Assembly: GCA_038204425.1 (NCBI GenBank)
Contig: JBBRCZ010000002.1
Coordinates: 160,001 to 224,000, forward strand
Direction of reading: 5' to 3'
DNA: 64,000 nt
DNA from: Spirochaetia bacterium
GTDB lineage: Bacteria > Spirochaetota > Spirochaetia > DSM-27196 > Salinispiraceae
Made by a program: the position numbers and the translations under genes. Under the pieces are notes generated by a model that was not told where the DNA came from, searched no databases, and saw only the letters and a program-made list of their open reading frames with translations. Below are positions 1-64,000 of this stretch, one piece after another. Within the stretch, counting starts at the first letter, position 1. Every line of letters starts with the position of its first letter.

Positions 1-283
1 TGGCCATATACCGAGCAAAAGGAACCGTCAAATCAAAGCGAAGCGAAACATCTCGCGAGCCGTTGTCAATAAACCGATAAACCTGCTTGTCGGTCTCTCC
101 GCCACCTTTGCCCAAAAGAACTTCGGTGTATTCTATGGCTGGGGTGTCAATGGGGACAAAGCCATACTGTTTGACGGTCTTTTGGAGTATGGACAATATT
201 TGGTGGCGCGCAGCTTCTTGTTGCGGAAGAAAGTCTCTAAAGCCTTTTAGTATACGCGCTTCAATTGTTTTCTTTGTGCTCAT
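1..283 (-). CDS. hisS: Histidyl-tRNA synthetase, N-terminal part (runs off window start)
   Basis: Own translation from ATG 283: MSTKKTIEARILKGFRDFLP...FVPIDTPAIEYTEVLLGKGGGETDKQVYRFIDNGSRDVSLRFDLTVPFARY. These are the HisRS KGxRDxLP and LRxDLTxP motifs. Confidence 0.95.
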   Translation of the reverse strand, partial: MSTKKTIEARILKGFRDFLPQQEAARHQILSILQKTVKQYGFVPIDTPAIEYTEVLLGKGGGETDKQVYRFIDNGSRDVSLRFDLTVPFARYMA

Positions 284-429
284 AAGACTTTGTAACACAA
301 AATACTCGCCAGTGGCGAGTCCAGGTTACCATGATTTTGCGCTGTGGCTCTGCGCTCATGACACAATCGCTTGCTCTGTGTTACAATCGCTCTACAGTAC
401 TTCATGAGAATGGGATGGAAAATAGATCA

Positions 430-1758
430 GTGCTCAGACGATATACCACTTCAAAAGCGGGCTTAGCTATCAAAACTGCAGACGTCTATCTTCAGTCAGA
501 GCATAAACTCTCAATAAGCAGCATCGATCAAGACGCGTATAGAATAATTGTGCGTTTGCAGCGCGGCGGCTATGAAGCTTATTTGGTTGGCGGAGCGGTC
601 AGAGACTTGGTAATTGGCATCATGCCAAAAGACTACGATATTGTGACTTCGGCCGAACCCGCCCAGATCAAGAGGCTTTTTCGCAACTCACGAATAATTG
701 GCAAACGCTTTAGACTGGTTCATGTATTTTTTACTGACAACAAAATAATCGAAGTATCGACCTTTAGATCATCAGAGTCTGCCGGCTTTAATAATGTCTA
801 TGGCACTATCGAAGAAGACGTTTGGAGACGGGACTTTAGCATCAACGGTCTATTCTTTGATCCTGTCAAAGCGCAGTTGTTAGATTTTGTAAAAGGCTAT
901 CCGGACCTGATGGCGCGTCGACTTAAACCAATTATTGCACTAAAGCGTATTTTTGTAGAAGACCCGGTTAGAATGATACGGGCCGTCAAATACGCCGTCT
1001 CAACCGGCTGTAGTATGGGATTCTTCCTTAAGAACAAAATAAACCGCTCGCGACAGTTGTTGGCAGATATTTCACCGTCTCGCCTGAGCGAGGAAGCCTT
1101 TAAGATAGTGCAAGGCGGACGAAGCGCAGCAATTGTAACTATGCTTGAGAGCTTTGGCTTGTTTGAGTTTGTAATGCCACGCTTTTCACAACTAATCCAA
1201 ACAAGGCAGGGGTTTAAGGCGCGGTTTTTTGCCAGTCTCGAAAGACTAGATACCGTCGTTAAGAGCTATCCCGAAACTCCACGGTTTATACTTTTTGCCT
1301 GGTTTTTGTCCGACTATATGTTTGCCTACAGTTCATTTTATGAGCAAAAGCGTTGGTCATTTGCTGAGGTATATCAAGAACTCAAAGATGTGCTCAAGCC
1401 AGTCACGCCACCCAATCTTGAAGTAGAAAGAGCTATGGTTTTTTTGATTAAGCACAAAAAACTTTATCTGGAACACGGATTCTTGCCTCTTAGTGTTGCC
1501 AAACCTTCCATGCACGGGGCTGATGATAGCTTGCCGGGTCTTTCCCAAAAAAGACGCGAAAGGGGCCACGCAAAGCCCGCTACGGCTGCTGTGCTCAATG
1601 CTGCAAGCACTGCTCAGGCACCCAGTCGTCTAGCCGGCGACACTTTGGCCAACGGCGAACAACAGAGCAAGCTCGCTGGATCTATACCGAAGAAGCGCCA
1701 GCGCGGTGGTCGCGGCGGCAGAAATCGCGCCAGACCCCAGACGCCCAAAACTGACTAA
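430..1758 (+). CDS. pcnB: Poly(A) polymerase I
   Basis: VGGAVRD...DYD nucleotidyltransferase motif, PAP-specific IIGKRFRLVHV, RRDFSIN, EDPVRMIRA. Start uncertain (GTG 430 or ATG 415; ORF open from 331). Confidence 0.9.
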   Translation: MLRRYTTSKAGLAIKTADVYLQSEHKLSISSIDQDAYRIIVRLQRGGYEAYLVGGAVRDLVIGIMPKDYDIVTSAEPAQIKRLFRNSRIIGKRFRLVHVFFTDNKIIEVSTFRSSESAGFNNVYGTIEEDVWRRDFSINGLFFDPVKAQLLDFVKGYPDLMARRLKPIIALKRIFVEDPVRMIRAVKYAVSTGCSMGFFLKNKINRSRQLLADISPSRLSEEAFKIVQGGRSAAIVTMLESFGLFEFVMPRFSQLIQTRQGFKARFFASLERLDTVVKSYPETPRFILFAWFLSDYMFAYSSFYEQKRWSFAEVYQELKDVLKPVTPPNLEVERAMVFLIKHKKLYLEHGFLPLSVAKPSMHGADDSLPGLSQKRRERGHAKPATAAVLNAASTAQAPSRLAGDTLANGEQQSKLAGSIPKKRQRGGRGGRNRARPQTPKTD

Positions 1759-1788
1759 CAAATGTCAAGTCGTGTGACTATCCAAGAA

Positions 1789-1829
1789 TAAAAAAGCTGC
1801 CATGGAAGACCAGGCAGCTTTTATTTTTT
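1789..1829. terminator. Bidirectional intrinsic terminator
   Basis: AAAAGCTGCC...GGCAGCTTTT inverted repeat with A and T tracts, between convergent genes. Confidence 0.75.
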
Positions 1830-1842
1830 GCGAGCTTCTTGC

Positions 1843-3030
1843 TTAGCCTTCTATTCGTTGAAGAATCTCGTTTACTTTCTCTTGATAGGAAGCATCGCTG
1901 CCTATCGTTGCAGTCAAGAACTGCTTAGATATTTCGAAACGATTGTCGGCAAACGCATTAACTCCCAAGGCATAGTTAGTCAAAGCTGCATCTGCGCCCT
2001 TGGCCAAGGCTTGAGTGTAAAATTGCTCAGCTGCTGCGTAACGAGCGGTGTCGTAGTTTATCAAACCCAAGTAGTAGTAGGGAATATGATTGTTGTCCTG
2101 CAGCGCCAGCGCCTTAGTAAAGGAGCTTTCTGCTTCTTTTGCTTTACCAGCAGAATAGAACTCGATACCCTCCAAGACCAATTCTCGGAAAGTTTTGAGC
2201 TCCTTTAGATAGCTAACATAGGATTCAGAAAGAACTTCTGGTTTTTCCCAAGCAAATGCTTTGCTTATTACTAATGTTGAGTTTTCGGCTAAACTTGCCT
2301 CGGCTGACAAACCAGATAGGGCATCCCACAATACGCGATTGTGTGCCTTGTTTGTGCTGTTAGCTAGGTAATTTACCAGTCCCCATGCTTGAGGATAAAA
2401 AACTTGAATGCTGCTACGAGCTTCATCCACACCTAAGGTAAGAAGTTTGTCGAGCGGCAATGCTTCAGCAACTCGGCTTCCGTAACTAAGTTCTTTGATG
2501 GTCTCGAGCCATGCCAAGTTTTCCAACTTGCTTGCATTTTTGGTGGCAATGTCATAGCTAATGCTTTCAAAATAAACGGCAAAGCCCTCTCGTACCCACA
2601 AAGGTGGATTGGGTACAAAGGCCCGCAAAAATTGAACAAAGGATTGATGGGTAACCGAAGGTTTATCTAAACCGGCGCTTGCGTCAACAAAGCCGACCAA
2701 CTCACTTCTATTGCGATCGCTGTAGTGCAAATACACAAATTCGTCGCGAGTTTCGTTGATAAGTTTCTTTAAAAACGCATCGTATTTCTCTTTCTCAGAG
2801 AAGATCCTAACCTTTAGCTTGATTTTAGCATTTACTAGATCAAATCTAAAGTATTGGTTGAATATTCCCAAGTACGCCTCGAGTCTCTCGGCAGTTTCTT
2901 GGGCTTGTTCGGCGCTTATCACAGAACGCACCGAGTAATGTTCACTTTCATAGGAGAAACTGTCTTGAGCCGAAGCCGCGGCCGCAAACAGTAAACCTAT
3001 GGCGATGGATAAAAACAAAATCTTTTTCAT
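1843..3030 (-). CDS. Secreted protein with gluzincin/DUF1570-like domain and C-terminal TPRs
   Basis: Signal peptide (AASA-Q), PxWxxEGxAxYFE motif, TPR-like YYYLGLIN and NYALGV repeats, GGAGG RBS. Confidence 0.65.
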   Translation of the reverse strand: MKKILFLSIAIGLLFAAAASAQDSFSYESEHYSVRSVISAEQAQETAERLEAYLGIFNQYFRFDLVNAKIKLKVRIFSEKEKYDAFLKKLINETRDEFVYLHYSDRNRSELVGFVDASAGLDKPSVTHQSFVQFLRAFVPNPPLWVREGFAVYFESISYDIATKNASKLENLAWLETIKELSYGSRVAEALPLDKLLTLGVDEARSSIQVFYPQAWGLVNYLANSTNKAHNRVLWDALSGLSAEASLAENSTLVISKAFAWEKPEVLSESYVSYLKELKTFRELVLEGIEFYSAGKAKEAESSFTKALALQDNNHIPYYYLGLINYDTARYAAAEQFYTQALAKGADAALTNYALGVNAFADNRFEISKQFLTATIGSDASYQEKVNEILQRIEG

Positions 3031-3144
3031 CCCTTACCTCCAAAGTCTATGATAATAAAGGCTTAGCTTACATGTCAAATTTGACGATAGCAATATGGGC
3101 GAAATTTGTCCGAATTCCGCAGGTATTGGCACCTTTTTGTCAAA

Positions 3145-4023
3145 CTATCTGCGGAGCGGTCTAAGCTCTCGCAAAGTTAGGTCAATTTCTTTAATAAATG
3201 CACCAGTTTGCTTTTTTAGTTGGTTGCCCAGTTGTATACGAAGCGTTTCGGTTAATTGCGGACTTGGGAAGAATCCGTCACCAAGCCATATGGTTAACTT
3301 AATGCTGTAGCCTTCTTCAAACTCGGGCCTAAAATAACCAAGTTTTGAGCCAGGAGTGGTTGCGTCCAGCGTTGTTCTAATTGCTTGCTTGAGCAAGTGT
3401 TCGGGGATTTCTAGTGCCTCTCCTGATGAAAACTCAGGTCTAACCAAGGTTTTTTCGTATATTTTTTCTCGTTGCAAAAGTCTATTTTGTGACCATAGTT
3501 TGATTTCGTCGGTAACAATGTGAGCTGCAGTACGGCGTACTTCGCGGGCCGGAACCGGGATAACGTGCCTACCGTACAACTTGCGATTATCTAAGGCAGT
3601 CTGGATTTCATCAGCACTTGCAAAGTCGCTAATAGAAAGCAGCTTGACCGGTTCCGGTAAGCCCAAGGACTGGCAAATTTTTAAAATCATTCGGTCAGAA
3701 GTTCCCAGTATCAACAGCCGCTTGCAGCGATTTCTCTCCAGCGCTTGGGCTACTTCGTGGCGATGCACGTTATCCGCGAAGATGGCCACTTTGACAGCAG
3801 CAAGGTAAGCGCTCTCTCGCTTTGCGGAGTGACCGGCTAGGATTCGTTTATCTTTGATGAGAATACCGTCATCTATGATAAAGCGAATTTTAAGTCGATC
3901 GGCGATGATGCGAGCCCTAAAGCTTTTGCCCGTTCCTGACGAACCAACCAGGGCGTAGACTTGGACTTGTCCCTTTAGTCTGCCTAGAAAACGTTCTATT
4001 TTTTTTATCAGCTTTGTCCACAT
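3145..4023 (-). CDS. P-loop NTPase (kinase-like) conserved protein
   Basis: Walker A GSSGTGKS, IIDDG motif, ILGTS motif. Confidence 0.6.
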   Translation of the reverse strand: MWTKLIKKIERFLGRLKGQVQVYALVGSSGTGKSFRARIIADRLKIRFIIDDGILIKDKRILAGHSAKRESAYLAAVKVAIFADNVHRHEVAQALERNRCKRLLILGTSDRMILKICQSLGLPEPVKLLSISDFASADEIQTALDNRKLYGRHVIPVPAREVRRTAAHIVTDEIKLWSQNRLLQREKIYEKTLVRPEFSSGEALEIPEHLLKQAIRTTLDATTPGSKLGYFRPEFEEGYSIKLTIWLGDGFFPSPQLTETLRIQLGNQLKKQTGAFIKEIDLTLRELRPLRR

Positions 4024-4120
4024 GGCAAGTCCTTACCTTTGATTCTCGCCCAAATAGTGCCTAAGCTCAAGCTCAGCTTGCCTTGACAAAACAACGTGCT
4101 TAGCGGAAATACTGTCAGCC

Positions 4121-5794
4121 ATGGACTTGCCCCAAGCTAAGCTAGACTTGATCCTCAGACGCATTTTATTTTCTCTTTGCTTAATTGGCTTAGTGCTGTG
4201 TCTAGTATTTGGCTATCTTCTTGGATTTGATGATCAGCTCAAACGATGGCAGGGTTACTACACCTTGGCTATAAGTTCGGAGGTGCCTGTCTCCGAGATA
4301 CACGAACGACTTGAACAAGTGGGCCTAAAAAACAGCATAACTCGAAACAATGTTACCATTCCTTTAACGGCCTATGAAGGCCTGCAGCGACGAAAGCTAT
4401 CGTCGTTTCCATGGCAGACCCTTGATGATCCACGAAAAACGTCCTGGATTGAAGGACTTCCCCAACTGTTTCAGGACCAAGACGGAAACTGGGAACTAAT
4501 TTACTTGCGGGCCGATGAGAGTATTAGCTCCATCATGGTAAAACTGCAGTCCGCCTTTGATAGTATGCCAGTCCCGGCAAGTGGCAGAAAGTGGACCTTG
4601 CTTGAGTGGCGACCAATTGAACGAATTATTGTAGTCATTGTTTGTTTGCTGGTAGTAATTTCGCTTGTCTGGGCTTCTCCGGGCAAAAGACTGCTGCTGG
4701 GATTTTCTGCATTGCTTTGGTTACCCTTTGCTCAGGCTACCGGCCCGGTCTTGTTTCCCCTGCAGACGGCGGTCTTTTTCTTGTATGCGACCATTCTTGA
4801 GAGCTTGGTGCCTGCGCTGCGCCGTTTTGTCCACGAGACCAGCAAAGCCGCCTTCTTTTGGGACAGTCTATCCAACAAGCCAGCAGTTTTGAACTCGCTG
4901 CGCAACTTGATGGTCTACATTGACAAGAAGCTTATCTTGGTTCGACTGTTTTTGTTTGCTTTTAGCATATCTGTTTTTTTGGCATGCGCGATAGCGCTTG
5001 GGGCTAGTGGTTTGGTGGCCGGGCAAGTATTGGTGGTTTTCTTTTCTTGGCCGGCATTGTTGATAGTCTATGCCCGAGTTTTGCAACAGCGCCAACGCAG
5101 AGCCGAGCACCGCTTGTTTACTCCCATTCCAATAATTTCACGGTCAAATGTTTTGTACAGCCGGCTGCGCGTGATGATACCTTTTATCTTTACTATTTTG
5201 CTTGCGCAAGGTTTGTACTTTCTTGTTTTTCCTGGCAGTAGCTTTGAGGGTAAGGTGCCAGCTCTGGAAGAAAATGGCGATAGCATTACTTGGCAAAACA
5301 TCCAAGCACAGTTGAAGGACGGGGTTTTGCCAAACAGTAGTCAGAGCCACATGCCGGATCTGGCGGATTTCCTCTTACATGCCGCTTGGCAGGAAGTTTT
5401 TCCCTTTAAAAGGAATATGGACTATCGCGCCTTTGCACAGCTAAGCCTTCCTGCAAGCTACGGCGTTAGGCAAGTACAGCAAGGAACCGCAACAAATGCA
5501 TTTGATCCAAGCACACAGATTAAACTTGATCAAGACTGGCTCAACAAAACTATGGCACAGATTCCGCGGGACTCAATTGAAAGTTTAATTGCTACAAATG
5601 CAAAGCTAAGTAGGCTTGTGTCAGTATCCGTTGGCAAGGTATACTCTTCTTTGGCATGGACTTTAGTAAGTAATGGTCTATTGGCGGCGCTGTTCCTAGC
5701 CATCTGGTGCTTTGGGAAGAACGCATCCATCCAGCAAATTTATGGTACCCGGCCCAAGCGTGTATCGCTTATTGGCAGGAAGATGGCGGCATAA
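4121..5794 (+). CDS. Multi-pass membrane protein of unknown function, coupled to rnfC
   Basis: 557-aa ORF with many hydrophobic segments. Its TAA overlaps the next ATG (TAATG at 5792-5796). Confidence 0.6.
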   Translation: MDLPQAKLDLILRRILFSLCLIGLVLCLVFGYLLGFDDQLKRWQGYYTLAISSEVPVSEIHERLEQVGLKNSITRNNVTIPLTAYEGLQRRKLSSFPWQTLDDPRKTSWIEGLPQLFQDQDGNWELIYLRADESISSIMVKLQSAFDSMPVPASGRKWTLLEWRPIERIIVVIVCLLVVISLVWASPGKRLLLGFSALLWLPFAQATGPVLFPLQTAVFFLYATILESLVPALRRFVHETSKAAFFWDSLSNKPAVLNSLRNLMVYIDKKLILVRLFLFAFSISVFLACAIALGASGLVAGQVLVVFFSWPALLIVYARVLQQRQRRAEHRLFTPIPIISRSNVLYSRLRVMIPFIFTILLAQGLYFLVFPGSSFEGKVPALEENGDSITWQNIQAQLKDGVLPNSSQSHMPDLADFLLHAAWQEVFPFKRNMDYRAFAQLSLPASYGVRQVQQGTATNAFDPSTQIKLDQDWLNKTMAQIPRDSIESLIATNAKLSRLVSVSVGKVYSSLAWTLVSNGLLAALFLAIWCFGKNASIQQIYGTRPKRVSLIGRKMAA

Positions 5795-7128
5795 TGAGGC
5801 ACAAGACTTTTTTTTGGGGCGGGGTTGTGCCTCGCAACAACAAGCAGAAGACTATTAACCTTTCCTCTCGCAATGCTGAAATACCAAGAACGGTCTTCAT
5901 CCCGTTTCAGGGAAATGGTCAGGATCAGGCGCTTGCCTTGGTTAAAGTCGGTGACAAAGTAAAAGAGGGGCAGGCTATTGCCTCCAATGGCGCAAAACCA
6001 CCCGTATTGGTACATGCCTCAATTCCTGGTGTCGTAAAAGATATTCGCCAAGCAAAACTATTTGATGGCACAGTGAGTTGGGGAGTTGAGCTTGAGTTTG
6101 AGGGTGATTTTACCCTGACTGGGACATCTGTCTCGACTAGGGATTGGCATTCAACAAACCCGGAGCGCTTAATTGATATAATTAGAGAAATGGGCGTCAT
6201 AGGGATGGGCGGTGAAGGTGTGCCAACCTATGAAAAATTATTAAAGGCAACAGCCAAAAAGACGGGCAGGCTTATTGTTAACGCCATGGAATCTGAGCCT
6301 TACCGAACATCAGATGCCCGTATTCTCGCCGAAAAACCACAAGAAATATTGCAAGGTATAGAGATACTCGCCAAGATTTTGGGGTTTCCTGCAATTAAAG
6401 TTGCCATAAACGAGAGTTTTCTTGACAGCACTAAGGGATTTCGCGATCTTTTTCATCGACGCCAAGACATTCAGATTCACTACTTGCACGATACCTACCC
6501 GCAGGGCGACGAGAGACTGTTGATTCAATCTCTTTTTGCCAGAGATCTGCCGACTGACGATAACGTTATTAATCACAATTTTGTAATCTTTAATGTTTCA
6601 ACCGTCTTTGCTATTTATGAGGCGGTCGTGCTTTCTCGTCCTTTGATAGATCGATTGGTTACCATTACCGGCTCGGCGATTCAAACGCCTAGCAACCTCA
6701 AGGTGAGAATTGGCACACCGCTCTCCGCAATATTAGAAGACTGTGGTGGACTTAAGTTTGTTCCTGACAGAATCGTAGTCGGTGGTTTGATGAGAGGGAC
6801 CAGTACACGGGATCTCGATTTGCCTATAACTGCGGAAATTGGTTTTGTGATGGCTATGGCCAAAGAAGAGATTCACGACGCTCCGGTGAGTGATTGTACT
6901 CGCTGCGGCAAGTGCGTTAGGTCTTGTCCAGTTGGTCTGGAACCAATTAGGTTGTTAAGACTTGCACAGCATGGTCAGTTGGAGCAGGCCCGCAAAGAAG
7001 GTTTGATGGAGTGTTCGGCTTGTGGGATTTGTTCTTATGTTTGTCCAGCGCATATCCCACTTGGCAATGTAATCATGCGAAGTAAAGCCAATGCATTGGA
7101 AAAGGGTGAACCAGTTGAGCTCAAATAA
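5794..7128 (+). CDS. rnfC: RnfC-like electron transport subunit
   Basis: VKVGDKVKEGQ/HASIPG N-domain, GMGGEGVPT, NAMESEPY, YPQGDE, SLBB region, two CxxCxxCxxxCP motifs. Confidence 0.88.
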   Translation: MRHKTFFWGGVVPRNNKQKTINLSSRNAEIPRTVFIPFQGNGQDQALALVKVGDKVKEGQAIASNGAKPPVLVHASIPGVVKDIRQAKLFDGTVSWGVELEFEGDFTLTGTSVSTRDWHSTNPERLIDIIREMGVIGMGGEGVPTYEKLLKATAKKTGRLIVNAMESEPYRTSDARILAEKPQEILQGIEILAKILGFPAIKVAINESFLDSTKGFRDLFHRRQDIQIHYLHDTYPQGDERLLIQSLFARDLPTDDNVINHNFVIFNVSTVFAIYEAVVLSRPLIDRLVTITGSAIQTPSNLKVRIGTPLSAILEDCGGLKFVPDRIVVGGLMRGTSTRDLDLPITAEIGFVMAMAKEEIHDAPVSDCTRCGKCVRSCPVGLEPIRLLRLAQHGQLEQARKEGLMECSACGICSYVCPAHIPLGNVIMRSKANALEKGEPVELK

Positions 7129-8206
7129 CACTATTCTCAGAGTTTCAGTTCCTCCTCAGTATTTTTCCGATGATAATGTGCGTAAGCTCAATTGGTCGAT
7201 AAGTTTCGCTTTTATGATTCCGCTTGGCTGGGGAGTTTTTGTATTTGGCATGTCGGCTGCTCTAGTTATTGCAGTTTGCGTTGCTGGGGCGCTGCTTACC
7301 GAGCTTTTTTGTTCGCGCATGTTCAGAAAAGCCAGTATTGGTGATGGTCAAGCCTTTCAGATTGGTCTGCTTTTGGCGATTTTGATGCCTCCTGGCGTCG
7401 CCTTACATGTACCTTTAATTGCCGCAATTGCAGCGGTCGCTAGTAAATGGGTTTTTGGCGGTACGGCTAGTGGGCTTTTTAATCCTGTTTGCTTTGCTTG
7501 GGGTATAGTTTTTTTGGCATGGCCTGACTTAATGACCGCTTTTGTTAATCCTTTTGACCACAGTCTTGTGCAAGATAGCTTTACCCTAACAAGGCAGTAT
7601 TTGGTCTCAGGAAATGTAGTTCTGGCAAATCCGATGGATATGATACAAGGAATAAGCACCGCCTTGCCGAGCGCACTGGATCTGCAGGTTTCGTCAGCAC
7701 TCAACAGCGGGGTATTTCAGACTTTTGCTACCGTTCTGCCGCCTGGTTATGTTGATCCGATTGTGGGTTTTGGTGTGCAAACTGTAGGCGGCGCATCTGG
7801 CCTAATCTTGATGCTTGTATCGATTTGGTTGATGTATAGAGAGCTTTCTGGCTGGCAAGCCCCGCTCGGCATGTTTTTTTCTGCCTTTTTGATCATCTAT
7901 TTGTTTGGTGGTTTGCCATTTGGTATGGGTTTTGCCCGCGGTGATGTGCTTTTCTTTGTTTTTAAAAGCACCTTTCTAACGGTTATGTTTTTGCTGGCAG
8001 GAGTATACGGACTCGCACCATTTAACGCTCGAGGGCAGTTGGTTTTTGGTCTGCTTACAGGTACCATAAGTGCAATCTTACTTATTTTTGGTCTCAATAT
8101 GTTTGCACCACTTGGAGCCTTTTTTGTTAGTGGTTTGACCGTTTGGGTAATTGAACGCACGTTTAGGAATCGATCTCGGTTTGCCACCAAGTTAGTGAAC
8201 CAATGA
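7106..8206 (+). CDS. rnfD: RnfD-like membrane subunit (divergent)
   Basis: KWVFGG...FNP motif, hydrophobic profile, position after rnfC. Start approximate. Confidence 0.75.
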   Translation: MNQLSSNNTILRVSVPPQYFSDDNVRKLNWSISFAFMIPLGWGVFVFGMSAALVIAVCVAGALLTELFCSRMFRKASIGDGQAFQIGLLLAILMPPGVALHVPLIAAIAAVASKWVFGGTASGLFNPVCFAWGIVFLAWPDLMTAFVNPFDHSLVQDSFTLTRQYLVSGNVVLANPMDMIQGISTALPSALDLQVSSALNSGVFQTFATVLPPGYVDPIVGFGVQTVGGASGLILMLVSIWLMYRELSGWQAPLGMFFSAFLIIYLFGGLPFGMGFARGDVLFFVFKSTFLTVMFLLAGVYGLAPFNARGQLVFGLLTGTISAILLIFGLNMFAPLGAFFVSGLTVWVIERTFRNRSRFATKLVNQ

Positions 8207-8221
8207 GTCAAAGGAGGCCGA

Positions 8222-8875
8222 ATGAAAACTGATTCATCACATCTCTTGTCTGAGGAAGTTCGACCGCTTTCTTTACGCAATCTTTTGCTTTTTTTACCGT
8301 TTGCGGTTGGTATGGCCAATCGTTTTGACCTTGCTTTGCTATTTAGCGCCTGTCTTGCCCTAATTTTGGTGGTCGTTACCATATTGCTGTCGGTAATTAA
8401 GGACGGTGTCAGGACTGAACTGGCCATGTTTTTCTCAGCAATTTTGGCGACCGGTTTTTTAATTATAGCCGAAACACTGTTCCCCGTCTTGTCTTTGCAG
8501 GTTGGTCTCTATTTAGGCGTGCTGTCGGTTAGTCCATATTTACTTTTGCCACTTGTAGAAAATCAAGCTGCACCCTTGGGTGAACAATTGAAAATTGCCT
8601 TGGTGCGCTGGGCTCAATCAGTAGCTTTTTTGTTGCCACTTGCCTTGCTAAGAGAGTTAATAGGTAGTGGATCAATCAGTTTAGGCTTTGATGCAGCAAG
8701 TACGTTTAAGCTGCTGATTCCTGGCTATTCAGATCAACCATTTGCCGTTATTGCTTTGGCTCCTGGGGGATTTTTTCTCATGGGTTTAGTGGTGGTTGTT
8801 GTCCGAGCGCGCAATCAATCCAAGAACGCGCAGCTCGCCCCAGAATCTGCTATCGATAAGGATGGAACTGCATGA
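8222..8875 (+). CDS. rnfE: RnfE-like membrane subunit (divergent)
   Basis: LRELIGSG and LAPGGF motifs typical of RnfE/NqrD. Confidence 0.7.
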   Translation: MKTDSSHLLSEEVRPLSLRNLLLFLPFAVGMANRFDLALLFSACLALILVVVTILLSVIKDGVRTELAMFFSAILATGFLIIAETLFPVLSLQVGLYLGVLSVSPYLLLPLVENQAAPLGEQLKIALVRWAQSVAFLLPLALLRELIGSGSISLGFDAASTFKLLIPGYSDQPFAVIALAPGGFFLMGLVVVVVRARNQSKNAQLAPESAIDKDGTA

Positions 8876-9471
8876 GCATTCTCTTGTTGTTTGAATTTAT
8901 GCTCATCCAGAACATGGCCTTAGCTTATGGTTTTTCGAGCGCATCAGTAGTCGCTGCCGGTGAACACTATCGTTTTTCATTGCGCTTGTTTGCTGTAACG
9001 GCGCTTGGCCTTTTGTTGATAAGCCTTGCAATCTATTTGTTACAGTTCTTACTTGTAGACCTTACCGGTTGGGCATTTTTGCGGATCCCGGTGATTGCAA
9101 TTTCATTGGTGTTATTTTTGTGGTTGCTTGGCCGTTTTCCTTCTTTGCTCAAAGGCGTTGTACCAGGAATGGATGTTGGTGACTTTTCTTTGCTTAACTA
9201 CAATAGTCTATTGATGGGCATGTCGTTTCTTTTTTCTGTCAATCACTTGGATTTTGGCTCGGCCTTTTTTGGCATTGTTGGTGGAATAATTGGGTACGGA
9301 CTTGCTTTGTATTTTCATGATCTTGTCTTAAGAAAAATAGAGTTTGAGTGGTTACCACCAGTTTTGCGCGGGCATCCTATGGCACTTTTTTCTATGGGGC
9401 TTGTTAGCTTAGTTATACTTTTTATTGGAAAACTGCTTATGCCCGGACTCGAAGCCTTGGCAAAGGTTTAG
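8872..9471 (+). CDS. rnfA: RnfA-like membrane subunit (divergent)
   Basis: Six TM-like segments and C-terminal LPPVLRGHPMALFSMG (RnfA PxxxxGxP motif). Confidence 0.68.
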   Translation: MSILLLFEFMLIQNMALAYGFSSASVVAAGEHYRFSLRLFAVTALGLLLISLAIYLLQFLLVDLTGWAFLRIPVIAISLVLFLWLLGRFPSLLKGVVPGMDVGDFSLLNYNSLLMGMSFLFSVNHLDFGSAFFGIVGGIIGYGLALYFHDLVLRKIEFEWLPPVLRGHPMALFSMGLVSLVILFIGKLLMPGLEALAKV

Positions 9472-9484
9472 AGGATTAGAGACT

Positions 9485-11488
9485 ATGTTGCCAGCTGAGA
9501 AGTCGACACGCTTGCCAATGCAGGTGGTTTTTGGAACCATAAATTCTTTTCCAGTTGGCAAATCAAACGACGAGCTCGAGCGCGTCTATCTCCATGCCTA
9601 CCGAACCATCCTCAAGCTATTTTATCGTTTCCCCAAAATCAATTTTACCTTGCATTTTAGTGGCATGATTCTAGATTGGCTTGAGCAGCATCATGGGGAG
9701 TTTACTTCGGCACTCACCGAAATGATCAAACAGAAGCATGTTGAGCTCTTGTTGGCAGGGCATTTTGACCCCATCCTTTCACTAATTCCCCGCCCCGATA
9801 GAATAGGGCAGCTGGAATATATGAGCACTCGTTTGCGAAAGTTGTTTGGACAGCGCATAAGGGGCGCTTGGTTGACCGAGCAATTCTGGCAACAGGATAT
9901 GGTTTCTAGCTTTAGTTCAGCAGGTATCGCCTATACTTTTTTGGACGACTATCATTTTGACCAAATTTGCCCAGAACCTAACAAGCTTCATCAGCCTTGT
10001 ATCACTGAGGATCAAAACAAAACGTTGTTTGTATTTCCCGTTTCTCATCAATGGTCGAGTGAGTTTTGGCAAACAGAAACCGAAGTCTTGTTGCTGAGGC
10101 TTAAAAAACTTGCCATCGACAACCCTGGCAAGGTGCTGAGCATTTTTATCGATGCCCAAAAGGGGCTTGGCTCTTCCGAAAAAAGAGATGATAGGCTAAT
10201 CAAGTTAGAAGCCTTTTTGGATGGGGTACAAGAACTGCAAGATCAAGATCTCATTAAGTCGGTTTTGCCGCAGAATTTTGTAAAAGTTGAGGCCGACTGG
10301 CCATTGCACTATTTCTCGTGCACTAACTGGCAGGAGATGCAGAACTTCACTCGTTTGGAGAAAGTAAAAGGCCAGTTTTCAGGAAGCATCAGAGATCATT
10401 TGATGCATTTCCCTGAAGCCAAGCAACTCTATTGCAAGATGCAATATGTGCATAGCTTGGTAAACCAAGTACGGGGCGACAAGTACCGCAAACAAGCGGC
10501 GCGCGAGGAATTGTGGCGCGGTCAATATAATGCCCCCTATTGGAAGGGCTCAAGCAATGGCCCAATCTACAATCGTTTACGCAAAACCAATTATTCGTCC
10601 TTGATTAAGGCCGAAAAACACACCCGAGAAAAGGGCATATTTGTTCCAGCGCTTTTTGCCACTGATTTTGACTACGATGGACTGCCCGAGGTTCTTTATC
10701 AAGGAAATGAAATCAATGCCTACTTGCATCAACGCGGTGGCAACCTGTTTGAGCTGGACTACTTGCAATCTAATTTTAATTATCTCGACACCTATGCAGA
10801 CCAAGTTAAACAAAAAAACGGATCTGCGGGAACGGCATTGGCTGCGCAGCCACTCAGATCATTTACTGATTGTTTTGCTCCACCTGGTAGTGAGCTTCAA
10901 TCCGTAATTTTTGCAGATGTTCAAAGCAAGATCAAGAGTTTGGGCGCAGAACTCTATCGGATTGATGAGCTTCGCAAAGAGAGCTTTTCGGTCAGATTTG
11001 TTGCAGATTATAATTTGCTGCAATTTGGTAAATCTTTTGCAATTAGTATTCGCAAGACCTATACCTTTAACAAAGCGCAGGTATTCGTTGGCTATCAGAT
11101 TACTAATCATTCCAGCGGTTTACTCAAGACAGTTTTTTGCCCGTCTATGTTTCTGGGCTTTAAGAGCGACGAACCCTCAGTTTTGCACATTTATCGAAAA
11201 GAGGGCAGAGGCAAGACAGAAGAGCGCCTTAAAAAAGATGAGCAGCTAAGTGAGAGCCAAGAAATCTATTTTGAGGACTTTAATAATAGAGTGGTAGTGC
11301 ACTGCCTAGTTAGTCAAAGTGCATGTTGGTGGCAACATACCATTTACGGTTTTGTGGACCCAACGGCAAATCATTACCAAGCCAATCAGTTTTCTCCACG
11401 TTGGTTGATTGAGCTGGAACCCGGCTTTAGCTTTGACGTTGATATCAGTCTATCGTTTACCCGTTTAAGAACTACTTCGTCTAGCTGA
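9485..11488 (+). CDS. Glycoside hydrolase family 57 (alpha-amylase/4-alpha-glucanotransferase-like)
   Basis: LHFSG, VELL, GAWLTE (nucleophile region), YTFLDDYHF, QYNAPYW, D-rich DFDYDG start of the C-terminal beta domain. Confidence 0.85.
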   Translation: MLPAEKSTRLPMQVVFGTINSFPVGKSNDELERVYLHAYRTILKLFYRFPKINFTLHFSGMILDWLEQHHGEFTSALTEMIKQKHVELLLAGHFDPILSLIPRPDRIGQLEYMSTRLRKLFGQRIRGAWLTEQFWQQDMVSSFSSAGIAYTFLDDYHFDQICPEPNKLHQPCITEDQNKTLFVFPVSHQWSSEFWQTETEVLLLRLKKLAIDNPGKVLSIFIDAQKGLGSSEKRDDRLIKLEAFLDGVQELQDQDLIKSVLPQNFVKVEADWPLHYFSCTNWQEMQNFTRLEKVKGQFSGSIRDHLMHFPEAKQLYCKMQYVHSLVNQVRGDKYRKQAAREELWRGQYNAPYWKGSSNGPIYNRLRKTNYSSLIKAEKHTREKGIFVPALFATDFDYDGLPEVLYQGNEINAYLHQRGGNLFELDYLQSNFNYLDTYADQVKQKNGSAGTALAAQPLRSFTDCFAPPGSELQSVIFADVQSKIKSLGAELYRIDELRKESFSVRFVADYNLLQFGKSFAISIRKTYTFNKAQVFVGYQITNHSSGLLKTVFCPSMFLGFKSDEPSVLHIYRKEGRGKTEERLKKDEQLSESQEIYFEDFNNRVVVHCLVSQSACWWQHTIYGFVDPTANHYQANQFSPRWLIELEPGFSFDVDISLSFTRLRTTSSS

Positions 11489-11490
11489 GG

Positions 11491-12828
11491 TCAATAAATA
11501 TTGCTTTCTGAAAGACTGCTGTTGATCCAAGGATCTACTAAATCTTCCAGTTGGTCTTGAGCGATCAAAAACTCAGGGATGGCTTCTTTGTACTTACCAT
11601 CAAGATACAGGGCTTGTCCGAGATAAAAACGTCCTTTGGCAATCGCTGGTGCTGACAAAGGTAGGGTTAGCAAGCTCTTGAGCATCTTAATCGACTCTTT
11701 GAAATCGCCTCGAGTAAAATGCTTTTCTAGAATTTCTAACAATAGCCTAGACTCGCCGCTGACTGGCATAGCAAATCTGCCATCCAAGACCAATTTGTCG
11801 GATGGAAGCAACTCTGCTGTTCGCGCAGCGCCTCTACCCTCTATGAGGTTAATCTGAAGTGCCTTTATTCTTGCCATAAGCGCTGGCGTAAGCTCAACTT
11901 TGTTGCGTGCAAAATTCTCTTGCAGTCCGCTGATTTCTGGAGAAATTTCTTGCAGAGAGAGAATCGGCAATGGCACAAGTCGGTTTCTAATCTTGCCCTC
12001 CACTTTGGCTAACACAAAGGTCTCTAAGACAAGAGGAATCTCCACTGGTTTATCTAGGCTTGATTGACCTACAACTAAACTGATGACACCTCTTTGCCAA
12101 GCTTCGGTGTCGACAGCTGCATAGTAGTAGGCAACGCCTGGTACGGCAGTGTCTAGAATAACTATAGTTCGACCACTTGTAGAATTTATCTGAATAGCCT
12201 TGGCTAGATCATCTCGGCCTTGGATAGGACTCGTGCTTCTAAAGGCCGTGACCGTGCGTGTGTTGATGGAACTGTTAAAAGCAAGATTAATGGTTTGACC
12301 CTGGACCTGCGCATTGATAGACGTTATTTCTGTAAACTGTGCTTGTTGGTCATCTGCAACGGTTACAGCCACCGGATTGAGTGTCTTGTTTCTAAAGGGG
12401 ATAAAGACTTCTATGGCTTGTTTTTCACGACTTAAGGCCAACACTGCATAAAAGTAGTTGCCACTGGCTGGCGGCAGGTCGGTAAAAAATTGCTCGCCAG
12501 AAGGTACTTCGCCGGCTATCGTAGCCGCAGCAAGACTTTGATTGGTAATTTCGGCATCATGGCGGTAGATGCGGTAGCTTCCGTCAAAATTTGGAATATC
12601 TTCCCACGTAATTCTAACTTGAGAGTCTTTGGTGGCTATTCTAATCCGGTTTACAAAGGGCGCAAAAACGGTCTGAGCATTCTGATCTGTTGCCAAGTCG
12701 AGCTCACCAAGTACACTTTGCGCGTAGCCGTGGTGGGGAAAAACCACAAGCACGCAGCACCAGGCTGCTATCATCAGCAGCAAGGGATTGAAAAGGGTTT
12801 GAACCTGGCGCCTAAAGCTTTTGTGCAT
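11491..12828 (-). CDS. Secreted protein with FN3-like repeats and C-terminal TPR
   Basis: Signal peptide, ITW...YRIYR...YFYAV and YYYAAV FN3-like motifs, RFYLGQALYLDGKYKEAI TPR. Confidence 0.6.
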   Translation of the reverse strand: MHKSFRRQVQTLFNPLLLMIAAWCCVLVVFPHHGYAQSVLGELDLATDQNAQTVFAPFVNRIRIATKDSQVRITWEDIPNFDGSYRIYRHDAEITNQSLAAATIAGEVPSGEQFFTDLPPASGNYFYAVLALSREKQAIEVFIPFRNKTLNPVAVTVADDQQAQFTEITSINAQVQGQTINLAFNSSINTRTVTAFRSTSPIQGRDDLAKAIQINSTSGRTIVILDTAVPGVAYYYAAVDTEAWQRGVISLVVGQSSLDKPVEIPLVLETFVLAKVEGKIRNRLVPLPILSLQEISPEISGLQENFARNKVELTPALMARIKALQINLIEGRGAARTAELLPSDKLVLDGRFAMPVSGESRLLLEILEKHFTRGDFKESIKMLKSLLTLPLSAPAIAKGRFYLGQALYLDGKYKEAIPEFLIAQDQLEDLVDPWINSSLSESNIY

Positions 12829-12884
12829 AGTAAATTCTCCGCTCTCAGTATCGGCGTTTGGACAAGACTACTCAAGGATAGCGC

Positions 12885-12913
12885 TTGCCCCCTGCTTTAT
12901 AGACCAGTATACT
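12885..12913 (+). promoter_or_regulatory. Putative sigma70 promoter of prfB
   Basis: TTGCCC-N17-TATACT upstream of GGAGG RBS and ATG 12951. Confidence 0.5.
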
Positions 12914-12950
12914 ACAGGCTTACAATGCTTTCAAAAGCCCTGGAGGAAGA

Positions 12951-14061
12951 ATGCTCGAAGAACTCTTGCAACCAATAAGCGAAATTAAGAGCGCCATCAA
13001 TGACACTTGGGGGCATCTTTGACCCAGATCGATTAAAGCAACGGATTGAGTCGCTTGAGTCTTCTTCAGGAGAAGAAGGTTTTTGGAATGACCGCGAAAA
13101 AGCCGAAAAAATGCTCGGGGAAGCCAAGCGTCTAAAAAACAAACTAGAACCTTGGCAGTCGCTGGTTGACGATGTCCGCGACTTAGAAGAACTGTGGCTG
13201 ATGGCCAAAGAAGAAAAAGCAGAAGAACATGAAGCTGAGATCCGCCACGAGCTTGAGAGTTTGAACACACGCTACGAAAAGCTTCGAATCTTGGAATTTT
13301 TGTCCGAACCAAACGACGAGATGAGTGCTTTTTTGACCATACACTCAGGCGCGGGCGGTACCGAGTCCAATGATTGGGCCAGCATGCTCTATAGAATGTA
13401 CACTCGCTGGCTAGATCGACACGAGTTTAGTTACGAAATTATTGACTTGCAAGAAGCCGAAGGCGGTATCAAGAGTATTACTTTGGAAGTTAACGGCGAT
13501 TACGCCTATGGCTACTTAAAGGCCGAAACTGGTGTTCACCGCTTGGTTAGAATTTCTCCCTTTGATTCGGCGGGGCGCAGGCACACCTCGTTTTCTAGCG
13601 TTTATGCCTTGCCACAACTTGACGACACGATTACGATCGATATTAGGCCGGAGCATGTGCGCATTGACACGTTTAGAGCGGGTGGTGCGGGTGGACAGCA
13701 CATCAACAAAACTGACAGTGCCGTTAGAATTACGCACTTAGAAAGCGGCATAGTGGTGCAGTGTCAAAACGATCGCAGTCAACACAAAAACAAAGATGCA
13801 GCTTACAAAATGCTGCGCTCACGACTATTTGACTACTACAAAAACGAACAAGAAAAAGAACGAGAGAAGACCGCAGTAGAGAAAAAGGACATCTCATGGG
13901 GTAGCCAAATCAGGTCTTACGTATTTCAGCCCTATACCTTAGTTAAAGACAATCGCACCAAAGTTGAATCAGGAAATATTCAAGCAGTTATGGATGGGGA
14001 TATCGATCGCTTTATTGAAGCCTGGCTCAAAGACTCATGGATGGCCAAACACCAGCAATAG
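12951..14061 (+). CDS. prfB: Peptide chain release factor 2, translated via programmed +1 frameshift
   Basis: ATG 12951 with GGAGG RBS reads MLEELLQPISEIKSAINDTWGHL then CTT-TGA-C. The +1 frame continues DPDRLK... with SPF and GGQ motifs. Confidence 0.97.
13009..13023 (+). promoter_or_regulatory. RF2 autoregulatory +1 frameshift site
   Basis: GGGGG-CAT-CTT-TGA-C: internal SD-like run, 3-nt spacer, then the slippery CTT TGA C. Confidence 0.95.
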
Positions 14062-14108
14062 CTAAGAAGCTCTTCCAGAAAGAGACTTTGAGCAGTATAG
14101 TAGGAAAT

Positions 14109-14489
14109 GTGGCACAGATACTAATAGTAGATGACCTAAAATTTATGCGCGACCTACTCAAGGATATAGTCACCGATCAGGGCCATATGGTAATTGGTGA
14201 GGCAAGTAATGGTAGAGAAGGCATTCTTAAATTTGCAGAGCTTGAGCCTGACATCGTTCTTCTTGATATTAACATGCCCGAAATGGACGGCATCGCAGCA
14301 CTCAAAAAAATTCGTAGTCTTAACCCCAATGCCTTGGTCATTATGTGTTCGGCACTGTCAGAGCAAGCAATGATCTTTAAAGCAATCAGTGCTGGCGCCA
14401 GAGACTACATAATCAAGCCGTTTCGGGAGGAGCGTATTTACCACGCCTTGCAAAAGGCAAGCCTCGTACATACCAACACTGTTAGATGA
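14109..14489 (+). CDS. Single-domain CheY-like response regulator
   Basis: ILIVDD, LLDINMPEMDG, CSA, KPF receiver motifs. GTG start after AGGA. Confidence 0.88.
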   Translation: MAQILIVDDLKFMRDLLKDIVTDQGHMVIGEASNGREGILKFAELEPDIVLLDINMPEMDGIAALKKIRSLNPNALVIMCSALSEQAMIFKAISAGARDYIIKPFREERIYHALQKASLVHTNTVR

Positions 14490-16051
14490 GATCGTCCAAC
14501 GCCTACGTGTTTGTTCTGACGGTTTTGCTTGCACTACCAACGGCGTTAGTTGCACAAACTACCACAACAAGCCTGCTGGGCTCCACCAGCACTAGCACGA
14601 CAGTGTTTGGAGCAATTACCAGCACAACGCTGCAAACTATCACCACGACCACAGTCGGAAAAGTAGCTATTGGCTTTGCTCGACTGGGGACCAAGAGTAA
14701 ACTGGCAGAGCAACAAATGTTAGCGATTACTTTGCCGCTGTCTTGGGCGCAAATCTACTCATCCGACAAAAGTCGCTTGGTAAGACCAGAAGAACAAAAG
14801 GAAGAATTGCTCAAAAGCCTTAGGAGCAAAATCATCATAGCAGAGACAGCGCTTTCTAATGAGCTGCGTAGTCGCGACGACAAATGGTTTACCTCAACTT
14901 TGGATGCAAGTGGCATAGACAAGCATCAAACGGCAAGAGAACTTGCCTTAAAAAATATTGCTCTGGCTAAAGCGGAGTATGAACAAGGTAAGAATCTCGA
15001 TTTATCTGAAGTCAATTACTACCAACTGCAGGTCCTTAGTGCTTCCGACGAGGGTTTGCATGCTGCAGTAGACGATGATAACAGCCCAGAAGGCATTAGT
15101 CGGCGAGCAAAACTAAAAATGCTAGTATGGGGCAACTTGGTTGACCTCGGTGGTTATCTTTTTTTGGAACTACATCTGTTTCATGCCGGACTAGGGCGTG
15201 AAATTTGGCGTCAAGACCTTGCCTTGCTTGGAGAAAACAGCAACCTGTGGGCTCAAAAAACGGCTCTCGAAATGGCAGATGCACTACTTGCCTATCATGG
15301 TGCAAGCGTAGAGTTAAATCCAAGCCCAGAAGATGCGCGACTTACGCTTACGCATCGAGAATCGGGTCTGCAAAGATTCGGCCAAGGAAAAACCATGTGG
15401 CACTATCTTGCGCCCGGAAGCTACTCAGTTCGCATGACAAGAGCCGGAAAGCTCGACAGAACCATTGATCTGAGCGTTGCCGAAGGACAGACGGTAACAC
15501 TCGTTCCTGAGATGCTTGATCGGCTTGGCTCTACGATGCGCATACAAACCTCACCGCCAAATGCTTCAATCTATGATGGAGCGTCATTTGTTGGTTTTAG
15601 CCCGATGGACTATGATTTACAGAACTCGGGCAATGTGATTAGTGTTCGCCTAGATGGTTACGAGCCTTTGTACATTACCAAAGAAGAGTTGACCGCACGC
15701 CTTGAGCAAAATGCACCTGGTTTGCCTGTTTCGCCGATTGTCTTGCATCGGAAGGTATTTGATTGGAATGACGAAGTGCAGATTAGGCGGGATCAGCTCT
15801 ACGACTCACTCGGACTATCCTTTTTAAGTTTTATTCCAGCCTTTGTTTTTAACAATTTGTACCTCAACGTAAGAAGCACTCTGCAATCACAGTCCGACCT
15901 AAGCGCCAACCCAAGCTTGGTGGCAGATGGAAATTTTTATTTGTCTTTGTACCCAGCCTTCTACTTCTTGGGTTTTACTATATTGGGTGATGCCCTACTG
16001 ATAAGGCTACCAAACTATTTAAATGCGGTTGAGTCCGCCAGCGGAAGGTAA
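14486..16051 (+). CDS. PEGA-domain membrane/secreted protein with Thr-rich N-terminus
   Basis: Signal peptide, PEGA-like PEDA...LAPGSY and TSPPNASIY...GFSP segments, C-terminal hydrophobic helices. Confidence 0.65.
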   Translation: MRSSNAYVFVLTVLLALPTALVAQTTTTSLLGSTSTSTTVFGAITSTTLQTITTTTVGKVAIGFARLGTKSKLAEQQMLAITLPLSWAQIYSSDKSRLVRPEEQKEELLKSLRSKIIIAETALSNELRSRDDKWFTSTLDASGIDKHQTARELALKNIALAKAEYEQGKNLDLSEVNYYQLQVLSASDEGLHAAVDDDNSPEGISRRAKLKMLVWGNLVDLGGYLFLELHLFHAGLGREIWRQDLALLGENSNLWAQKTALEMADALLAYHGASVELNPSPEDARLTLTHRESGLQRFGQGKTMWHYLAPGSYSVRMTRAGKLDRTIDLSVAEGQTVTLVPEMLDRLGSTMRIQTSPPNASIYDGASFVGFSPMDYDLQNSGNVISVRLDGYEPLYITKEELTARLEQNAPGLPVSPIVLHRKVFDWNDEVQIRRDQLYDSLGLSFLSFIPAFVFNNLYLNVRSTLQSQSDLSANPSLVADGNFYLSLYPAFYFLGFTILGDALLIRLPNYLNAVESASGR

Positions 16052-16052
16052 A

Positions 16053-16964
16053 ATGTTTAAATCAGGAAAATCAGTAAAGTCTGGTAAAAAGTTCTCCGAG
16101 CGAATCATGCAACTGTTTGGAATGGGCATAGAGAATGAGAGCTTTTATGACAACATGGAAGATGTGTTTATAGAGGCTGACATGGGGGCTCGATTTTCAT
16201 TGGAGATTATCGAAGAAGTTAAACGTAAGGCCAAAGAAAACCGGCTCAAGAGTAAAGAGGATCTCCTTGCTTTGATTGTACAAGTGATTTCTGCTGCACT
16301 ATTGAGCGCGCGTCTAGAGCCAAATGACAGCGGCCTCAATTGTTTTTTGTTTCTCGGGGTAAACGGGGTTGGCAAAACTACCAGCATAGCCAAGTACGCG
16401 CATTGGTTAAAATCGCGAGGTTGGGGTGACAAAACTGTTTTGGCTGCCGGTGATACCTTTAGGGCAGCCGCAAGCGAGCAACTGGTATTGCACGGCACTA
16501 GGCTGGGTATTAGGACCGTTAGCCAAGGAAGTGGAGCTGACCCGGCCGCAGTTATTTTTGACGCACTTGAGAGTGCTCTTGCACGTCAAGACAAAGTTGT
16601 TTTGGCAGACACTGCGGGTAGACTTCACAACAAGGTGCACTTAGTTAAAGAGTTGGAAAAAATAGACAAGATTGTTCGTGCCAAAATTGGACCACAAGGA
16701 AACTACAAAAAAATTCTAGTGATCGATGCAACCACCGGGCAAAACGGCCTTCAACAGGCCCAGGTCTTCCATGAAGCGGTTGGCGTAGATGGCGTTATCC
16801 TGACTAAGTTTGACTCGACCGCCAAAGGTGGTATCGTGCTTTCCATTTGTCGTAACGTTGGCCTTCCGATTATGTTTTTGGGCCACGGCGAGACTTACGC
16901 TGATCTAAGTCCTTTTGATGCAGACGAATTTGCTCGCAATTTGATCGATCGAGAGCTCTCATAA
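16053..16964 (+). CDS. ftsY: SRP receptor FtsY
   Basis: GVNGVGKTTS, DTFRAAA, DTAGR, TKFDSTAKGG. Confidence 0.96.
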   Translation: MFKSGKSVKSGKKFSERIMQLFGMGIENESFYDNMEDVFIEADMGARFSLEIIEEVKRKAKENRLKSKEDLLALIVQVISAALLSARLEPNDSGLNCFLFLGVNGVGKTTSIAKYAHWLKSRGWGDKTVLAAGDTFRAAASEQLVLHGTRLGIRTVSQGSGADPAAVIFDALESALARQDKVVLADTAGRLHNKVHLVKELEKIDKIVRAKIGPQGNYKKILVIDATTGQNGLQQAQVFHEAVGVDGVILTKFDSTAKGGIVLSICRNVGLPIMFLGHGETYADLSPFDADEFARNLIDRELS

Positions 16965-16966
16965 CG

Positions 16967-18301
16967 GTGATTAAAAAATTTTTTGGCGGATTAGTATTGT
17001 TTTTGGTCTTACTCAGCTCGCATCTGTGGAGCCAAGAACTTGAGACTACGCCAGTCGTCAGTTTTGCTGAACAAGACTGGTCGGCCCGTTCGTTAACTGC
17101 ACTTAAGCTTTTTGAATCAAACGAAGTAGGGCTCAATGCAACACTCTTTGCCACACTTTCCGAGCAAGAAATAAAGCGGCGTTTTTCCAATTGGAAACAA
17201 GTTATCGATTGGTCAGTTGGTAAAGCAAGTGAAGGTAGCGCAGAGGCCTACTTAAAGGATTTGATAAAAATCCTAAACTATGCCTGCTCAACTAACGCAC
17301 AAAGCAACAAAATTGACTCTGGCATGCTGTCTTTGGTTCTGCAGTATCAAACAGCAAGTCATAGGGCCGAAGCTCACTGGCTTTTTGACATGGCACAAGC
17401 AGACCGTAGACCACTCTGGTTTGTGCGTAGACTATTTGACAAAGCTTCTAATTTGCGGGCAGAACAGCGCTTTCTTGAGGGATTGCCAAGTTTTAAGACC
17501 CTATACAATGAAAAGGGACAATTGATTGACGAGCAGGTTTACGAGGCCGGTGTATTTCTAGAACGAAAAGTGTTTACTTATAGAAACCAAAAACTTAGCT
17601 CAATAAAAATTCTCAACATAGAAGGCACGCACGTCGCGCTGCAGACAATTAGTTATGGCGTTGATGGCAAGTTGCGTTCTAGTACTGTAAAGCATGCTGA
17701 TGGAAGCAGCGAGCTCATTCAGTATCGATTTGGAAGTTCTGGACTAGATCAAGTCTTTAGTCTGAGTGAACTTGATGGCATTCGCTGGTTCTATGATCTT
17801 AGCAATCGCCTCAGCTCGCAAGAAAACTGGGACGGCGACCGTTTGACTGAGAAATTGACCATTACCTATCAGTCTCCTGATAGTGTCAACATGGCGAGTC
17901 GTCAAACTGAGTTTCCTCTAAGTTTAAGTCGCAAGCTTGAGCTTTTTGATGAAAAAGGACGCTTGTCACAAGAAGAGCGCTCAATTGAGGGCGTATTGAG
18001 CGAACGAGTCAGTTACGTTTACGACGAGAACGACAATCTTTTGATTAAGACACGCTTATTTGAAGGTGTCATTGAGGAGTGGTCGCGGGAGTACTTGGAC
18101 AAAGTAGTCAATATAGAACGGTATGCAAAAAACGGCGTTCCTGTTAAAGTAAGTCGTTATCAAGCGGACAATAGAATCGAAGAAATATACCTTAATGGGC
18201 TGTTGCGCTTGATGGTATATTTTGAAAAAGACATCAAAGTAAAAGTGGAGGAAGTCCGTGACGGGAAAGTTTTTGCCACCAGCCAAATCAACAAACCCTA
18301 A
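16967..18301 (+). CDS. Exported protein with YD/MORN-like beta-hairpin repeats
   Basis: Signal peptide, repeated YNEKGQL, YGVDGKL, FDEKGRL, YDENDNL motifs. Confidence 0.55.
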   Translation: MIKKFFGGLVLFLVLLSSHLWSQELETTPVVSFAEQDWSARSLTALKLFESNEVGLNATLFATLSEQEIKRRFSNWKQVIDWSVGKASEGSAEAYLKDLIKILNYACSTNAQSNKIDSGMLSLVLQYQTASHRAEAHWLFDMAQADRRPLWFVRRLFDKASNLRAEQRFLEGLPSFKTLYNEKGQLIDEQVYEAGVFLERKVFTYRNQKLSSIKILNIEGTHVALQTISYGVDGKLRSSTVKHADGSSELIQYRFGSSGLDQVFSLSELDGIRWFYDLSNRLSSQENWDGDRLTEKLTITYQSPDSVNMASRQTEFPLSLSRKLELFDEKGRLSQEERSIEGVLSERVSYVYDENDNLLIKTRLFEGVIEEWSREYLDKVVNIERYAKNGVPVKVSRYQADNRIEEIYLNGLLRLMVYFEKDIKVKVEEVRDGKVFATSQINKP

Positions 18302-19604
18302 GAATCACCACCGTTTTTACCCTCAATGGATACTCTTTGTTGCTTTGCGCTACATGCGGACACGACGACAAAACAAAGGTAACACCGCCACGGTTCTGTC
18401 GATAGTTGGTCTGAGTCTTGGCACCGCGGTTTTGATCACCGTAATATCTATCATGAACGCCTTTCAGATGCCTACTATTGAAAAGATACTGGCATTCAAT
18501 TCATTTCATGTTAAAATGGACAAGCAAATCTTGGACAAGTATTTGCCAGCAGGAAAAAACTACAGCGACCTCTTAAAGGATCTGAGCGGACTGCGTGCGC
18601 TAACCCCTTATCGAGACGTCCAGGGCATGATGCAAGGCCATTATAATCGGTCTTTAGCCGTTAACCTGCGTGCCGTCCCCAGTGGTCACTTAGAGTCTGA
18701 CAAAAGCTTTGCCGAGACGGTCAGATTGACCGAGGGCGACCTCAAGCTCAGAAAGGGCGAAGTTATTTTGGGTCGCCTCTTGTCCAATAGCCTTGGACGC
18801 GGTCTTGGCGACATGGTTGAGTTCTTAACCTTGCCTCCTGGTGCTGGGCTCTTGCAAAGCGACAAACAACTGTTAAAGATTGCGGGCATAATTGAAGTTG
18901 GCTATCCTGAGTACGATCAATATTGGGGTTTTGTGGCCCAACAGACTTTGAGTCAAGCCAGTCAAGATCCAAGTGATGTACAGATAGGTTTTATCCTAGA
19001 TCAAAGCGAGCGAGACACCGATTTTATCCAAGAACTAATTACCCATTTATCTAACGGAAACAGCCAAATCCGCGATCAGTTAAAAACTCAGATTCACTCT
19101 TGGCGCAGCTATAACAGTGCCATTTATGGTGCTCTGCGAGTTGAAAAACTGATGATTATGTTAATCATTGGACTAATATTTGTTGTTATGGCAGTTAATA
19201 TTTTTCACGGATTGCGCCGCAGTGTACTGGAGAAAACCGAGGACATTGGTGTGCTGCGCGCCATTGGTGCGCGTGCTTTTGAGATACGACTAGTCTTTGT
19301 TGGCGAAGGCGTCTTGATAGGCATCATTAGTGGCTTACTGGGTTTGCTGCTAGGCGTTCTAATTACGAGTCAGATTGCCAACATTATTTCGGCGCTCGAA
19401 CTGGCCTTAGGCTTTGTGCTGCGATTGTTCGGTAACTACGATACGATTAGCTTCTTCTACCTTGATCGCGCACCTTCTCATCTCATTTGGTCAGAAGCCG
19501 TTATCTCAAGTCTTTTTGCAGCAGCGAGTGCCTTTGCTGCATCCTTTGCTGCCTCTTTGCATATTAGCTCTATCCAACCAGCGGAGATATTACGTTATGA
19601 GTAA
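18258..19604 (+). CDS. LolC/E-family ABC permease
   Basis: ALRY...SIMNAF N-terminus, EKTEDIGVLRAIGA FtsX domain, PAEILRYE C-terminus. Start uncertain. Confidence 0.85.
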   Translation: MTGKFLPPAKSTNPKNHHRFYPQWILFVALRYMRTRRQNKGNTATVLSIVGLSLGTAVLITVISIMNAFQMPTIEKILAFNSFHVKMDKQILDKYLPAGKNYSDLLKDLSGLRALTPYRDVQGMMQGHYNRSLAVNLRAVPSGHLESDKSFAETVRLTEGDLKLRKGEVILGRLLSNSLGRGLGDMVEFLTLPPGAGLLQSDKQLLKIAGIIEVGYPEYDQYWGFVAQQTLSQASQDPSDVQIGFILDQSERDTDFIQELITHLSNGNSQIRDQLKTQIHSWRSYNSAIYGALRVEKLMIMLIIGLIFVVMAVNIFHGLRRSVLEKTEDIGVLRAIGARAFEIRLVFVGEGVLIGIISGLLGLLLGVLITSQIANIISALELALGFVLRLFGNYDTISFFYLDRAPSHLIWSEAVISSLFAAASAFAASFAASLHISSIQPAEILRYE

Positions 19605-20295
19605 ATCGTTTATTATAGAAGCCAAAGACTTGTGCAAGTCTTACGCCAGTGGCAATGAAGTTTTGCAGATTCTTGATCATGTTAATTTAACCATCCCTGC
19701 TGCCACTAGAGTGGTTGTTACTGGTGAGTCGGGAAGTGGCAAGACCACTTTTTTGAACTTGCTGGCTGGTCTTGATAAGCCCGACTCCGGTAGCTTGGTC
19801 GCAGGCGACTACGAACTGGTCAAGGCCAATGAGGAAACTATGGGACGTTATCGCAGCCATGTCATTGGTTTAGTCTTTCAATTTCACTATCTGCTTAAAG
19901 AATTTACGGCCCAAGAAAATGTAATGATGCCAGCTTTTATGACGGGAGTTCCAAAGGCTAAGGCTATGAAACGGGCTGCTGAATTGCTCGATCAAGTTGG
20001 GCTTAGTGAGCGCTTGCACCATTTTCCTTCCCAGCTCTCGGGAGGCGAACGGCAGAGGGCTGCACTGGCACGGGCCTTGGTAAACGATCCCGGCATAATC
20101 TTGGCAGACGAACCTACTGGTAACCTTGACGAAGCCAATGCTCACAAAGTGGAAGAGCTGCTTTTTACATTGGCTAAGACCTATGACAAGACCTTGGTGT
20201 TGGTAACCCACACCAGCCGTCTAGCCATTGAGGGCCAAATGCATTTGCACCTACGTGGTGGCAGGTTTGAAACTACCATGCAGGTCGGACGATGA
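19597..20295 (+). CDS. lolD: LolD-family ABC ATPase
   Basis: [34 protein letters not shown]. Confidence 0.88.
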
Positions 20296-21674
20296 AGATT
20301 AAAGCATCCTTGCTTTTGGCCGTGCGATACTTGAGTGCCAAAGGGCCCTCGCGGGCCGTGTCGCTACGTCGCATTAGAGGTGGCATCTTTGGCATCTGCC
20401 TTAGTCTTGTGCCGATGGTGCTCGTTTTTCAAGTTGCCAACGGCATGATAGAAGGCATTAGTTCGCGTTATATCGAGACAGGCACCTACCATGTTCAGGC
20501 TTGGCCAGTCTCGTTTAACTTCAACCGCCCCGAAGAACTTCAAGAAAAATTGGCACAAGGCCAGAAGAAACTCGAAGCCTTGGACTCGGCGGTTTTTGTT
20601 GGGCAAGAGCTGCGCATGACGGTGCTTGGAAGTTCTTCTAGTCAATCGCTAGGGCTTAGTTTGCGGGCTGTTGAGCCTAGCTTGATGAACGATCCTGGTT
20701 TTGTAAATTATATTAAACTCGACGAAGGAAGCCTTGATCTTTCTGACCCACAAACTGCCCTCATTGGTCGAGAGGCGGCCCGTCTTTTAGGCTTAAAGAC
20801 CGGGGACGACCTGAGAATATTGACCACCAGCACTGATGGCATGGGCATGGCTCCTCGCATGAGCCGTTTTAAAATCGGTGGCATCGTGTCGTGCGGCTAT
20901 CAAGAACTCGACAAGCTCTGGTGCTTTATCAATATTGAACGAGGCATTAGGATTATGCCGGCCAGCTCGCGTGAAAGCTTTTTGGCGCTCAAGATTGACC
21001 AGCCGTATAGACTCACTAACCCACTTTTTGCCAATCAAGAGACCCTTGCCGCCGCGCAGGCAAGCGTTGATCCTGACAAGCCTGATCTGATAGAAAGCAT
21101 TAGGCGAAGCCTTGGACGCGGCTGGCGCTTATACACCTGGTATGAGTTGCAAGAAGCCCAATACCTCAACTTTGTTACTACGCGCAACCTTTTGATTTTT
21201 ATAATGGTCTTGATGGTCGTTATTGCATCCGTTAACATTTGGTCGACCATGATAATGATGGTGCTAGAAAAACAACAAGAAATCGCCATTCTCAAAAGTA
21301 TGGGTGCCTCACCAAGAGCTATTTCGTTGATCTTCATAATTGGAGGTGGCGTCACCGGTGCAGCCGGGGCTCTTTTGGGCTTGTTTTTAGGAGTTATTAT
21401 AAGCCTGGGTGTCAACGAAATCATCACTGTGATGGAGTTTCTAGCCAACCTTTTCTTTAACTTTGTGGCTATTTTGCAAGGCAAGGCTGATTCGTTTATG
21501 TCCTTGCAGTTTTTTAATCCAGCCTTCTATTTGGAGCGTATTCCTATCACTATCCACTTTGGCGACTTGCTCTTGATGTTCTTGCTCACCGTGGGCCTGT
21601 CTACCGTGGTGGCATTTTTGCCTTCGCGTCGAGCTGGGCGTATGAGGCCGCTCGAGATCATGCGGAGAATTTGA
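20292..21674 (+). CDS. LolC/E-family ABC permease
   Basis: EKQQEIAILKSMGAS FtsX domain, PSRRAGRMRPLEIMR C-terminus. Confidence 0.85.
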   Translation: MKIKASLLLAVRYLSAKGPSRAVSLRRIRGGIFGICLSLVPMVLVFQVANGMIEGISSRYIETGTYHVQAWPVSFNFNRPEELQEKLAQGQKKLEALDSAVFVGQELRMTVLGSSSSQSLGLSLRAVEPSLMNDPGFVNYIKLDEGSLDLSDPQTALIGREAARLLGLKTGDDLRILTTSTDGMGMAPRMSRFKIGGIVSCGYQELDKLWCFINIERGIRIMPASSRESFLALKIDQPYRLTNPLFANQETLAAAQASVDPDKPDLIESIRRSLGRGWRLYTWYELQEAQYLNFVTTRNLLIFIMVLMVVIASVNIWSTMIMMVLEKQQEIAILKSMGASPRAISLIFIIGGGVTGAAGALLGLFLGVIISLGVNEIITVMEFLANLFFNFVAILQGKADSFMSLQFFNPAFYLERIPITIHFGDLLLMFLLTVGLSTVVAFLPSRRAGRMRPLEIMRRI

Positions 21675-21675
21675 T

Positions 21676-22197
21676 ATGGACGAACTGCAGTTGTGCGCCT
21701 CGTGTGGCAAAAAACTACCGTGCAACGATTTTGCCATACACAAGGGGCAGCGTTCTCTTATTGTTCAAATCTGCGACAAATGTTGTAAAGATCTTCATAT
21801 CAACAAAAAAGCGCATGGCTTACCGTTTTCAACCGGCGACTTGTTTACTCAAGTACTTGATCCCTTGGGCGCAAGTACGCGCGACCAAAAGACCTGTCCA
21901 AGCTGCAAAACAAGTTTTGAAGACTTACGCCTGCATGGTCGGGTGGGCTGCAGCGAATGTTTTTCTTATTTTCATGACGAAATTGAAGAGCTTTTGCCCA
22001 GAATCGCCAGCCGGCCTCGCCACGAAGGGTCAGTTCCGCAACGACTGCATACAATAAGGCGCGTGCTGGTAGAAAAAAGCAATCTCAAAGAACGCTTGGA
22101 CATGGCGCTCGCGGCCGAAGACTACGAGTCGGCCGCCCAACTTCGCGACGCCATCCACGAAATAGATGGTGAAGGAGGTGCATATGACGGTGCCTGA
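21676..22197 (+). CDS. mcsA: McsA protein-arginine kinase activator
   Basis: Four CxxC motifs, C-terminal UVR domain (EDYESAAQLRD), position upstream of mcsB-clpC. Confidence 0.85.
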   Translation: MDELQLCASCGKKLPCNDFAIHKGQRSLIVQICDKCCKDLHINKKAHGLPFSTGDLFTQVLDPLGASTRDQKTCPSCKTSFEDLRLHGRVGCSECFSYFHDEIEELLPRIASRPRHEGSVPQRLHTIRRVLVEKSNLKERLDMALAAEDYESAAQLRDAIHEIDGEGGAYDGA

Positions 22198-23245
22198 GGC
22201 CTTGGCAGGTAAGTGGTTTATGCGCCCAAGCTCTACTGCAGTTGTAGCCTCCTTGCTTGATCTACGTCGCAACTGTGCTGACCTGCCCTTTGGTCACAAA
22301 GCAAGTCGCCAAGATAAGATTAAGCTATTAAGTCGCAGTGATATCTTTTTTCGTATGCGTAGCGCGAGTGACGGAGGACCTTTTCTCAATCCTTTTGAAA
22401 CAAAAAATAAGCACCGAGACCAAAGGTCTATCCTAAAAAACTGGTTTGTTCCCTTGCCTGATGAAGCAAATTTGAGCGAGCGTTTGTTTCTCGGCGCCAA
22501 AGGGGATCAAGGTGTCTTGGTCAACCAAGAACACCACTATTTGGTCTTTGGTCTGGAAATGGGACAAGGTGTAGGAACAATTTACCAACGACTCTCTTTT
22601 TTGTCGCGACACTTAGAACAAATAGCTCCTTTTGCGGTTAGTTTGGAATGGGGTTACCTGGGCCCACAGCTGGCCTGTCTAGGCACAGCCATGCGCGCCC
22701 GCATGGTGATCCACCTGCCTGCTTTGTCCCAAGATGCTGATTTTGAGGCTCTGTCTGCTGCTCTTGCTGAAGAAGGCCAGGAGCTCAATCGATTTGCACC
22801 CAGCGAAGCCTACCTTGATGCGGGGTTGTTTATGATTGGTAACGAAGTAACTTTAGGTGTTTCTGAAGAAGAAGTCTTAATCAAACTTGATGAAAGTGCT
22901 AATCTATTATTACATTATGAAGAGTTGGCAGCCAAGGCAATTGCGGCCAGCGATTCTGGTGCGATGGATGATAGGGTTTGGCGTGCGCTAGGCTTGCTTA
23001 AGTCATCCCGCAAAATGACCGAGCAAGAAGCCCTTGGTCATATGCTAAGCTTGAGACTGGGTATTGCGGCTGGAATCTTGGATGCGACGTGCTATCCTTA
23101 TCTTAACGGAGTTTTTTTTGCCTTAAGTGACGAAATACTTTTTGAGGTACTTTCCGACGGCAAAGATAGTGGAGCGTTTGATGCGGAAGCGAGTCGCGCG
23201 ACTTTTTTGAGAGAGGTTTTTGGATCGGTTGCAGGCCATCTGTAG
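22184..23245 (+). CDS. mcsB: McsB-like ATP:guanido phosphotransferase (divergent)
   Basis: WGYL...GTAMRA...HLPAL, TLGVSEEE, DRVWRALGLL motifs, between mcsA and clpC. Confidence 0.8.
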   Translation: MTVPEALAGKWFMRPSSTAVVASLLDLRRNCADLPFGHKASRQDKIKLLSRSDIFFRMRSASDGGPFLNPFETKNKHRDQRSILKNWFVPLPDEANLSERLFLGAKGDQGVLVNQEHHYLVFGLEMGQGVGTIYQRLSFLSRHLEQIAPFAVSLEWGYLGPQLACLGTAMRARMVIHLPALSQDADFEALSAALAEEGQELNRFAPSEAYLDAGLFMIGNEVTLGVSEEEVLIKLDESANLLLHYEELAAKAIAASDSGAMDDRVWRALGLLKSSRKMTEQEALGHMLSLRLGIAAGILDATCYPYLNGVFFALSDEILFEVLSDGKDSGAFDAEASRATFLREVFGSVAGHL

Positions 23246-23285
23246 CCGATAATGTTAGGGTTGCCAAAGTTTGGGGAGGAAGTCG

Positions 23286-25835
23286 ATGTTTAAAGGTCTA
23301 ACGCAGCGTGCACAAAAGGTTCTTACTATTTTGGCTCAAGATGAAGCTAAGAGATTTCACTCCGATCAACTTTTACCAGAGCATATTATGCTCGCTATCA
23401 TCAAAGAAGGTGGTGGGCTAGGTTTTAGAGCCTTGGTAAAAGCTGGCGTTGACCCTTCCATGGTTCAAATAGAACTCGAAAAAAGTGTGCCACGTAAGCG
23501 AGGTGGTTTTATCCTAGGAGACGTGCCACCAAGTCCACGCGGCAAAAGGGTCTTGGAAGAAAGTGCCGAAGAGGCCCGACTTTTGGGCCATGAATTTATA
23601 GGAACTGAACACCTCTTGTTGGCTTGTTCAAAAGAAGAAAACAGCGAAACAGCACGTTTATTACTGGGTTTCTCGGTAGCCTCTGATCTCTTGCGTGACA
23701 TTATTGCCGGTTTGAGCGGGATTAAGGAAGAAGGTGGCCACGAGCGAGGTAACGTCAGCCAGGCCAGTTTGGCTTCGGGTGGCAATCCATTTTTTGGATC
23801 AAGCTCCAACCCAGGTGGCAAAAAAAAGCCAGCAGTTGCCAACCCCGGCAACAAAAATACGCCAACTCTTGACGAGTTTAGTCGCGATCTAACAATTTTG
23901 GCTCGCGATGGAAAACTAGACCCAGTTGTCGGCAGAGACAAAGAAATTGAACGGGTGATCCAAATTTTGGCACGACGAACCAAGAACAATCCAGTATTGA
24001 TAGGCGAGCCCGGTGTTGGCAAAACTGCTATTGTAGAAGGACTTGCTCAGCGCATTGTTAGCTCTACCGCTCCCGATATCTTGCTCGATAAACGCGTGCT
24101 CACGCTCGACTTGGCGGGATTGATCGCCGGGACCAAGTATAGAGGAGAGTTTGAAGAACGCCTAAAACGCGTCATGAAAGAGATCATTAATGCTGGCAAT
24201 GTTATACTTTTTATTGACGAGCTACATACCATTATTGGAGCAGGGGGAGCTGAGGGCGCAATTGATGCCAGCAACATGCTTAAGCCCTCACTTAGTCGCG
24301 GAGAGATGCAGTGTATAGGCGCCACGACTCTCAATGAATATAGAAAGTATGTAGAAAAAGATGCGGCCTTGGAGCGACGCTTTCAGTCGGTTATGGTTGA
24401 AGAACCAAGTGTGATTGATACCATCTCTATCCTCAACGGCATCAAAGATCGCTACGAAGAACACCACAACGTAAGTTACACGCCTGGTTCGCTTGAAATG
24501 GCAGCTGTCTTGGCCAAACGATATATTTCTGAGCGCCAACTTCCTGATAAAGCTATCGATTTGATTGACGAAGCAGGCGCTCGAAAGCGCATCAATAATT
24601 CTGTCAGGCCAAGTGAGATTCAAGAGCTCGAGGCCGATATCGAACGCCTCAATCAAGAAAAAAACAGCTTAGTTAATAGCCAAAACTATGAACAAGCGGC
24701 CTCTATTAGAGACAAGGTGCGCCAGATCCGCCAGCGCTCCGAAGAATTACGGACGGCATGGAAGATCAATCTCAAGACCGAACAAAACGTGGTAGATTCC
24801 GATGACATTCAGCGCGTAATCTCCGACATTACCGGCATCCCTATTACCCGTATTGCCCAGTCAGAAAGCGAGAAACTGATTGGCATTGAGGCCGAACTGC
24901 ACCGCAGCGTGATTGGCCAGAACGATGCAATTGGCGTAATAGCTAGTGCAATTAGACGTAGTAGAACTGGTCTTTCTAGTCCCAATCGTCCAATGGGTAG
25001 CTTTATGTTTCTTGGCCCAACTGGAGTAGGTAAAAGCTTGCTTGCTAAGACTTTAGCTGAGTTTATGTTTGGATCTCGGGATGCGTTAATTAGAGTCGAT
25101 ATGTCCGACTTTATGGAGAAGCACAATGTTTCTCGCTTAGTTGGTGCCCCTCCAGGCTATGTTGGCTACGAAGAAGGCGGCATGCTGACCGAAAAAATTA
25201 GGCGGAAACCCTACGCAGTAGTTTTGCTTGACGAAATCGAAAAAGCCCACCCCGATGTCTTTAATATTCTTTTGCAGGTGTTAGAAGAAGGTGAGTTGCA
25301 AGACAATCTTGGTCACAAAGTAAACTTTCGCAACACGGTTATCATAATGACATCTAACGCCGGTGCTCGTGAGATTACCAGAGAGTCTAATGTAGGCTTT
25401 AAGACCCGGGAAATGGCGATGGACCATGCCGAAGTCAAGTCAAGCGCCATGAATGAGCTTAGGCGCATGTTTAGACCAGAGTTTATCAACCGCATTGACG
25501 AAATTGTTGTCTTCCATAGTCTGAGCAAGGATCAAGTCAGCAATATTCTTAATATTATGCTAGCAGATGTGCAAGTGCGCATGGCCGAGCGAGATATGAC
25601 GCTGGAGCTCTCCAAGCCTGCCCGCGAATGGATTATCAATAAGGGTTACGATGTCAAATACGGCGCACGACCTTTACGAAGAGTCATACAGCGCGAAATA
25701 GAAGACCCACTTTCTATGGAAATCCTAAAAGGTCGTTTTGGTGCTGGCAGTCGCGTTATCGTTGGACTAAAAGATAACAAAATAACCTTTGGTGGCATGC
25801 GCAAAACCACCAAAAAACTTATTGCAACAGTTTGA
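23286..25835 (+). CDS. clpC: ATP-dependent Clp protease ATPase subunit ClpC
   Basis: Clp-N repeats, [15 protein letters not shown]-like M-domain, [21 protein letters not shown]. Confidence 0.95.
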
Positions 25836-26769
25836 GTGATCCAAGGTCAGCTGCCGTCTGGTAGATCAGGCGGCATGACTGAATTTCCTCGGCGGAAAGC
25901 TTGCCTTCAAATATGGTGGCCACTGGTTCTCTGCTGGCCGTCTGGCCTGGTTTATGGATAAAACGGACAATGGTTATTGATAGCAAAAGGTCTTGAGCCT
26001 CTTTTGAAGCTATTAAGCGCATAAAGTTGTTGTCGGGTTCGAAGACGGCTCTAAAGGCTGGACGAGGTGCCAGATCTGCCCCAACGTTGATAGTTGAGGT
26101 AAAAAATCTGCTAGCTGCCGCTGACATTAACAGATTTTGATCGACCGAATTACGAAGTTCCAGCTCAATTCTTTGCTTGCCACTTGCAAGTTGAACACTG
26201 TCAAGCTTGACTGACAAAGAACCTTGAACCTGTAGTCCTAGTCTAAAGGCTTCGTCGGCGCGGCTTCTCAAATAGGCGTGTAAACCAGCTTTTTTGTAGT
26301 CGTTAATCTGGCTGTGCACATAACGAGACTGGTTGGGCACATCCCATTCCCAATAGAGGCCAGTGCCGCGCAGCACTCGCCTGTCGCTGCGACGAGGCTC
26401 CTCTAGAATTGAATGTGGCAGGGTTTCTATTCGTATGCCGTTGGACTGAACCAAATTGCTTGCATTGGCAACTAGAGCTGCATCCTTGATAGCAATTACT
26501 GCCCGAAGCTCTTCAAGCGCTGCTAGTAGGCGATTTATTTCACTATTAGCTAGCTCAAGTTTGCTGCCGTGTTGGGCTAAGTTGGACTTTGCTTGCTCAA
26601 GTTCTAGCTCAAGGGTATTGTATCTTTCTTGTTGGCTTGCGAGATCGGCCTTATGTTTGCTTAACGGAACACTGGCACACGAAGCAAGTATTAGACAGCC
26701 GGTTACCAGAACAGCTTGGACAAAGCACAGGCTTCCATTTCTATTTACAAAAGACGCTAAATTCTTCAT
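25819..26769 (-). CDS. Putative lipoprotein with coiled coil
   Basis: Lipobox-like LILAS-C followed by a heptad coiled-coil stretch. Confidence 0.55.
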   Translation of the reverse strand: MKNLASFVNRNGSLCFVQAVLVTGCLILASCASVPLSKHKADLASQQERYNTLELELEQAKSNLAQHGSKLELANSEINRLLAALEELRAVIAIKDAALVANASNLVQSNGIRIETLPHSILEEPRRSDRRVLRGTGLYWEWDVPNQSRYVHSQINDYKKAGLHAYLRSRADEAFRLGLQVQGSLSVKLDSVQLASGKQRIELELRNSVDQNLLMSAAASRFFTSTINVGADLAPRPAFRAVFEPDNNFMRLIASKEAQDLLLSITIVRFIHKPGQTASREPVATIFEGKLSAEEIQSCRLIYQTAADLGSLKLLQ

Positions 26770-26773
26770 ACCC

Positions 26774-27580
26774 TTACACTATAGTATATCCGGCGGCAAT
26801 TAGGAAATTACCAAAGAACATGGTAGCCGCAAGCAAATATTCGTTCTTCATAGCAAAAAACTGACGACTGAGACTTATTCGGTCTAAATTTCCCAAGAAG
26901 GTATCTTCTTTTTGAAGAGCTTCCAGCAAGTCTGCATCAATTTCTACATGACCTTGAATGCCCCAAGCTCGATTGGCTGTCTTGATGATTTGATGGGTGC
27001 AAAAAATGCCACTGGCTAATAGTTGAATTGTGTCATGGGCCAAGATAGTTTCGCCATGCAGTTGAAAAAGTGGAATATAGGGGTTTACACCAACACGATT
27101 GGCGGCAAAAACTTTGTCGTATCCAACAAACAAGGCATCACGACTGGCGTCCGAACTTGGCAACACACCATATGGCCGATTATCTGGAGCAAGTATGCCA
27201 ACCTCACGTAAGGCGTGTTTCTGTACTTTTGCCCCGTTTGCTTTGGCTAGAAGCTGCATACCCAAACAAATACCCAAGATGGGTAGGTCGTTTGCATTTA
27301 ACTCTTTTATAAAGTCAAGCTGGGCGAGAATCTCCGGGCTTTCATCATTGGCACTGGCCGGACCGCCGAGAATTACTACCGCGCGAAGTTCATTAAGTTG
27401 GGGAAGTGGGTCACCCAAACTTAGATCTACAATCCAATAGGGAATCTTCCAATTTTGGCAAAGAGTCTCAAAGGCACCCGCACCTTCATAAGAACAGTTC
27501 TTAATGAAAACCAAGGCTGGTTCACTGGGTTGCTTTGGTGCTTTGATTCTTTTTTTATACATGGCCATATTATTGCTCAA
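26774..27580 (-). CDS. Type 1 glutamine amidotransferase family protein
   Basis: ILGGP, GICLGMQL nucleophile elbow, QGHVE triad. Confidence 0.88.
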   Translation of the reverse strand: MSNNMAMYKKRIKAPKQPSEPALVFIKNCSYEGAGAFETLCQNWKIPYWIVDLSLGDPLPQLNELRAVVILGGPASANDESPEILAQLDFIKELNANDLPILGICLGMQLLAKANGAKVQKHALREVGILAPDNRPYGVLPSSDASRDALFVGYDKVFAANRVGVNPYIPLFQLHGETILAHDTIQLLASGIFCTHQIIKTANRAWGIQGHVEIDADLLEALQKEDTFLGNLDRISLSRQFFAMKNEYLLAATMFFGNFLIAAGYTIV

Positions 27581-27600
27581 GTTTGGGCTTTGTACAACAT

Positions 27601-30165
27601 CTATTGTGCGTTGCTATGAAGTGGGTCTTCCGGCCAGTGGTGTTTTGGATATCTACCGCGCAGATCTTTTCGCACTTGTTGCCATGTGCCTTGCCAAAAA
27701 CCAAGTAGATCACTAGTAATCTGTACGGGTCGCTGGGCTGGTGACAAAAGAGTGATAACTATCGCTTGACCGGCTACGCAAGGATTGCTAGTTATGGCAT
27801 AAAAGTCTTGAACCCGTGACTCGAGATGCACTTGGTATTTTTCTCCAGCCAAGCGATAGTAAAGCGGTTTTTTATGTCCGTTTGGCAGCGCAAAATGTTC
27901 TGGTGCCAGAATTTTTAGGCGCTCTAAGTTTTTGTAGCCAATCATTGTTCTTAGTGCATTGAGTAGGCTGTCAGCATCGAGAACCGGGCGCATAGATTCC
28001 AACTTTAAAAACGGTTTTAGAATATTCTCAGCGTCGAGGACAATTGTTTGCTTATCTATGATGCCCAGATCCTGGCCGGCTTGGCGTGCAAAAGCCAGTC
28101 TATTTGCTAAGGTATCTATTTGCTCAGACCAGGGTAGTAACTCAGCGCCTGTCTGTGCAAGCCGCTCAAAGAAAGCAGAGCACATCTGCACGTGAAGATC
28201 CCCGCCTTGCAACTTGCCTTGTGCGCTGGTTTGCGAAAGTGTCAGCGCGCCATGTTTTCTCACATAGCTCACACGAGGACTTAGGCCTGTCCATTTAAGC
28301 TCTAAGGTCCATGGTGCGGTCTGGTTTAGCTGCTCAAGCATATTTAGATTGACACTGGTCTGAGTCCTAATGATTGAATGAGTGCTGTCGCCTAGGTCGA
28401 GTTCTACAGCTAGTAAGAAATCCGGCCCTTGGCGGCTTTTGAGTTTGGCAAGACGCCCCATCGACAGTTGGTAGTAGGCCCATTCGCGTTCTTGTAGAGT
28501 CTTCTGCGCCCAACGCTCGGGAAACATCACAGCTAAACTTTGGCGTGCCAAATCGGCATCAGGCATTGGGCAGGCTAAAGATTCCAAACGCTTCCAGCGT
28601 TTGTGAAAATCTGCCAAGATGCGTTGCTGATTAAAGGCCGATGGCAAGGATTGACCGGTCCGAGCGCCTTTCTGAAAAATGTCAGACCAATAGTCCATGA
28701 TGTCGATCTCGTTACTGCTCGGGCCGCTTTGAGCAAAGGCAGCCACAAGTTCTGCCATTGATAAGCAAGCCGCAAGCGCTGCCATGCTCTGTTTCTTAGA
28801 CACGATGACAGCGTGCGCCAATCTGACTGGAAGTCCTAATTGTGTCATGGCTCGCCCGTGCTGCCTGATTTGGGCATGTGTATCCAAAGCTCCGAGTTGG
28901 ATCAGGGTTAGTTGGGCATCTTGCCAAAGTTCTTCTTTGGGTGCTGACAAAAGTCTCATGGCTTGGTAGTCCAAACTGCCAAAGCTTGCCGCCTCCAGTA
29001 CGCAGGCCGATAAGTCAACACGAGAAAGCTCAGGTATGTGACTGGCAGGCAACACTTCATCCTGGGGCCACAAGCGCCAACAGTATCCGTCCATGGTTCG
29101 ACCTGCACGCCCTTGCCGTTGCTTGGCTTGGGCAAGACTTACTCGTTCGGTCACCAAGCTATCCATGCCTAGTCGTTGATCAAAATAGGCCTGTCGACTC
29201 AAGCCACAATCAACAACCAGTTTGATGCCCGGCAGCGTAAGACTAGTCTCGGCAACGGCACTTGCTAAAAAAATGCAACCATGGTCTTTGGCCTCTAGGG
29301 CGGCGTTCTGTTTCTGTGCTGACAGTGATCCGTGCACAATTATAATGCTGCTTTCTGGCCTATCGATTAAACCTTCAAGAATCCGTGCACAAGCATTGAT
29401 CTCCGCCATACCTGGCAAAAAGACGAGCGTATTGGCGCCAAACTGACGATGGCCGTGCAAGGCTTGGCGGGCAACAAAATCCAAGAACAGTCTACTGTTT
29501 TTCCAATAGCCGCTACCTGTGTCTGGAGCATAATAGCTAGTCTCAATTTGATAGTTGCGGATCTCGAGCGACAAACGCTGCCATGCCAAGTCCCGGAACA
29601 GTTTTTCTATACCCTTGGCTTCAATGGTGGCTGACATTACTATCAGCCGTAGGTCTTGGCGCAAAGCTTGTTGGCATTCAGCTGCAAAAGAAAAACAAAG
29701 GTCGGACATCCAACTACGCTCGTGAAATTCGTCAAAAAAGACCGCTTGGCAGTCCTTTAGCCCCGGGTCGCTTTGGATTATGCGCAAAAAAACCCCATAG
29801 GTCATTACTATAATTTGACTTGCCGAAGACTCACAATGGTCCTCGCCGGTACGCCAAGCAATCGTTTGACCTGCCTCCTGGCCCAGAATTTTAGCCATGC
29901 GCAGAGCCACGGCCCGACAGGCGAGGCGACGAGGCTGCAAAACATAAATATTTTTGCCTGTCTGCTCTCTATCAGGCTGCTTTTTATCAGACTGCAACAG
30001 CGCAAGCGGCAAGATGGTACTCTTTCCTGCGCCGGTGCTTGCTTCTATCAACAAGCTAGTAAAGTCTTGGCAGAGTTGCCTAAAGTCATTTAGATAGGCC
30101 CGGATTGGAAGATCTGGGCAGCGGTCTGGATGGAAGGTGTAGTCGTAATTAGATTTGGCTTGCAT
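27601..30165 (-). CDS. hrpB: ATP-dependent RNA helicase HrpB
   Basis: TGAGKST, DEFHER, MSAT, AETSLT, QRQGRAGR, C-terminal GRYPKHHWPEDP. Confidence 0.93.
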   Translation of the reverse strand: MQAKSNYDYTFHPDRCPDLPIRAYLNDFRQLCQDFTSLLIEASTGAGKSTILPLALLQSDKKQPDREQTGKNIYVLQPRRLACRAVALRMAKILGQEAGQTIAWRTGEDHCESSASQIIVMTYGVFLRIIQSDPGLKDCQAVFFDEFHERSWMSDLCFSFAAECQQALRQDLRLIVMSATIEAKGIEKLFRDLAWQRLSLEIRNYQIETSYYAPDTGSGYWKNSRLFLDFVARQALHGHRQFGANTLVFLPGMAEINACARILEGLIDRPESSIIIVHGSLSAQKQNAALEAKDHGCIFLASAVAETSLTLPGIKLVVDCGLSRQAYFDQRLGMDSLVTERVSLAQAKQRQGRAGRTMDGYCWRLWPQDEVLPASHIPELSRVDLSACVLEAASFGSLDYQAMRLLSAPKEELWQDAQLTLIQLGALDTHAQIRQHGRAMTQLGLPVRLAHAVIVSKKQSMAALAACLSMAELVAAFAQSGPSSNEIDIMDYWSDIFQKGARTGQSLPSAFNQQRILADFHKRWKRLESLACPMPDADLARQSLAVMFPERWAQKTLQEREWAYYQLSMGRLAKLKSRQGPDFLLAVELDLGDSTHSIIRTQTSVNLNMLEQLNQTAPWTLELKWTGLSPRVSYVRKHGALTLSQTSAQGKLQGGDLHVQMCSAFFERLAQTGAELLPWSEQIDTLANRLAFARQAGQDLGIIDKQTIVLDAENILKPFLKLESMRPVLDADSLLNALRTMIGYKNLERLKILAPEHFALPNGHKKPLYYRLAGEKYQVHLESRVQDFYAITSNPCVAGQAIVITLLSPAQRPVQITSDLLGFWQGTWQQVRKDLRGRYPKHHWPEDPLHSNAQ

Positions 30166-30203
30166 ATGCTCGGCCCATTATACGTAAAGCAGTGCATTTA
30201 GGC

Positions 30204-30235
30204 AAAGAAAGGCCCCAGACTTTGGTCTTGGGGCC
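30204..30235 (-). terminator. Intrinsic terminator upstream of hrpB
   Basis: Minus strand GGCCCCAAGACC-AAA-GTCTGGGGCC followed by TTTCTTT. Confidence 0.65.
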
Positions 30236-30527
30236 AGGTTTAAAAAGTGGCGCTCTGTTTATCCTCGTCGGATATCAACTACTTTGGCTGTCTATGTCTT
30301 TTGAGAGGTGAAAGCTGCGTGCAAAAGATGCTTGCTTGTAGCTAAGTATGTACTATTAAATGACTTAATTTTCTGTTGATAGTCTGCGCTTCTATCAAGC
30401 CTTTGGGATAGGCAAGTGCCAAATGCGTCAAATATACACATATGAGTCATTGTGACTCTTATTGCTTGGTAATTTGGAACCTAATTGGACTTGTAGCAGC
30501 AGTCGCTTTGGGATATTTTTAGCAAAT

Positions 30528-31088
30528 ATGGAAAATTCTAAGATAATTTGGCAATCAAGTCTTGAAGACGACAAGCGTTGGCGAGTACTGGTGCTCATTC
30601 AGATGGTTGTGTTAGCTGTGCTTTCGCTTGAAATTCTGAGAGTGCTGGTGACTATAGCTTTTGGCAACGAAGCCATGCTGTTTGGTTTTTTTAAGTTCCG
30701 CGTCTTGCAGGGGCTAGAACTTATATTTGGCTTTGTTTTTGGACTTACGTGTGCTTCCTATGCTCTTGTACGACTCTACTACGTACTTATCCGCGGCACA
30801 CCTTCATTTTTGTATGAAAGTGAAGAAGCATTGCAAATCTACTACAGCGGTTCAGTCCTGGGGCTAAGAGCGACTCACAAGTTCAAATACAAAGCTATTG
30901 CCTGGGCCAAAATAAGTGATTTGTTTATAGTGCCACGCAACCGAGCTCAGTCCGTCTGGGAGCTTAGGTTAAAACGAAAAAATCTGCCTTCGATCGCACT
31001 CGGACGCTGTGCAACCGCACAAGAAGCTCAGGACTTAGCAGACTTAGTCTACCAAAGTGCCGAAAAGCACACGATCTCAAGCGTCTAA
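30528..31088 (+). CDS. Membrane protein of unknown function
   Basis: Two TM segments followed by a soluble domain. Confidence 0.5.
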   Translation: MENSKIIWQSSLEDDKRWRVLVLIQMVVLAVLSLEILRVLVTIAFGNEAMLFGFFKFRVLQGLELIFGFVFGLTCASYALVRLYYVLIRGTPSFLYESEEALQIYYSGSVLGLRATHKFKYKAIAWAKISDLFIVPRNRAQSVWELRLKRKNLPSIALGRCATAQEAQDLADLVYQSAEKHTISSV

Positions 31089-31143
31089 GATTCTAATATT
31101 GCTTTCTAGACAGGTGGCGTTTAGAATAAACAGTGAGGTAAGA

Positions 31144-33102
31144 ATGCGCTTGCAAGAACGTGTACTCAATTTTGCTCACCAGCTAGTTTTTCTGAGAACT
31201 GATGCACAGGTCAGTGGCATAGATGTTTTTTTGCACTACCAACGACTAATACTGCACTGGTTCTACGTTATTGGGGCAACGGCGTTTTTGGTGCTTATGC
31301 CTGGACCTTTGATTTTTCTCTTTCAGATTGCAGATTTCCCTATCTTTTGGTTTGTGCTTTTTAACATTGTGGTTTTTTTTGTAAGTATGCTTTTACCCAA
31401 GGTATCCTTTAAGCTTAGATCACTAACTATCGTCTACATATTTTTTAGTTTTGGTGTATTTTATATTCTGCAGCGAGGCATGCTGGGCTCAGGATTTTTA
31501 TGGCTTTTTGTGGTGCCAATACTGTGCATTGCCCTTATAGATAGAAGAACCGGCGTGTTCTTTTTGCTGCTGGATTGTTCTATTGTGCTCACTATCGCAG
31601 TATTGCAAGACTTGCGTATTTTTACATGGTACTTTGATAGTTGGAAGTTTTACCTCTTGGTACTCAACTTTTGTGCCTTATCTATCTTGGTTACCACCCT
31701 GATGGCTCTGTTGATTACAGGCCTCAAGAAGTTGCTCAGTGACTTAGATCGCCTTAACATTGACCTGAGAGATACCAACGACCAAAGAAGCGCGGCCGAA
31801 AGTCGCGTCAACTACTATCGCAACTACAACCCTCTGACGCAGCTTCCTAATCGAGCTTCTTTTATGATCCAGTTAGATGCAGCTCTAGTCCAGGCCAGAA
31901 CACTTGGTACTTCTTTGGCAATGATTACGCTTGATTTAGACCGATTTGCCTGGATTGGCATGACACGTGGCAGCAGAGTGGCTGACAGAGTTTTAGTAGA
32001 TCTCGGCAATTTGCTACACCGACGCAAACGCAATGGCGACCTTGTTGCGCACACCAATTCTGACGACTTTGCTGTAGTTCTATCAGGAACTACTGCGGCA
32101 GCAGACGTTAGGGCCTGGCTCGGCTCGATTCACACTGCCTTAACAAAACTAAGTGGCAAGGACTCGGTTTATCCGAGCTTGACTTGTTCTGTCGGTGTGT
32201 CGTTTTTTCCTAGCGATGGCTCCAATGCTGATGAGTTGGTAAAAAACTCAGAAGCCGCCTTGGCTCGAGCCAAACTCAAGGGCAAGGAAAGTCTGGTATT
32301 TTACGACCAGCGTGTCCACCAAGACGCTATGGAGCGTTTTAACCTTGAGGATCAGATTAGCCGTGGCATTGATGAAGGCAGCTTTTTGGCATGGTACCAA
32401 GCCCAAGTAGACAAAGACGGCAAAATATATGGCGCAGAAGCTTTGGTTCGCTGGAAGACTGCCAGCGGCATTGTTGCTCCGCTTCACTTTATCGAGACGG
32501 CCGAAAGAATGGGAAGCATCATTCAGATTGGCGAACAGGTATTGAGACAAGCCTGTATGGACTATAAACGCTGGCAGATCGCCGGACTGCAACCTGGCAA
32601 AATTTCCGTAAACTTGTCGCCCTTTCAGTTCAACAGCCCATTTTTGGTTGCCAGTATAGAAAAAATAATCCAAGATATTGACTTTGACACCAAAAACTTA
32701 ACGTTAGAAATCACCGAGAGTGGCATCATGGAAGATGCAAGCAAGGCCTTGGATAAACTCAATGCAATTAGTGCCATGGGTATTTCGATTGCAATTGACG
32801 ATTTTGGGACGGGTTACTCGTCCATTGCTAAACTCAAGGATTTTCCCGTTGATTGCCTCAAAATTGATAGGTCATTTATTACGACTTTACCAGCCGACAC
32901 TAAGACCTTAACCATTACTAAGGCAGTTATAGACTTGGGTAGAAACCTAGGTTTTAAGTTGGTAGCCGAAGGTGTAGAGCGGCTTGACCAAGTTGAGCTC
33001 TTGGCCAATTTGGGCTGCGATCTCTTCCAAGGCTTTTATTTTGCCAGACCTTGTCCGGCGGCAGACTTTGAGTTGCTGCTCAAAAAAAGGATGGAATCCT
33101 AA
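31144..33102 (+). CDS. Membrane-bound GGDEF(degenerate)-EAL c-di-GMP phosphodiesterase
   Basis: N-terminal TM bundle, NPLTQLPNR, NSDDF in place of GGDEF, intact EAL, DDFGTGYSS, AEGVE, QGFYF. Confidence 0.9.
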   Translation: MRLQERVLNFAHQLVFLRTDAQVSGIDVFLHYQRLILHWFYVIGATAFLVLMPGPLIFLFQIADFPIFWFVLFNIVVFFVSMLLPKVSFKLRSLTIVYIFFSFGVFYILQRGMLGSGFLWLFVVPILCIALIDRRTGVFFLLLDCSIVLTIAVLQDLRIFTWYFDSWKFYLLVLNFCALSILVTTLMALLITGLKKLLSDLDRLNIDLRDTNDQRSAAESRVNYYRNYNPLTQLPNRASFMIQLDAALVQARTLGTSLAMITLDLDRFAWIGMTRGSRVADRVLVDLGNLLHRRKRNGDLVAHTNSDDFAVVLSGTTAAADVRAWLGSIHTALTKLSGKDSVYPSLTCSVGVSFFPSDGSNADELVKNSEAALARAKLKGKESLVFYDQRVHQDAMERFNLEDQISRGIDEGSFLAWYQAQVDKDGKIYGAEALVRWKTASGIVAPLHFIETAERMGSIIQIGEQVLRQACMDYKRWQIAGLQPGKISVNLSPFQFNSPFLVASIEKIIQDIDFDTKNLTLEITESGIMEDASKALDKLNAISAMGISIAIDDFGTGYSSIAKLKDFPVDCLKIDRSFITTLPADTKTLTITKAVIDLGRNLGFKLVAEGVERLDQVELLANLGCDLFQGFYFARPCPAADFELLLKKRMES

Positions 33103-33109
33103 GCATTTA

Positions 33110-33788
33110 GAGCTTAGCCAAAAGTTTGACGGCAGACGTAAAGCTCTGCTAATCCTTGCTCCAGCATTAGGCCAGTTTCTGCCGCATAGTAGCCGATCAG
33201 GTATTTCATTTGCACAAGGCGGTCGGTCTTGTCTCTGTTTTATATTAGGGATGCCATTAAAGCAGCTGACTTACCTTTAAGTAACAGAAACTCTGACCTA
33301 AGTGTATGGCCTGAGTGGGCTTGTTGTCTGCTCCCGGCATCTCGGTCTCCTCCCGCAATGCTGGGAGCAAAAAAAAGATAAGCGGCCAAGTGATGAAAAT
33401 AAATCAGAATGTTTTGCCGATTCTGCAAAAGCCTGCGCATACCAAATTAGGTACTGCGTTTGGAAAGGTTGTGCGTAGACAGCTTTCTCCAGATAGTCGG
33501 ATGCTATGTTCCAACGTTCTTGATGAGCTGCGATCCTCCCAAAATCGAAACTGGCTTCATGGTTACTTAGATCGGCCGCTAAGCTGCGCGGCAATATCAA
33601 CGCGACAAGATCAAATAGGCGTCTTTAAACTTTCCTGCTTTATAAAGTTCTCGAGCATTTTTAGTGTTTTCAAAGAAGGACATAGGTAGAGGAATTTGCT
33701 GAGCTTGGGGTGGTAACTGAAGGCCAAAAACCAAGAAAACCAAAGAACAAAAACTTGAGAATTTAGCTGAGAAGCAGAAAAAATCCAT
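33110..33788 (-). pseudogene. Frameshifted TPR-protein pseudogene
   Basis: Consecutive fragments in different frames: signal peptide plus YKAGKFKDA; FDFGRIA...YLIWYAQA; FFAPSIAGGD; YLIGYYAAETGLMLEQG. Confidence 0.6.
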
Positions 33789-33909
33789 TAGTATCGCTAT
33801 AGTTTGATAATTGATTGTGAGCTCTTAAGTCGGGTGCTTTACATGCACCGATACCAGACGGTATCTTTAGTGATCAATTGAGGCCGTTCTTGACAGTGCA
33901 GGAGATTTA

Positions 33910-36285
33910 ATGAAGACCATTTTGATTGTCGAAGATGATGCCTCAATTGCCATGACGGAAAAAATCCAGCTTGAGATCGCTGGCTATGAAGTCAAAGTCC
34001 TGTCAAAGGGCGAAGAAGCAGTTTCTTACCTTGCTGACCAAAGTCGCAAAGTTGATTTGGTCTTGATGGACATTGACTTGGGCTCGGGCATAGATGGTGC
34101 CGAAGCGGCACGTAGAATTTTAGCTTTTCGCGACATTCCAGTGGTTTTTATTTCTGCACACAGTGATGCTTTAGTTATTGCGCGCACAGACTCTATCACC
34201 TCTTACGGCTATATCGCCAAAAATTCGGCCGCAAGTGTGGTTCTTGCTTCGATAGGCATGGCGTTTAAACTATTTGATGCCTACCAAGACATTGCACGCC
34301 AGAAACGAACAATTGAAATCAAGAATGAAGAGTTGGAAGCTTCTCGTTACAACAACGTGCTACAAGAACGCCAGTTTGCTGAGCTGTTTAACAAAATTTC
34401 TATAGGACTGATTGTTATATCGACTGAGGATCAAGGCCAGACTTTTGTCCTTAGAGATCTCAATCCTTCTGCCGAGCGGATCAATAAACTTCCCAGGTCA
34501 AGCGCCCTTGGTCTTGAGCTCAAAGATGCGCTTCCTGGCATCAAAGATATGGCATTGCAGGCTGTAATAAACAGAGTTTGGAAAACAGGGAAGTCACAAG
34601 ACTTGCAAGCCAGTTTGTATTCTGACGACAAGGTGTCTTTGTTACTTAAGTTTGAGGTCTACAAACTGCCTTTAGGACAAATAGTAATGGTCTATGAAGA
34701 CGTTACCCAAGAACGATTGGCAGAACTTGAGATCCGTCGGCTCAATCGTTTGTATTCGTTTGTTAGCCAAATCAACCAGATGGTGACGCGCACTAAGACT
34801 AAGGAATTGATCCTGACCGAAGCATGTAGAATCGCCGTGGATTTTGGACAGTTTCATTTTGCCTGGGCGGCACTGGTTGACCAGGATAGCAATACGCTCA
34901 ATCCGCTTGCATCTTCAGGTAGCGACAAAGGCTATGTTGATGCGATTGCGAATCTCGGCTTGGACCTTGGACAAAACCAAAGCACCCAAAACCTTGCACC
35001 AGCTCTAAGGGCTGTTTGGAACAAAGAGCTGGTAGTCTGCAACGATATCGACAGTTCAGAAAATGGTTCAACCTGGGCAAATGAAGCCTATTTAAGAGAC
35101 TTTCGCTCGTGCATAGCCATGCCAGTTCTTGTCAATCAACAAGTACTTGCTGTTTTTTCTCTTTATACCAACGAGATATATTACTTTAACGAATCCGAGT
35201 TAAAACTGGTAGAAGGCGTTTGTCGGGACTTAGCCTATGCAATTTCTGTTTGTATACTGGAAGATGAAAAAGTCCAAGATGCCCAAGCGCTAAAGGCAAA
35301 TGAGGAACGTTATCGACTTCTTTTTGAGAGCATTGCACAAGGCTTTGCCCTGCATCAAGTAATTGAGAATGAACAAGGAATAGCAGTCAGTTACCGCTTC
35401 CTGAGCGTAAATCCGGCCTTTGAAAAAATGACAGGCATCAAGGCAGCCGATATCGTAGGCAAAAGTGTGCATGAGGTATTTCCTCAAGTTGAAAATCATT
35501 GGCTAGAGGCTTACAGCAAGGTGGCGCAAACGGGTGAACCTATCCATATGGAAAATTACTCGGCAGATATTGGCAAGCACTTTGAAACCTGGGTCTATTC
35601 GCCCCAAAAAGGGCGCTTTGCGGTTGTATTTTCTGACATTACCGCTCGCAAAATAGCCAATGAGTCCCTCAAGAACTTAATATCCCAAAAAGAAATACTA
35701 CTTAAAGAACTGCAACACCGCGTCAAAAACAACCTGAGCGTGGTATCGAGTCTGCTCTATTTAGAAAAGAATCAACTTAAAGACGAGCATAGCCAAGTAG
35801 TTTTTACCAACGCAATTTCACGAATTCAGACAATGGCAGGAATCTACGAGCAGTTGAGCTTGTCCGAACAACTGGGTACCGTGGACCTTAGCGTTTACTT
35901 AGGCAACCTTGCTCGTATGGTACTTTCTGCCTATCGTATTGATACCAGCAAAATCAAGTTGGAATGCAAAGTCGAGCCAATTCATCTTGATTCCAGCCGA
36001 GCAGTACTTCTTGGTTTGATCGCCAACGAGTTGATAGCAAACGCCGTTAAGTATGCTTTTACCAAGCGAAAAGAAGGCTGCATCACCATAATGTTAAAGC
36101 AAATCCATAGCAATATTTGTCTGACGGTTTTTGACAATGGCGATGGCATGCCTGAGCCCGTCCATGCAAACGAAAGCAAGAGCATCGGCTTGGATTTGGT
36201 TCGCATGCTTGCAGACCAGCTGCAGGCCAGCCTGTATTTTTATCTCGAATCGGGCAGTAAGATCGTTCTAGAATTTGCCCTCTAA
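33910..36285 (+). CDS. Hybrid sensor kinase: REC-PAS-GAF-PAS-HisKA_2/HATPase
   Basis: ILIVEDD/LMDID receiver, PAS (VNPAFEKMTG), GAF, ELQHRVKNNL H-box, NAVKY, DNGDG. Confidence 0.9.
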   Translation: MKTILIVEDDASIAMTEKIQLEIAGYEVKVLSKGEEAVSYLADQSRKVDLVLMDIDLGSGIDGAEAARRILAFRDIPVVFISAHSDALVIARTDSITSYGYIAKNSAASVVLASIGMAFKLFDAYQDIARQKRTIEIKNEELEASRYNNVLQERQFAELFNKISIGLIVISTEDQGQTFVLRDLNPSAERINKLPRSSALGLELKDALPGIKDMALQAVINRVWKTGKSQDLQASLYSDDKVSLLLKFEVYKLPLGQIVMVYEDVTQERLAELEIRRLNRLYSFVSQINQMVTRTKTKELILTEACRIAVDFGQFHFAWAALVDQDSNTLNPLASSGSDKGYVDAIANLGLDLGQNQSTQNLAPALRAVWNKELVVCNDIDSSENGSTWANEAYLRDFRSCIAMPVLVNQQVLAVFSLYTNEIYYFNESELKLVEGVCRDLAYAISVCILEDEKVQDAQALKANEERYRLLFESIAQGFALHQVIENEQGIAVSYRFLSVNPAFEKMTGIKAADIVGKSVHEVFPQVENHWLEAYSKVAQTGEPIHMENYSADIGKHFETWVYSPQKGRFAVVFSDITARKIANESLKNLISQKEILLKELQHRVKNNLSVVSSLLYLEKNQLKDEHSQVVFTNAISRIQTMAGIYEQLSLSEQLGTVDLSVYLGNLARMVLSAYRIDTSKIKLECKVEPIHLDSSRAVLLGLIANELIANAVKYAFTKRKEGCITIMLKQIHSNICLTVFDNGDGMPEPVHANESKSIGLDLVRMLADQLQASLYFYLESGSKIVLEFAL

Positions 36286-36295
36286 TGGAGTAACC

Positions 36296-37417
36296 ATGCC
36301 CAACAAAGAAGAAATTAAACGCTACCGAGCCAACCTACAGGCCGAACGCGAAGCAGTGTTTCTCTACAATCGCTTAGCCGACAGTGAAGCGGTGGCGCCT
36401 CTCAAAGAAGTATACCAAAAACTCGCGCTATGTGAGGCCAAACATGTTGCGGTCTGGGAAGCTAAACTTATTGACGCAGGACTTGAACCAGGACCGTTTA
36501 AACCGGGGATTAAGCCGCGGATCTTGGCATTTCTGTCACGCCGCGCCGGGGCTGCGGCTGTGGCACCCTTGATTGCCGCTATAGAAAAGGATGCAGCCAA
36601 TGAATACGCTGGCCAGAATTTTGTAGAAGCAATAGCGATGGACAAAGAAGAAAAGTCGCACGCACGCGTCTTTAGCTATTTAGCACGCCATGCCGACGGT
36701 GTGGAAGGCGCACAAGTTGCCCGGCTTGAAGGGCGACACAAAGCGGGTGGTAACGCCTTGCGTGCGGGTGTACTAGGCGCCAACGATGGTCTGATTAGTG
36801 TTTTTTCTTTGGTGATGGGTGTGGCCGGAACCGGTGCTGACAACCAAGCACTCCTAATCACTGGCGGAGCCGGACTTTTGGCGGGAGCCTTGTCGATGGC
36901 TATGGGCGAGTGGTTGTCGGTACAAAATGCTCGTGAGTTGTATCAAAACCAACTCAAAATAGAAGCTCAAGAACTTGAAGAAGCGCCCGAAGAAGAGCGT
37001 GAAGAATTGATACTAATTTATCAAGCCAAAGGGTTAGACTCAGAAACGGCAACAAAAATGGCGGATCGACTCCTACTTGACAAGACCCAGGCCCTAGACA
37101 CACTCGCACGAGAAGAACTCGCTATTGACCCGGCCGAACTTGGCGGCTCGGCCTGGGAGGCAGCATTTACCTCATTTGTGCTTTTTTGTCTTGGTGCACT
37201 GTTTCCTGTTTTGCCGTATTTTTTTGCATCAGGATCACTTGGTATCGTAGTAAGTGCAGTAAGTTCTGCACTTGGATTGTTTGTTTTGGGACTCTTGTCT
37301 AGCCTAATGAACGGACTTAACTGGCTTTGGTCGGGACTGCGCCAAGTCCTATTTGGCGTGGCAGCGGGTGCAATAACGTATGGCATTGGTACTTTGATAG
37401 GTGTCAGTTTGGGATAG
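36296..37417 (+). CDS. Ferritin-like (rubrerythrin) domain fused to VIT1/CCC1 metal transporter
   Basis: N-terminal E...ExxH...E...ExxH pattern, LRAGVLGANDGL, SMAMGEWLS. Confidence 0.88.
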   Translation: MPNKEEIKRYRANLQAEREAVFLYNRLADSEAVAPLKEVYQKLALCEAKHVAVWEAKLIDAGLEPGPFKPGIKPRILAFLSRRAGAAAVAPLIAAIEKDAANEYAGQNFVEAIAMDKEEKSHARVFSYLARHADGVEGAQVARLEGRHKAGGNALRAGVLGANDGLISVFSLVMGVAGTGADNQALLITGGAGLLAGALSMAMGEWLSVQNARELYQNQLKIEAQELEEAPEEEREELILIYQAKGLDSETATKMADRLLLDKTQALDTLAREELAIDPAELGGSAWEAAFTSFVLFCLGALFPVLPYFFASGSLGIVVSAVSSALGLFVLGLLSSLMNGLNWLWSGLRQVLFGVAAGAITYGIGTLIGVSLG

Positions 37418-37534
37418 GGATATTGGCCAACGATATTCTCCAATGATACTTGGCAATTACTCGTAGTTTAACGCAGTGATGGCAATACTCTAACAAATCA
37501 GCGTTAGATTCCCCTACCAGATGGGGGACTAGGC

Positions 37535-37882
37535 ATGAAGGCTTCGGCAAAGAAATTTGGAGAGACCGGCGCTGTACTCTTGTTGAGCGGAGAGATTGAC
37601 CTGTATTCCACCAGTGAACTTTGGAAGATGGTGTCAGGCATTCTTGAGCTCGGTCGAAAACATTTAATACTAGACGTGAGCGATGTGAACTACCTTGATA
37701 GCTCAGGTGTTGGGGTAGTCATCCGACTATTGCAAGAACTCAAAAAGCAGGGTGGTAAACTATTGGTGGCAGGTCTGCAAGGTTCGCCTAGGCAAGTTTT
37801 GCAGATGTCTAACATCATAAGTCTTTTGCAGCTCTGTGACAATGTAGAACAGGGCCGAGCCATGCTTGGCGAAGCAATTTAA
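37535..37882 (+). CDS. STAS anti-anti-sigma factor (RsbV/SpoIIAA-like)
   Basis: LSGEIDL and YLDSSG phospho-Ser motif. Confidence 0.9.
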   Translation: MKASAKKFGETGAVLLLSGEIDLYSTSELWKMVSGILELGRKHLILDVSDVNYLDSSGVGVVIRLLQELKKQGGKLLVAGLQGSPRQVLQMSNIISLLQLCDNVEQGRAMLGEAI

Positions 37883-37895
37883 AAAAGGATAAGGG

Positions 37896-38456
37896 ATGTT
37901 TATACCGCGCAAAATTATCATCGATGACCGCAACGAACTCTTTGACGCAAAAGGCATGAAGTATGTAGAATTTCCATCCGACTTTTCGCAGATCCGAGTT
38001 TACACTGCGCAGATCTTAGAAAAAGCTCCTGAGACTTTTTTAGAAGGCAACCTGCTGCATCAACAGTTGTCAGAAATTATTAAGAACGGCATCAAACATG
38101 GCAACAGGTCGGACCCCAGCAAAAAAATTAAAATCTGGTTTGACCTGCGTAAGCGAGCGCGCTTTATCGTAGAGGATGAAGGAGAGGGTTTCGTGCATTT
38201 GGAAGAATGGAATGAGTTTTTCTTTAAACGACAGAAAGCTCTCCATGAGGCCGATTTTGATACTTTTTTGCAGCTAGCCAACTACCAAGGCCCAACAAGC
38301 GACAACACCGACGGTGGCAACTCTTTGATCGCCGCTCTAGAATACTGGAACGGTGGTTTTATCTTTGGTGGCAAACGCAACAAAGTTGGCGTAGTGCGTT
38401 GGTTTAGCGGCGGAAGCAGTCGTAGCGAAAATGAGAATGGAAGCAGCAATGTCTGA
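37896..38456 (+). CDS. RsbW-like anti-sigma/Ser kinase (HATPase_c)
   Basis: SEIIKNGIKHGN N-box, VEDEGEGF G1 box, adjacent to the STAS gene. Confidence 0.78.
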   Translation: MFIPRKIIIDDRNELFDAKGMKYVEFPSDFSQIRVYTAQILEKAPETFLEGNLLHQQLSEIIKNGIKHGNRSDPSKKIKIWFDLRKRARFIVEDEGEGFVHLEEWNEFFFKRQKALHEADFDTFLQLANYQGPTSDNTDGGNSLIAALEYWNGGFIFGGKRNKVGVVRWFSGGSSRSENENGSSNV

Positions 38457-39279
38457 AAATGCAAGCCTCTTACAGAGGGCCCGCCACAGCTACACGGCTA
38501 CAATCCGTCAGCTTGAACCAAAGACGATACTGCAAACGCGTAAACTCTCGGTTTTGTTTGACAATGGACTTTACGGGTGTCGTGATATATCCATTAGTTT
38601 TTTTACCAATGCCATCACTTCGATAATTGGACCATCTGGCTGTGGCAAGTCTACCTTCCTCAAGGCTCTCAATCGTCTGCATGACGACCACGCACAGACC
38701 AAGGTGAGCGGTCAGGTAATGTTAGACGGCGTGGATATCTATAGCAAAGCGATAGATCCTATTGTTTTACGACGACGTATTGGGATGATATTTCAAAGAC
38801 CCTATCCTATTCCCCATTTGTCAATATTTGACAATGTGGCGGTTGGCTTGACACTTGTCGGTATCAAAAAGAAGCGTATGGTGCATGAGCAGGTCGAACA
38901 ATCGCTAAGGCGCGCTGCAGTATGGAATGAGGTAAAAGACAGACTAAGGGAACCAGCACTATCATTATCTGGTGGCCAGCAACAGCGCCTGTGTATCGCC
39001 AGAGCCTTGGCAATTGAGCCTGAAGTTCTATTGCTTGATGAGCCAACCAGTGCTCTCGATCCGATAGCTACCAAAATAGTAGAGGAACTATTGACCGAGC
39101 TCAAAAAGACCATAGGTATTGTTATGGTGACTCATTCGATGAACCAAGCCGCCAGAGTTAGTGATAGGACCGCCCTCTTTTTTGCAGGTGAAGTGATGGA
39201 ATACGGACCGACCGACATCATGTTTACGCGACCAGAAAAACAAATTACCTTGGATTATATAAATGGCCGAATTGAATAA
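38449..39279 (+). CDS. pstB: Phosphate ABC transporter ATPase PstB (no pstSCA adjacent)
   Basis: IIGPSGCGKST, LRRRIGMIFQRP, LSGGQQQRLCIARALA, DEPTSALDP, VTHSMNQAARVSD, C-terminal TxDYIxGR. Confidence 0.9.
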   Translation: MSENASLLQRARHSYTATIRQLEPKTILQTRKLSVLFDNGLYGCRDISISFFTNAITSIIGPSGCGKSTFLKALNRLHDDHAQTKVSGQVMLDGVDIYSKAIDPIVLRRRIGMIFQRPYPIPHLSIFDNVAVGLTLVGIKKKRMVHEQVEQSLRRAAVWNEVKDRLREPALSLSGGQQQRLCIARALAIEPEVLLLDEPTSALDPIATKIVEELLTELKKTIGIVMVTHSMNQAARVSDRTALFFAGEVMEYGPTDIMFTRPEKQITLDYINGRIE

Positions 39280-40507
39280 ATTAGTACTAGTTAAACCCGC
39301 AACGTTAGAGCATACTGTGTTAGAGCTCTTACCTCGACTTAAGGGCAACAAAGTCTTTCGCAAGCACCCTTCCGAAAAAGTGCATGGGCAGTCTATTCTC
39401 AAAGTTGTTACCCACTTCTTTACTGTCCACGCACTTGACCCGATAGAAGACATCGCTCGAGATTTTGAGGCCTTCCCAAAAGTGCTCGCTTTGGGAGTTT
39501 TGGATGATAAAGATCGCCTCATTGGATTGATAGACCGCAGTCAGTTTTTTAATGAGCTTGGTCAGCCTTTTGGACGTGATGTTTTAGTCAAAAAGCCAGC
39601 TTTGGCCATCGCTGAAGAAATCACTAATTTCTATTTTAACAAGAGTATTTTTTCTGTTGCCATCGAGCTTGATTCCAAGGATTTGGTCCAAGACAAAGTC
39701 TATTTCTTTGGTTTGACTGACGCTCAAGGACGATTTGCTGGGCTATTCTCGTCGATGGACCTGTTACGCTACTTGTCAAACGTAACGCAGCAAGACATAA
39801 GTCTGGCTGGTCAGTTGCAAGAGCGCCTAGTCAAAGAGAAACAGGCTGTTGAGGAAAAAAACTTCAGCTTTTACGGTTTTTCTCAATACGCCAAAGGTAT
39901 GGGCGGTGACTTTTATGGCATGTATCCAATTGGCGACGATCGTTGGTTTTTTACCATTTGTGATGTCTCAGGCAAAGGGGTTGCAGCTTCGGTTATTACC
40001 AGCATGTTGTGGGGTATGTTTAGACTGTACGACTGGCGTAAGGGACTCAAACACCTGATCCAAGAGGTCAATAAGGCGCTGATTCAAACCTTTCATTTGG
40101 AAAAATATGTCACTGGAGTTTTTGGCTTTTACGACGCCTCTAGCCGCAAGATCAAGCTTGCCGACATGGGGCATAGCATGGCCTATATTGTTCGCGACGG
40201 CAAAATTACCCACATCAATGGACCACACATCAACTTGCCAATTGGCCTAGAACTGGACTTGGATCCAAATATGATAAGCATAAAGCTTCAGCAAAGTGAC
40301 AGCTTGTTTTTTATGACTGACGGACTAGTAGAACAAGAGAACGCACAAGGGCAAACGCTAGAAGCCAAACAGTGGATCAAACGCCTACTACCGTTGGTAG
40401 AGAAAGACGCTGACCCACGAGACGCTATGCTTAGTTTGTTTAATGAGTTTCGCAAAGGCATACCGCAGCAGGACGACATAACTGCCATGGTTATGCAGAT
40501 CCGCTAA
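39263..40507 (+). CDS. CBS-like sensor plus PP2C (SpoIIE/RsbU) phosphatase
   Basis: GGDFY, DVSGKG, TDGL, DDIT motifs. N-terminal CBS-pair-like region. Confidence 0.88.
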   Translation: MAELNKLVLVKPATLEHTVLELLPRLKGNKVFRKHPSEKVHGQSILKVVTHFFTVHALDPIEDIARDFEAFPKVLALGVLDDKDRLIGLIDRSQFFNELGQPFGRDVLVKKPALAIAEEITNFYFNKSIFSVAIELDSKDLVQDKVYFFGLTDAQGRFAGLFSSMDLLRYLSNVTQQDISLAGQLQERLVKEKQAVEEKNFSFYGFSQYAKGMGGDFYGMYPIGDDRWFFTICDVSGKGVAASVITSMLWGMFRLYDWRKGLKHLIQEVNKALIQTFHLEKYVTGVFGFYDASSRKIKLADMGHSMAYIVRDGKITHINGPHINLPIGLELDLDPNMISIKLQQSDSLFFMTDGLVEQENAQGQTLEAKQWIKRLLPLVEKDADPRDAMLSLFNEFRKGIPQQDDITAMVMQIR

Positions 40508-40513
40508 AAGTTA

Positions 40514-41344
40514 CTAGTGCCCAGGATGTTCCAAACTAAATTTGCCCAAAGCGCCGCTTCGAAAGTCGTTCATAAGCATAATCTGGGTTCGTTCCAGATC
40601 TATGAGTCCGCCCTTGACCAAAAAGCCGCGCTTGTTGCCAATTTCTTGGATAATGCTTTGCGAGTTGTTGTCCAAACCAGTCAGTTTGTAGCGTTCCTTA
40701 AGAGCAGTTGGATAGTGTTCTAATAAAAAACTGATGGTAAGGTCGACAATAATCGAGAAGTCGTAAACGTCGTCTTTGATGGCCCCAAGCATCGCAAGGC
40801 GTTGGCCCGTCAATGGGTCGTCAAACTTGTGCCAGAGTATACCAGGACTGTCCACTAGTTCAAAATTTTCGCTCAGTCTTATTTTTTGTAGGGTCTTAGT
40901 GTGTCCCGGTTTGGGCGCGACTGATACCTTGTGGCCGTGACAAAGTGCGTTAATGAGCGTAGATTTGCCAACGTTTGGAATGCCAACTATCATAGCTCTT
41001 ACTGTTGCTAAGGACTTGACCTTGGACTTTGTTGCTTGTTGACAGGCCAGGACAATAGCGGCCAAGTTGAGGCGCTCTTTGGAGGAGACCAAGACAACGC
41101 GAGTGTTGACCTCTTGTTCTAGACGTGCCTTCCAGGCGGTTGTAGTCATAGAATCGGCAATATCAATTTTGTTGAGAATTACTACGCGAGCTTTGTCGCC
41201 AATAAGTTGATCCAAAAGCGGGTTGCGCGTTGAGATTGGTGCACGAGCATCTAAAAGCTCAAGATACACATCCACCGATGAACGGCTATCTTTAATTAGT
41301 TTGGTGGTTTTGGTCATGTGACCGGGAAACCATTGTATGGTCAT
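40514..41344 (-). CDS. rbgA: Ribosome biogenesis GTPase RbgA/YlqF
   Basis: IQWFPGHM, DARAP, NKID, GIPNVGKST, DSPG. Confidence 0.95.
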   Translation of the reverse strand: MTIQWFPGHMTKTTKLIKDSRSSVDVYLELLDARAPISTRNPLLDQLIGDKARVVILNKIDIADSMTTTAWKARLEQEVNTRVVLVSSKERLNLAAIVLACQQATKSKVKSLATVRAMIVGIPNVGKSTLINALCHGHKVSVAPKPGHTKTLQKIRLSENFELVDSPGILWHKFDDPLTGQRLAMLGAIKDDVYDFSIIVDLTISFLLEHYPTALKERYKLTGLDNNSQSIIQEIGNKRGFLVKGGLIDLERTQIMLMNDFRSGALGKFSLEHPGH

Positions 41345-41691
41345 GGAGTCTCCAATTGGCAACTTGTTACACATGCCTAGGTAGAAATGCTTCTAATGCC
41401 GTCCAGCACCTCACCACTATAGTTAGTGGCTACCAGATTAATACAGTTGCTTGCACGCTGCAAGGTCTACCGCACCTAGGCGGTGGTAGCGGTAATCATC
41501 CGGCATCTTTTCTTGGTTCATTGTCCTATCCTTTGATCTGCGAGAGATCGCCTTGGTTCAAAATCCATAGCTATACCTATAATAACAAGAAAACTTGCTT
41601 GAGCAAAAGGTGCCAATAGTCCCTAAGGAAGTACATTGGGTTTAGGTGGCACCGTTGACAGCCCTACAAACTTGCGAGTAGTTTGTGAGGC

Positions 41692-43896
41692 ATGAAAATT
41701 GACCTTAAACTGGTGCAGCGCAACGCGCTGAGCGGTGTCTTGGTGTCGTTTGTGGCGTTGCCTCTTGCGGTGGGCTTTGGTGTCGCAGCGTTTGCGCCCC
41801 TCGGTCCGGCTTACGCACCCATGGGTGCAGTTGCCGGTCTGATTGGCGCTATCATGAGCGGTTTTTTTGCATCTCTTGCCGGTGGCTGTCCTTCGCAAGT
41901 TACCGGGCCAACAGGTCCCATGTCGGTGGTGGCTCGTACGGCTATTGCTACTATTATTGCTGCACCACACCTAGCGTCACTGCCTGAGGATCAGCGTGTG
42001 GCGGTTACACTCTTTCTATTTGGAGTAACCGTTCTGCTCGGTGGCGTGGTTGAAGTCTTGCTTGGTGTTTCCCGCGTGGGCCAGCTGATCCGCTACATTC
42101 CTTATCCAGTGTTGGCCGGATTTATGAACGGTGTATCAATTCTTGTGGTCGTAACCCAGATCCGCCCGCTCTTGGGCGTAGCCAGCAACACACCCTGGTC
42201 GGAACTCGTTGCAGGGTGGTCTGTCGAACAAAGTGCAGTACTTGTGGTGGGTGTGGTTGCGGCACTGGCAACTTGGATTTTGCCAAAATTTTCGCGCCGA
42301 CTTCCGGGAGCTTTGCTGGCACTTACCTTGGGTACCGCGTTATTCCTTGCTCTGGGTAACGCTTGGTTGCCCAAACTTATAGAAGGAGAGACCAACCTCT
42401 GGATCGTTGGCACCATTCCTTCTGTGGTACCACTACCACAGTTGTTGCTGGCTCTGCCAAAGGTGATCGGGGATCTTAAACTTGACTTGCTAGGATTGAT
42501 ATTACAGCAGGCTGTGCTTTTGGGTTTGCTGGGCGCAATTGATACCTTGCTTACTTCACTTATTGCGGACTTTAAAACACACACACGTCACAACAGCAAT
42601 CGAGAACTGATGGGACAAGGCCTTGGTAACATCATCTCCGGGCTTTTTGGCGGCTTGCCGGGAGCAGGTGCAACCGTCCGTACTCTGGTAAACATTGACA
42701 ATGGTGGCAGCAATAAGATTGCCGGCATGGTTCATGCGCTGGTTCTGCTTTCTATCCTTGTTTTTTTGGGGCCGCTCGCACGTTGGATACCTTTGGCTGC
42801 ACTTGCAGGAGTTCTGCTGGTGACCGCGTTTAAAATGATTGATGTCTGGAGTGTTTCAATGGCGCGCAAACGTTCCTTGCGCGAAGATAGTATCGTCTTG
42901 TGGTCGGTTACAGCGCTTACCGTCGCTGTTGACCTTGTTTTTGCCGTTGCCATAGGGCTTGCACTTGCTGGTGCGCTTTATATAAAAAATCAAACCAAGA
43001 CAAGCGTTATTCACCGCTTGAGTACTGGTGCAGTAATGCGCTCACGGCGCAAAAGAAGCGAGAACCAAACTGCGCTACTCGACAGTCTTGCCGAGCCAAT
43101 TCGCATTGCTCAACTCGAAGGCAGTCTCTTTTTTGGCACTGCTGATGACTTTCTCGCCGAGTTTAACCGATCCTTGGTACAGGGGCGCATTCTGATTCTA
43201 GATCTTGCGCGAGTCCGATCGATTGACCTGACAGGCGGACGCCTGCTCGGCGACTTGTACGACCGAGTAATAGCTGGGGGGGCACGGCTGGTGTTTTCTG
43301 GTTTAGCTGAAAAAGCCCCGCTGCGTCGTTTCTTGCAAGAACTTGGTCTTGCCAAAGATGACCAACTCTGGTTCCCGACGCTTGATGCAGCGCTGGAAGA
43401 TGCAGAGAATACCTTGCTGGTCCAACATGATGCTTTTGAGCACAAAAGCTCTGACCAAGTAGGAATTGCGGACTTTTATGCCTGCGCAGGCTTTGATCAT
43501 AAAGATTGCACCGCCTTGGGAAGCTATCTTGTGCGTGGGACAGCAGCGACAGGTGACTTGCTCTTTGAAGCAGGAAAAGCGAGTGATCAAATATGGTTTA
43601 TTGTGTCCGGTCAGGTAGAAGTCTTTCTGCAAGGCCAGTATGGAGCCATGGAAGTAAGCGTCTACACTGCAGCTTGCCATTGCGGGGCGGCTGCCTTTAT
43701 CGAGCAGCACGTGCGCGCCTACGGAGCCCGAGTGAGGGAAGAGCTAAGCTTTATGCGCCTTGACCGTGCCGAATTTCAACGCATGAGCCAGCAAGAACCC
43801 GAGCTTGCACTTAGACTACTAGGTAATCTTTCCCACGAACTTGCCCAACGGCTATCGCACGCAGTACAAGAAAATCGAATGCTTGCTGCAACCTAA
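41692..43896 (+). CDS. SulP-family anion transporter with STAS and cNMP-binding domains
   Basis: VALPLAVGF, GPTGP, NRELMGQG, GAGATVRT, GSLFFG, C-terminal cNMP-like LFEAG...FIVSGQV. Confidence 0.92.
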   Translation: MKIDLKLVQRNALSGVLVSFVALPLAVGFGVAAFAPLGPAYAPMGAVAGLIGAIMSGFFASLAGGCPSQVTGPTGPMSVVARTAIATIIAAPHLASLPEDQRVAVTLFLFGVTVLLGGVVEVLLGVSRVGQLIRYIPYPVLAGFMNGVSILVVVTQIRPLLGVASNTPWSELVAGWSVEQSAVLVVGVVAALATWILPKFSRRLPGALLALTLGTALFLALGNAWLPKLIEGETNLWIVGTIPSVVPLPQLLLALPKVIGDLKLDLLGLILQQAVLLGLLGAIDTLLTSLIADFKTHTRHNSNRELMGQGLGNIISGLFGGLPGAGATVRTLVNIDNGGSNKIAGMVHALVLLSILVFLGPLARWIPLAALAGVLLVTAFKMIDVWSVSMARKRSLREDSIVLWSVTALTVAVDLVFAVAIGLALAGALYIKNQTKTSVIHRLSTGAVMRSRRKRSENQTALLDSLAEPIRIAQLEGSLFFGTADDFLAEFNRSLVQGRILILDLARVRSIDLTGGRLLGDLYDRVIAGGARLVFSGLAEKAPLRRFLQELGLAKDDQLWFPTLDAALEDAENTLLVQHDAFEHKSSDQVGIADFYACAGFDHKDCTALGSYLVRGTAATGDLLFEAGKASDQIWFIVSGQVEVFLQGQYGAMEVSVYTAACHCGAAAFIEQHVRAYGARVREELSFMRLDRAEFQRMSQQEPELALRLLGNLSHELAQRLSHAVQENRMLAAT

Positions 43897-44265
43897 AAAT
43901 TGGCAGTGATTTCTGCGATCGCCGCAAAAATAGGTTGTACGGCCCTGACGCTTCGACAGTGGGTGGAGCAGTCGGAGAAAGACCAAGGGTTACAAGAAGG
44001 CTTAACGACCGGTGAGCGGGAGCAACTGAGGCAAGTTCCGCAGGAAAATAAAGAACTCAATCGTTTGAACTCCTTGCGTATCGTCTTGAAATACAAGGAG
44101 TTGTGAGAGGAAAGGTGCAACGTGAGTTGTATGCTGATAGACCCAACCAACTATGGGCGGGATTTGTCTCTATGGCTTTCGCAATTGATGCGTTTTCACC
44201 AACAAGTTCTGACCTTAGTTGCCGGACTTAATTAAAAAAGGCTCCGTTAAACCCGGGGTGGTTCA
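43897..44265 (+). mobile_element. IS3-family (IS629/IS51-like) remnant
   Basis: OrfA fragment IAAKIGC..TLRQWV...LTTGERE, OrfB fragments RPNQLW and AFAIDAFS, right end ...CCCGGGGTGGTTCA. Confidence 0.85.
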
Positions 44266-44431
44266 ATGCCGAATACTTAGCCGAGGACTTGCTTTTGGAT
44301 CATTGGCGACTTCGTAAACGGTTGGTCCACTTCCGTCTTGAGTCTTGCGGACAGTTGAAGCTCTGAACCCTATGGAATACTTCATTCAGTTTCGCCCTCC
44401 TACTGGCGAAAACTATCTTGACAGGTATTGC
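44263..44431 (-). mobile_element. Left end of a second IS3-family element with truncated OrfA
   Basis: Terminal-repeat-like sequence, GGAGG RBS, ATG 44385 giving MKYSIGFRASTVRK...VYEVA (IS3 OrfA-like start), cut by the other IS end. Confidence 0.55.
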
Positions 44432-44509
44432 ACAGGCAAGGGATCGTTGCGGAAATTTTCTGGGGCAATAGCCTACCAAATACAGCTTCCTATATTTTTG
44501 TAATACCCA

Positions 44510-44538
44510 TTGACAAATCCTATGGTAGATTCTATGCT
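44510..44538 (+). promoter_or_regulatory. Near-consensus sigma70 promoter
   Basis: TTGACA-N17-TATGCT, followed by GGAGG RBS and ATG 44561. Confidence 0.65.
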
Positions 44539-44560
44539 TGGAAAAAGAAAGGGGGAGGGA

Positions 44561-45121
44561 ATGACCATGCATTCTATAAAAGTCGAAAAAATAGTCAATG
44601 AACTCACTAGAGAAATAGTTGACTACAATTTCCCTACATTTGGTGATCTGTATAGCACTCAGTTAGAATTTTGGGCGGCGATAAAAAAATTTCATCGTGA
44701 TATTCTCGATTATGCAAGAACTATTATTGATAAGGAGGCTACGGACAAAGAAGACGAAGTTCTTAATGGTGATCCAGAAAGTCATTATACAAGGCTTGCT
44801 GAGAAAGCGCGATTGAGTAACAGGCAAGTCAAAAAATATATCGACGCATGCGTCGAAAACAGTGAAGCACTTTTTTTAGACCACCCGTTACCCTTTGTCT
44901 TGGATCAAAAAATTGCTAGCGGACGAGTAGAATTTAAGTATCGAGGCAGAGGTTTTTTTGCCAATTATGACGTGCAAGGTTTTCTCGATGGTCATAAACC
45001 GGTGGAGAACCCCGCTATTTATTCTTTTGATGCCACCTATCATGAATATCGTGATCACGGAAAAATTCATAGGGACCATGCACCTGCGGTAAGAATTGAC
45101 TATCCCGCGACACTTACTTAA
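44561..45121 (+). CDS. Hypothetical protein with C-terminal HRxxxPA-motif domain
   Basis: PAI...EYRDHGKIHRDHAPAV. Promoter and RBS present. Confidence 0.6.
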   Translation: MTMHSIKVEKIVNELTREIVDYNFPTFGDLYSTQLEFWAAIKKFHRDILDYARTIIDKEATDKEDEVLNGDPESHYTRLAEKARLSNRQVKKYIDACVENSEALFLDHPLPFVLDQKIASGRVEFKYRGRGFFANYDVQGFLDGHKPVENPAIYSFDATYHEYRDHGKIHRDHAPAVRIDYPATLT

Positions 45122-45231
45122 ACTTGCTTACAGACAATTTACCTTAGGTTTTTTGATATTTGTTGGCAGATTTTGGTATCCCGGTTCTAATGGCGCATGA
45201 TTTCGTTGCAAAAATAAAGGAGAAGTATCGT

Positions 45232-45846
45232 ATGAAAATAGTTTTTAAGGGTATTGTTTTGATTACCGTGTTGTCTATGGTTTTGGCTATGTCTGGCTGT
45301 TTTACTCTCGCGTCCAATCTAATCTTAAAAAATTAAGTTTATGAAGTCAAGTCCGATAGTGGCATAGTCTACGCTGTAGCCCAGTTTGAGGTTTACAGAG
45401 TACTGTTTTCTTTTGCCAAAATGCGCATAGGTGTTAACAAAGCTGCACCTCAAGATGGGGTTAGCATTTGGTTAAAGTATGCGCATAGTTCTGACATTTA
45501 TTTTGGGGCTGTCACCTTTGATGTGGATGGCATAAAAACCAAATTGGTGGAACTAAGCAAATCCCAGGCAACACGTGTTGATGAATTGTACGTGGGAGAA
45601 GGATTCTTTGGCTTTAGCGCAGAGACTATTGCCGAGGATGTTAAGGGCAAACTCAAAGATCTTGTGGATTCGATAGTTAATGGCAAAAAAGTTTCGGTCA
45701 AAGTTGAATGCGATTACAATGCATCTAGTCTCAAACTAGGTAGACAAAAGAATGCTCAAACTTATACCTTTACTGCAAATGATCAAATGATTCTTGCTGA
45801 CTGGTCCACCAGAATAGGCTCACCAGTTCCTGCTCAGTCCCAATAG
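45232..45846 (+). pseudogene. Lipoprotein gene interrupted by an in-frame TAA
   Basis: AAGGAG RBS, MKIVFKG...LAMSG-C lipobox, TAA at 45334-45336, same frame continues into the 45421-45846 ORF. Confidence 0.7.
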
Positions 45847-45868
45847 TTCCTAATAAATAGAACCAAGC

Positions 45869-45913
45869 AATCAGAATGTCTCATACAAGACATTCTGATT
45901 TTTTTGCTTTTTT
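45869..45913. terminator. Intrinsic terminator between convergent genes
   Basis: Perfect 13-bp stem AATCAGAATGTCT-N6-AGACATTCTGATT followed by a T tract. Confidence 0.8.
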
Positions 45914-46912
45914 TTACTCATTTTTGTTGAGCAATATTTGCAGTCCATCAAGTACTATCAATAAATTCTGATCGGTATTCCTTTTGTAAGCATCGTCTTT
46001 ATCAACTCTTGGACCGGTTACATCTGGTTTTTTTTTACCAAAGCACCAAATGCCGTTAAGCGGCAAACCTATCAATTCTGATTTTAATTCTCCATCTTCG
46101 TTTTTAAGATAGCTAGCTTTGACTCTTCTAACGGGGTTAAAGCGTCTTAAGGTAAATTCTTGTGCGTTGCCAGGGTCCTTGGTCGATTGAAACAGAAGAT
46201 CAACGGCAATCTCGCGCACCAACTCGATCTGTTTTTCTACGTTTTTAAAAAAATAGCGGCCTTCATCGTTTTGAGTCATTAAGCTATTTTGCTCTGACTT
46301 TTGAGAAGCACTACATTCTTTAAGAAAAGCACTAGGAATTGACTGGCTATGATTAATGAGCTCTATCAAATGAGGTTGCTTCTGAATCAAAATCAAACCC
46401 AACCAGCTTGTACCTTGTTGTTGTAAAAATCTAGTCAGTAGACTATTGATCTGATAGAAATCAGGTCCGTTGTAACCGTCGCTAGTGTAGGTAAAGTACC
46501 GGTCTATTTTTTTAGTAAGCGACGACAAATGTTCTTTCCAGCTTGACCCACTAGCTCCAAGATACACCCGTATCGAATCTACATTTTTTAAAATGCTGGG
46601 GCAGCGATAGTTTGGAGGGATGCTCGTATTGACAATAGGTTTTCCAATTTGCTTGACTAGGTATTTATCGATGCTTTTCGTAATGGACTGCCAATGGTCC
46701 AGCAAAACCTGTACGTTTTCGTCTTCTCCGGCATATTTTATAGAATAGGCGTCCTTAAATTCGTTTGAATGGGGTGCATTGTAAAGTACAGATGTTTTTT
46801 CAAATTTAAACGCGTTATTTTTTAGGTCGTCAATTTCTTTAAAGCAATCCAAAACATAAAAATCGTTGTTCCTAATACTGCGTCTTGTTCCTTCATATTT
46901 TCTGTTTCGCAT
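45914..46912 (-). CDS. Hypothetical protein, putative remote Tus (replication terminus-binding protein) homolog
   Basis: Intact 332-aa ORF with colinear motif resemblance to E. coli Tus, judged by eye (see findings). Confidence 0.5.
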   Translation of the reverse strand: MRNRKYEGTRRSIRNNDFYVLDCFKEIDDLKNNAFKFEKTSVLYNAPHSNEFKDAYSIKYAGEDENVQVLLDHWQSITKSIDKYLVKQIGKPIVNTSIPPNYRCPSILKNVDSIRVYLGASGSSWKEHLSSLTKKIDRYFTYTSDGYNGPDFYQINSLLTRFLQQQGTSWLGLILIQKQPHLIELINHSQSIPSAFLKECSASQKSEQNSLMTQNDEGRYFFKNVEKQIELVREIAVDLLFQSTKDPGNAQEFTLRRFNPVRRVKASYLKNEDGELKSELIGLPLNGIWCFGKKKPDVTGPRVDKDDAYKRNTDQNLLIVLDGLQILLNKNE

Positions 46913-47185
46913 TTCGTATTATCTCAATTATCGTAAATAAATCAAGTGCTAAAACCAGAAGCACTAGGTGCATTCAAACAGCCATTTTTCGTCCCGTGTA
47001 TATCGTCTTGTAATACCCTTAAAGTATACTGCCCGATGAGGTATCTTAGTCTCCAGAAGGTGGCGATAGAGCAGGGCTCTAATGAAATAGAGGTACTCTT
47101 GGAGATACTGGTCTCAGTTGTGATAACTAAGTATTTCCCTAGGTTACCAGCTTAGCCTATTTAAACAACTTTAGAATGGCATTTA

Positions 47186-47500
47186 AGCTTGGATCAATAC
47201 TACTAAAAAGAAGCAAAAGAGAACCAAGAGCCTTTTATTGGTATGCACAGCTATAAGTGTGGGGACAAACTCTATTTTGTTCACGGCAATACAGATGGTC
47301 TTTTTGAAGATTGTGATGACCAAGATCTTCTGGCTATATTTGATCTAGATTGCACCTATAGCGAATATCAAAAAAATGGATATTTGCACAGGGAGGATAG
47401 ACTGCCAGCTGGCATAGTCTGGTATGACGCTCAAATTTGAGAAAATTTTTGGGTAGATCATAAAAAAATTGATTCGCATGAAACAGAAATTCCAATATAA
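47186..47500 (+). pseudogene. Interrupted HRxxxPA-motif paralog
   Basis: LDQYY*KEAKENQEPFIGMHSYK...EYQKNGYLHREDRLPA...AQI*ENFWVDH, one frame with TAA 47204 and TGA 47438. Confidence 0.55.
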
Positions 47501-47526
47501 TTAATCAAAAAAACAGGAGGTGCTAA

Positions 47527-47901
47527 ATGGGAGCACTAACATACAAGGAACCAGAACAATCAAACTCAAGCAGTCGATTTTTGTATTTACAGCAATTTCT
47601 AAAAGAGGACAAGACACCAATGATGGGCAGCGTCACTTACAAGGACCCAAAGAATGGTGTCGAGTACGTTCTCCAACTGGACAGAGATGGCTATGTGCAT
47701 GGCCACGAAGAAGGTGACATTCCTGCTATTAAGAGCAAAGATGGAACCTATGCAGAATTTCGCAACCACGGCAAACTGCACCGAGGCTTTCAACGCCCAG
47801 CAATAGTTATTGAAACAGAAACCGAGTTAATCCAAGAACACTGGATCAATAATGTTGTTACCTTAATCAAACATTACGACAAGAGCAAGATCAAAGTTTG
47901 A
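47527..47901 (+). CDS. Small HRxxxPA-motif protein
   Basis: AGGAGG RBS, PAIKSKDGTYAEFRNHGKLHRGFQRPAIV. Confidence 0.65.
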   Translation: MGALTYKEPEQSNSSSRFLYLQQFLKEDKTPMMGSVTYKDPKNGVEYVLQLDRDGYVHGHEEGDIPAIKSKDGTYAEFRNHGKLHRGFQRPAIVIETETELIQEHWINNVVTLIKHYDKSKIKV

Positions 47902-47997
47902 AAGATGATGGTGTCTATCGTAACATTAAATTACCTAAAAATATTAAACTGGCATGGACAAAAACGTCGTCGGAGTTCTCCCTATTAATCTTGGAAA

Positions 47998-48243
47998 ATG
48001 GTATTAGACGACGAACCCTGTACAATAGGTATATGCGGGGAGAGAGATACGCTTAATATTAACCAGTCTGACCAAATTAAAGAACTACAAAGGGCAAGAT
48101 TTGCACCTTCCGAAATCGCTGAACGAGGGGATGTTAACCGTAAAACGGTGAACAAATACATGATTATCGTTGACTACAGGCCAACTTTAGAAAACCAGAA
48201 AGTAGAAAAATCTAAGTTTGCCCGTTTGATACAAGCGCGGTAA
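47998..48243 (+). pseudogene. IS21-family IstA N-terminal HTH remnant
   Basis: IKELQ...SEIAERGDVNRKTVNKYM, resembling the IstA N-terminus. Truncated. Confidence 0.55.
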
Positions 48244-48382
48244 ATTGCACAGGATACCTTGCTCCTGATGGCACTTTAGTAATTCACAACCCTGCAATCA
48301 CTGATAAAGGAACGATGTTTAGACCAAAAAACGCGCAAGAATATTTTGATGCACATTGAAAAATTTTAAAGCATCCAGTTTT

Positions 48383-49777
48383 TTATACATGTTTTCCTCC
48401 TCGATTCGATACGGGAAGAAGTTTAAGATCCGCGAATAACCACGGAACCATTTCTCCGACGGTTGGGTGAGGGATGACTGTATTCTGCAAAGTGGAGTAT
48501 GGAAGACCTGCCTGTATTGCAAGGGCGAGCATACCGATAACTTCGTCTCCTCCCACTCCAAATATGGTTGCCCCTAGGAGTTTTCCGCTGCTCTTTTCTA
48601 CCACTACTTTCATTGTACCCAGCGTCTCTGCTTTCTCTTTTGCCCGGCTTACCAAACTCATCGGCATGGTTCCTACAAGCGCATCGATTCCCTTTTCGGC
48701 TGCCTCTGTTTCGTTCATTCCCACGCGGGCAAGGGGCGGATCTATGTACATCACATAGGTCCTAGTTCTGTCAGAAATGCGCCGCTTCCCCTGTTTGAAA
48801 AAATGATCCAGAAACACCTGTCCATCGTGGACGGAGGTGTGGGTAAAGGCTCCCTTTCCGTTAACATCACCCAGGGCATAGATATGTTTCTTGCTTGTCC
48901 GGCCGTAATCGTCCACAGAAATATATCCGTTTTTATCCGTCTCTATGCCCGCCGCACTAAGATTTAACTCTGCGCTTGAGGGGATGCGTCCTGTTGCCAT
49001 AAGAATATGGGTGCCCGTGATTTCATGTTCATCTTTTCCCTGGGCATACCGAAGGATTATTTTTTTTCCTTTTTGCTCTACATACAAGGGCGAACTGTTA
49101 AGGTGGAAATCCATACCCTCGGCTTCCAGAAGTTCCTGAGCGATCGTACTTATTTCAGGATCTTCACGGTAAACTATGCGCTCGCCATGTTCGAATACGG
49201 TCACTCTGCTGCCAAAGCGTCGGAATGCCTGACCGAATTCCAGGCCGATGTAGGATCCTCCCACGATGAGAAGATGTTCCGGAAGTTCCTTCAGATCAAG
49301 AATACCCCTGTTGTTAAGCCAGGGAATGGTATTAATTCCGAGAATGTCCGGTTTCCTCGCGCGTGTTCCCGTATGGATTATGATTGCTTCCCCCCGGATC
49401 GTAGATTCTCCGACAGCTACCGTGTGCTCATCGATGAAACGTCCTTGGGCGGGGTAGAAGTCACTTACCTCTTCAAGCCACTTTCTGAAGCCCGAAGTGG
49501 CGTCATTACGGATTGCATTGACCCGTTCCATTACCCCTGCGAAGTTGATCTGCATCTTGGGAACCTCAATTCCAAAATCGTCGGAGCGGCGGACCATCCG
49601 TGCCACCCGTGCACTTGCAACTAAGGCCTTGGTCGGGGTGCATCCCCAGTTCACGCAAGTCCCACCCACTCGGTCTTCTTCTATAATGGCAACGGAAAGT
49701 TTCTCCTTGAGTATTTTGGGAAGAATGGTTCCCGTGGCCTGTCCCGTTCCTATAAGAATTACATCGTATGATTTCAT
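48383..49777 (-). CDS. Class I pyridine nucleotide-disulfide oxidoreductase (mercuric-reductase-like family)
   Basis: GTGQA, GGTCVNWGCTPTK redox disulfide, GGSYIGLE, ALGDV, HPTVGE. GGAGG RBS before ATG 49777. No MerA C-terminal CC. Confidence 0.9.
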   Translation of the reverse strand: MKSYDVILIGTGQATGTILPKILKEKLSVAIIEEDRVGGTCVNWGCTPTKALVASARVARMVRRSDDFGIEVPKMQINFAGVMERVNAIRNDATSGFRKWLEEVSDFYPAQGRFIDEHTVAVGESTIRGEAIIIHTGTRARKPDILGINTIPWLNNRGILDLKELPEHLLIVGGSYIGLEFGQAFRRFGSRVTVFEHGERIVYREDPEISTIAQELLEAEGMDFHLNSSPLYVEQKGKKIILRYAQGKDEHEITGTHILMATGRIPSSAELNLSAAGIETDKNGYISVDDYGRTSKKHIYALGDVNGKGAFTHTSVHDGQVFLDHFFKQGKRRISDRTRTYVMYIDPPLARVGMNETEAAEKGIDALVGTMPMSLVSRAKEKAETLGTMKVVVEKSSGKLLGATIFGVGGDEVIGMLALAIQAGLPYSTLQNTVIPHPTVGEMVPWLFADLKLLPVSNRGGKHV

Positions 49778-49884
49778 GTAGCCTCCTTTTTCGGCAGAAG
49801 AATGTTGTACCCCAAGGTTTGCCGGACATTCGATGATGACCGTTTTACTATCAACCAAGTTACAGCTTTGGTTACCGCAACAGT

Positions 49885-50772
49885 TCAATCCGCACTGTCG
49901 GCTTCATCCATAAGCAACGTGCGAACCGACTGTAATTCTTTAAGTCGATCCTGATTTACTTCCGGGTAACTCATACCAAGCCCATTCAGCGTTTCGATGA
50001 TAATTTTGGAGACAATCAAACGGGCATTATGCTTATTATCGGCGGGGACAACATACCAAGGCGCTTCCTTTGTGCTGGTTGCACTCAGGCATTCCTGGTA
50101 CGCCGCTTGGTAATTACCCCAAAATTTTCGCTCTTGGATGTCAGCAAGGCTGAATTTCCAGTTCTTGTCTGGCTCATCAATCCGCGCCAGAAAACGATTG
50201 CTCTGTTCCGCTTTGGACAAGTGCAGGAAGAATTTAATAATGCGGGTTCCGTTTTGATAAAGATGATGCTCCATATCAACGATAGAACGAAAGCGCTCTT
50301 TCCAAACAGCCTGCCCGTCGAGCAACTCAATTGGGAGTCCTTGACTGTGAAGAATCTCCGGATGGACGCGGACGATGAGCACATCCTCATAGTAGGAACG
50401 GTTGAAGATCCCGATGCGCCCGCGCTCTGGTAAACGGCGGGTTGTGCGCCAAAGAAAATCATGGTCTAGTTCTTCAGCGGTGGGTTCTTTAAAGCTGAAA
50501 ACCTGGCAACCTTGTGGGTTGACACCGGACATGACGTGCCGGATAGTACCGTCTTTGCCGGCAGCGTCCATACCCTGGAAAATCAACAGCAATGCATATT
50601 GATTGGAGGCATAATGCAAGCGTTGTAGAGAACTCAACTCATCCACGTGTTCTTCCAGAATATTTTTATAATTTTTCTTCGATTTGAAAAAAGGCTTCAC
50701 AATAGTTGGCCATTCCCTCAGTTCTACTCTTTTACCGGCGTGGACACAAAAGTCATCTGATTTAATTTTCAT
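49885..50772 (-). CDS. ppk2: Polyphosphate kinase 2 family protein (class III-like)
   Basis: [42 protein letters not shown]. Confidence 0.92.
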
Positions 50773-50971
50773 AATTACCTCTATTTTTTGGAATGAATTG
50801 TGTAGCTACAGCGTTGAAGTTTTTGGATGCTAGATAATGTGTTTTGACAAGACCTACTTCCAGTTTAACATGCTATAGCCATCCTAGATTCAAGCAACAA
50901 GTACAACGATTATAGCTCTTCTAGGAATTATTCCTTAGGGTGTTTTTACCAACTTTAGAATCTTCGATTTC

Positions 50972-51115
50972 CTAAAAAGAGGTTTGAAAATCCTGAAAGA
51001 GCCGTTCTTTTTTTTGTTTTTTCGAAGCCTCCGATGTTAAGCGAGCCCAGTACTTTATAGGAACAACTACGGCGGTGTGGCGCCTTTTTTCATCGGTTAG
51101 GTATTGAATGGTCAT
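50972..51115 (-). pseudogene. Antitoxin-like small-protein remnant
   Basis: AAGGAGGT RBS, MTIQYLTDEKRRHTAVVVPIKYW (QYxTDxxGxxTAVVxP antitoxin-like pattern). Probable premature TAG; no toxin seen. Confidence 0.5.
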
Positions 51116-51384
51116 AAGTTACCTCCTTGGATAATAATACTAAGAATTAGCTTGTTGGTCTTGGTTTTTCTCATTTGCGTGTATTTAATCGTCTAAAAAT
51201 ACCCATCACTCCTTGGAGATTTTTGCAGGTGCTTTTTGGCGCATTAGTGCATTTTTTTTGCGGTAACTTTCTCCTTCAAATAATAGATAACCCACTAGAG
51301 GACAGACCCCAAATAAAAGCAAAGCGAGTCCTAGATCTTCGCGGGAAGCCCAGGCGCGACCAAGGGAGGGCACCAGCGAGGCTC

Positions 51385-51495
51385 CACCATCAGTGAACGC
51401 TTTCGGGACTGCTCAAACGCGCCGACATAAAAAAGCCGGAAATCTCCACGCATGCTATCCGGCATTACACGGCCACCCATTTACTGGAAAACGCT
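51385..51495 (+). pseudogene. Tyrosine recombinase/integrase fragment
   Basis: LLKRADIKKPEISTHAIRHYTATHLLEN matches the box II HxxRH...ATHLL motif. Confidence 0.75.
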
Positions 51496-52440
51496 GCTGC
51501 AGCTGGAGCTGCGACTTTGGCAAATCTATCACTAAAAATAGCAGGTTGGGGTTCTGTCATTATTATGGTTTTTACTTTACAGTTGAGGATTGTTGCTCCT
51601 GCGACTGCAAGTTAAGCTTCCAGATTTGAATGCACTAACACTAGATAAAGCTAAGAAAAGGATCAATCAAGTTCTTACTAACCCAGAAACTCAAACAGGA
51701 ACCGGTGTTGGCATTAAGACAGGAAAACCCGAGACATTATTGATAGAATTATTGATAACTGTACTATTTCCCAAGAAGTTATAGAAAAAATTAACTTCAT
51801 TGATAACATATTTAAGGAAAAAACTGTTTTAGTTGAAGAATGTCTATGGGGCATTAGAATCGAAACTAATCTCCTATACAATAATGTTGAAAATTGGTAT
51901 TTTTTTTGAATTCCCGAGGAACGCAAAGTAGATTGGTTGACATAAATTACTTAAAGATGGCAATCCAGAAAACTAAACATATAAATTTTTGCACTAATTT
52001 AGATCTTATAGTTCCACCAATTCCGGTCTAAGAACTCTTTAAATCTCAACTGAGTCTGTCCCCAAGTAAAGAAATAGCAAAACGTGGCGTGAAAGCTGCA
52101 GGATCAGAATTACCGGAGATTTCAGGTGCTCACGCCCAGAAATGGGGAGAACTTATTGATAGTTTGAAACCATTTTGGGCGAAGTGGAGCGACTATGAAT
52201 GAGACAAATCATAGGCTTACGAAACTCTTTGTGGGGAACAAGATCTTTATTTCCATTTACTTTTTTTTTAGGATTGTTCTCTTCTGCATTGTTCTCTATG
52301 TATTCGATATATCTTTTGAACACAATACCTTCTTTGTGAAAGTTATTTGAGTTCATTAGAGTAGTGATGCCTGAAAGTGGGCCGCCAATCCATCCCCTGC
52401 CGGTTGGCCTCCTTCTGGCGAAACCAATCTTGACAGGTAC

Positions 52441-52514
52441 TGCCCCGAGCGCGATTCGAACGCGCGACCTACAGCTTAGGAGGCTGTCGCTCTATCCAAC
52501 TGAGCTACCGGAGC
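52441..52514 (-). tRNA. tRNA-Arg (anticodon CCT), CCA not encoded
   Basis: GCTCCGG-TAGCTCAGTTGGATAGAGC-G-ACAGC-CTCCTAA-GCTGT-AGGTC-GCGCGTTCGAATCGCGC-TCGGGGCA cloverleaf. Confidence 0.96.
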
Positions 52515-52653
52515 ATGCTTGGAATGGATCTATTGTTCCAGCGCGCTAAGTAATAACACAGTTTTGCTTTAGTGAAAAGCATGCAGTGACGGCACTACAT
52601 AAATTGTCTAGGTCGCGCTTTTGACTAAAGCCAGGCTGGCATTGTCCGACACT

Positions 52654-52683
52654 AAAAGAAAAGCCCCCACGATTGTGAGGGCC
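52654..52683 (-). terminator. Intrinsic terminator downstream of htrA
   Basis: Minus strand GCCCTCAC-AATC-GTGGGGGC followed by TTTTCTTTT. Confidence 0.7.
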
Positions 52684-52772
52684 AGGCTTCAGGGGATCCG
52701 GTGGAAGGTAAGTTTTCCGGGTCCCCCATTTTATTTTCCGATATCAAACCAAAATATGCAAGTACTCTCTAA

Positions 52773-54365
52773 CTATCGTGACCAACTCAAACTGATTTCT
52801 CGGCCATTGCGTTTGACGGTCAGGTTAATTTGACGAGTTGCGCTACTATTGAGGGCGGTGTAAAACTCCGCGGCGTTTTTAAGGTCTTTGCCGTTGATTT
52901 TTACCAGCTCGTCACCTGCTCGTAGTCCGGCGTCAGCGGCTGAGGTACCTTCTTGTACGCTCACTACAACCAGCGATCCTATCGCTAACTCTGTCCGCAC
53001 TTGGCGCTTCATGTCGTTAGTTAAGGGCATTACGCTAAATCCTGGCCAATAAGAATCACTCTTTACGTCTTCTACGCGTAGGCCAAGGGTTACGTTTAGG
53101 GTTTGTTCTTTGCCTTGTCTTATCAACTTGAGTGCAATTACCGTCTTAGCATCAAAGCCGGCGATAGTCCTAACTAGGTCATCACCTGACTTTATGGCAG
53201 CATTGTTGACATGGGTAATCAAGTCTCCTGGTCGTAGTCCAGCTTGTTCGGCAGGACTATCTTTAATGGTATTGTAGACAAAGGCTCCCTCGCGTCCCTT
53301 GAGGCCCAGCACCTCTCTATTTTCTTCTATTATGTTATTGGGTGTTACGCCAAGCCAGCCATATTCTACTTTGCCCTTGTTGATAAAGTCAGTTGCAACT
53401 TTTCGAGCGTTGTTAATGGGTACCGCAAAACCGAGTCCAACGTTTTCGCCAGTCCGGGTTGCTATCCAGGTGTTAATGCCAACTACTTCTCCTGCAATAT
53501 TGACTAAGGCACCGCCTGAGTTACCGGGGTTTATAGCAGCGTCGGTTTGCAGGTAGTCGGTAAAGGCGCCAATGGCAGCTCGGCTGTCGGGCAGGTCGCT
53601 GGAAGTTCTGCCAACAGCGCTCACAATTCCCTGTGTTACGGTATTCTGGATTCCATAGGGGCTGCCGATGGCAAAGACTATGTCACCAGGACGCATGGCA
53701 GATGAGTCTCCGAGGCGTGCTAAGGCCAGTTTTTCTGAACTTGCAAAAGACAGGATAGCCAAGTCTCGGTTAGCATCTTTTCCTACGATATTGGCTTCGT
53801 ATTCTTTGCCGTTACTCGTTTTGATCAAATACTTGTCTGCACCGTCCACCACGTGATTGTTGGTGAGTACATAGTAGGTTTCACCTTTTTGCTCAACCAA
53901 TATCCCGCTTCCAAATCCACCTTGATAGCGCGGCTCAGCCTCGCTTTCTTCTTGCTCTTGATTGCGTCGGTTGTTTCCAAATGGGCCCGGTTGACCATTA
54001 AAAAAAAACTCAAACGGGTTGGCTCGTGGGTTGACCTTTCGTTTGACATCAACCCTAACTACTACGGGCAAAACGTTATCGGCGATTGCTCGTGAAGCAG
54101 TTTGAAAAGCCTGCAAAACGCTTAGACTGGCTTCAAGATTGGGCTGTGGAGTGTTACTGCCCGTAGAAAGCTGATTGTAAGCTTCTGCATTGCCACTGGC
54201 TAGGCGGTTAGGCAGCAGGCTTTGGTTGGTGTAGTAGCCTTTGTCACCATCTAAAATGTTTGCCAGTCCAAAACCAGCAAAGAAAAGTAGCCCTATGGCT
54301 AAGCCGCCAACTAGGACAAGGCGGCCTTTATTGGTAAAAAATTGAGTGATTCGCTGCAATGACAT
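52773..54365 (-). CDS. htrA: HtrA/DegP (Do-family) serine protease with two PDZ domains
   Basis: TNNHVV, DLA, QTDAAINPGNSGG, two PDZ domains, N-terminal TM. Confidence 0.94.
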   Translation of the reverse strand: MSLQRITQFFTNKGRLVLVGGLAIGLLFFAGFGLANILDGDKGYYTNQSLLPNRLASGNAEAYNQLSTGSNTPQPNLEASLSVLQAFQTASRAIADNVLPVVVRVDVKRKVNPRANPFEFFFNGQPGPFGNNRRNQEQEESEAEPRYQGGFGSGILVEQKGETYYVLTNNHVVDGADKYLIKTSNGKEYEANIVGKDANRDLAILSFASSEKLALARLGDSSAMRPGDIVFAIGSPYGIQNTVTQGIVSAVGRTSSDLPDSRAAIGAFTDYLQTDAAINPGNSGGALVNIAGEVVGINTWIATRTGENVGLGFAVPINNARKVATDFINKGKVEYGWLGVTPNNIIEENREVLGLKGREGAFVYNTIKDSPAEQAGLRPGDLITHVNNAAIKSGDDLVRTIAGFDAKTVIALKLIRQGKEQTLNVTLGLRVEDVKSDSYWPGFSVMPLTNDMKRQVRTELAIGSLVVVSVQEGTSAADAGLRAGDELVKINGKDLKNAAEFYTALNSSATRQINLTVKRNGREISLSWSR

Positions 54366-54492
54366 TCTTTTGATCCTCCAACATGAATACAACAAAAATG
54401 TACTATGATTACAAGCAGGTACAAAAGAATTGTGAGTTTTTGGCATTGCGGCCAAACTCGCCTCAGTGCTGACGGAGAACTTAAGTAATAAA

Positions 54493-57036
54493 ATGAAAAA
54501 ACAGCAGGCGCGTGACAAACTGTACAGGATAGCCTTAGTTTGTTCTAATCCTAGTGATGAGTTTCAGGCAACCTATGTCAATTACTTGCGTGCAGCTGCT
54601 CGCGACAATGGTATGCGCCTGATTGTAGTCGACGGCAGCGCGCTCTCAATTGACGTCCAAAATGGCCGCGGAAGCAACTTTGTGATCCACATGCTTTCTT
54701 CGCAATATATCGATGGTCTCATAATTTTAGGCGGAGCCTTTGGTTTTTTTGATCGACGGGGCGAGCTAGAATCCCTCTTTGCACGTTTTCCCTCTTTGCC
54801 CTTGGTTTCAATTGGTCGCGTTGTTGATGGGTATTTTTCTATTTTGACCGAAAACTATTCTGGCATGTTTGACATGGTTAGGCACATGATTAAGGTTCAT
54901 GGATGTCGTAGGCTGGTCTTTTTGGGAGGTCCAGAGCGTCACACGGAAGCTGATGAACGCTTGCAGGGTTTTAAAGATGCCTTGATACATGAGGGTTTAA
55001 CTTTTAACCCGCTATGGCATGTAGAGGCAGGTTTTGACAGGCAAGGTGGAGAGACGGCGATGGAAACCATGCTCTCGGTGCGCAAAATGCAGCCAGACTG
55101 TGTGGTGGCTGCCAATGATTCGGCCCTTTTGGGTGCTTTGCAGGTTTTGGATAGACATGGCTTGCGCGTGCCTGATGATGTCAAGGTTGCCGGTTTTGAC
55201 AACACGCTCAATGGTCGACTCAACTTGCCGGCTTTAACTACGGTTGGTCAGCCCTACCGTGAAATTTCTCATCGCGCTTTTGCGTATTTGGGTGATCGTT
55301 TGGACGGCATCAAACCTATCGAATCGGCAGTCTTGGTTTGTTCCAGAATGATTTTTAGGTCATCGTGCGGTTGCCATCCTTCCCGATGGACTGACACGGT
55401 TGGGGTAGAAAAATCCACACAAAGCAAGAATCTATCAATAGCGATCAAGGATCATGAGGCCGACATGGGCATGGTGGTCAGTTCGGTTGCGGAGGCAATT
55501 TTGGCCAATGTAGAAGGTGGCCGCTACCTGTTTGCCAAGACGCCATTTATGTTGAGTCTCTATAATTTTGTAAGCGTGGTTCTCAAAAATGCGCCTGATT
55601 GTAACGTGCACGCTTGCTTGCGAGAAGCAAATGGACTCTCGACTTGGTGCCACAATGCCAATTTAGAAGTCTCCAATTGGCACCTAGTATTGCAAATTAT
55701 TGTTTCTTATTTTAAGAGTAAAACTGGTCTTGACCAAGAAGAACATAGGGTTTTTTGGATCGGGTTGGAGGCCTTGCTACGCGAACTTGACTCAAGGATT
55801 TTGATGCAAGAGCGTTTTAGGGATCACTACATTTCCAATGAGGCCTTACAACTTTCTACCAGGTTGGTGGCCGTTGGTGACAATCAAGATCACCTGCGTA
55901 GAATAGTTGGCGCTTGGCTTGTCCGTTTGGGTATAGCCAAAGCGTATTTGATTCTGCTCGACAACAATATGGTTTCAGCAGTCAGTGGCACGGATGGGCC
56001 AAGCCCTCATCGTGGAAGAGTTTTTGTGGCCACAAATACTGCTGATAGCACCTTGCTTGAGAATTCTTTTGAGGTACGGGAGCTTTTACCGCGCGGGGTC
56101 GATGCCTTAGGCGCCGAAGATCTTGTGCTGTTTCCCTGTCATGTGGAAGGTGAAGTCTTTGCCTACTTGTTGACCAATTCTTTGGATATTCCCATGTCGT
56201 TATACACCTTTACGACGGTGAGCATTTCTTCGGCACTCAATGTCCATGATATGTTGCGCATTGTCAGACATCATAGTGCCGAAGTAGAGGCTGTTGTAGA
56301 CCAACGAACGCTCGAACTACGTATGGCCAACGATAGCTTGCGCGAAATTAGCTATAGTGACCAATTAACTGGCCTCAAAAACCGTCGTTACTTGATGGAC
56401 GTAATTGCGCCTGAGGCAAGAAACCTGCAACGGGCAGGCTATATGCGCAGCGAAGGCAAGCCAGACTTTTTGGGAGCAGAAAACGAAAGTCTGGAGCGCC
56501 TTGGCCTAATTATGGTGGATCTTGACCACTTTAAGCTGGTCAATGACCAGTTTGGGCACATGGCGGGGGATCTGGTTCTCAAACAAGTTGCAGAAATTTT
56601 TAAAAATAATGTGCGTAAGCAAGACGCTTTGCTGCGTTGGGGTGGAGAAGAGTTTTTAATCGTCTTACGAGGCTTTTCTAACAAGTCATTGGCCTTAGGC
56701 GAACTGGCCGAAAAAGTGCGCTTGGCGGTCAAACGCCATAGCTTTAAGATTGGACCCAGAAATTCTATTAGCTGCACTTGCTCGTTGGGGTGTTTTATGT
56801 ATCCACCCGAACTAGACGAGGGTATCCCGATAGACTTTAACCATGCTTTGTCTTTGGCCGACAACGCGCTCTACGCTGCCAAACGTGGCGGGCGAGATCA
56901 AACTATCTTGGCCAGCTTGTCGCGCCCTTCTCAATGGCAGTTGCAGGGCGCGTCGCGTATAATTTCTGGCTTTTTGGCTTCTGTCGAACAGGGCCTAATC
57001 AGCCTTGAGCGACAAGGACCAAGTTTGGATCGTTAG
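54493..57036 (+). CDS. Diguanylate cyclase with N-terminal LacI-type ligand-binding domain
   Basis: ERLQGF, AANDSALLG, VPDDVKVAGFD, PALTTV (LacI core), DQLTGLKNRR, RKQD I-site, RWGGEEF. Confidence 0.9.
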   Translation: MKKQQARDKLYRIALVCSNPSDEFQATYVNYLRAAARDNGMRLIVVDGSALSIDVQNGRGSNFVIHMLSSQYIDGLIILGGAFGFFDRRGELESLFARFPSLPLVSIGRVVDGYFSILTENYSGMFDMVRHMIKVHGCRRLVFLGGPERHTEADERLQGFKDALIHEGLTFNPLWHVEAGFDRQGGETAMETMLSVRKMQPDCVVAANDSALLGALQVLDRHGLRVPDDVKVAGFDNTLNGRLNLPALTTVGQPYREISHRAFAYLGDRLDGIKPIESAVLVCSRMIFRSSCGCHPSRWTDTVGVEKSTQSKNLSIAIKDHEADMGMVVSSVAEAILANVEGGRYLFAKTPFMLSLYNFVSVVLKNAPDCNVHACLREANGLSTWCHNANLEVSNWHLVLQIIVSYFKSKTGLDQEEHRVFWIGLEALLRELDSRILMQERFRDHYISNEALQLSTRLVAVGDNQDHLRRIVGAWLVRLGIAKAYLILLDNNMVSAVSGTDGPSPHRGRVFVATNTADSTLLENSFEVRELLPRGVDALGAEDLVLFPCHVEGEVFAYLLTNSLDIPMSLYTFTTVSISSALNVHDMLRIVRHHSAEVEAVVDQRTLELRMANDSLREISYSDQLTGLKNRRYLMDVIAPEARNLQRAGYMRSEGKPDFLGAENESLERLGLIMVDLDHFKLVNDQFGHMAGDLVLKQVAEIFKNNVRKQDALLRWGGEEFLIVLRGFSNKSLALGELAEKVRLAVKRHSFKIGPRNSISCTCSLGCFMYPPELDEGIPIDFNHALSLADNALYAAKRGGRDQTILASLSRPSQWQLQGASRIISGFLASVEQGLISLERQGPSLDR

Positions 57037-57988
57037 TCTGGGCGCTTTCAATAAGCGAGTCACTTTGGCTAGCGCTTGAGACCGGCACTTGGGCGCCTTT
57101 GGGATAGATGCGGTATTTTTTTACGAATCCGCATGGCAGGTAGGTCATTTTTGACTGCCTCAGACCGGGGTTGCCAAGATCTTGCTCGCGATTAATGTAC
57201 TGGTAGTGCTTGGGCAAAATTGCAGCAAATGCCATGTTAATAAACTGATAAACACCCTTAAACGATGATATGCCTTTTTCAAAATGAACAACAAATGTTT
57301 TGCCTTTTTGTAGACCCTCACCCAACGTATAGGCAGCTGGTACGCCGTCTGCATGTACCATGTAGCCGCATAGACCTAGCTCTTTGCACAGGTCCAAGCC
57401 TTCTTTGCTGGCAAAGTAGTCATCGTCCTGGCCGCGTTCTACGCGCCACGTCTCGAGTACAGAATAGGCTTCTTTGAGACTTTCGCCGCAAAACTTTTTC
57501 TCTTGGTATTGATAGTTATTGATAAAAGCGTTTACGTGGTTGCGTTTTTTGTGATATTTGCGTCCGCTAAGTTCTGCCAAGTCTTCTCTTAAGTAAAGGT
57601 AGTCAAAGTTGTCACGGTCTTCCCACACAAAACAACCGGCCAGCTCTGACCACACTCTCACGGAATCGGCAAATCGCCCGGCTAAGCCCTTTACGTAGTC
57701 AACCTCAGCAAGCATCTGGGTTCTTAGCACAAGGTCATCCGGTAAGCCGCAAGGGAAGGCATAAAAAGTCTGTCCTTCTTTGATTCCCTTAATGATCAAA
57801 CGACGCTTGGTCTCTTGCTTAGTGTTTGGAACCCAAGCCATTTGGTACTGGTAGGTGTTTCTAAAAAGGTAGAGACCCGCAAAGGTGTACTCTGAAATAC
57901 CATCATCTAAGAGGCTTAGTCCTGGGTGAAGTTCAGAGCGCATATCCAAAGAAATAGGTAAAAAGGTAGGGTAGTCGCATATTGCCAT
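56999..57988 (-). CDS. DUF2156 / aminoacyl-PG-synthase-like GNAT-domain protein
   Basis: DYLY...LSGRKYHKKRNH, VHFEKG, INREQDLGNPGLRQSK. Confidence 0.85.
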   Translation of the reverse strand: MAICDYPTFLPISLDMRSELHPGLSLLDDGISEYTFAGLYLFRNTYQYQMAWVPNTKQETKRRLIIKGIKEGQTFYAFPCGLPDDLVLRTQMLAEVDYVKGLAGRFADSVRVWSELAGCFVWEDRDNFDYLYLREDLAELSGRKYHKKRNHVNAFINNYQYQEKKFCGESLKEAYSVLETWRVERGQDDDYFASKEGLDLCKELGLCGYMVHADGVPAAYTLGEGLQKGKTFVVHFEKGISSFKGVYQFINMAFAAILPKHYQYINREQDLGNPGLRQSKMTYLPCGFVKKYRIYPKGAQVPVSSASQSDSLIESAQTNDPNLVLVAQG

Positions 57989-58065
57989 TATTTGAATATA
58001 GTCACGATTATATAAAGAAGTAAAGTACCTTGCATGCGCTCTAGTCTGACTGGTATCATAGTGGT

Positions 58066-59229
58066 ATGAATCTTAACAAACATCGCGTCGGTGCCTACCT
58101 TAAGGGCTCCGGAAAAACAAGCTCAGACAAAAAAAACACCGAAGACAATAAGCAAGATGCGCTTATCAAAAAGGTCAGCCAGCCTGAGTCTAATAAAAGC
58201 AAACCAAGCTCTAGTAAGCTTGATGCGCCGCGCGGTGATGACAAACCTAATCGAAGTGATATTGCCAAATACCTGATGGTCATTGGTCGTGAAGACGCAT
58301 CTAAAATCCTCAAACATTTGGATCCTAGTGAAGTCGAAGCCATAGTGAGAGAGATTGCCTCCATCAAGTATTTGAGCGCCGAAGAAAGCCAGGCGGTTTT
58401 GGAACGATTTAAAGGCCTCGTTAAGGTTGGCGCTCCATCTGCTGGTGGTGTGGACACGGCCCGCTCCATTTTGGTTCAGGCCTTTGGCGAAGAGCGTGGC
58501 GGCCAATTGATGCGTCAGGCCATGCCAAAAAACCACGATCCGTTTTTCCGATTTATACAAGACTATGAACCGCAACAGATTGCCCAAGTTCTACGTCATG
58601 AGTCGATGGGTGTTAAGGCTATCGTCTTGGCCTATGTTCCCGCGGCGTTTGCCGCAAACATTCTCAAACTCTTACCCAAGGAAGATCAACGAGACATTGT
58701 GGTTCGCATCTCGCGCATTCAAAAAGTAGAAAAAGACGTCTTGATTAGGATTGAAGAAGGACTTAAGCAACGAATTATAAGCACTGGTAAAGTTTCCGAC
58801 GAAGAGATCGATGGCAAGTCCAGTCTGGCTGCAATTATGCGCCACCTCGATCCCGATATGGAGCAACGTTTAGTTGGAATATTGGAAACCGAAGCGCCAG
58901 AAATTGCCGAAGACATAAAAGAACGACTGTTTACCGTTGATTCGATTCTTTTGATAGACGATAGGGACTTCCAAAAGCTACTTACGGGTCTAGAAAACAA
59001 ACATTTGGCCACTATTCTTAAGGGCAAGTCTGACGAGATTCGCAAAAAAATTGTCAGCAATGTCAGCGAGAATCGCGCCCAACTTATAGCCGAAGAGTAT
59101 CAAAATTTGGGTGCCGTGCGCAAAAAAGATGTCGATGAGGCCACCAGAGATTTTATTAGTTGGCTACGTCGGTTAGAGCAAGAAGGAAGTTTGACCTTAC
59201 ACAGAGACGACGAAGAATACGTTAACTAA
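58066..59229 (+). CDS. fliG: Flagellar motor switch protein FliG paralog
   Basis: GGVDTARSILVQAFG, middle domain, C-terminal EIAEDIKERLF...NVSENRA. Confidence 0.85.
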   Translation: MNLNKHRVGAYLKGSGKTSSDKKNTEDNKQDALIKKVSQPESNKSKPSSSKLDAPRGDDKPNRSDIAKYLMVIGREDASKILKHLDPSEVEAIVREIASIKYLSAEESQAVLERFKGLVKVGAPSAGGVDTARSILVQAFGEERGGQLMRQAMPKNHDPFFRFIQDYEPQQIAQVLRHESMGVKAIVLAYVPAAFAANILKLLPKEDQRDIVVRISRIQKVEKDVLIRIEEGLKQRIISTGKVSDEEIDGKSSLAAIMRHLDPDMEQRLVGILETEAPEIAEDIKERLFTVDSILLIDDRDFQKLLTGLENKHLATILKGKSDEIRKKIVSNVSENRAQLIAEEYQNLGAVRKKDVDEATRDFISWLRRLEQEGSLTLHRDDEEYVN

Positions 59230-59297
59230 AAACCCGTTGCCGATAGGCCAAAATAAAGATAGTATCAAGCCACCAAAAACGCTGTGGAGATACTGCT

Positions 59298-61091
59298 ATG
59301 ACCGCACAAGAGCTACGAAAAAAATATATTGAGTTTTTTAAGACCAAAGGCCATGCCGAAATTTCGGGCAAGAGTCTGATTCCAGAAAATGATCCTACGG
59401 TTCTTTTTAACACAGCAGGCATGCAGCCTTTGGTTCCCTATCTCTTAGGTGCCGTACATCCATTGGGGATTCGGCTATGTGACGTCCAAAAATGTGTCAG
59501 AACCGGCGATATAGAGAGCGTTGGTGACCCTAGTCACCTTACTTTTTTTGAAATGCTAGGCAACTGGTCACTGGGTGACTACTTTAAGAAAGAGGCCATT
59601 GGCTGGAGCTATGAGTTTTTAACAAGTCCACAGTGGTTGGGCATTGCTTCAGACAAACTGTGGGTAACAGTCTTTGCTGGTGAAGAAGGCATTCCACGTG
59701 ACGATGAGTCAGCATCAATCTGGAAGTCTTTGGGTATCGCTGTTAGTCGCATTTCTTACTTGCCGCGCAAGGACAACTGGTGGGGACCGGCTGGTCCAAC
59801 CGGGCCTTGTGGCCCTGACACCGAAATGTTCTATGACACCGGAAGAGTGTGTGCCAAAGGCACAGAATGTCTTGGCCCAGCCTGCACTTGTGGTAAGTGG
59901 CTAGAAATCTGGAACGATGTCTTTATGCAATACAACAAACAAGCCGATGGCAGCTACAGTTTGTTGCCCAAGCCCAATGTCGATACCGGTATGGGTCTAG
60001 AGCGCACCTCCACTATTTTGCAAGGCAAAAAATCAGTCTACGAAACCGAACTTTTTATTCCTATCATAAAGGCCGTCGAAAAGGTGACCGCTGTAGTCTA
60101 TGGTTTAAATGATGAGGCGGACACTAACGTGCGTATAATTTGCGACCACGTAAAGACTGCCTGTTTTATTCTTGGAGACGACTTGGGGGTTAAACCGTCC
60201 AACCTAGGGCAGGGTTATGTTTTACGGCGCTTGATCCGACGCGCGGTGCGCTGTGGCCGTAAGCTAGGGCACCATCAACCTTTCTTGCCAGCCGTCGCTG
60301 ATGCAGTGCTAGAAATCTACCGCGATGCCTATCCAGAAGTGGCTGCTCGTCGTGACATGATTGCCGGAGAACTAGGCCGAGAAGAAGAGCGATTTCTCAA
60401 GACGATAGAACTCGGTGAGCACGAGTTTGCAAAAATTCTCCCCAACTTGCTCAAGAACCCCAAAAAAGAAATCCCCGGTCGCTTGGCATTTAAACTCTAC
60501 GACACGTTTGGTTTTCCAATCGAAATTACCGAAGAACTGGCAACTGAAAACGCAATGACCGTCGACCGAGTTGGCTTTGACGAAGCCTTTGCCAAGCACC
60601 AGGAAGTCTCTAAGGCTGGCGCCGACAAGACTTTTAAAGGCGGACTTGCCGACCACGGCGAGCTTACTACACGCCTGCATACCGCTACACACCTGATGCA
60701 CAAGGCGCTTCAGATGGTCTTGGGCCAAGGCGCCAAACAAAAAGGTAGCAATATTACCACTGAGCGCCTGCGTTTTGATTTTTCGCACCCAAGCAAAATG
60801 ACTGATGAAGAGCTCAAGCGAGTAGAAGCCATTGTAAACCAACAGATTAAACGTAAGTTGCCCGTGCTTATGTCCACCATGCCACTTGCCGAGGCCAAGA
60901 CACTAGGTGCCATGGCGCTTTTTGGCGAAAAGTACGAAGAGCTGGTCAAGGTTTACATGATTGGTGACTTTTCTACCGAAGTTTGTGGTGGTCCTCATGT
61001 AAACAATACCGAAGAGCTGGGTAGCTTTAAGATTCTCAAGGAAGAGGCCAGTTCGGCAGGGGTGCGCCGCATCAGAGCTGTTTTAGAATAA
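59298..61091 (+). CDS. alaS: Alanyl-tRNA synthetase (short form)
   Basis: LFNTAGMQP, HLTFFEMLGN, DTGMGLER, HTATH and CGGPH editing motifs, ends SSAGVRRIRA. Confidence 0.96.
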   Translation: MTAQELRKKYIEFFKTKGHAEISGKSLIPENDPTVLFNTAGMQPLVPYLLGAVHPLGIRLCDVQKCVRTGDIESVGDPSHLTFFEMLGNWSLGDYFKKEAIGWSYEFLTSPQWLGIASDKLWVTVFAGEEGIPRDDESASIWKSLGIAVSRISYLPRKDNWWGPAGPTGPCGPDTEMFYDTGRVCAKGTECLGPACTCGKWLEIWNDVFMQYNKQADGSYSLLPKPNVDTGMGLERTSTILQGKKSVYETELFIPIIKAVEKVTAVVYGLNDEADTNVRIICDHVKTACFILGDDLGVKPSNLGQGYVLRRLIRRAVRCGRKLGHHQPFLPAVADAVLEIYRDAYPEVAARRDMIAGELGREEERFLKTIELGEHEFAKILPNLLKNPKKEIPGRLAFKLYDTFGFPIEITEELATENAMTVDRVGFDEAFAKHQEVSKAGADKTFKGGLADHGELTTRLHTATHLMHKALQMVLGQGAKQKGSNITTERLRFDFSHPSKMTDEELKRVEAIVNQQIKRKLPVLMSTMPLAEAKTLGAMALFGEKYEELVKVYMIGDFSTEVCGGPHVNNTEELGSFKILKEEASSAGVRRIRAVLE

Positions 61092-61092
61092 G

Positions 61093-62421
61093 TCACTCAA
61101 AGTATGGTGCCAAATAGTCGTTGAGAAACTTACCCTGAGGGTCCAGGCTTCGGCGAAGTTTGACAAAGTCATGATAGCGAGGATAGAGTTTACTTAGTGT
61201 TTCTGGTGAGGCCTTAAAGCGCTTGGCCCAATGGGGCCGTGCGCCATGATTCAAAAAGACACGTTCCATTACGTCAAAGGACTTGTAGCTGTCGGCAGTG
61301 GCCGGGTTGCGAGTTACACAGCCCATAGTGACGCATTCTTCACTTTGGGCGTTGCCAAGCCAGGCCTTGCTTTTTTTGATAAAGCGTATATCCATCGGTA
61401 TGTGAGTCCAAGACTTCTCTCTCTCAAAAGCTTGTTTGAGTTCCTTAAAACAGGCTGCAAAATCGCGCCTATCGATAGTCCATTCTGCCAGCTCCAAGGT
61501 GCCTGAGCGCGATTTGGTGACGGTGCTTTGATAGAGTGATCCAATTCTACGCACTTCTTTGGAAAAAAAGGTGCGTTGCAGCAAGCGATTTGAGCACGGT
61601 ACGCTAGAAGGTATAACGCCAGCCAAGGCGTATAATCGTTTGGACCAAAGTCTGCGGTAACGATTGAAGACAGGCGGATCAAGTGGCTCAAAGGGTGGCC
61701 TATCGGAAAAAGGCTGGCCCTTGATAACCCACGCCTTGTTGGTGTGGGGTAGCCATAGCATGCGCAAAAAGTCGTAGCTTTGGTAGTTGTCGTCCATGCT
61801 TGCCAGCCATTCGCTGTCGGGCATAGCTTTTTCGACTAGGGCGAGTTGCTTAAGTGCTTCTACTCTAAAACTGACTTGAGTCATGATCCCCAAGAGACCC
61901 AATGATACTCTCAGCGCATCAAGGCTTGCATACAAATCGCTGCTTTGGTTTACCACAACGGTTTGGCCTTGAGCATCGATTAGGGTGACTTCGGTCAAAT
62001 AGTCCGAGAGACTCAAGGCTTGGCGCCCAGTGCCATGCGTACCGGTGGAAACCGCTCCAGCCAAAGTAATCTCATCGATGTCTGGAAGTGCAGCAAATGC
62101 GAGACCGTTTTGCTCCAGGTAAACACAGAGTTGGGCCAAGCTAAGCCCAGCTCCGGCCGTGACAATATTCCTCTCTCCGTTTAAATAAGCTGGTTTGCTT
62201 AAGACGCTGGAGGGTATGTTGTAGCCACTGGAGGCTACTATGTCGGCGCTGGATTTTCCATAGCCCAAGGCGCGTACTTTATCGGCCTTGGCGACGGCTT
62301 GGGCGAGCTCGTCCAGATTGTTGTTGCTTAAGTAACCTTGATGTGGTCGCTTGATACGGCCGTTCCAGCTTGTCCATGTTGTTGTGCCCACTCCGACCTT
62401 CCTCGGATATAAATTAAACAC
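61093..62421 (-). CDS. Aldonolactone oxidoreductase (ALO/GULO-family FAD protein)
   Basis: WTSWNG, TLAGAVSTGTHG, LGLLG, RPHWAK, DPQGKFLN. Confidence 0.85.
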   Translation of the reverse strand: MFNLYPRKVGVGTTTWTSWNGRIKRPHQGYLSNNNLDELAQAVAKADKVRALGYGKSSADIVASSGYNIPSSVLSKPAYLNGERNIVTAGAGLSLAQLCVYLEQNGLAFAALPDIDEITLAGAVSTGTHGTGRQALSLSDYLTEVTLIDAQGQTVVVNQSSDLYASLDALRVSLGLLGIMTQVSFRVEALKQLALVEKAMPDSEWLASMDDNYQSYDFLRMLWLPHTNKAWVIKGQPFSDRPPFEPLDPPVFNRYRRLWSKRLYALAGVIPSSVPCSNRLLQRTFFSKEVRRIGSLYQSTVTKSRSGTLELAEWTIDRRDFAACFKELKQAFEREKSWTHIPMDIRFIKKSKAWLGNAQSEECVTMGCVTRNPATADSYKSFDVMERVFLNHGARPHWAKRFKASPETLSKLYPRYHDFVKLRRSLDPQGKFLNDYLAPYFE

Positions 62422-62424
62422 AAA

Positions 62425-64000
62425 TCAAGGTATAAAAGCCAGTGAGAACCAGGGCACAAAGCTAATCAAAACTACCAAAATTAGCTGGATGAGAAAAAAC
62501 GGTAGAATATCTTTATACAAGTTGGTCATAGGGCGGTTAAAGCGATAAGAAGACAAAAACAAATTGAGACCAACTGGCGGCGTTATAAACCCTAGACTAA
62601 GGTTGGACAAGAAGATAATTCCCAAATGCAAACGACTAATGCCAAAGATATCACCGAGTGGCAAGATTAAGGGCACAATGATGTAGATGGCTGAGTAAAC
62701 GTCCATAATGCAACCGACCAAGAGCAAAATAAGGTTTAGCAGCAAGATGAACATCCATGGCGAGGCGATGCTTGAACGTATCCATTCTACCAAAAGCTGA
62801 GGAAATCCAGTGTCTACAGAATAATACGAAAGTGCGCGAGACATAGCTAGGATGATAAAGACCCCGCCGGCTATAATTGCAGCGCTAGTTAGTGAAGCTT
62901 TGAGCGCATTGATGTTAAGTTCGCGTCGGAAGAGCCCGAGGTAAATCAAGACATAGACCACCGAAAGTGCAGCAGTTTCTACTAAGTTTGCAGCACCTGT
63001 AAACAAAAGCACAAAAATGAGCAGCGGCAAAATCAACTCGCCAATGGCATCGGTAAAGGAACCTTTCTTTTCACTTGAGCTAACGGCTTTATGTTCCTTA
63101 GTACCCGATCTAAACGATTTGTAAATTCCCATGCCAAAGAGTCCTAGCATCAGGATAAGACCTGGCAGTATTCCAGCCTTAAACATATCGAGAATTGAGA
63201 CTTGTGCGGTGGAGGCATAGAGGATTATAGCCAGACTTGGCGGCAAGAGGATGCCAGGACCCGGAGCGGAGGTAATTAAGCCGTAGGAGAAAGTTTCGCC
63301 ATACGACTTATTTTTTAGCAAGACACCAAGTAGTAAGCTGCCTAGTGCCAATATCGTTACGCCACTCGCACCAGTAAAGGTGGTAAAAACAGCCATAGAC
63401 AAGATGGTTACAAAAGCTGTCTTTCCTGTAAATCGGCCACCCGTTTTTTCTATCAATCCTACTATTCGCTGTGGTGACTTGGCGTGCGAAAGTAAAAACC
63501 CGCACAAAGTAAACAAGGGGATGGCAGCAAGAATAGAACCATTGCTAAGTATGCGATAGCTCTCTTCCATAATGATGGAGGCCGAACTTCCAATTCCTGC
63601 AAATAGTACTAGCGAAATACCACCAATAACTTTGTACAAAGGCAGGCCCAAAAAAGCTCCAAACAGTATTAAGATTACAAAAGGCATGGTCAGCCACTCC
63701 ATGGTGGATGTCCAAGCATCTGATAGGCTATTGAACCACTCACTGTCAAAGTTCCCGAGACTTACTAGGGTAAGAATGGAAGGCAAGGTGAGAATGGCGC
63801 CGACGATAAACGTACTGATGGTAGCAAAGAGCTTCCACCAGAGCACCTGCCCTTTGCTTATGGTTTGTTTTAGTTCTATCAAGTAGATAAACAAGAAACC
63901 AAGCGGCATGCTCATTGCGACGACCGTCAAAGGTATTCCAAACAATTCTTCGTCGGGTCCAAACGCTAACAAGGCAAAGCACAATGAGGCCCAAAAGAGT
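62425..64000 (-). CDS. TRAP transporter large permease (DctM, probably DctQM fusion), 5'-partial
   Basis: AIPLF, GILLPPS, GFITPPVGLNLF. The frame is open to the window end. Confidence 0.88.
   Translation of the reverse strand, partial: LFWASLCFALLAFGPDEELFGIPLTVVAMSMPLGFLFIYLIELKQTISKGQVLWWKLFATISTFIVGAILTLPSILTLVSLGNFDSEWFNSLSDAWTSTMEWLTMPFVILILFGAFLGLPLYKVIGGISLVLFAGIGSSASIIMEESYRILSNGSILAAIPLFTLCGFLLSHAKSPQRIVGLIEKTGGRFTGKTAFVTILSMAVFTTFTGASGVTILALGSLLLGVLLKNKSYGETFSYGLITSAPGPGILLPPSLAIILYASTAQVSILDMFKAGILPGLILMLGLFGMGIYKSFRSGTKEHKAVSSSEKKGSFTDAIGELILPLLIFVLLFTGAANLVETAALSVVYVLIYLGLFRRELNINALKASLTSAAIIAGGVFIILAMSRALSYYSVDTGFPQLLVEWIRSSIASPWMFILLLNLILLLVGCIMDVYSAIYIIVPLILPLGDIFGISRLHLGIIFLSNLSLGFITPPVGLNLFLSSYRFNRPMTNLYKDILPFFLIQLILVVLISFVPWFSLAFIP

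Follow-up and report, generated by a model that had tools for sequence, protein, structure and literature searches.

Does a spirochaete chromosome encode a replication-terminator protein of the Tus type? The question arises from one open reading frame (ORF) in the window, by which we mean the whole 64,000-nt stretch of Spirochaetia DNA analysed here. From its letters alone, the product had been proposed to be a very divergent Tus-fold DNA-binding protein. This proposal stands in part: the predicted fold supports it, but sequence comparison gives no significant signal for it. The gene is as follows.

45914-46912, minus strand: intact gene for P0001 (332 aa), a member of a family with a predicted Tus fold, described from its ORF, relatives, alignment, model and fold searches

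As the sequence-only reading had stated, the ORF is intact, with 332 codons and no internal stop. P0001 has no match in Pfam (E ≤ 0.1), in PHROG or NCBIfam (E ≤ 1) or among PDB sequences (E ≤ 10). It had been called an orphan, but nine distant relatives were found. Three came from a filter-only search of 1.84 billion representatives (E from 5.6e-11 to 8.1e-5), four more from a profile search and two more, L010 and L011, from a metagenome scan. The same scan returned L012 (55 residues, E = 2e-5), which we judged a probable chance hit and excluded from all alignments. The family alignment therefore comprises 10 sequences including P0001, in about five distinct groups. The nine relatives are 19-24% identical to P0001, and 24 columns are invariant. 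R256, R262 and R263 (P0001 numbering) and an L..Q..WLG motif are invariant across the family. The lowest Pfam E-value among the 10 members is 0.066, which is not significant. Between L010 and L011 the gene shows a dN/dS of 0.19, which indicates that it is under purifying selection there.

P0001 was not found in 40 related genomes, and the family profile found no member among 98 further genomes from the order or in samples of 400 genomes each from the class and the phylum, these samples overlapping. Searches with tblastn gave no significant match for P0001, P0126 or P0128 in 72,556 plasmids, nor for P0001 in 50,697 phages; plasmid matches to P0001 at E 0.2-0.9 (Lactococcus relaxases and one from Vibrio) were treated as noise. 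Genome and viral contigs yielded no more relatives when scanned with short P0128-group and P0126-group patterns, which may miss distant members. P0001 belongs to a rare, unannotated protein family.

We compared P0001 with E. coli Tus (taken from NC_000913.3; PDB 1ECR, 4XR0-4XR2; PF05472, Ter) and detected no sequence similarity. All eight pairs of peptide blocks that had been matched by eye are present in the two proteins, but their agreement is not above chance. Their BLOSUM62 scores sum to 91; when block positions may vary in both proteins, shuffled versions of P0001 score 148.7 ± 8.3 and 200/200 shuffles reach 91. The best free chain of the real P0001 scores 145, which 127/200 shuffles reach. 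A control with the Tus blocks fixed (0/200 shuffles) was rejected as circular, the blocks having been chosen to fit. P0126 gave 2/200 in the free test, but it was one of four proteins tried and is not relied on. Global alignment of P0001 with E. coli Tus gave z = 1.27, with 108 of 1000 shuffles as high, and the best BLASTP hit had E = 6.7. The PF05472 profile matched neither P0001 nor any of the 10 family members, and a search of the whole genome with it was empty at E ≤ 10, the E. coli control being positive.

Comparison with sets of 7 to 12 diverse Tus proteins gave the same picture. The 12-sequence Tus profile used one of the 120 homologues listed, nearly all of which were more than 80% alike. 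Aligning the family with Tus profiles by hhalign gave 0.2-0.4%, and HMM scores in both directions fell within shuffles. The 72 pairwise comparisons averaged z = 0.17, whereas distant pairs of true Tus proteins had z of at least 3.0; a single pair reached 1/2000 shuffles by local alignment, picked as the best of the 72. By sequence, the family lies outside PF05472 and should not be filed there.

Structure prediction gave a different result. P0001 was modelled from the shallow family alignment, with neither a Tus sequence nor a Tus template in the input. The five models had a pLDDT of 74.8-77.5 and a pTM of 0.55; a single-sequence model (pLDDT 31) was discarded and not used for searches. The model has two alpha/beta domains connected by long interdomain strands, as in the Tus fold. 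Tus, named beforehand as the target, ranked first of 48,161 entries, with a 4-unit gap in Z and near full-length coverage, while unrelated rows aligned at most 106 residues. Every solved Tus-fold match was a replication terminator. The superposition on Tus has an rmsd near 9 Å and 9% identity. The ESM Atlas gave no usable match for P0001 or P0126, and no entry of a viral fold library matched at E ≤ 0.001. On the strength of the model, P0001 is likely a very distant relative of Tus that arrived on a mobile element. Two segments stand out in it.

46529-46582, minus strand: codons 111-128, long beta-strand predicted by DSSP of the model, putatively equivalent to Tus interdomain strand 1 (about 165-181)
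46109-46159, minus strand: codons 252-268, predicted long beta-strand with the invariant R256, R262 and R263, putatively equivalent to the Tus strand with R232-R241

In Tus, two long interdomain strands lie around a helical C-domain, and R157, R232, Q/H237 and R241 contact DNA. Because the P0001 model likewise has a mostly helical region between its two long strands, we favour a register that places P0001 96-145 on Tus 150-199 without gaps. This segment was chosen twice by hhalign and recurs in the best of the pairwise local alignments. Over 17 columns the favoured register has a score of -0.4, compared with -10.2 for that of the sequence-only reading; the 7-residue block of that reading scores higher taken alone (4.1 versus 0.6), and no diagonal beats shuffled columns. 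In the favoured register, five of the blocks matched by eye (1, 2, 6, 7 and 8) would be about rightly placed and blocks 3-5 would not. The R..HPH.RR of the family's second strand would align with Tus R232, Q/H237 and R241. In this register, set by eye, the family has R/H/R at Tus 232/237/241, where P0001 itself has T254, N259 and R263. The same register puts R103 at Tus R157 in P0001 only, and Tus F170 and W172, invariant in 11 Tus proteins, read V116 and L118.

The register also bears on the Tus-Ter lock. According to the accessible text of two papers, the cytosine pocket of E. coli Tus consists of F140, H144 and G149 (PMC10331603), and the Tus-Ter lock involves C6 (PMC8707476). The favoured register leaves about 12 P0001 residues (90-101) for Tus 76-155, and the family would lack most of this stretch, including F140, H144 and G149. 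Measured against E. coli Tus, P0001 would fall short by about 55 residues ahead of the Y156-R157 equivalent, in the part that includes the lock helix, and would exceed Tus by about 65 helical residues between the long strands, where it carries the invariant WLG motif. A Gln had been proposed at the position of the lock-pocket His (His144), but this assignment hangs on the register that the model disfavours; neither putative register gives P0001 a His pocket. In P0127, an insertion of about 75 residues directly follows the helix after the first long strand, indicating that this region tolerates large inserts.

Plasmid-borne Tus proteins offer a further comparison. Those of IncC, Vibrio, Salinimonas and Pseudomonas megaplasmids resemble the P0001 family in lying on mobile DNA with a patchy distribution (PMC6549158, accessible text). 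The Pseudomonas-group strand HRxGxPH[VI]RAR resembles R[VI]R[HY]PH[VI]xRR of the P0001 family, and this group is likewise without the E. coli F140/H144/G149. Unlike the P0001 family, plasmid Tus are annotated terminus-binding proteins linked to E. coli Tus by sequence (z of at least 3.0). Their H144 column holds H, R or W, and the Pseudomonas group has not kept F140 and G149. Five Pseudomonas megaplasmid proteins (L007 and L015-L018) have Trp at the His144 column and no counterpart of Phe140 or Gly149 in the alignment, which suggests a different or absent lock within a known Tus subfamily.

How did the gene come to lie in this genome? Four FlaA matches (PF04620) exceed the cut-off here and none does in 14 control genomes, supporting a spirochaete-like host. 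The gene is chromosomal, on a 284-kb contig with housekeeping genes. Between 44001 and 48000 the GC content is 0.385-0.406, lower than the roughly 0.44-0.51 of most of the window, and the patch is flanked by a sulfate-permease gene and a pyridine-nucleotide oxidoreductase gene. The surroundings had been described as a decaying island, and we do find mobile-element remnants in the low-GC stretch, pieces of which are repeated on other contigs. The features of this part of the window are listed here.

43900-44235, plus strand: transposase-like remnants at the left edge of the patch, seen in translations, part repeated at C1:511364-511427
44300-44431, plus strand: dispersed mobile-element end with a 36-nt core at 44396-44431, copies at window position 52408 and on C1, C2, C4 and C16
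52408-52515, minus strand: second copy of the core (52408-52443) abutting the 3' end of tRNA-Arg(CCT) (52440-52515)
47998-48243, plus strand: short HTH-bearing fragment, probably a transposase stump, its NCBIfam match weak (E = 0.0074) and far below cut-off
45855-45914, no strand assigned: imperfect inverted repeat with 27-nt arms (78%) between the P0001 gene and a converging 141-aa ORF

We take the first of these to be IS3-type, by eye and with no library match behind the label, and the HTH fragment presumably to be IS21-type. Further copies of the core lie at C2:49453, 51515 and 55265, C1:574200 and 575313, C4:196692 and C16:51626. They occur in either orientation and often lie close to a tRNA gene or the end of a contig; some extend for about 130 nt. 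Since the core recurs in this way over several contigs, we read it as an element end and the patch as having no defined borders; positions 44396 and 52408 were rejected as tRNA attachment sites on the same grounds. Its appearance suggests an end sequence from an IS family that is non-autonomous or decayed, for which no transposase was identified. The inverted repeat is possibly a terminator common to the P0001 gene and the converging ORF.

The two metagenomic relatives show the family gene in another setting. Their modules are 97.8% alike over 11.2 kb (L010:1915-8697; L011:1916-8698), and we count them as one element type. Both contain genes for a relaxase-like protein with LPD7, which shares 37% identity with plasmid proteins of proteobacteria, and for an RHH/MobC-like protein, then three genes without assignment (one of which we take to be ParA/StbB-like), a further RHH-like gene and one for an AAA_25 RepA-type helicase. 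The family gene lies 3' of the module, with one gene of 170-201 aa between. The cargo downstream of it differs: an NHL-repeat protein in L011 and, next to the family gene in L010, a 1022-aa SMC/AAA_21 ATPase with what we assume to be a PHP-like start. A tblastn search of the P0001 genome with 11 L010 proteins gave no match at E ≤ 1e-3, a weak result.

We also looked for binding sites. The 2.84-Mb genome holds no exact copy and five one-mismatch copies of the TerB 13-mer, a search that would miss a differing site, and there is none within two mismatches in 44396-52443, L010 or L011. The locus differs from E. coli Tus-Ter in having no TerB-like site upstream of the gene, and its host lies outside the gammaproteobacteria. 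No motif common to the P0001 locus and L010 rose above shuffles. Repeat scans at the locus found no convincing Ter-like repeats; there were 43 self-matching 15-mers, mostly A/T runs, where 10 crude shuffles gave 16-38. Upstream of repA, two to three imperfect 16-nt direct repeats (L010:8950-9050; L011:8954-9050) are candidate iterons or binding sites of the family protein, no better than frequent chance output of the repeat finder.

The reading that we favour, at about even odds, is that P0001 has a Tus fold, binds an element-specific asymmetric site and serves as a directional replication barrier for its carrier element. A P0001 monomer would clamp its own asymmetric site, strands 111-128 and 252-268 entering the major groove like the Tus interdomain strands by means of the conserved Arg/His motif placed against Tus R232/Q237/R241. 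Near the origin of the element, the barrier would halt one of the forks, or it would curb run-on replication, as described for Ter sites near the origin of plasmid R1 in the accessible text of PMC10331603. It would probably do so without the E. coli cytosine-lock pocket, because the favoured register leaves little room for the helix with F140/H144/G149. The copy in the window is likely a stranded passenger of a mobile element.

It is possible, though we lean against it, that the protein has the Tus fold and binds DNA for another use, as a repressor, an accessory factor binding an origin or oriT, or a roadblock against the replication of incoming phages or plasmids. The predicted fold fits such a role equally. 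So do the missing counterparts of the pocket residues (as given in the accessible part of PMC10331603), the added helical region with its L..Q..WLG motif, absent from Tus in the favoured register, the cargo position beside defence-like genes such as the L010 ATPase, and the lack of Ter-like repeats. However, the solved Tus-fold matches are all terminators, and annotated plasmid Tus proteins differ in their lock residues, so a barrier is compatible with losing them. DNA binding without a fork block would make this a Tus-fold protein with another job.

We consider it unlikely that the Tus match is an artefact of modelling or alignment and the family an unrelated mobile-element protein whose two-domain alpha/beta model is loosely Tus-like. 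The few distinct groups in the alignment, the rmsd, the pTM, the chance-level blocks, the absence of sequence signal by any method and the ESM Atlas result would all fit. Against this, a target named in advance came first by a clear gap over nearly its full length, in models of consistent pLDDT built with no Tus input. A domesticated chromosomal fork-trap protein of the spirochaete lineage is highly improbable: the gene is intact and chromosomal among housekeeping genes, but the family was not found in the order, class and phylum samples, the low-GC patch contains element remnants, and GC skew along contig C2 is mostly positive with no sustained switch at the locus.

Returning to the barrier reading, a tentative extension is that the family forms a second branch of the Tus superfamily, invisible to sequence searches, on small mobilizable elements outside the gammaproteobacteria, which lost the lock helix, gained a helical subdomain and arrests forks directionally without a lock. 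In its accessible text, an HMM survey places tus only in gammaproteobacteria, describes mobile tus genes and proposes domestication from plasmids (PMC6549158). The literature that we searched, which lay outside subscription journals and supplements, held no report of a Tus-like protein in spirochaetes. A second branch would extend fork traps beyond their known range and offer a test in nature of whether polarity depends on the C6 mousetrap. With a Tus-fold family beyond HMM reach, in a spirochaete-type genome and beside relaxase and helicase modules, profile surveys would be understating both the age of the fold and its spread on mobile DNA. Should the lock helix prove truly absent, the family would directly test the cytosine lock's share in polar fork arrest, and it could supply new protein-site pairs for engineered replication barriers.

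Two other features of the patch deserve mention. Three ORFs or fragments (44510-45121, 47243-47440 and 47527-47901) have in common a G.lHR....PA motif, which we take to resemble HREDGPA/MORN-like repeats seen in large phages and in giant viruses; the two that were scanned have no Pfam match. Within 45233-45846, a short ORF ending at 45336 encodes a lipoprotein-type signal ending in Cys, just upstream of the 141-aa ORF at 45421, and the two are probably one lipoprotein gene split by a stop.
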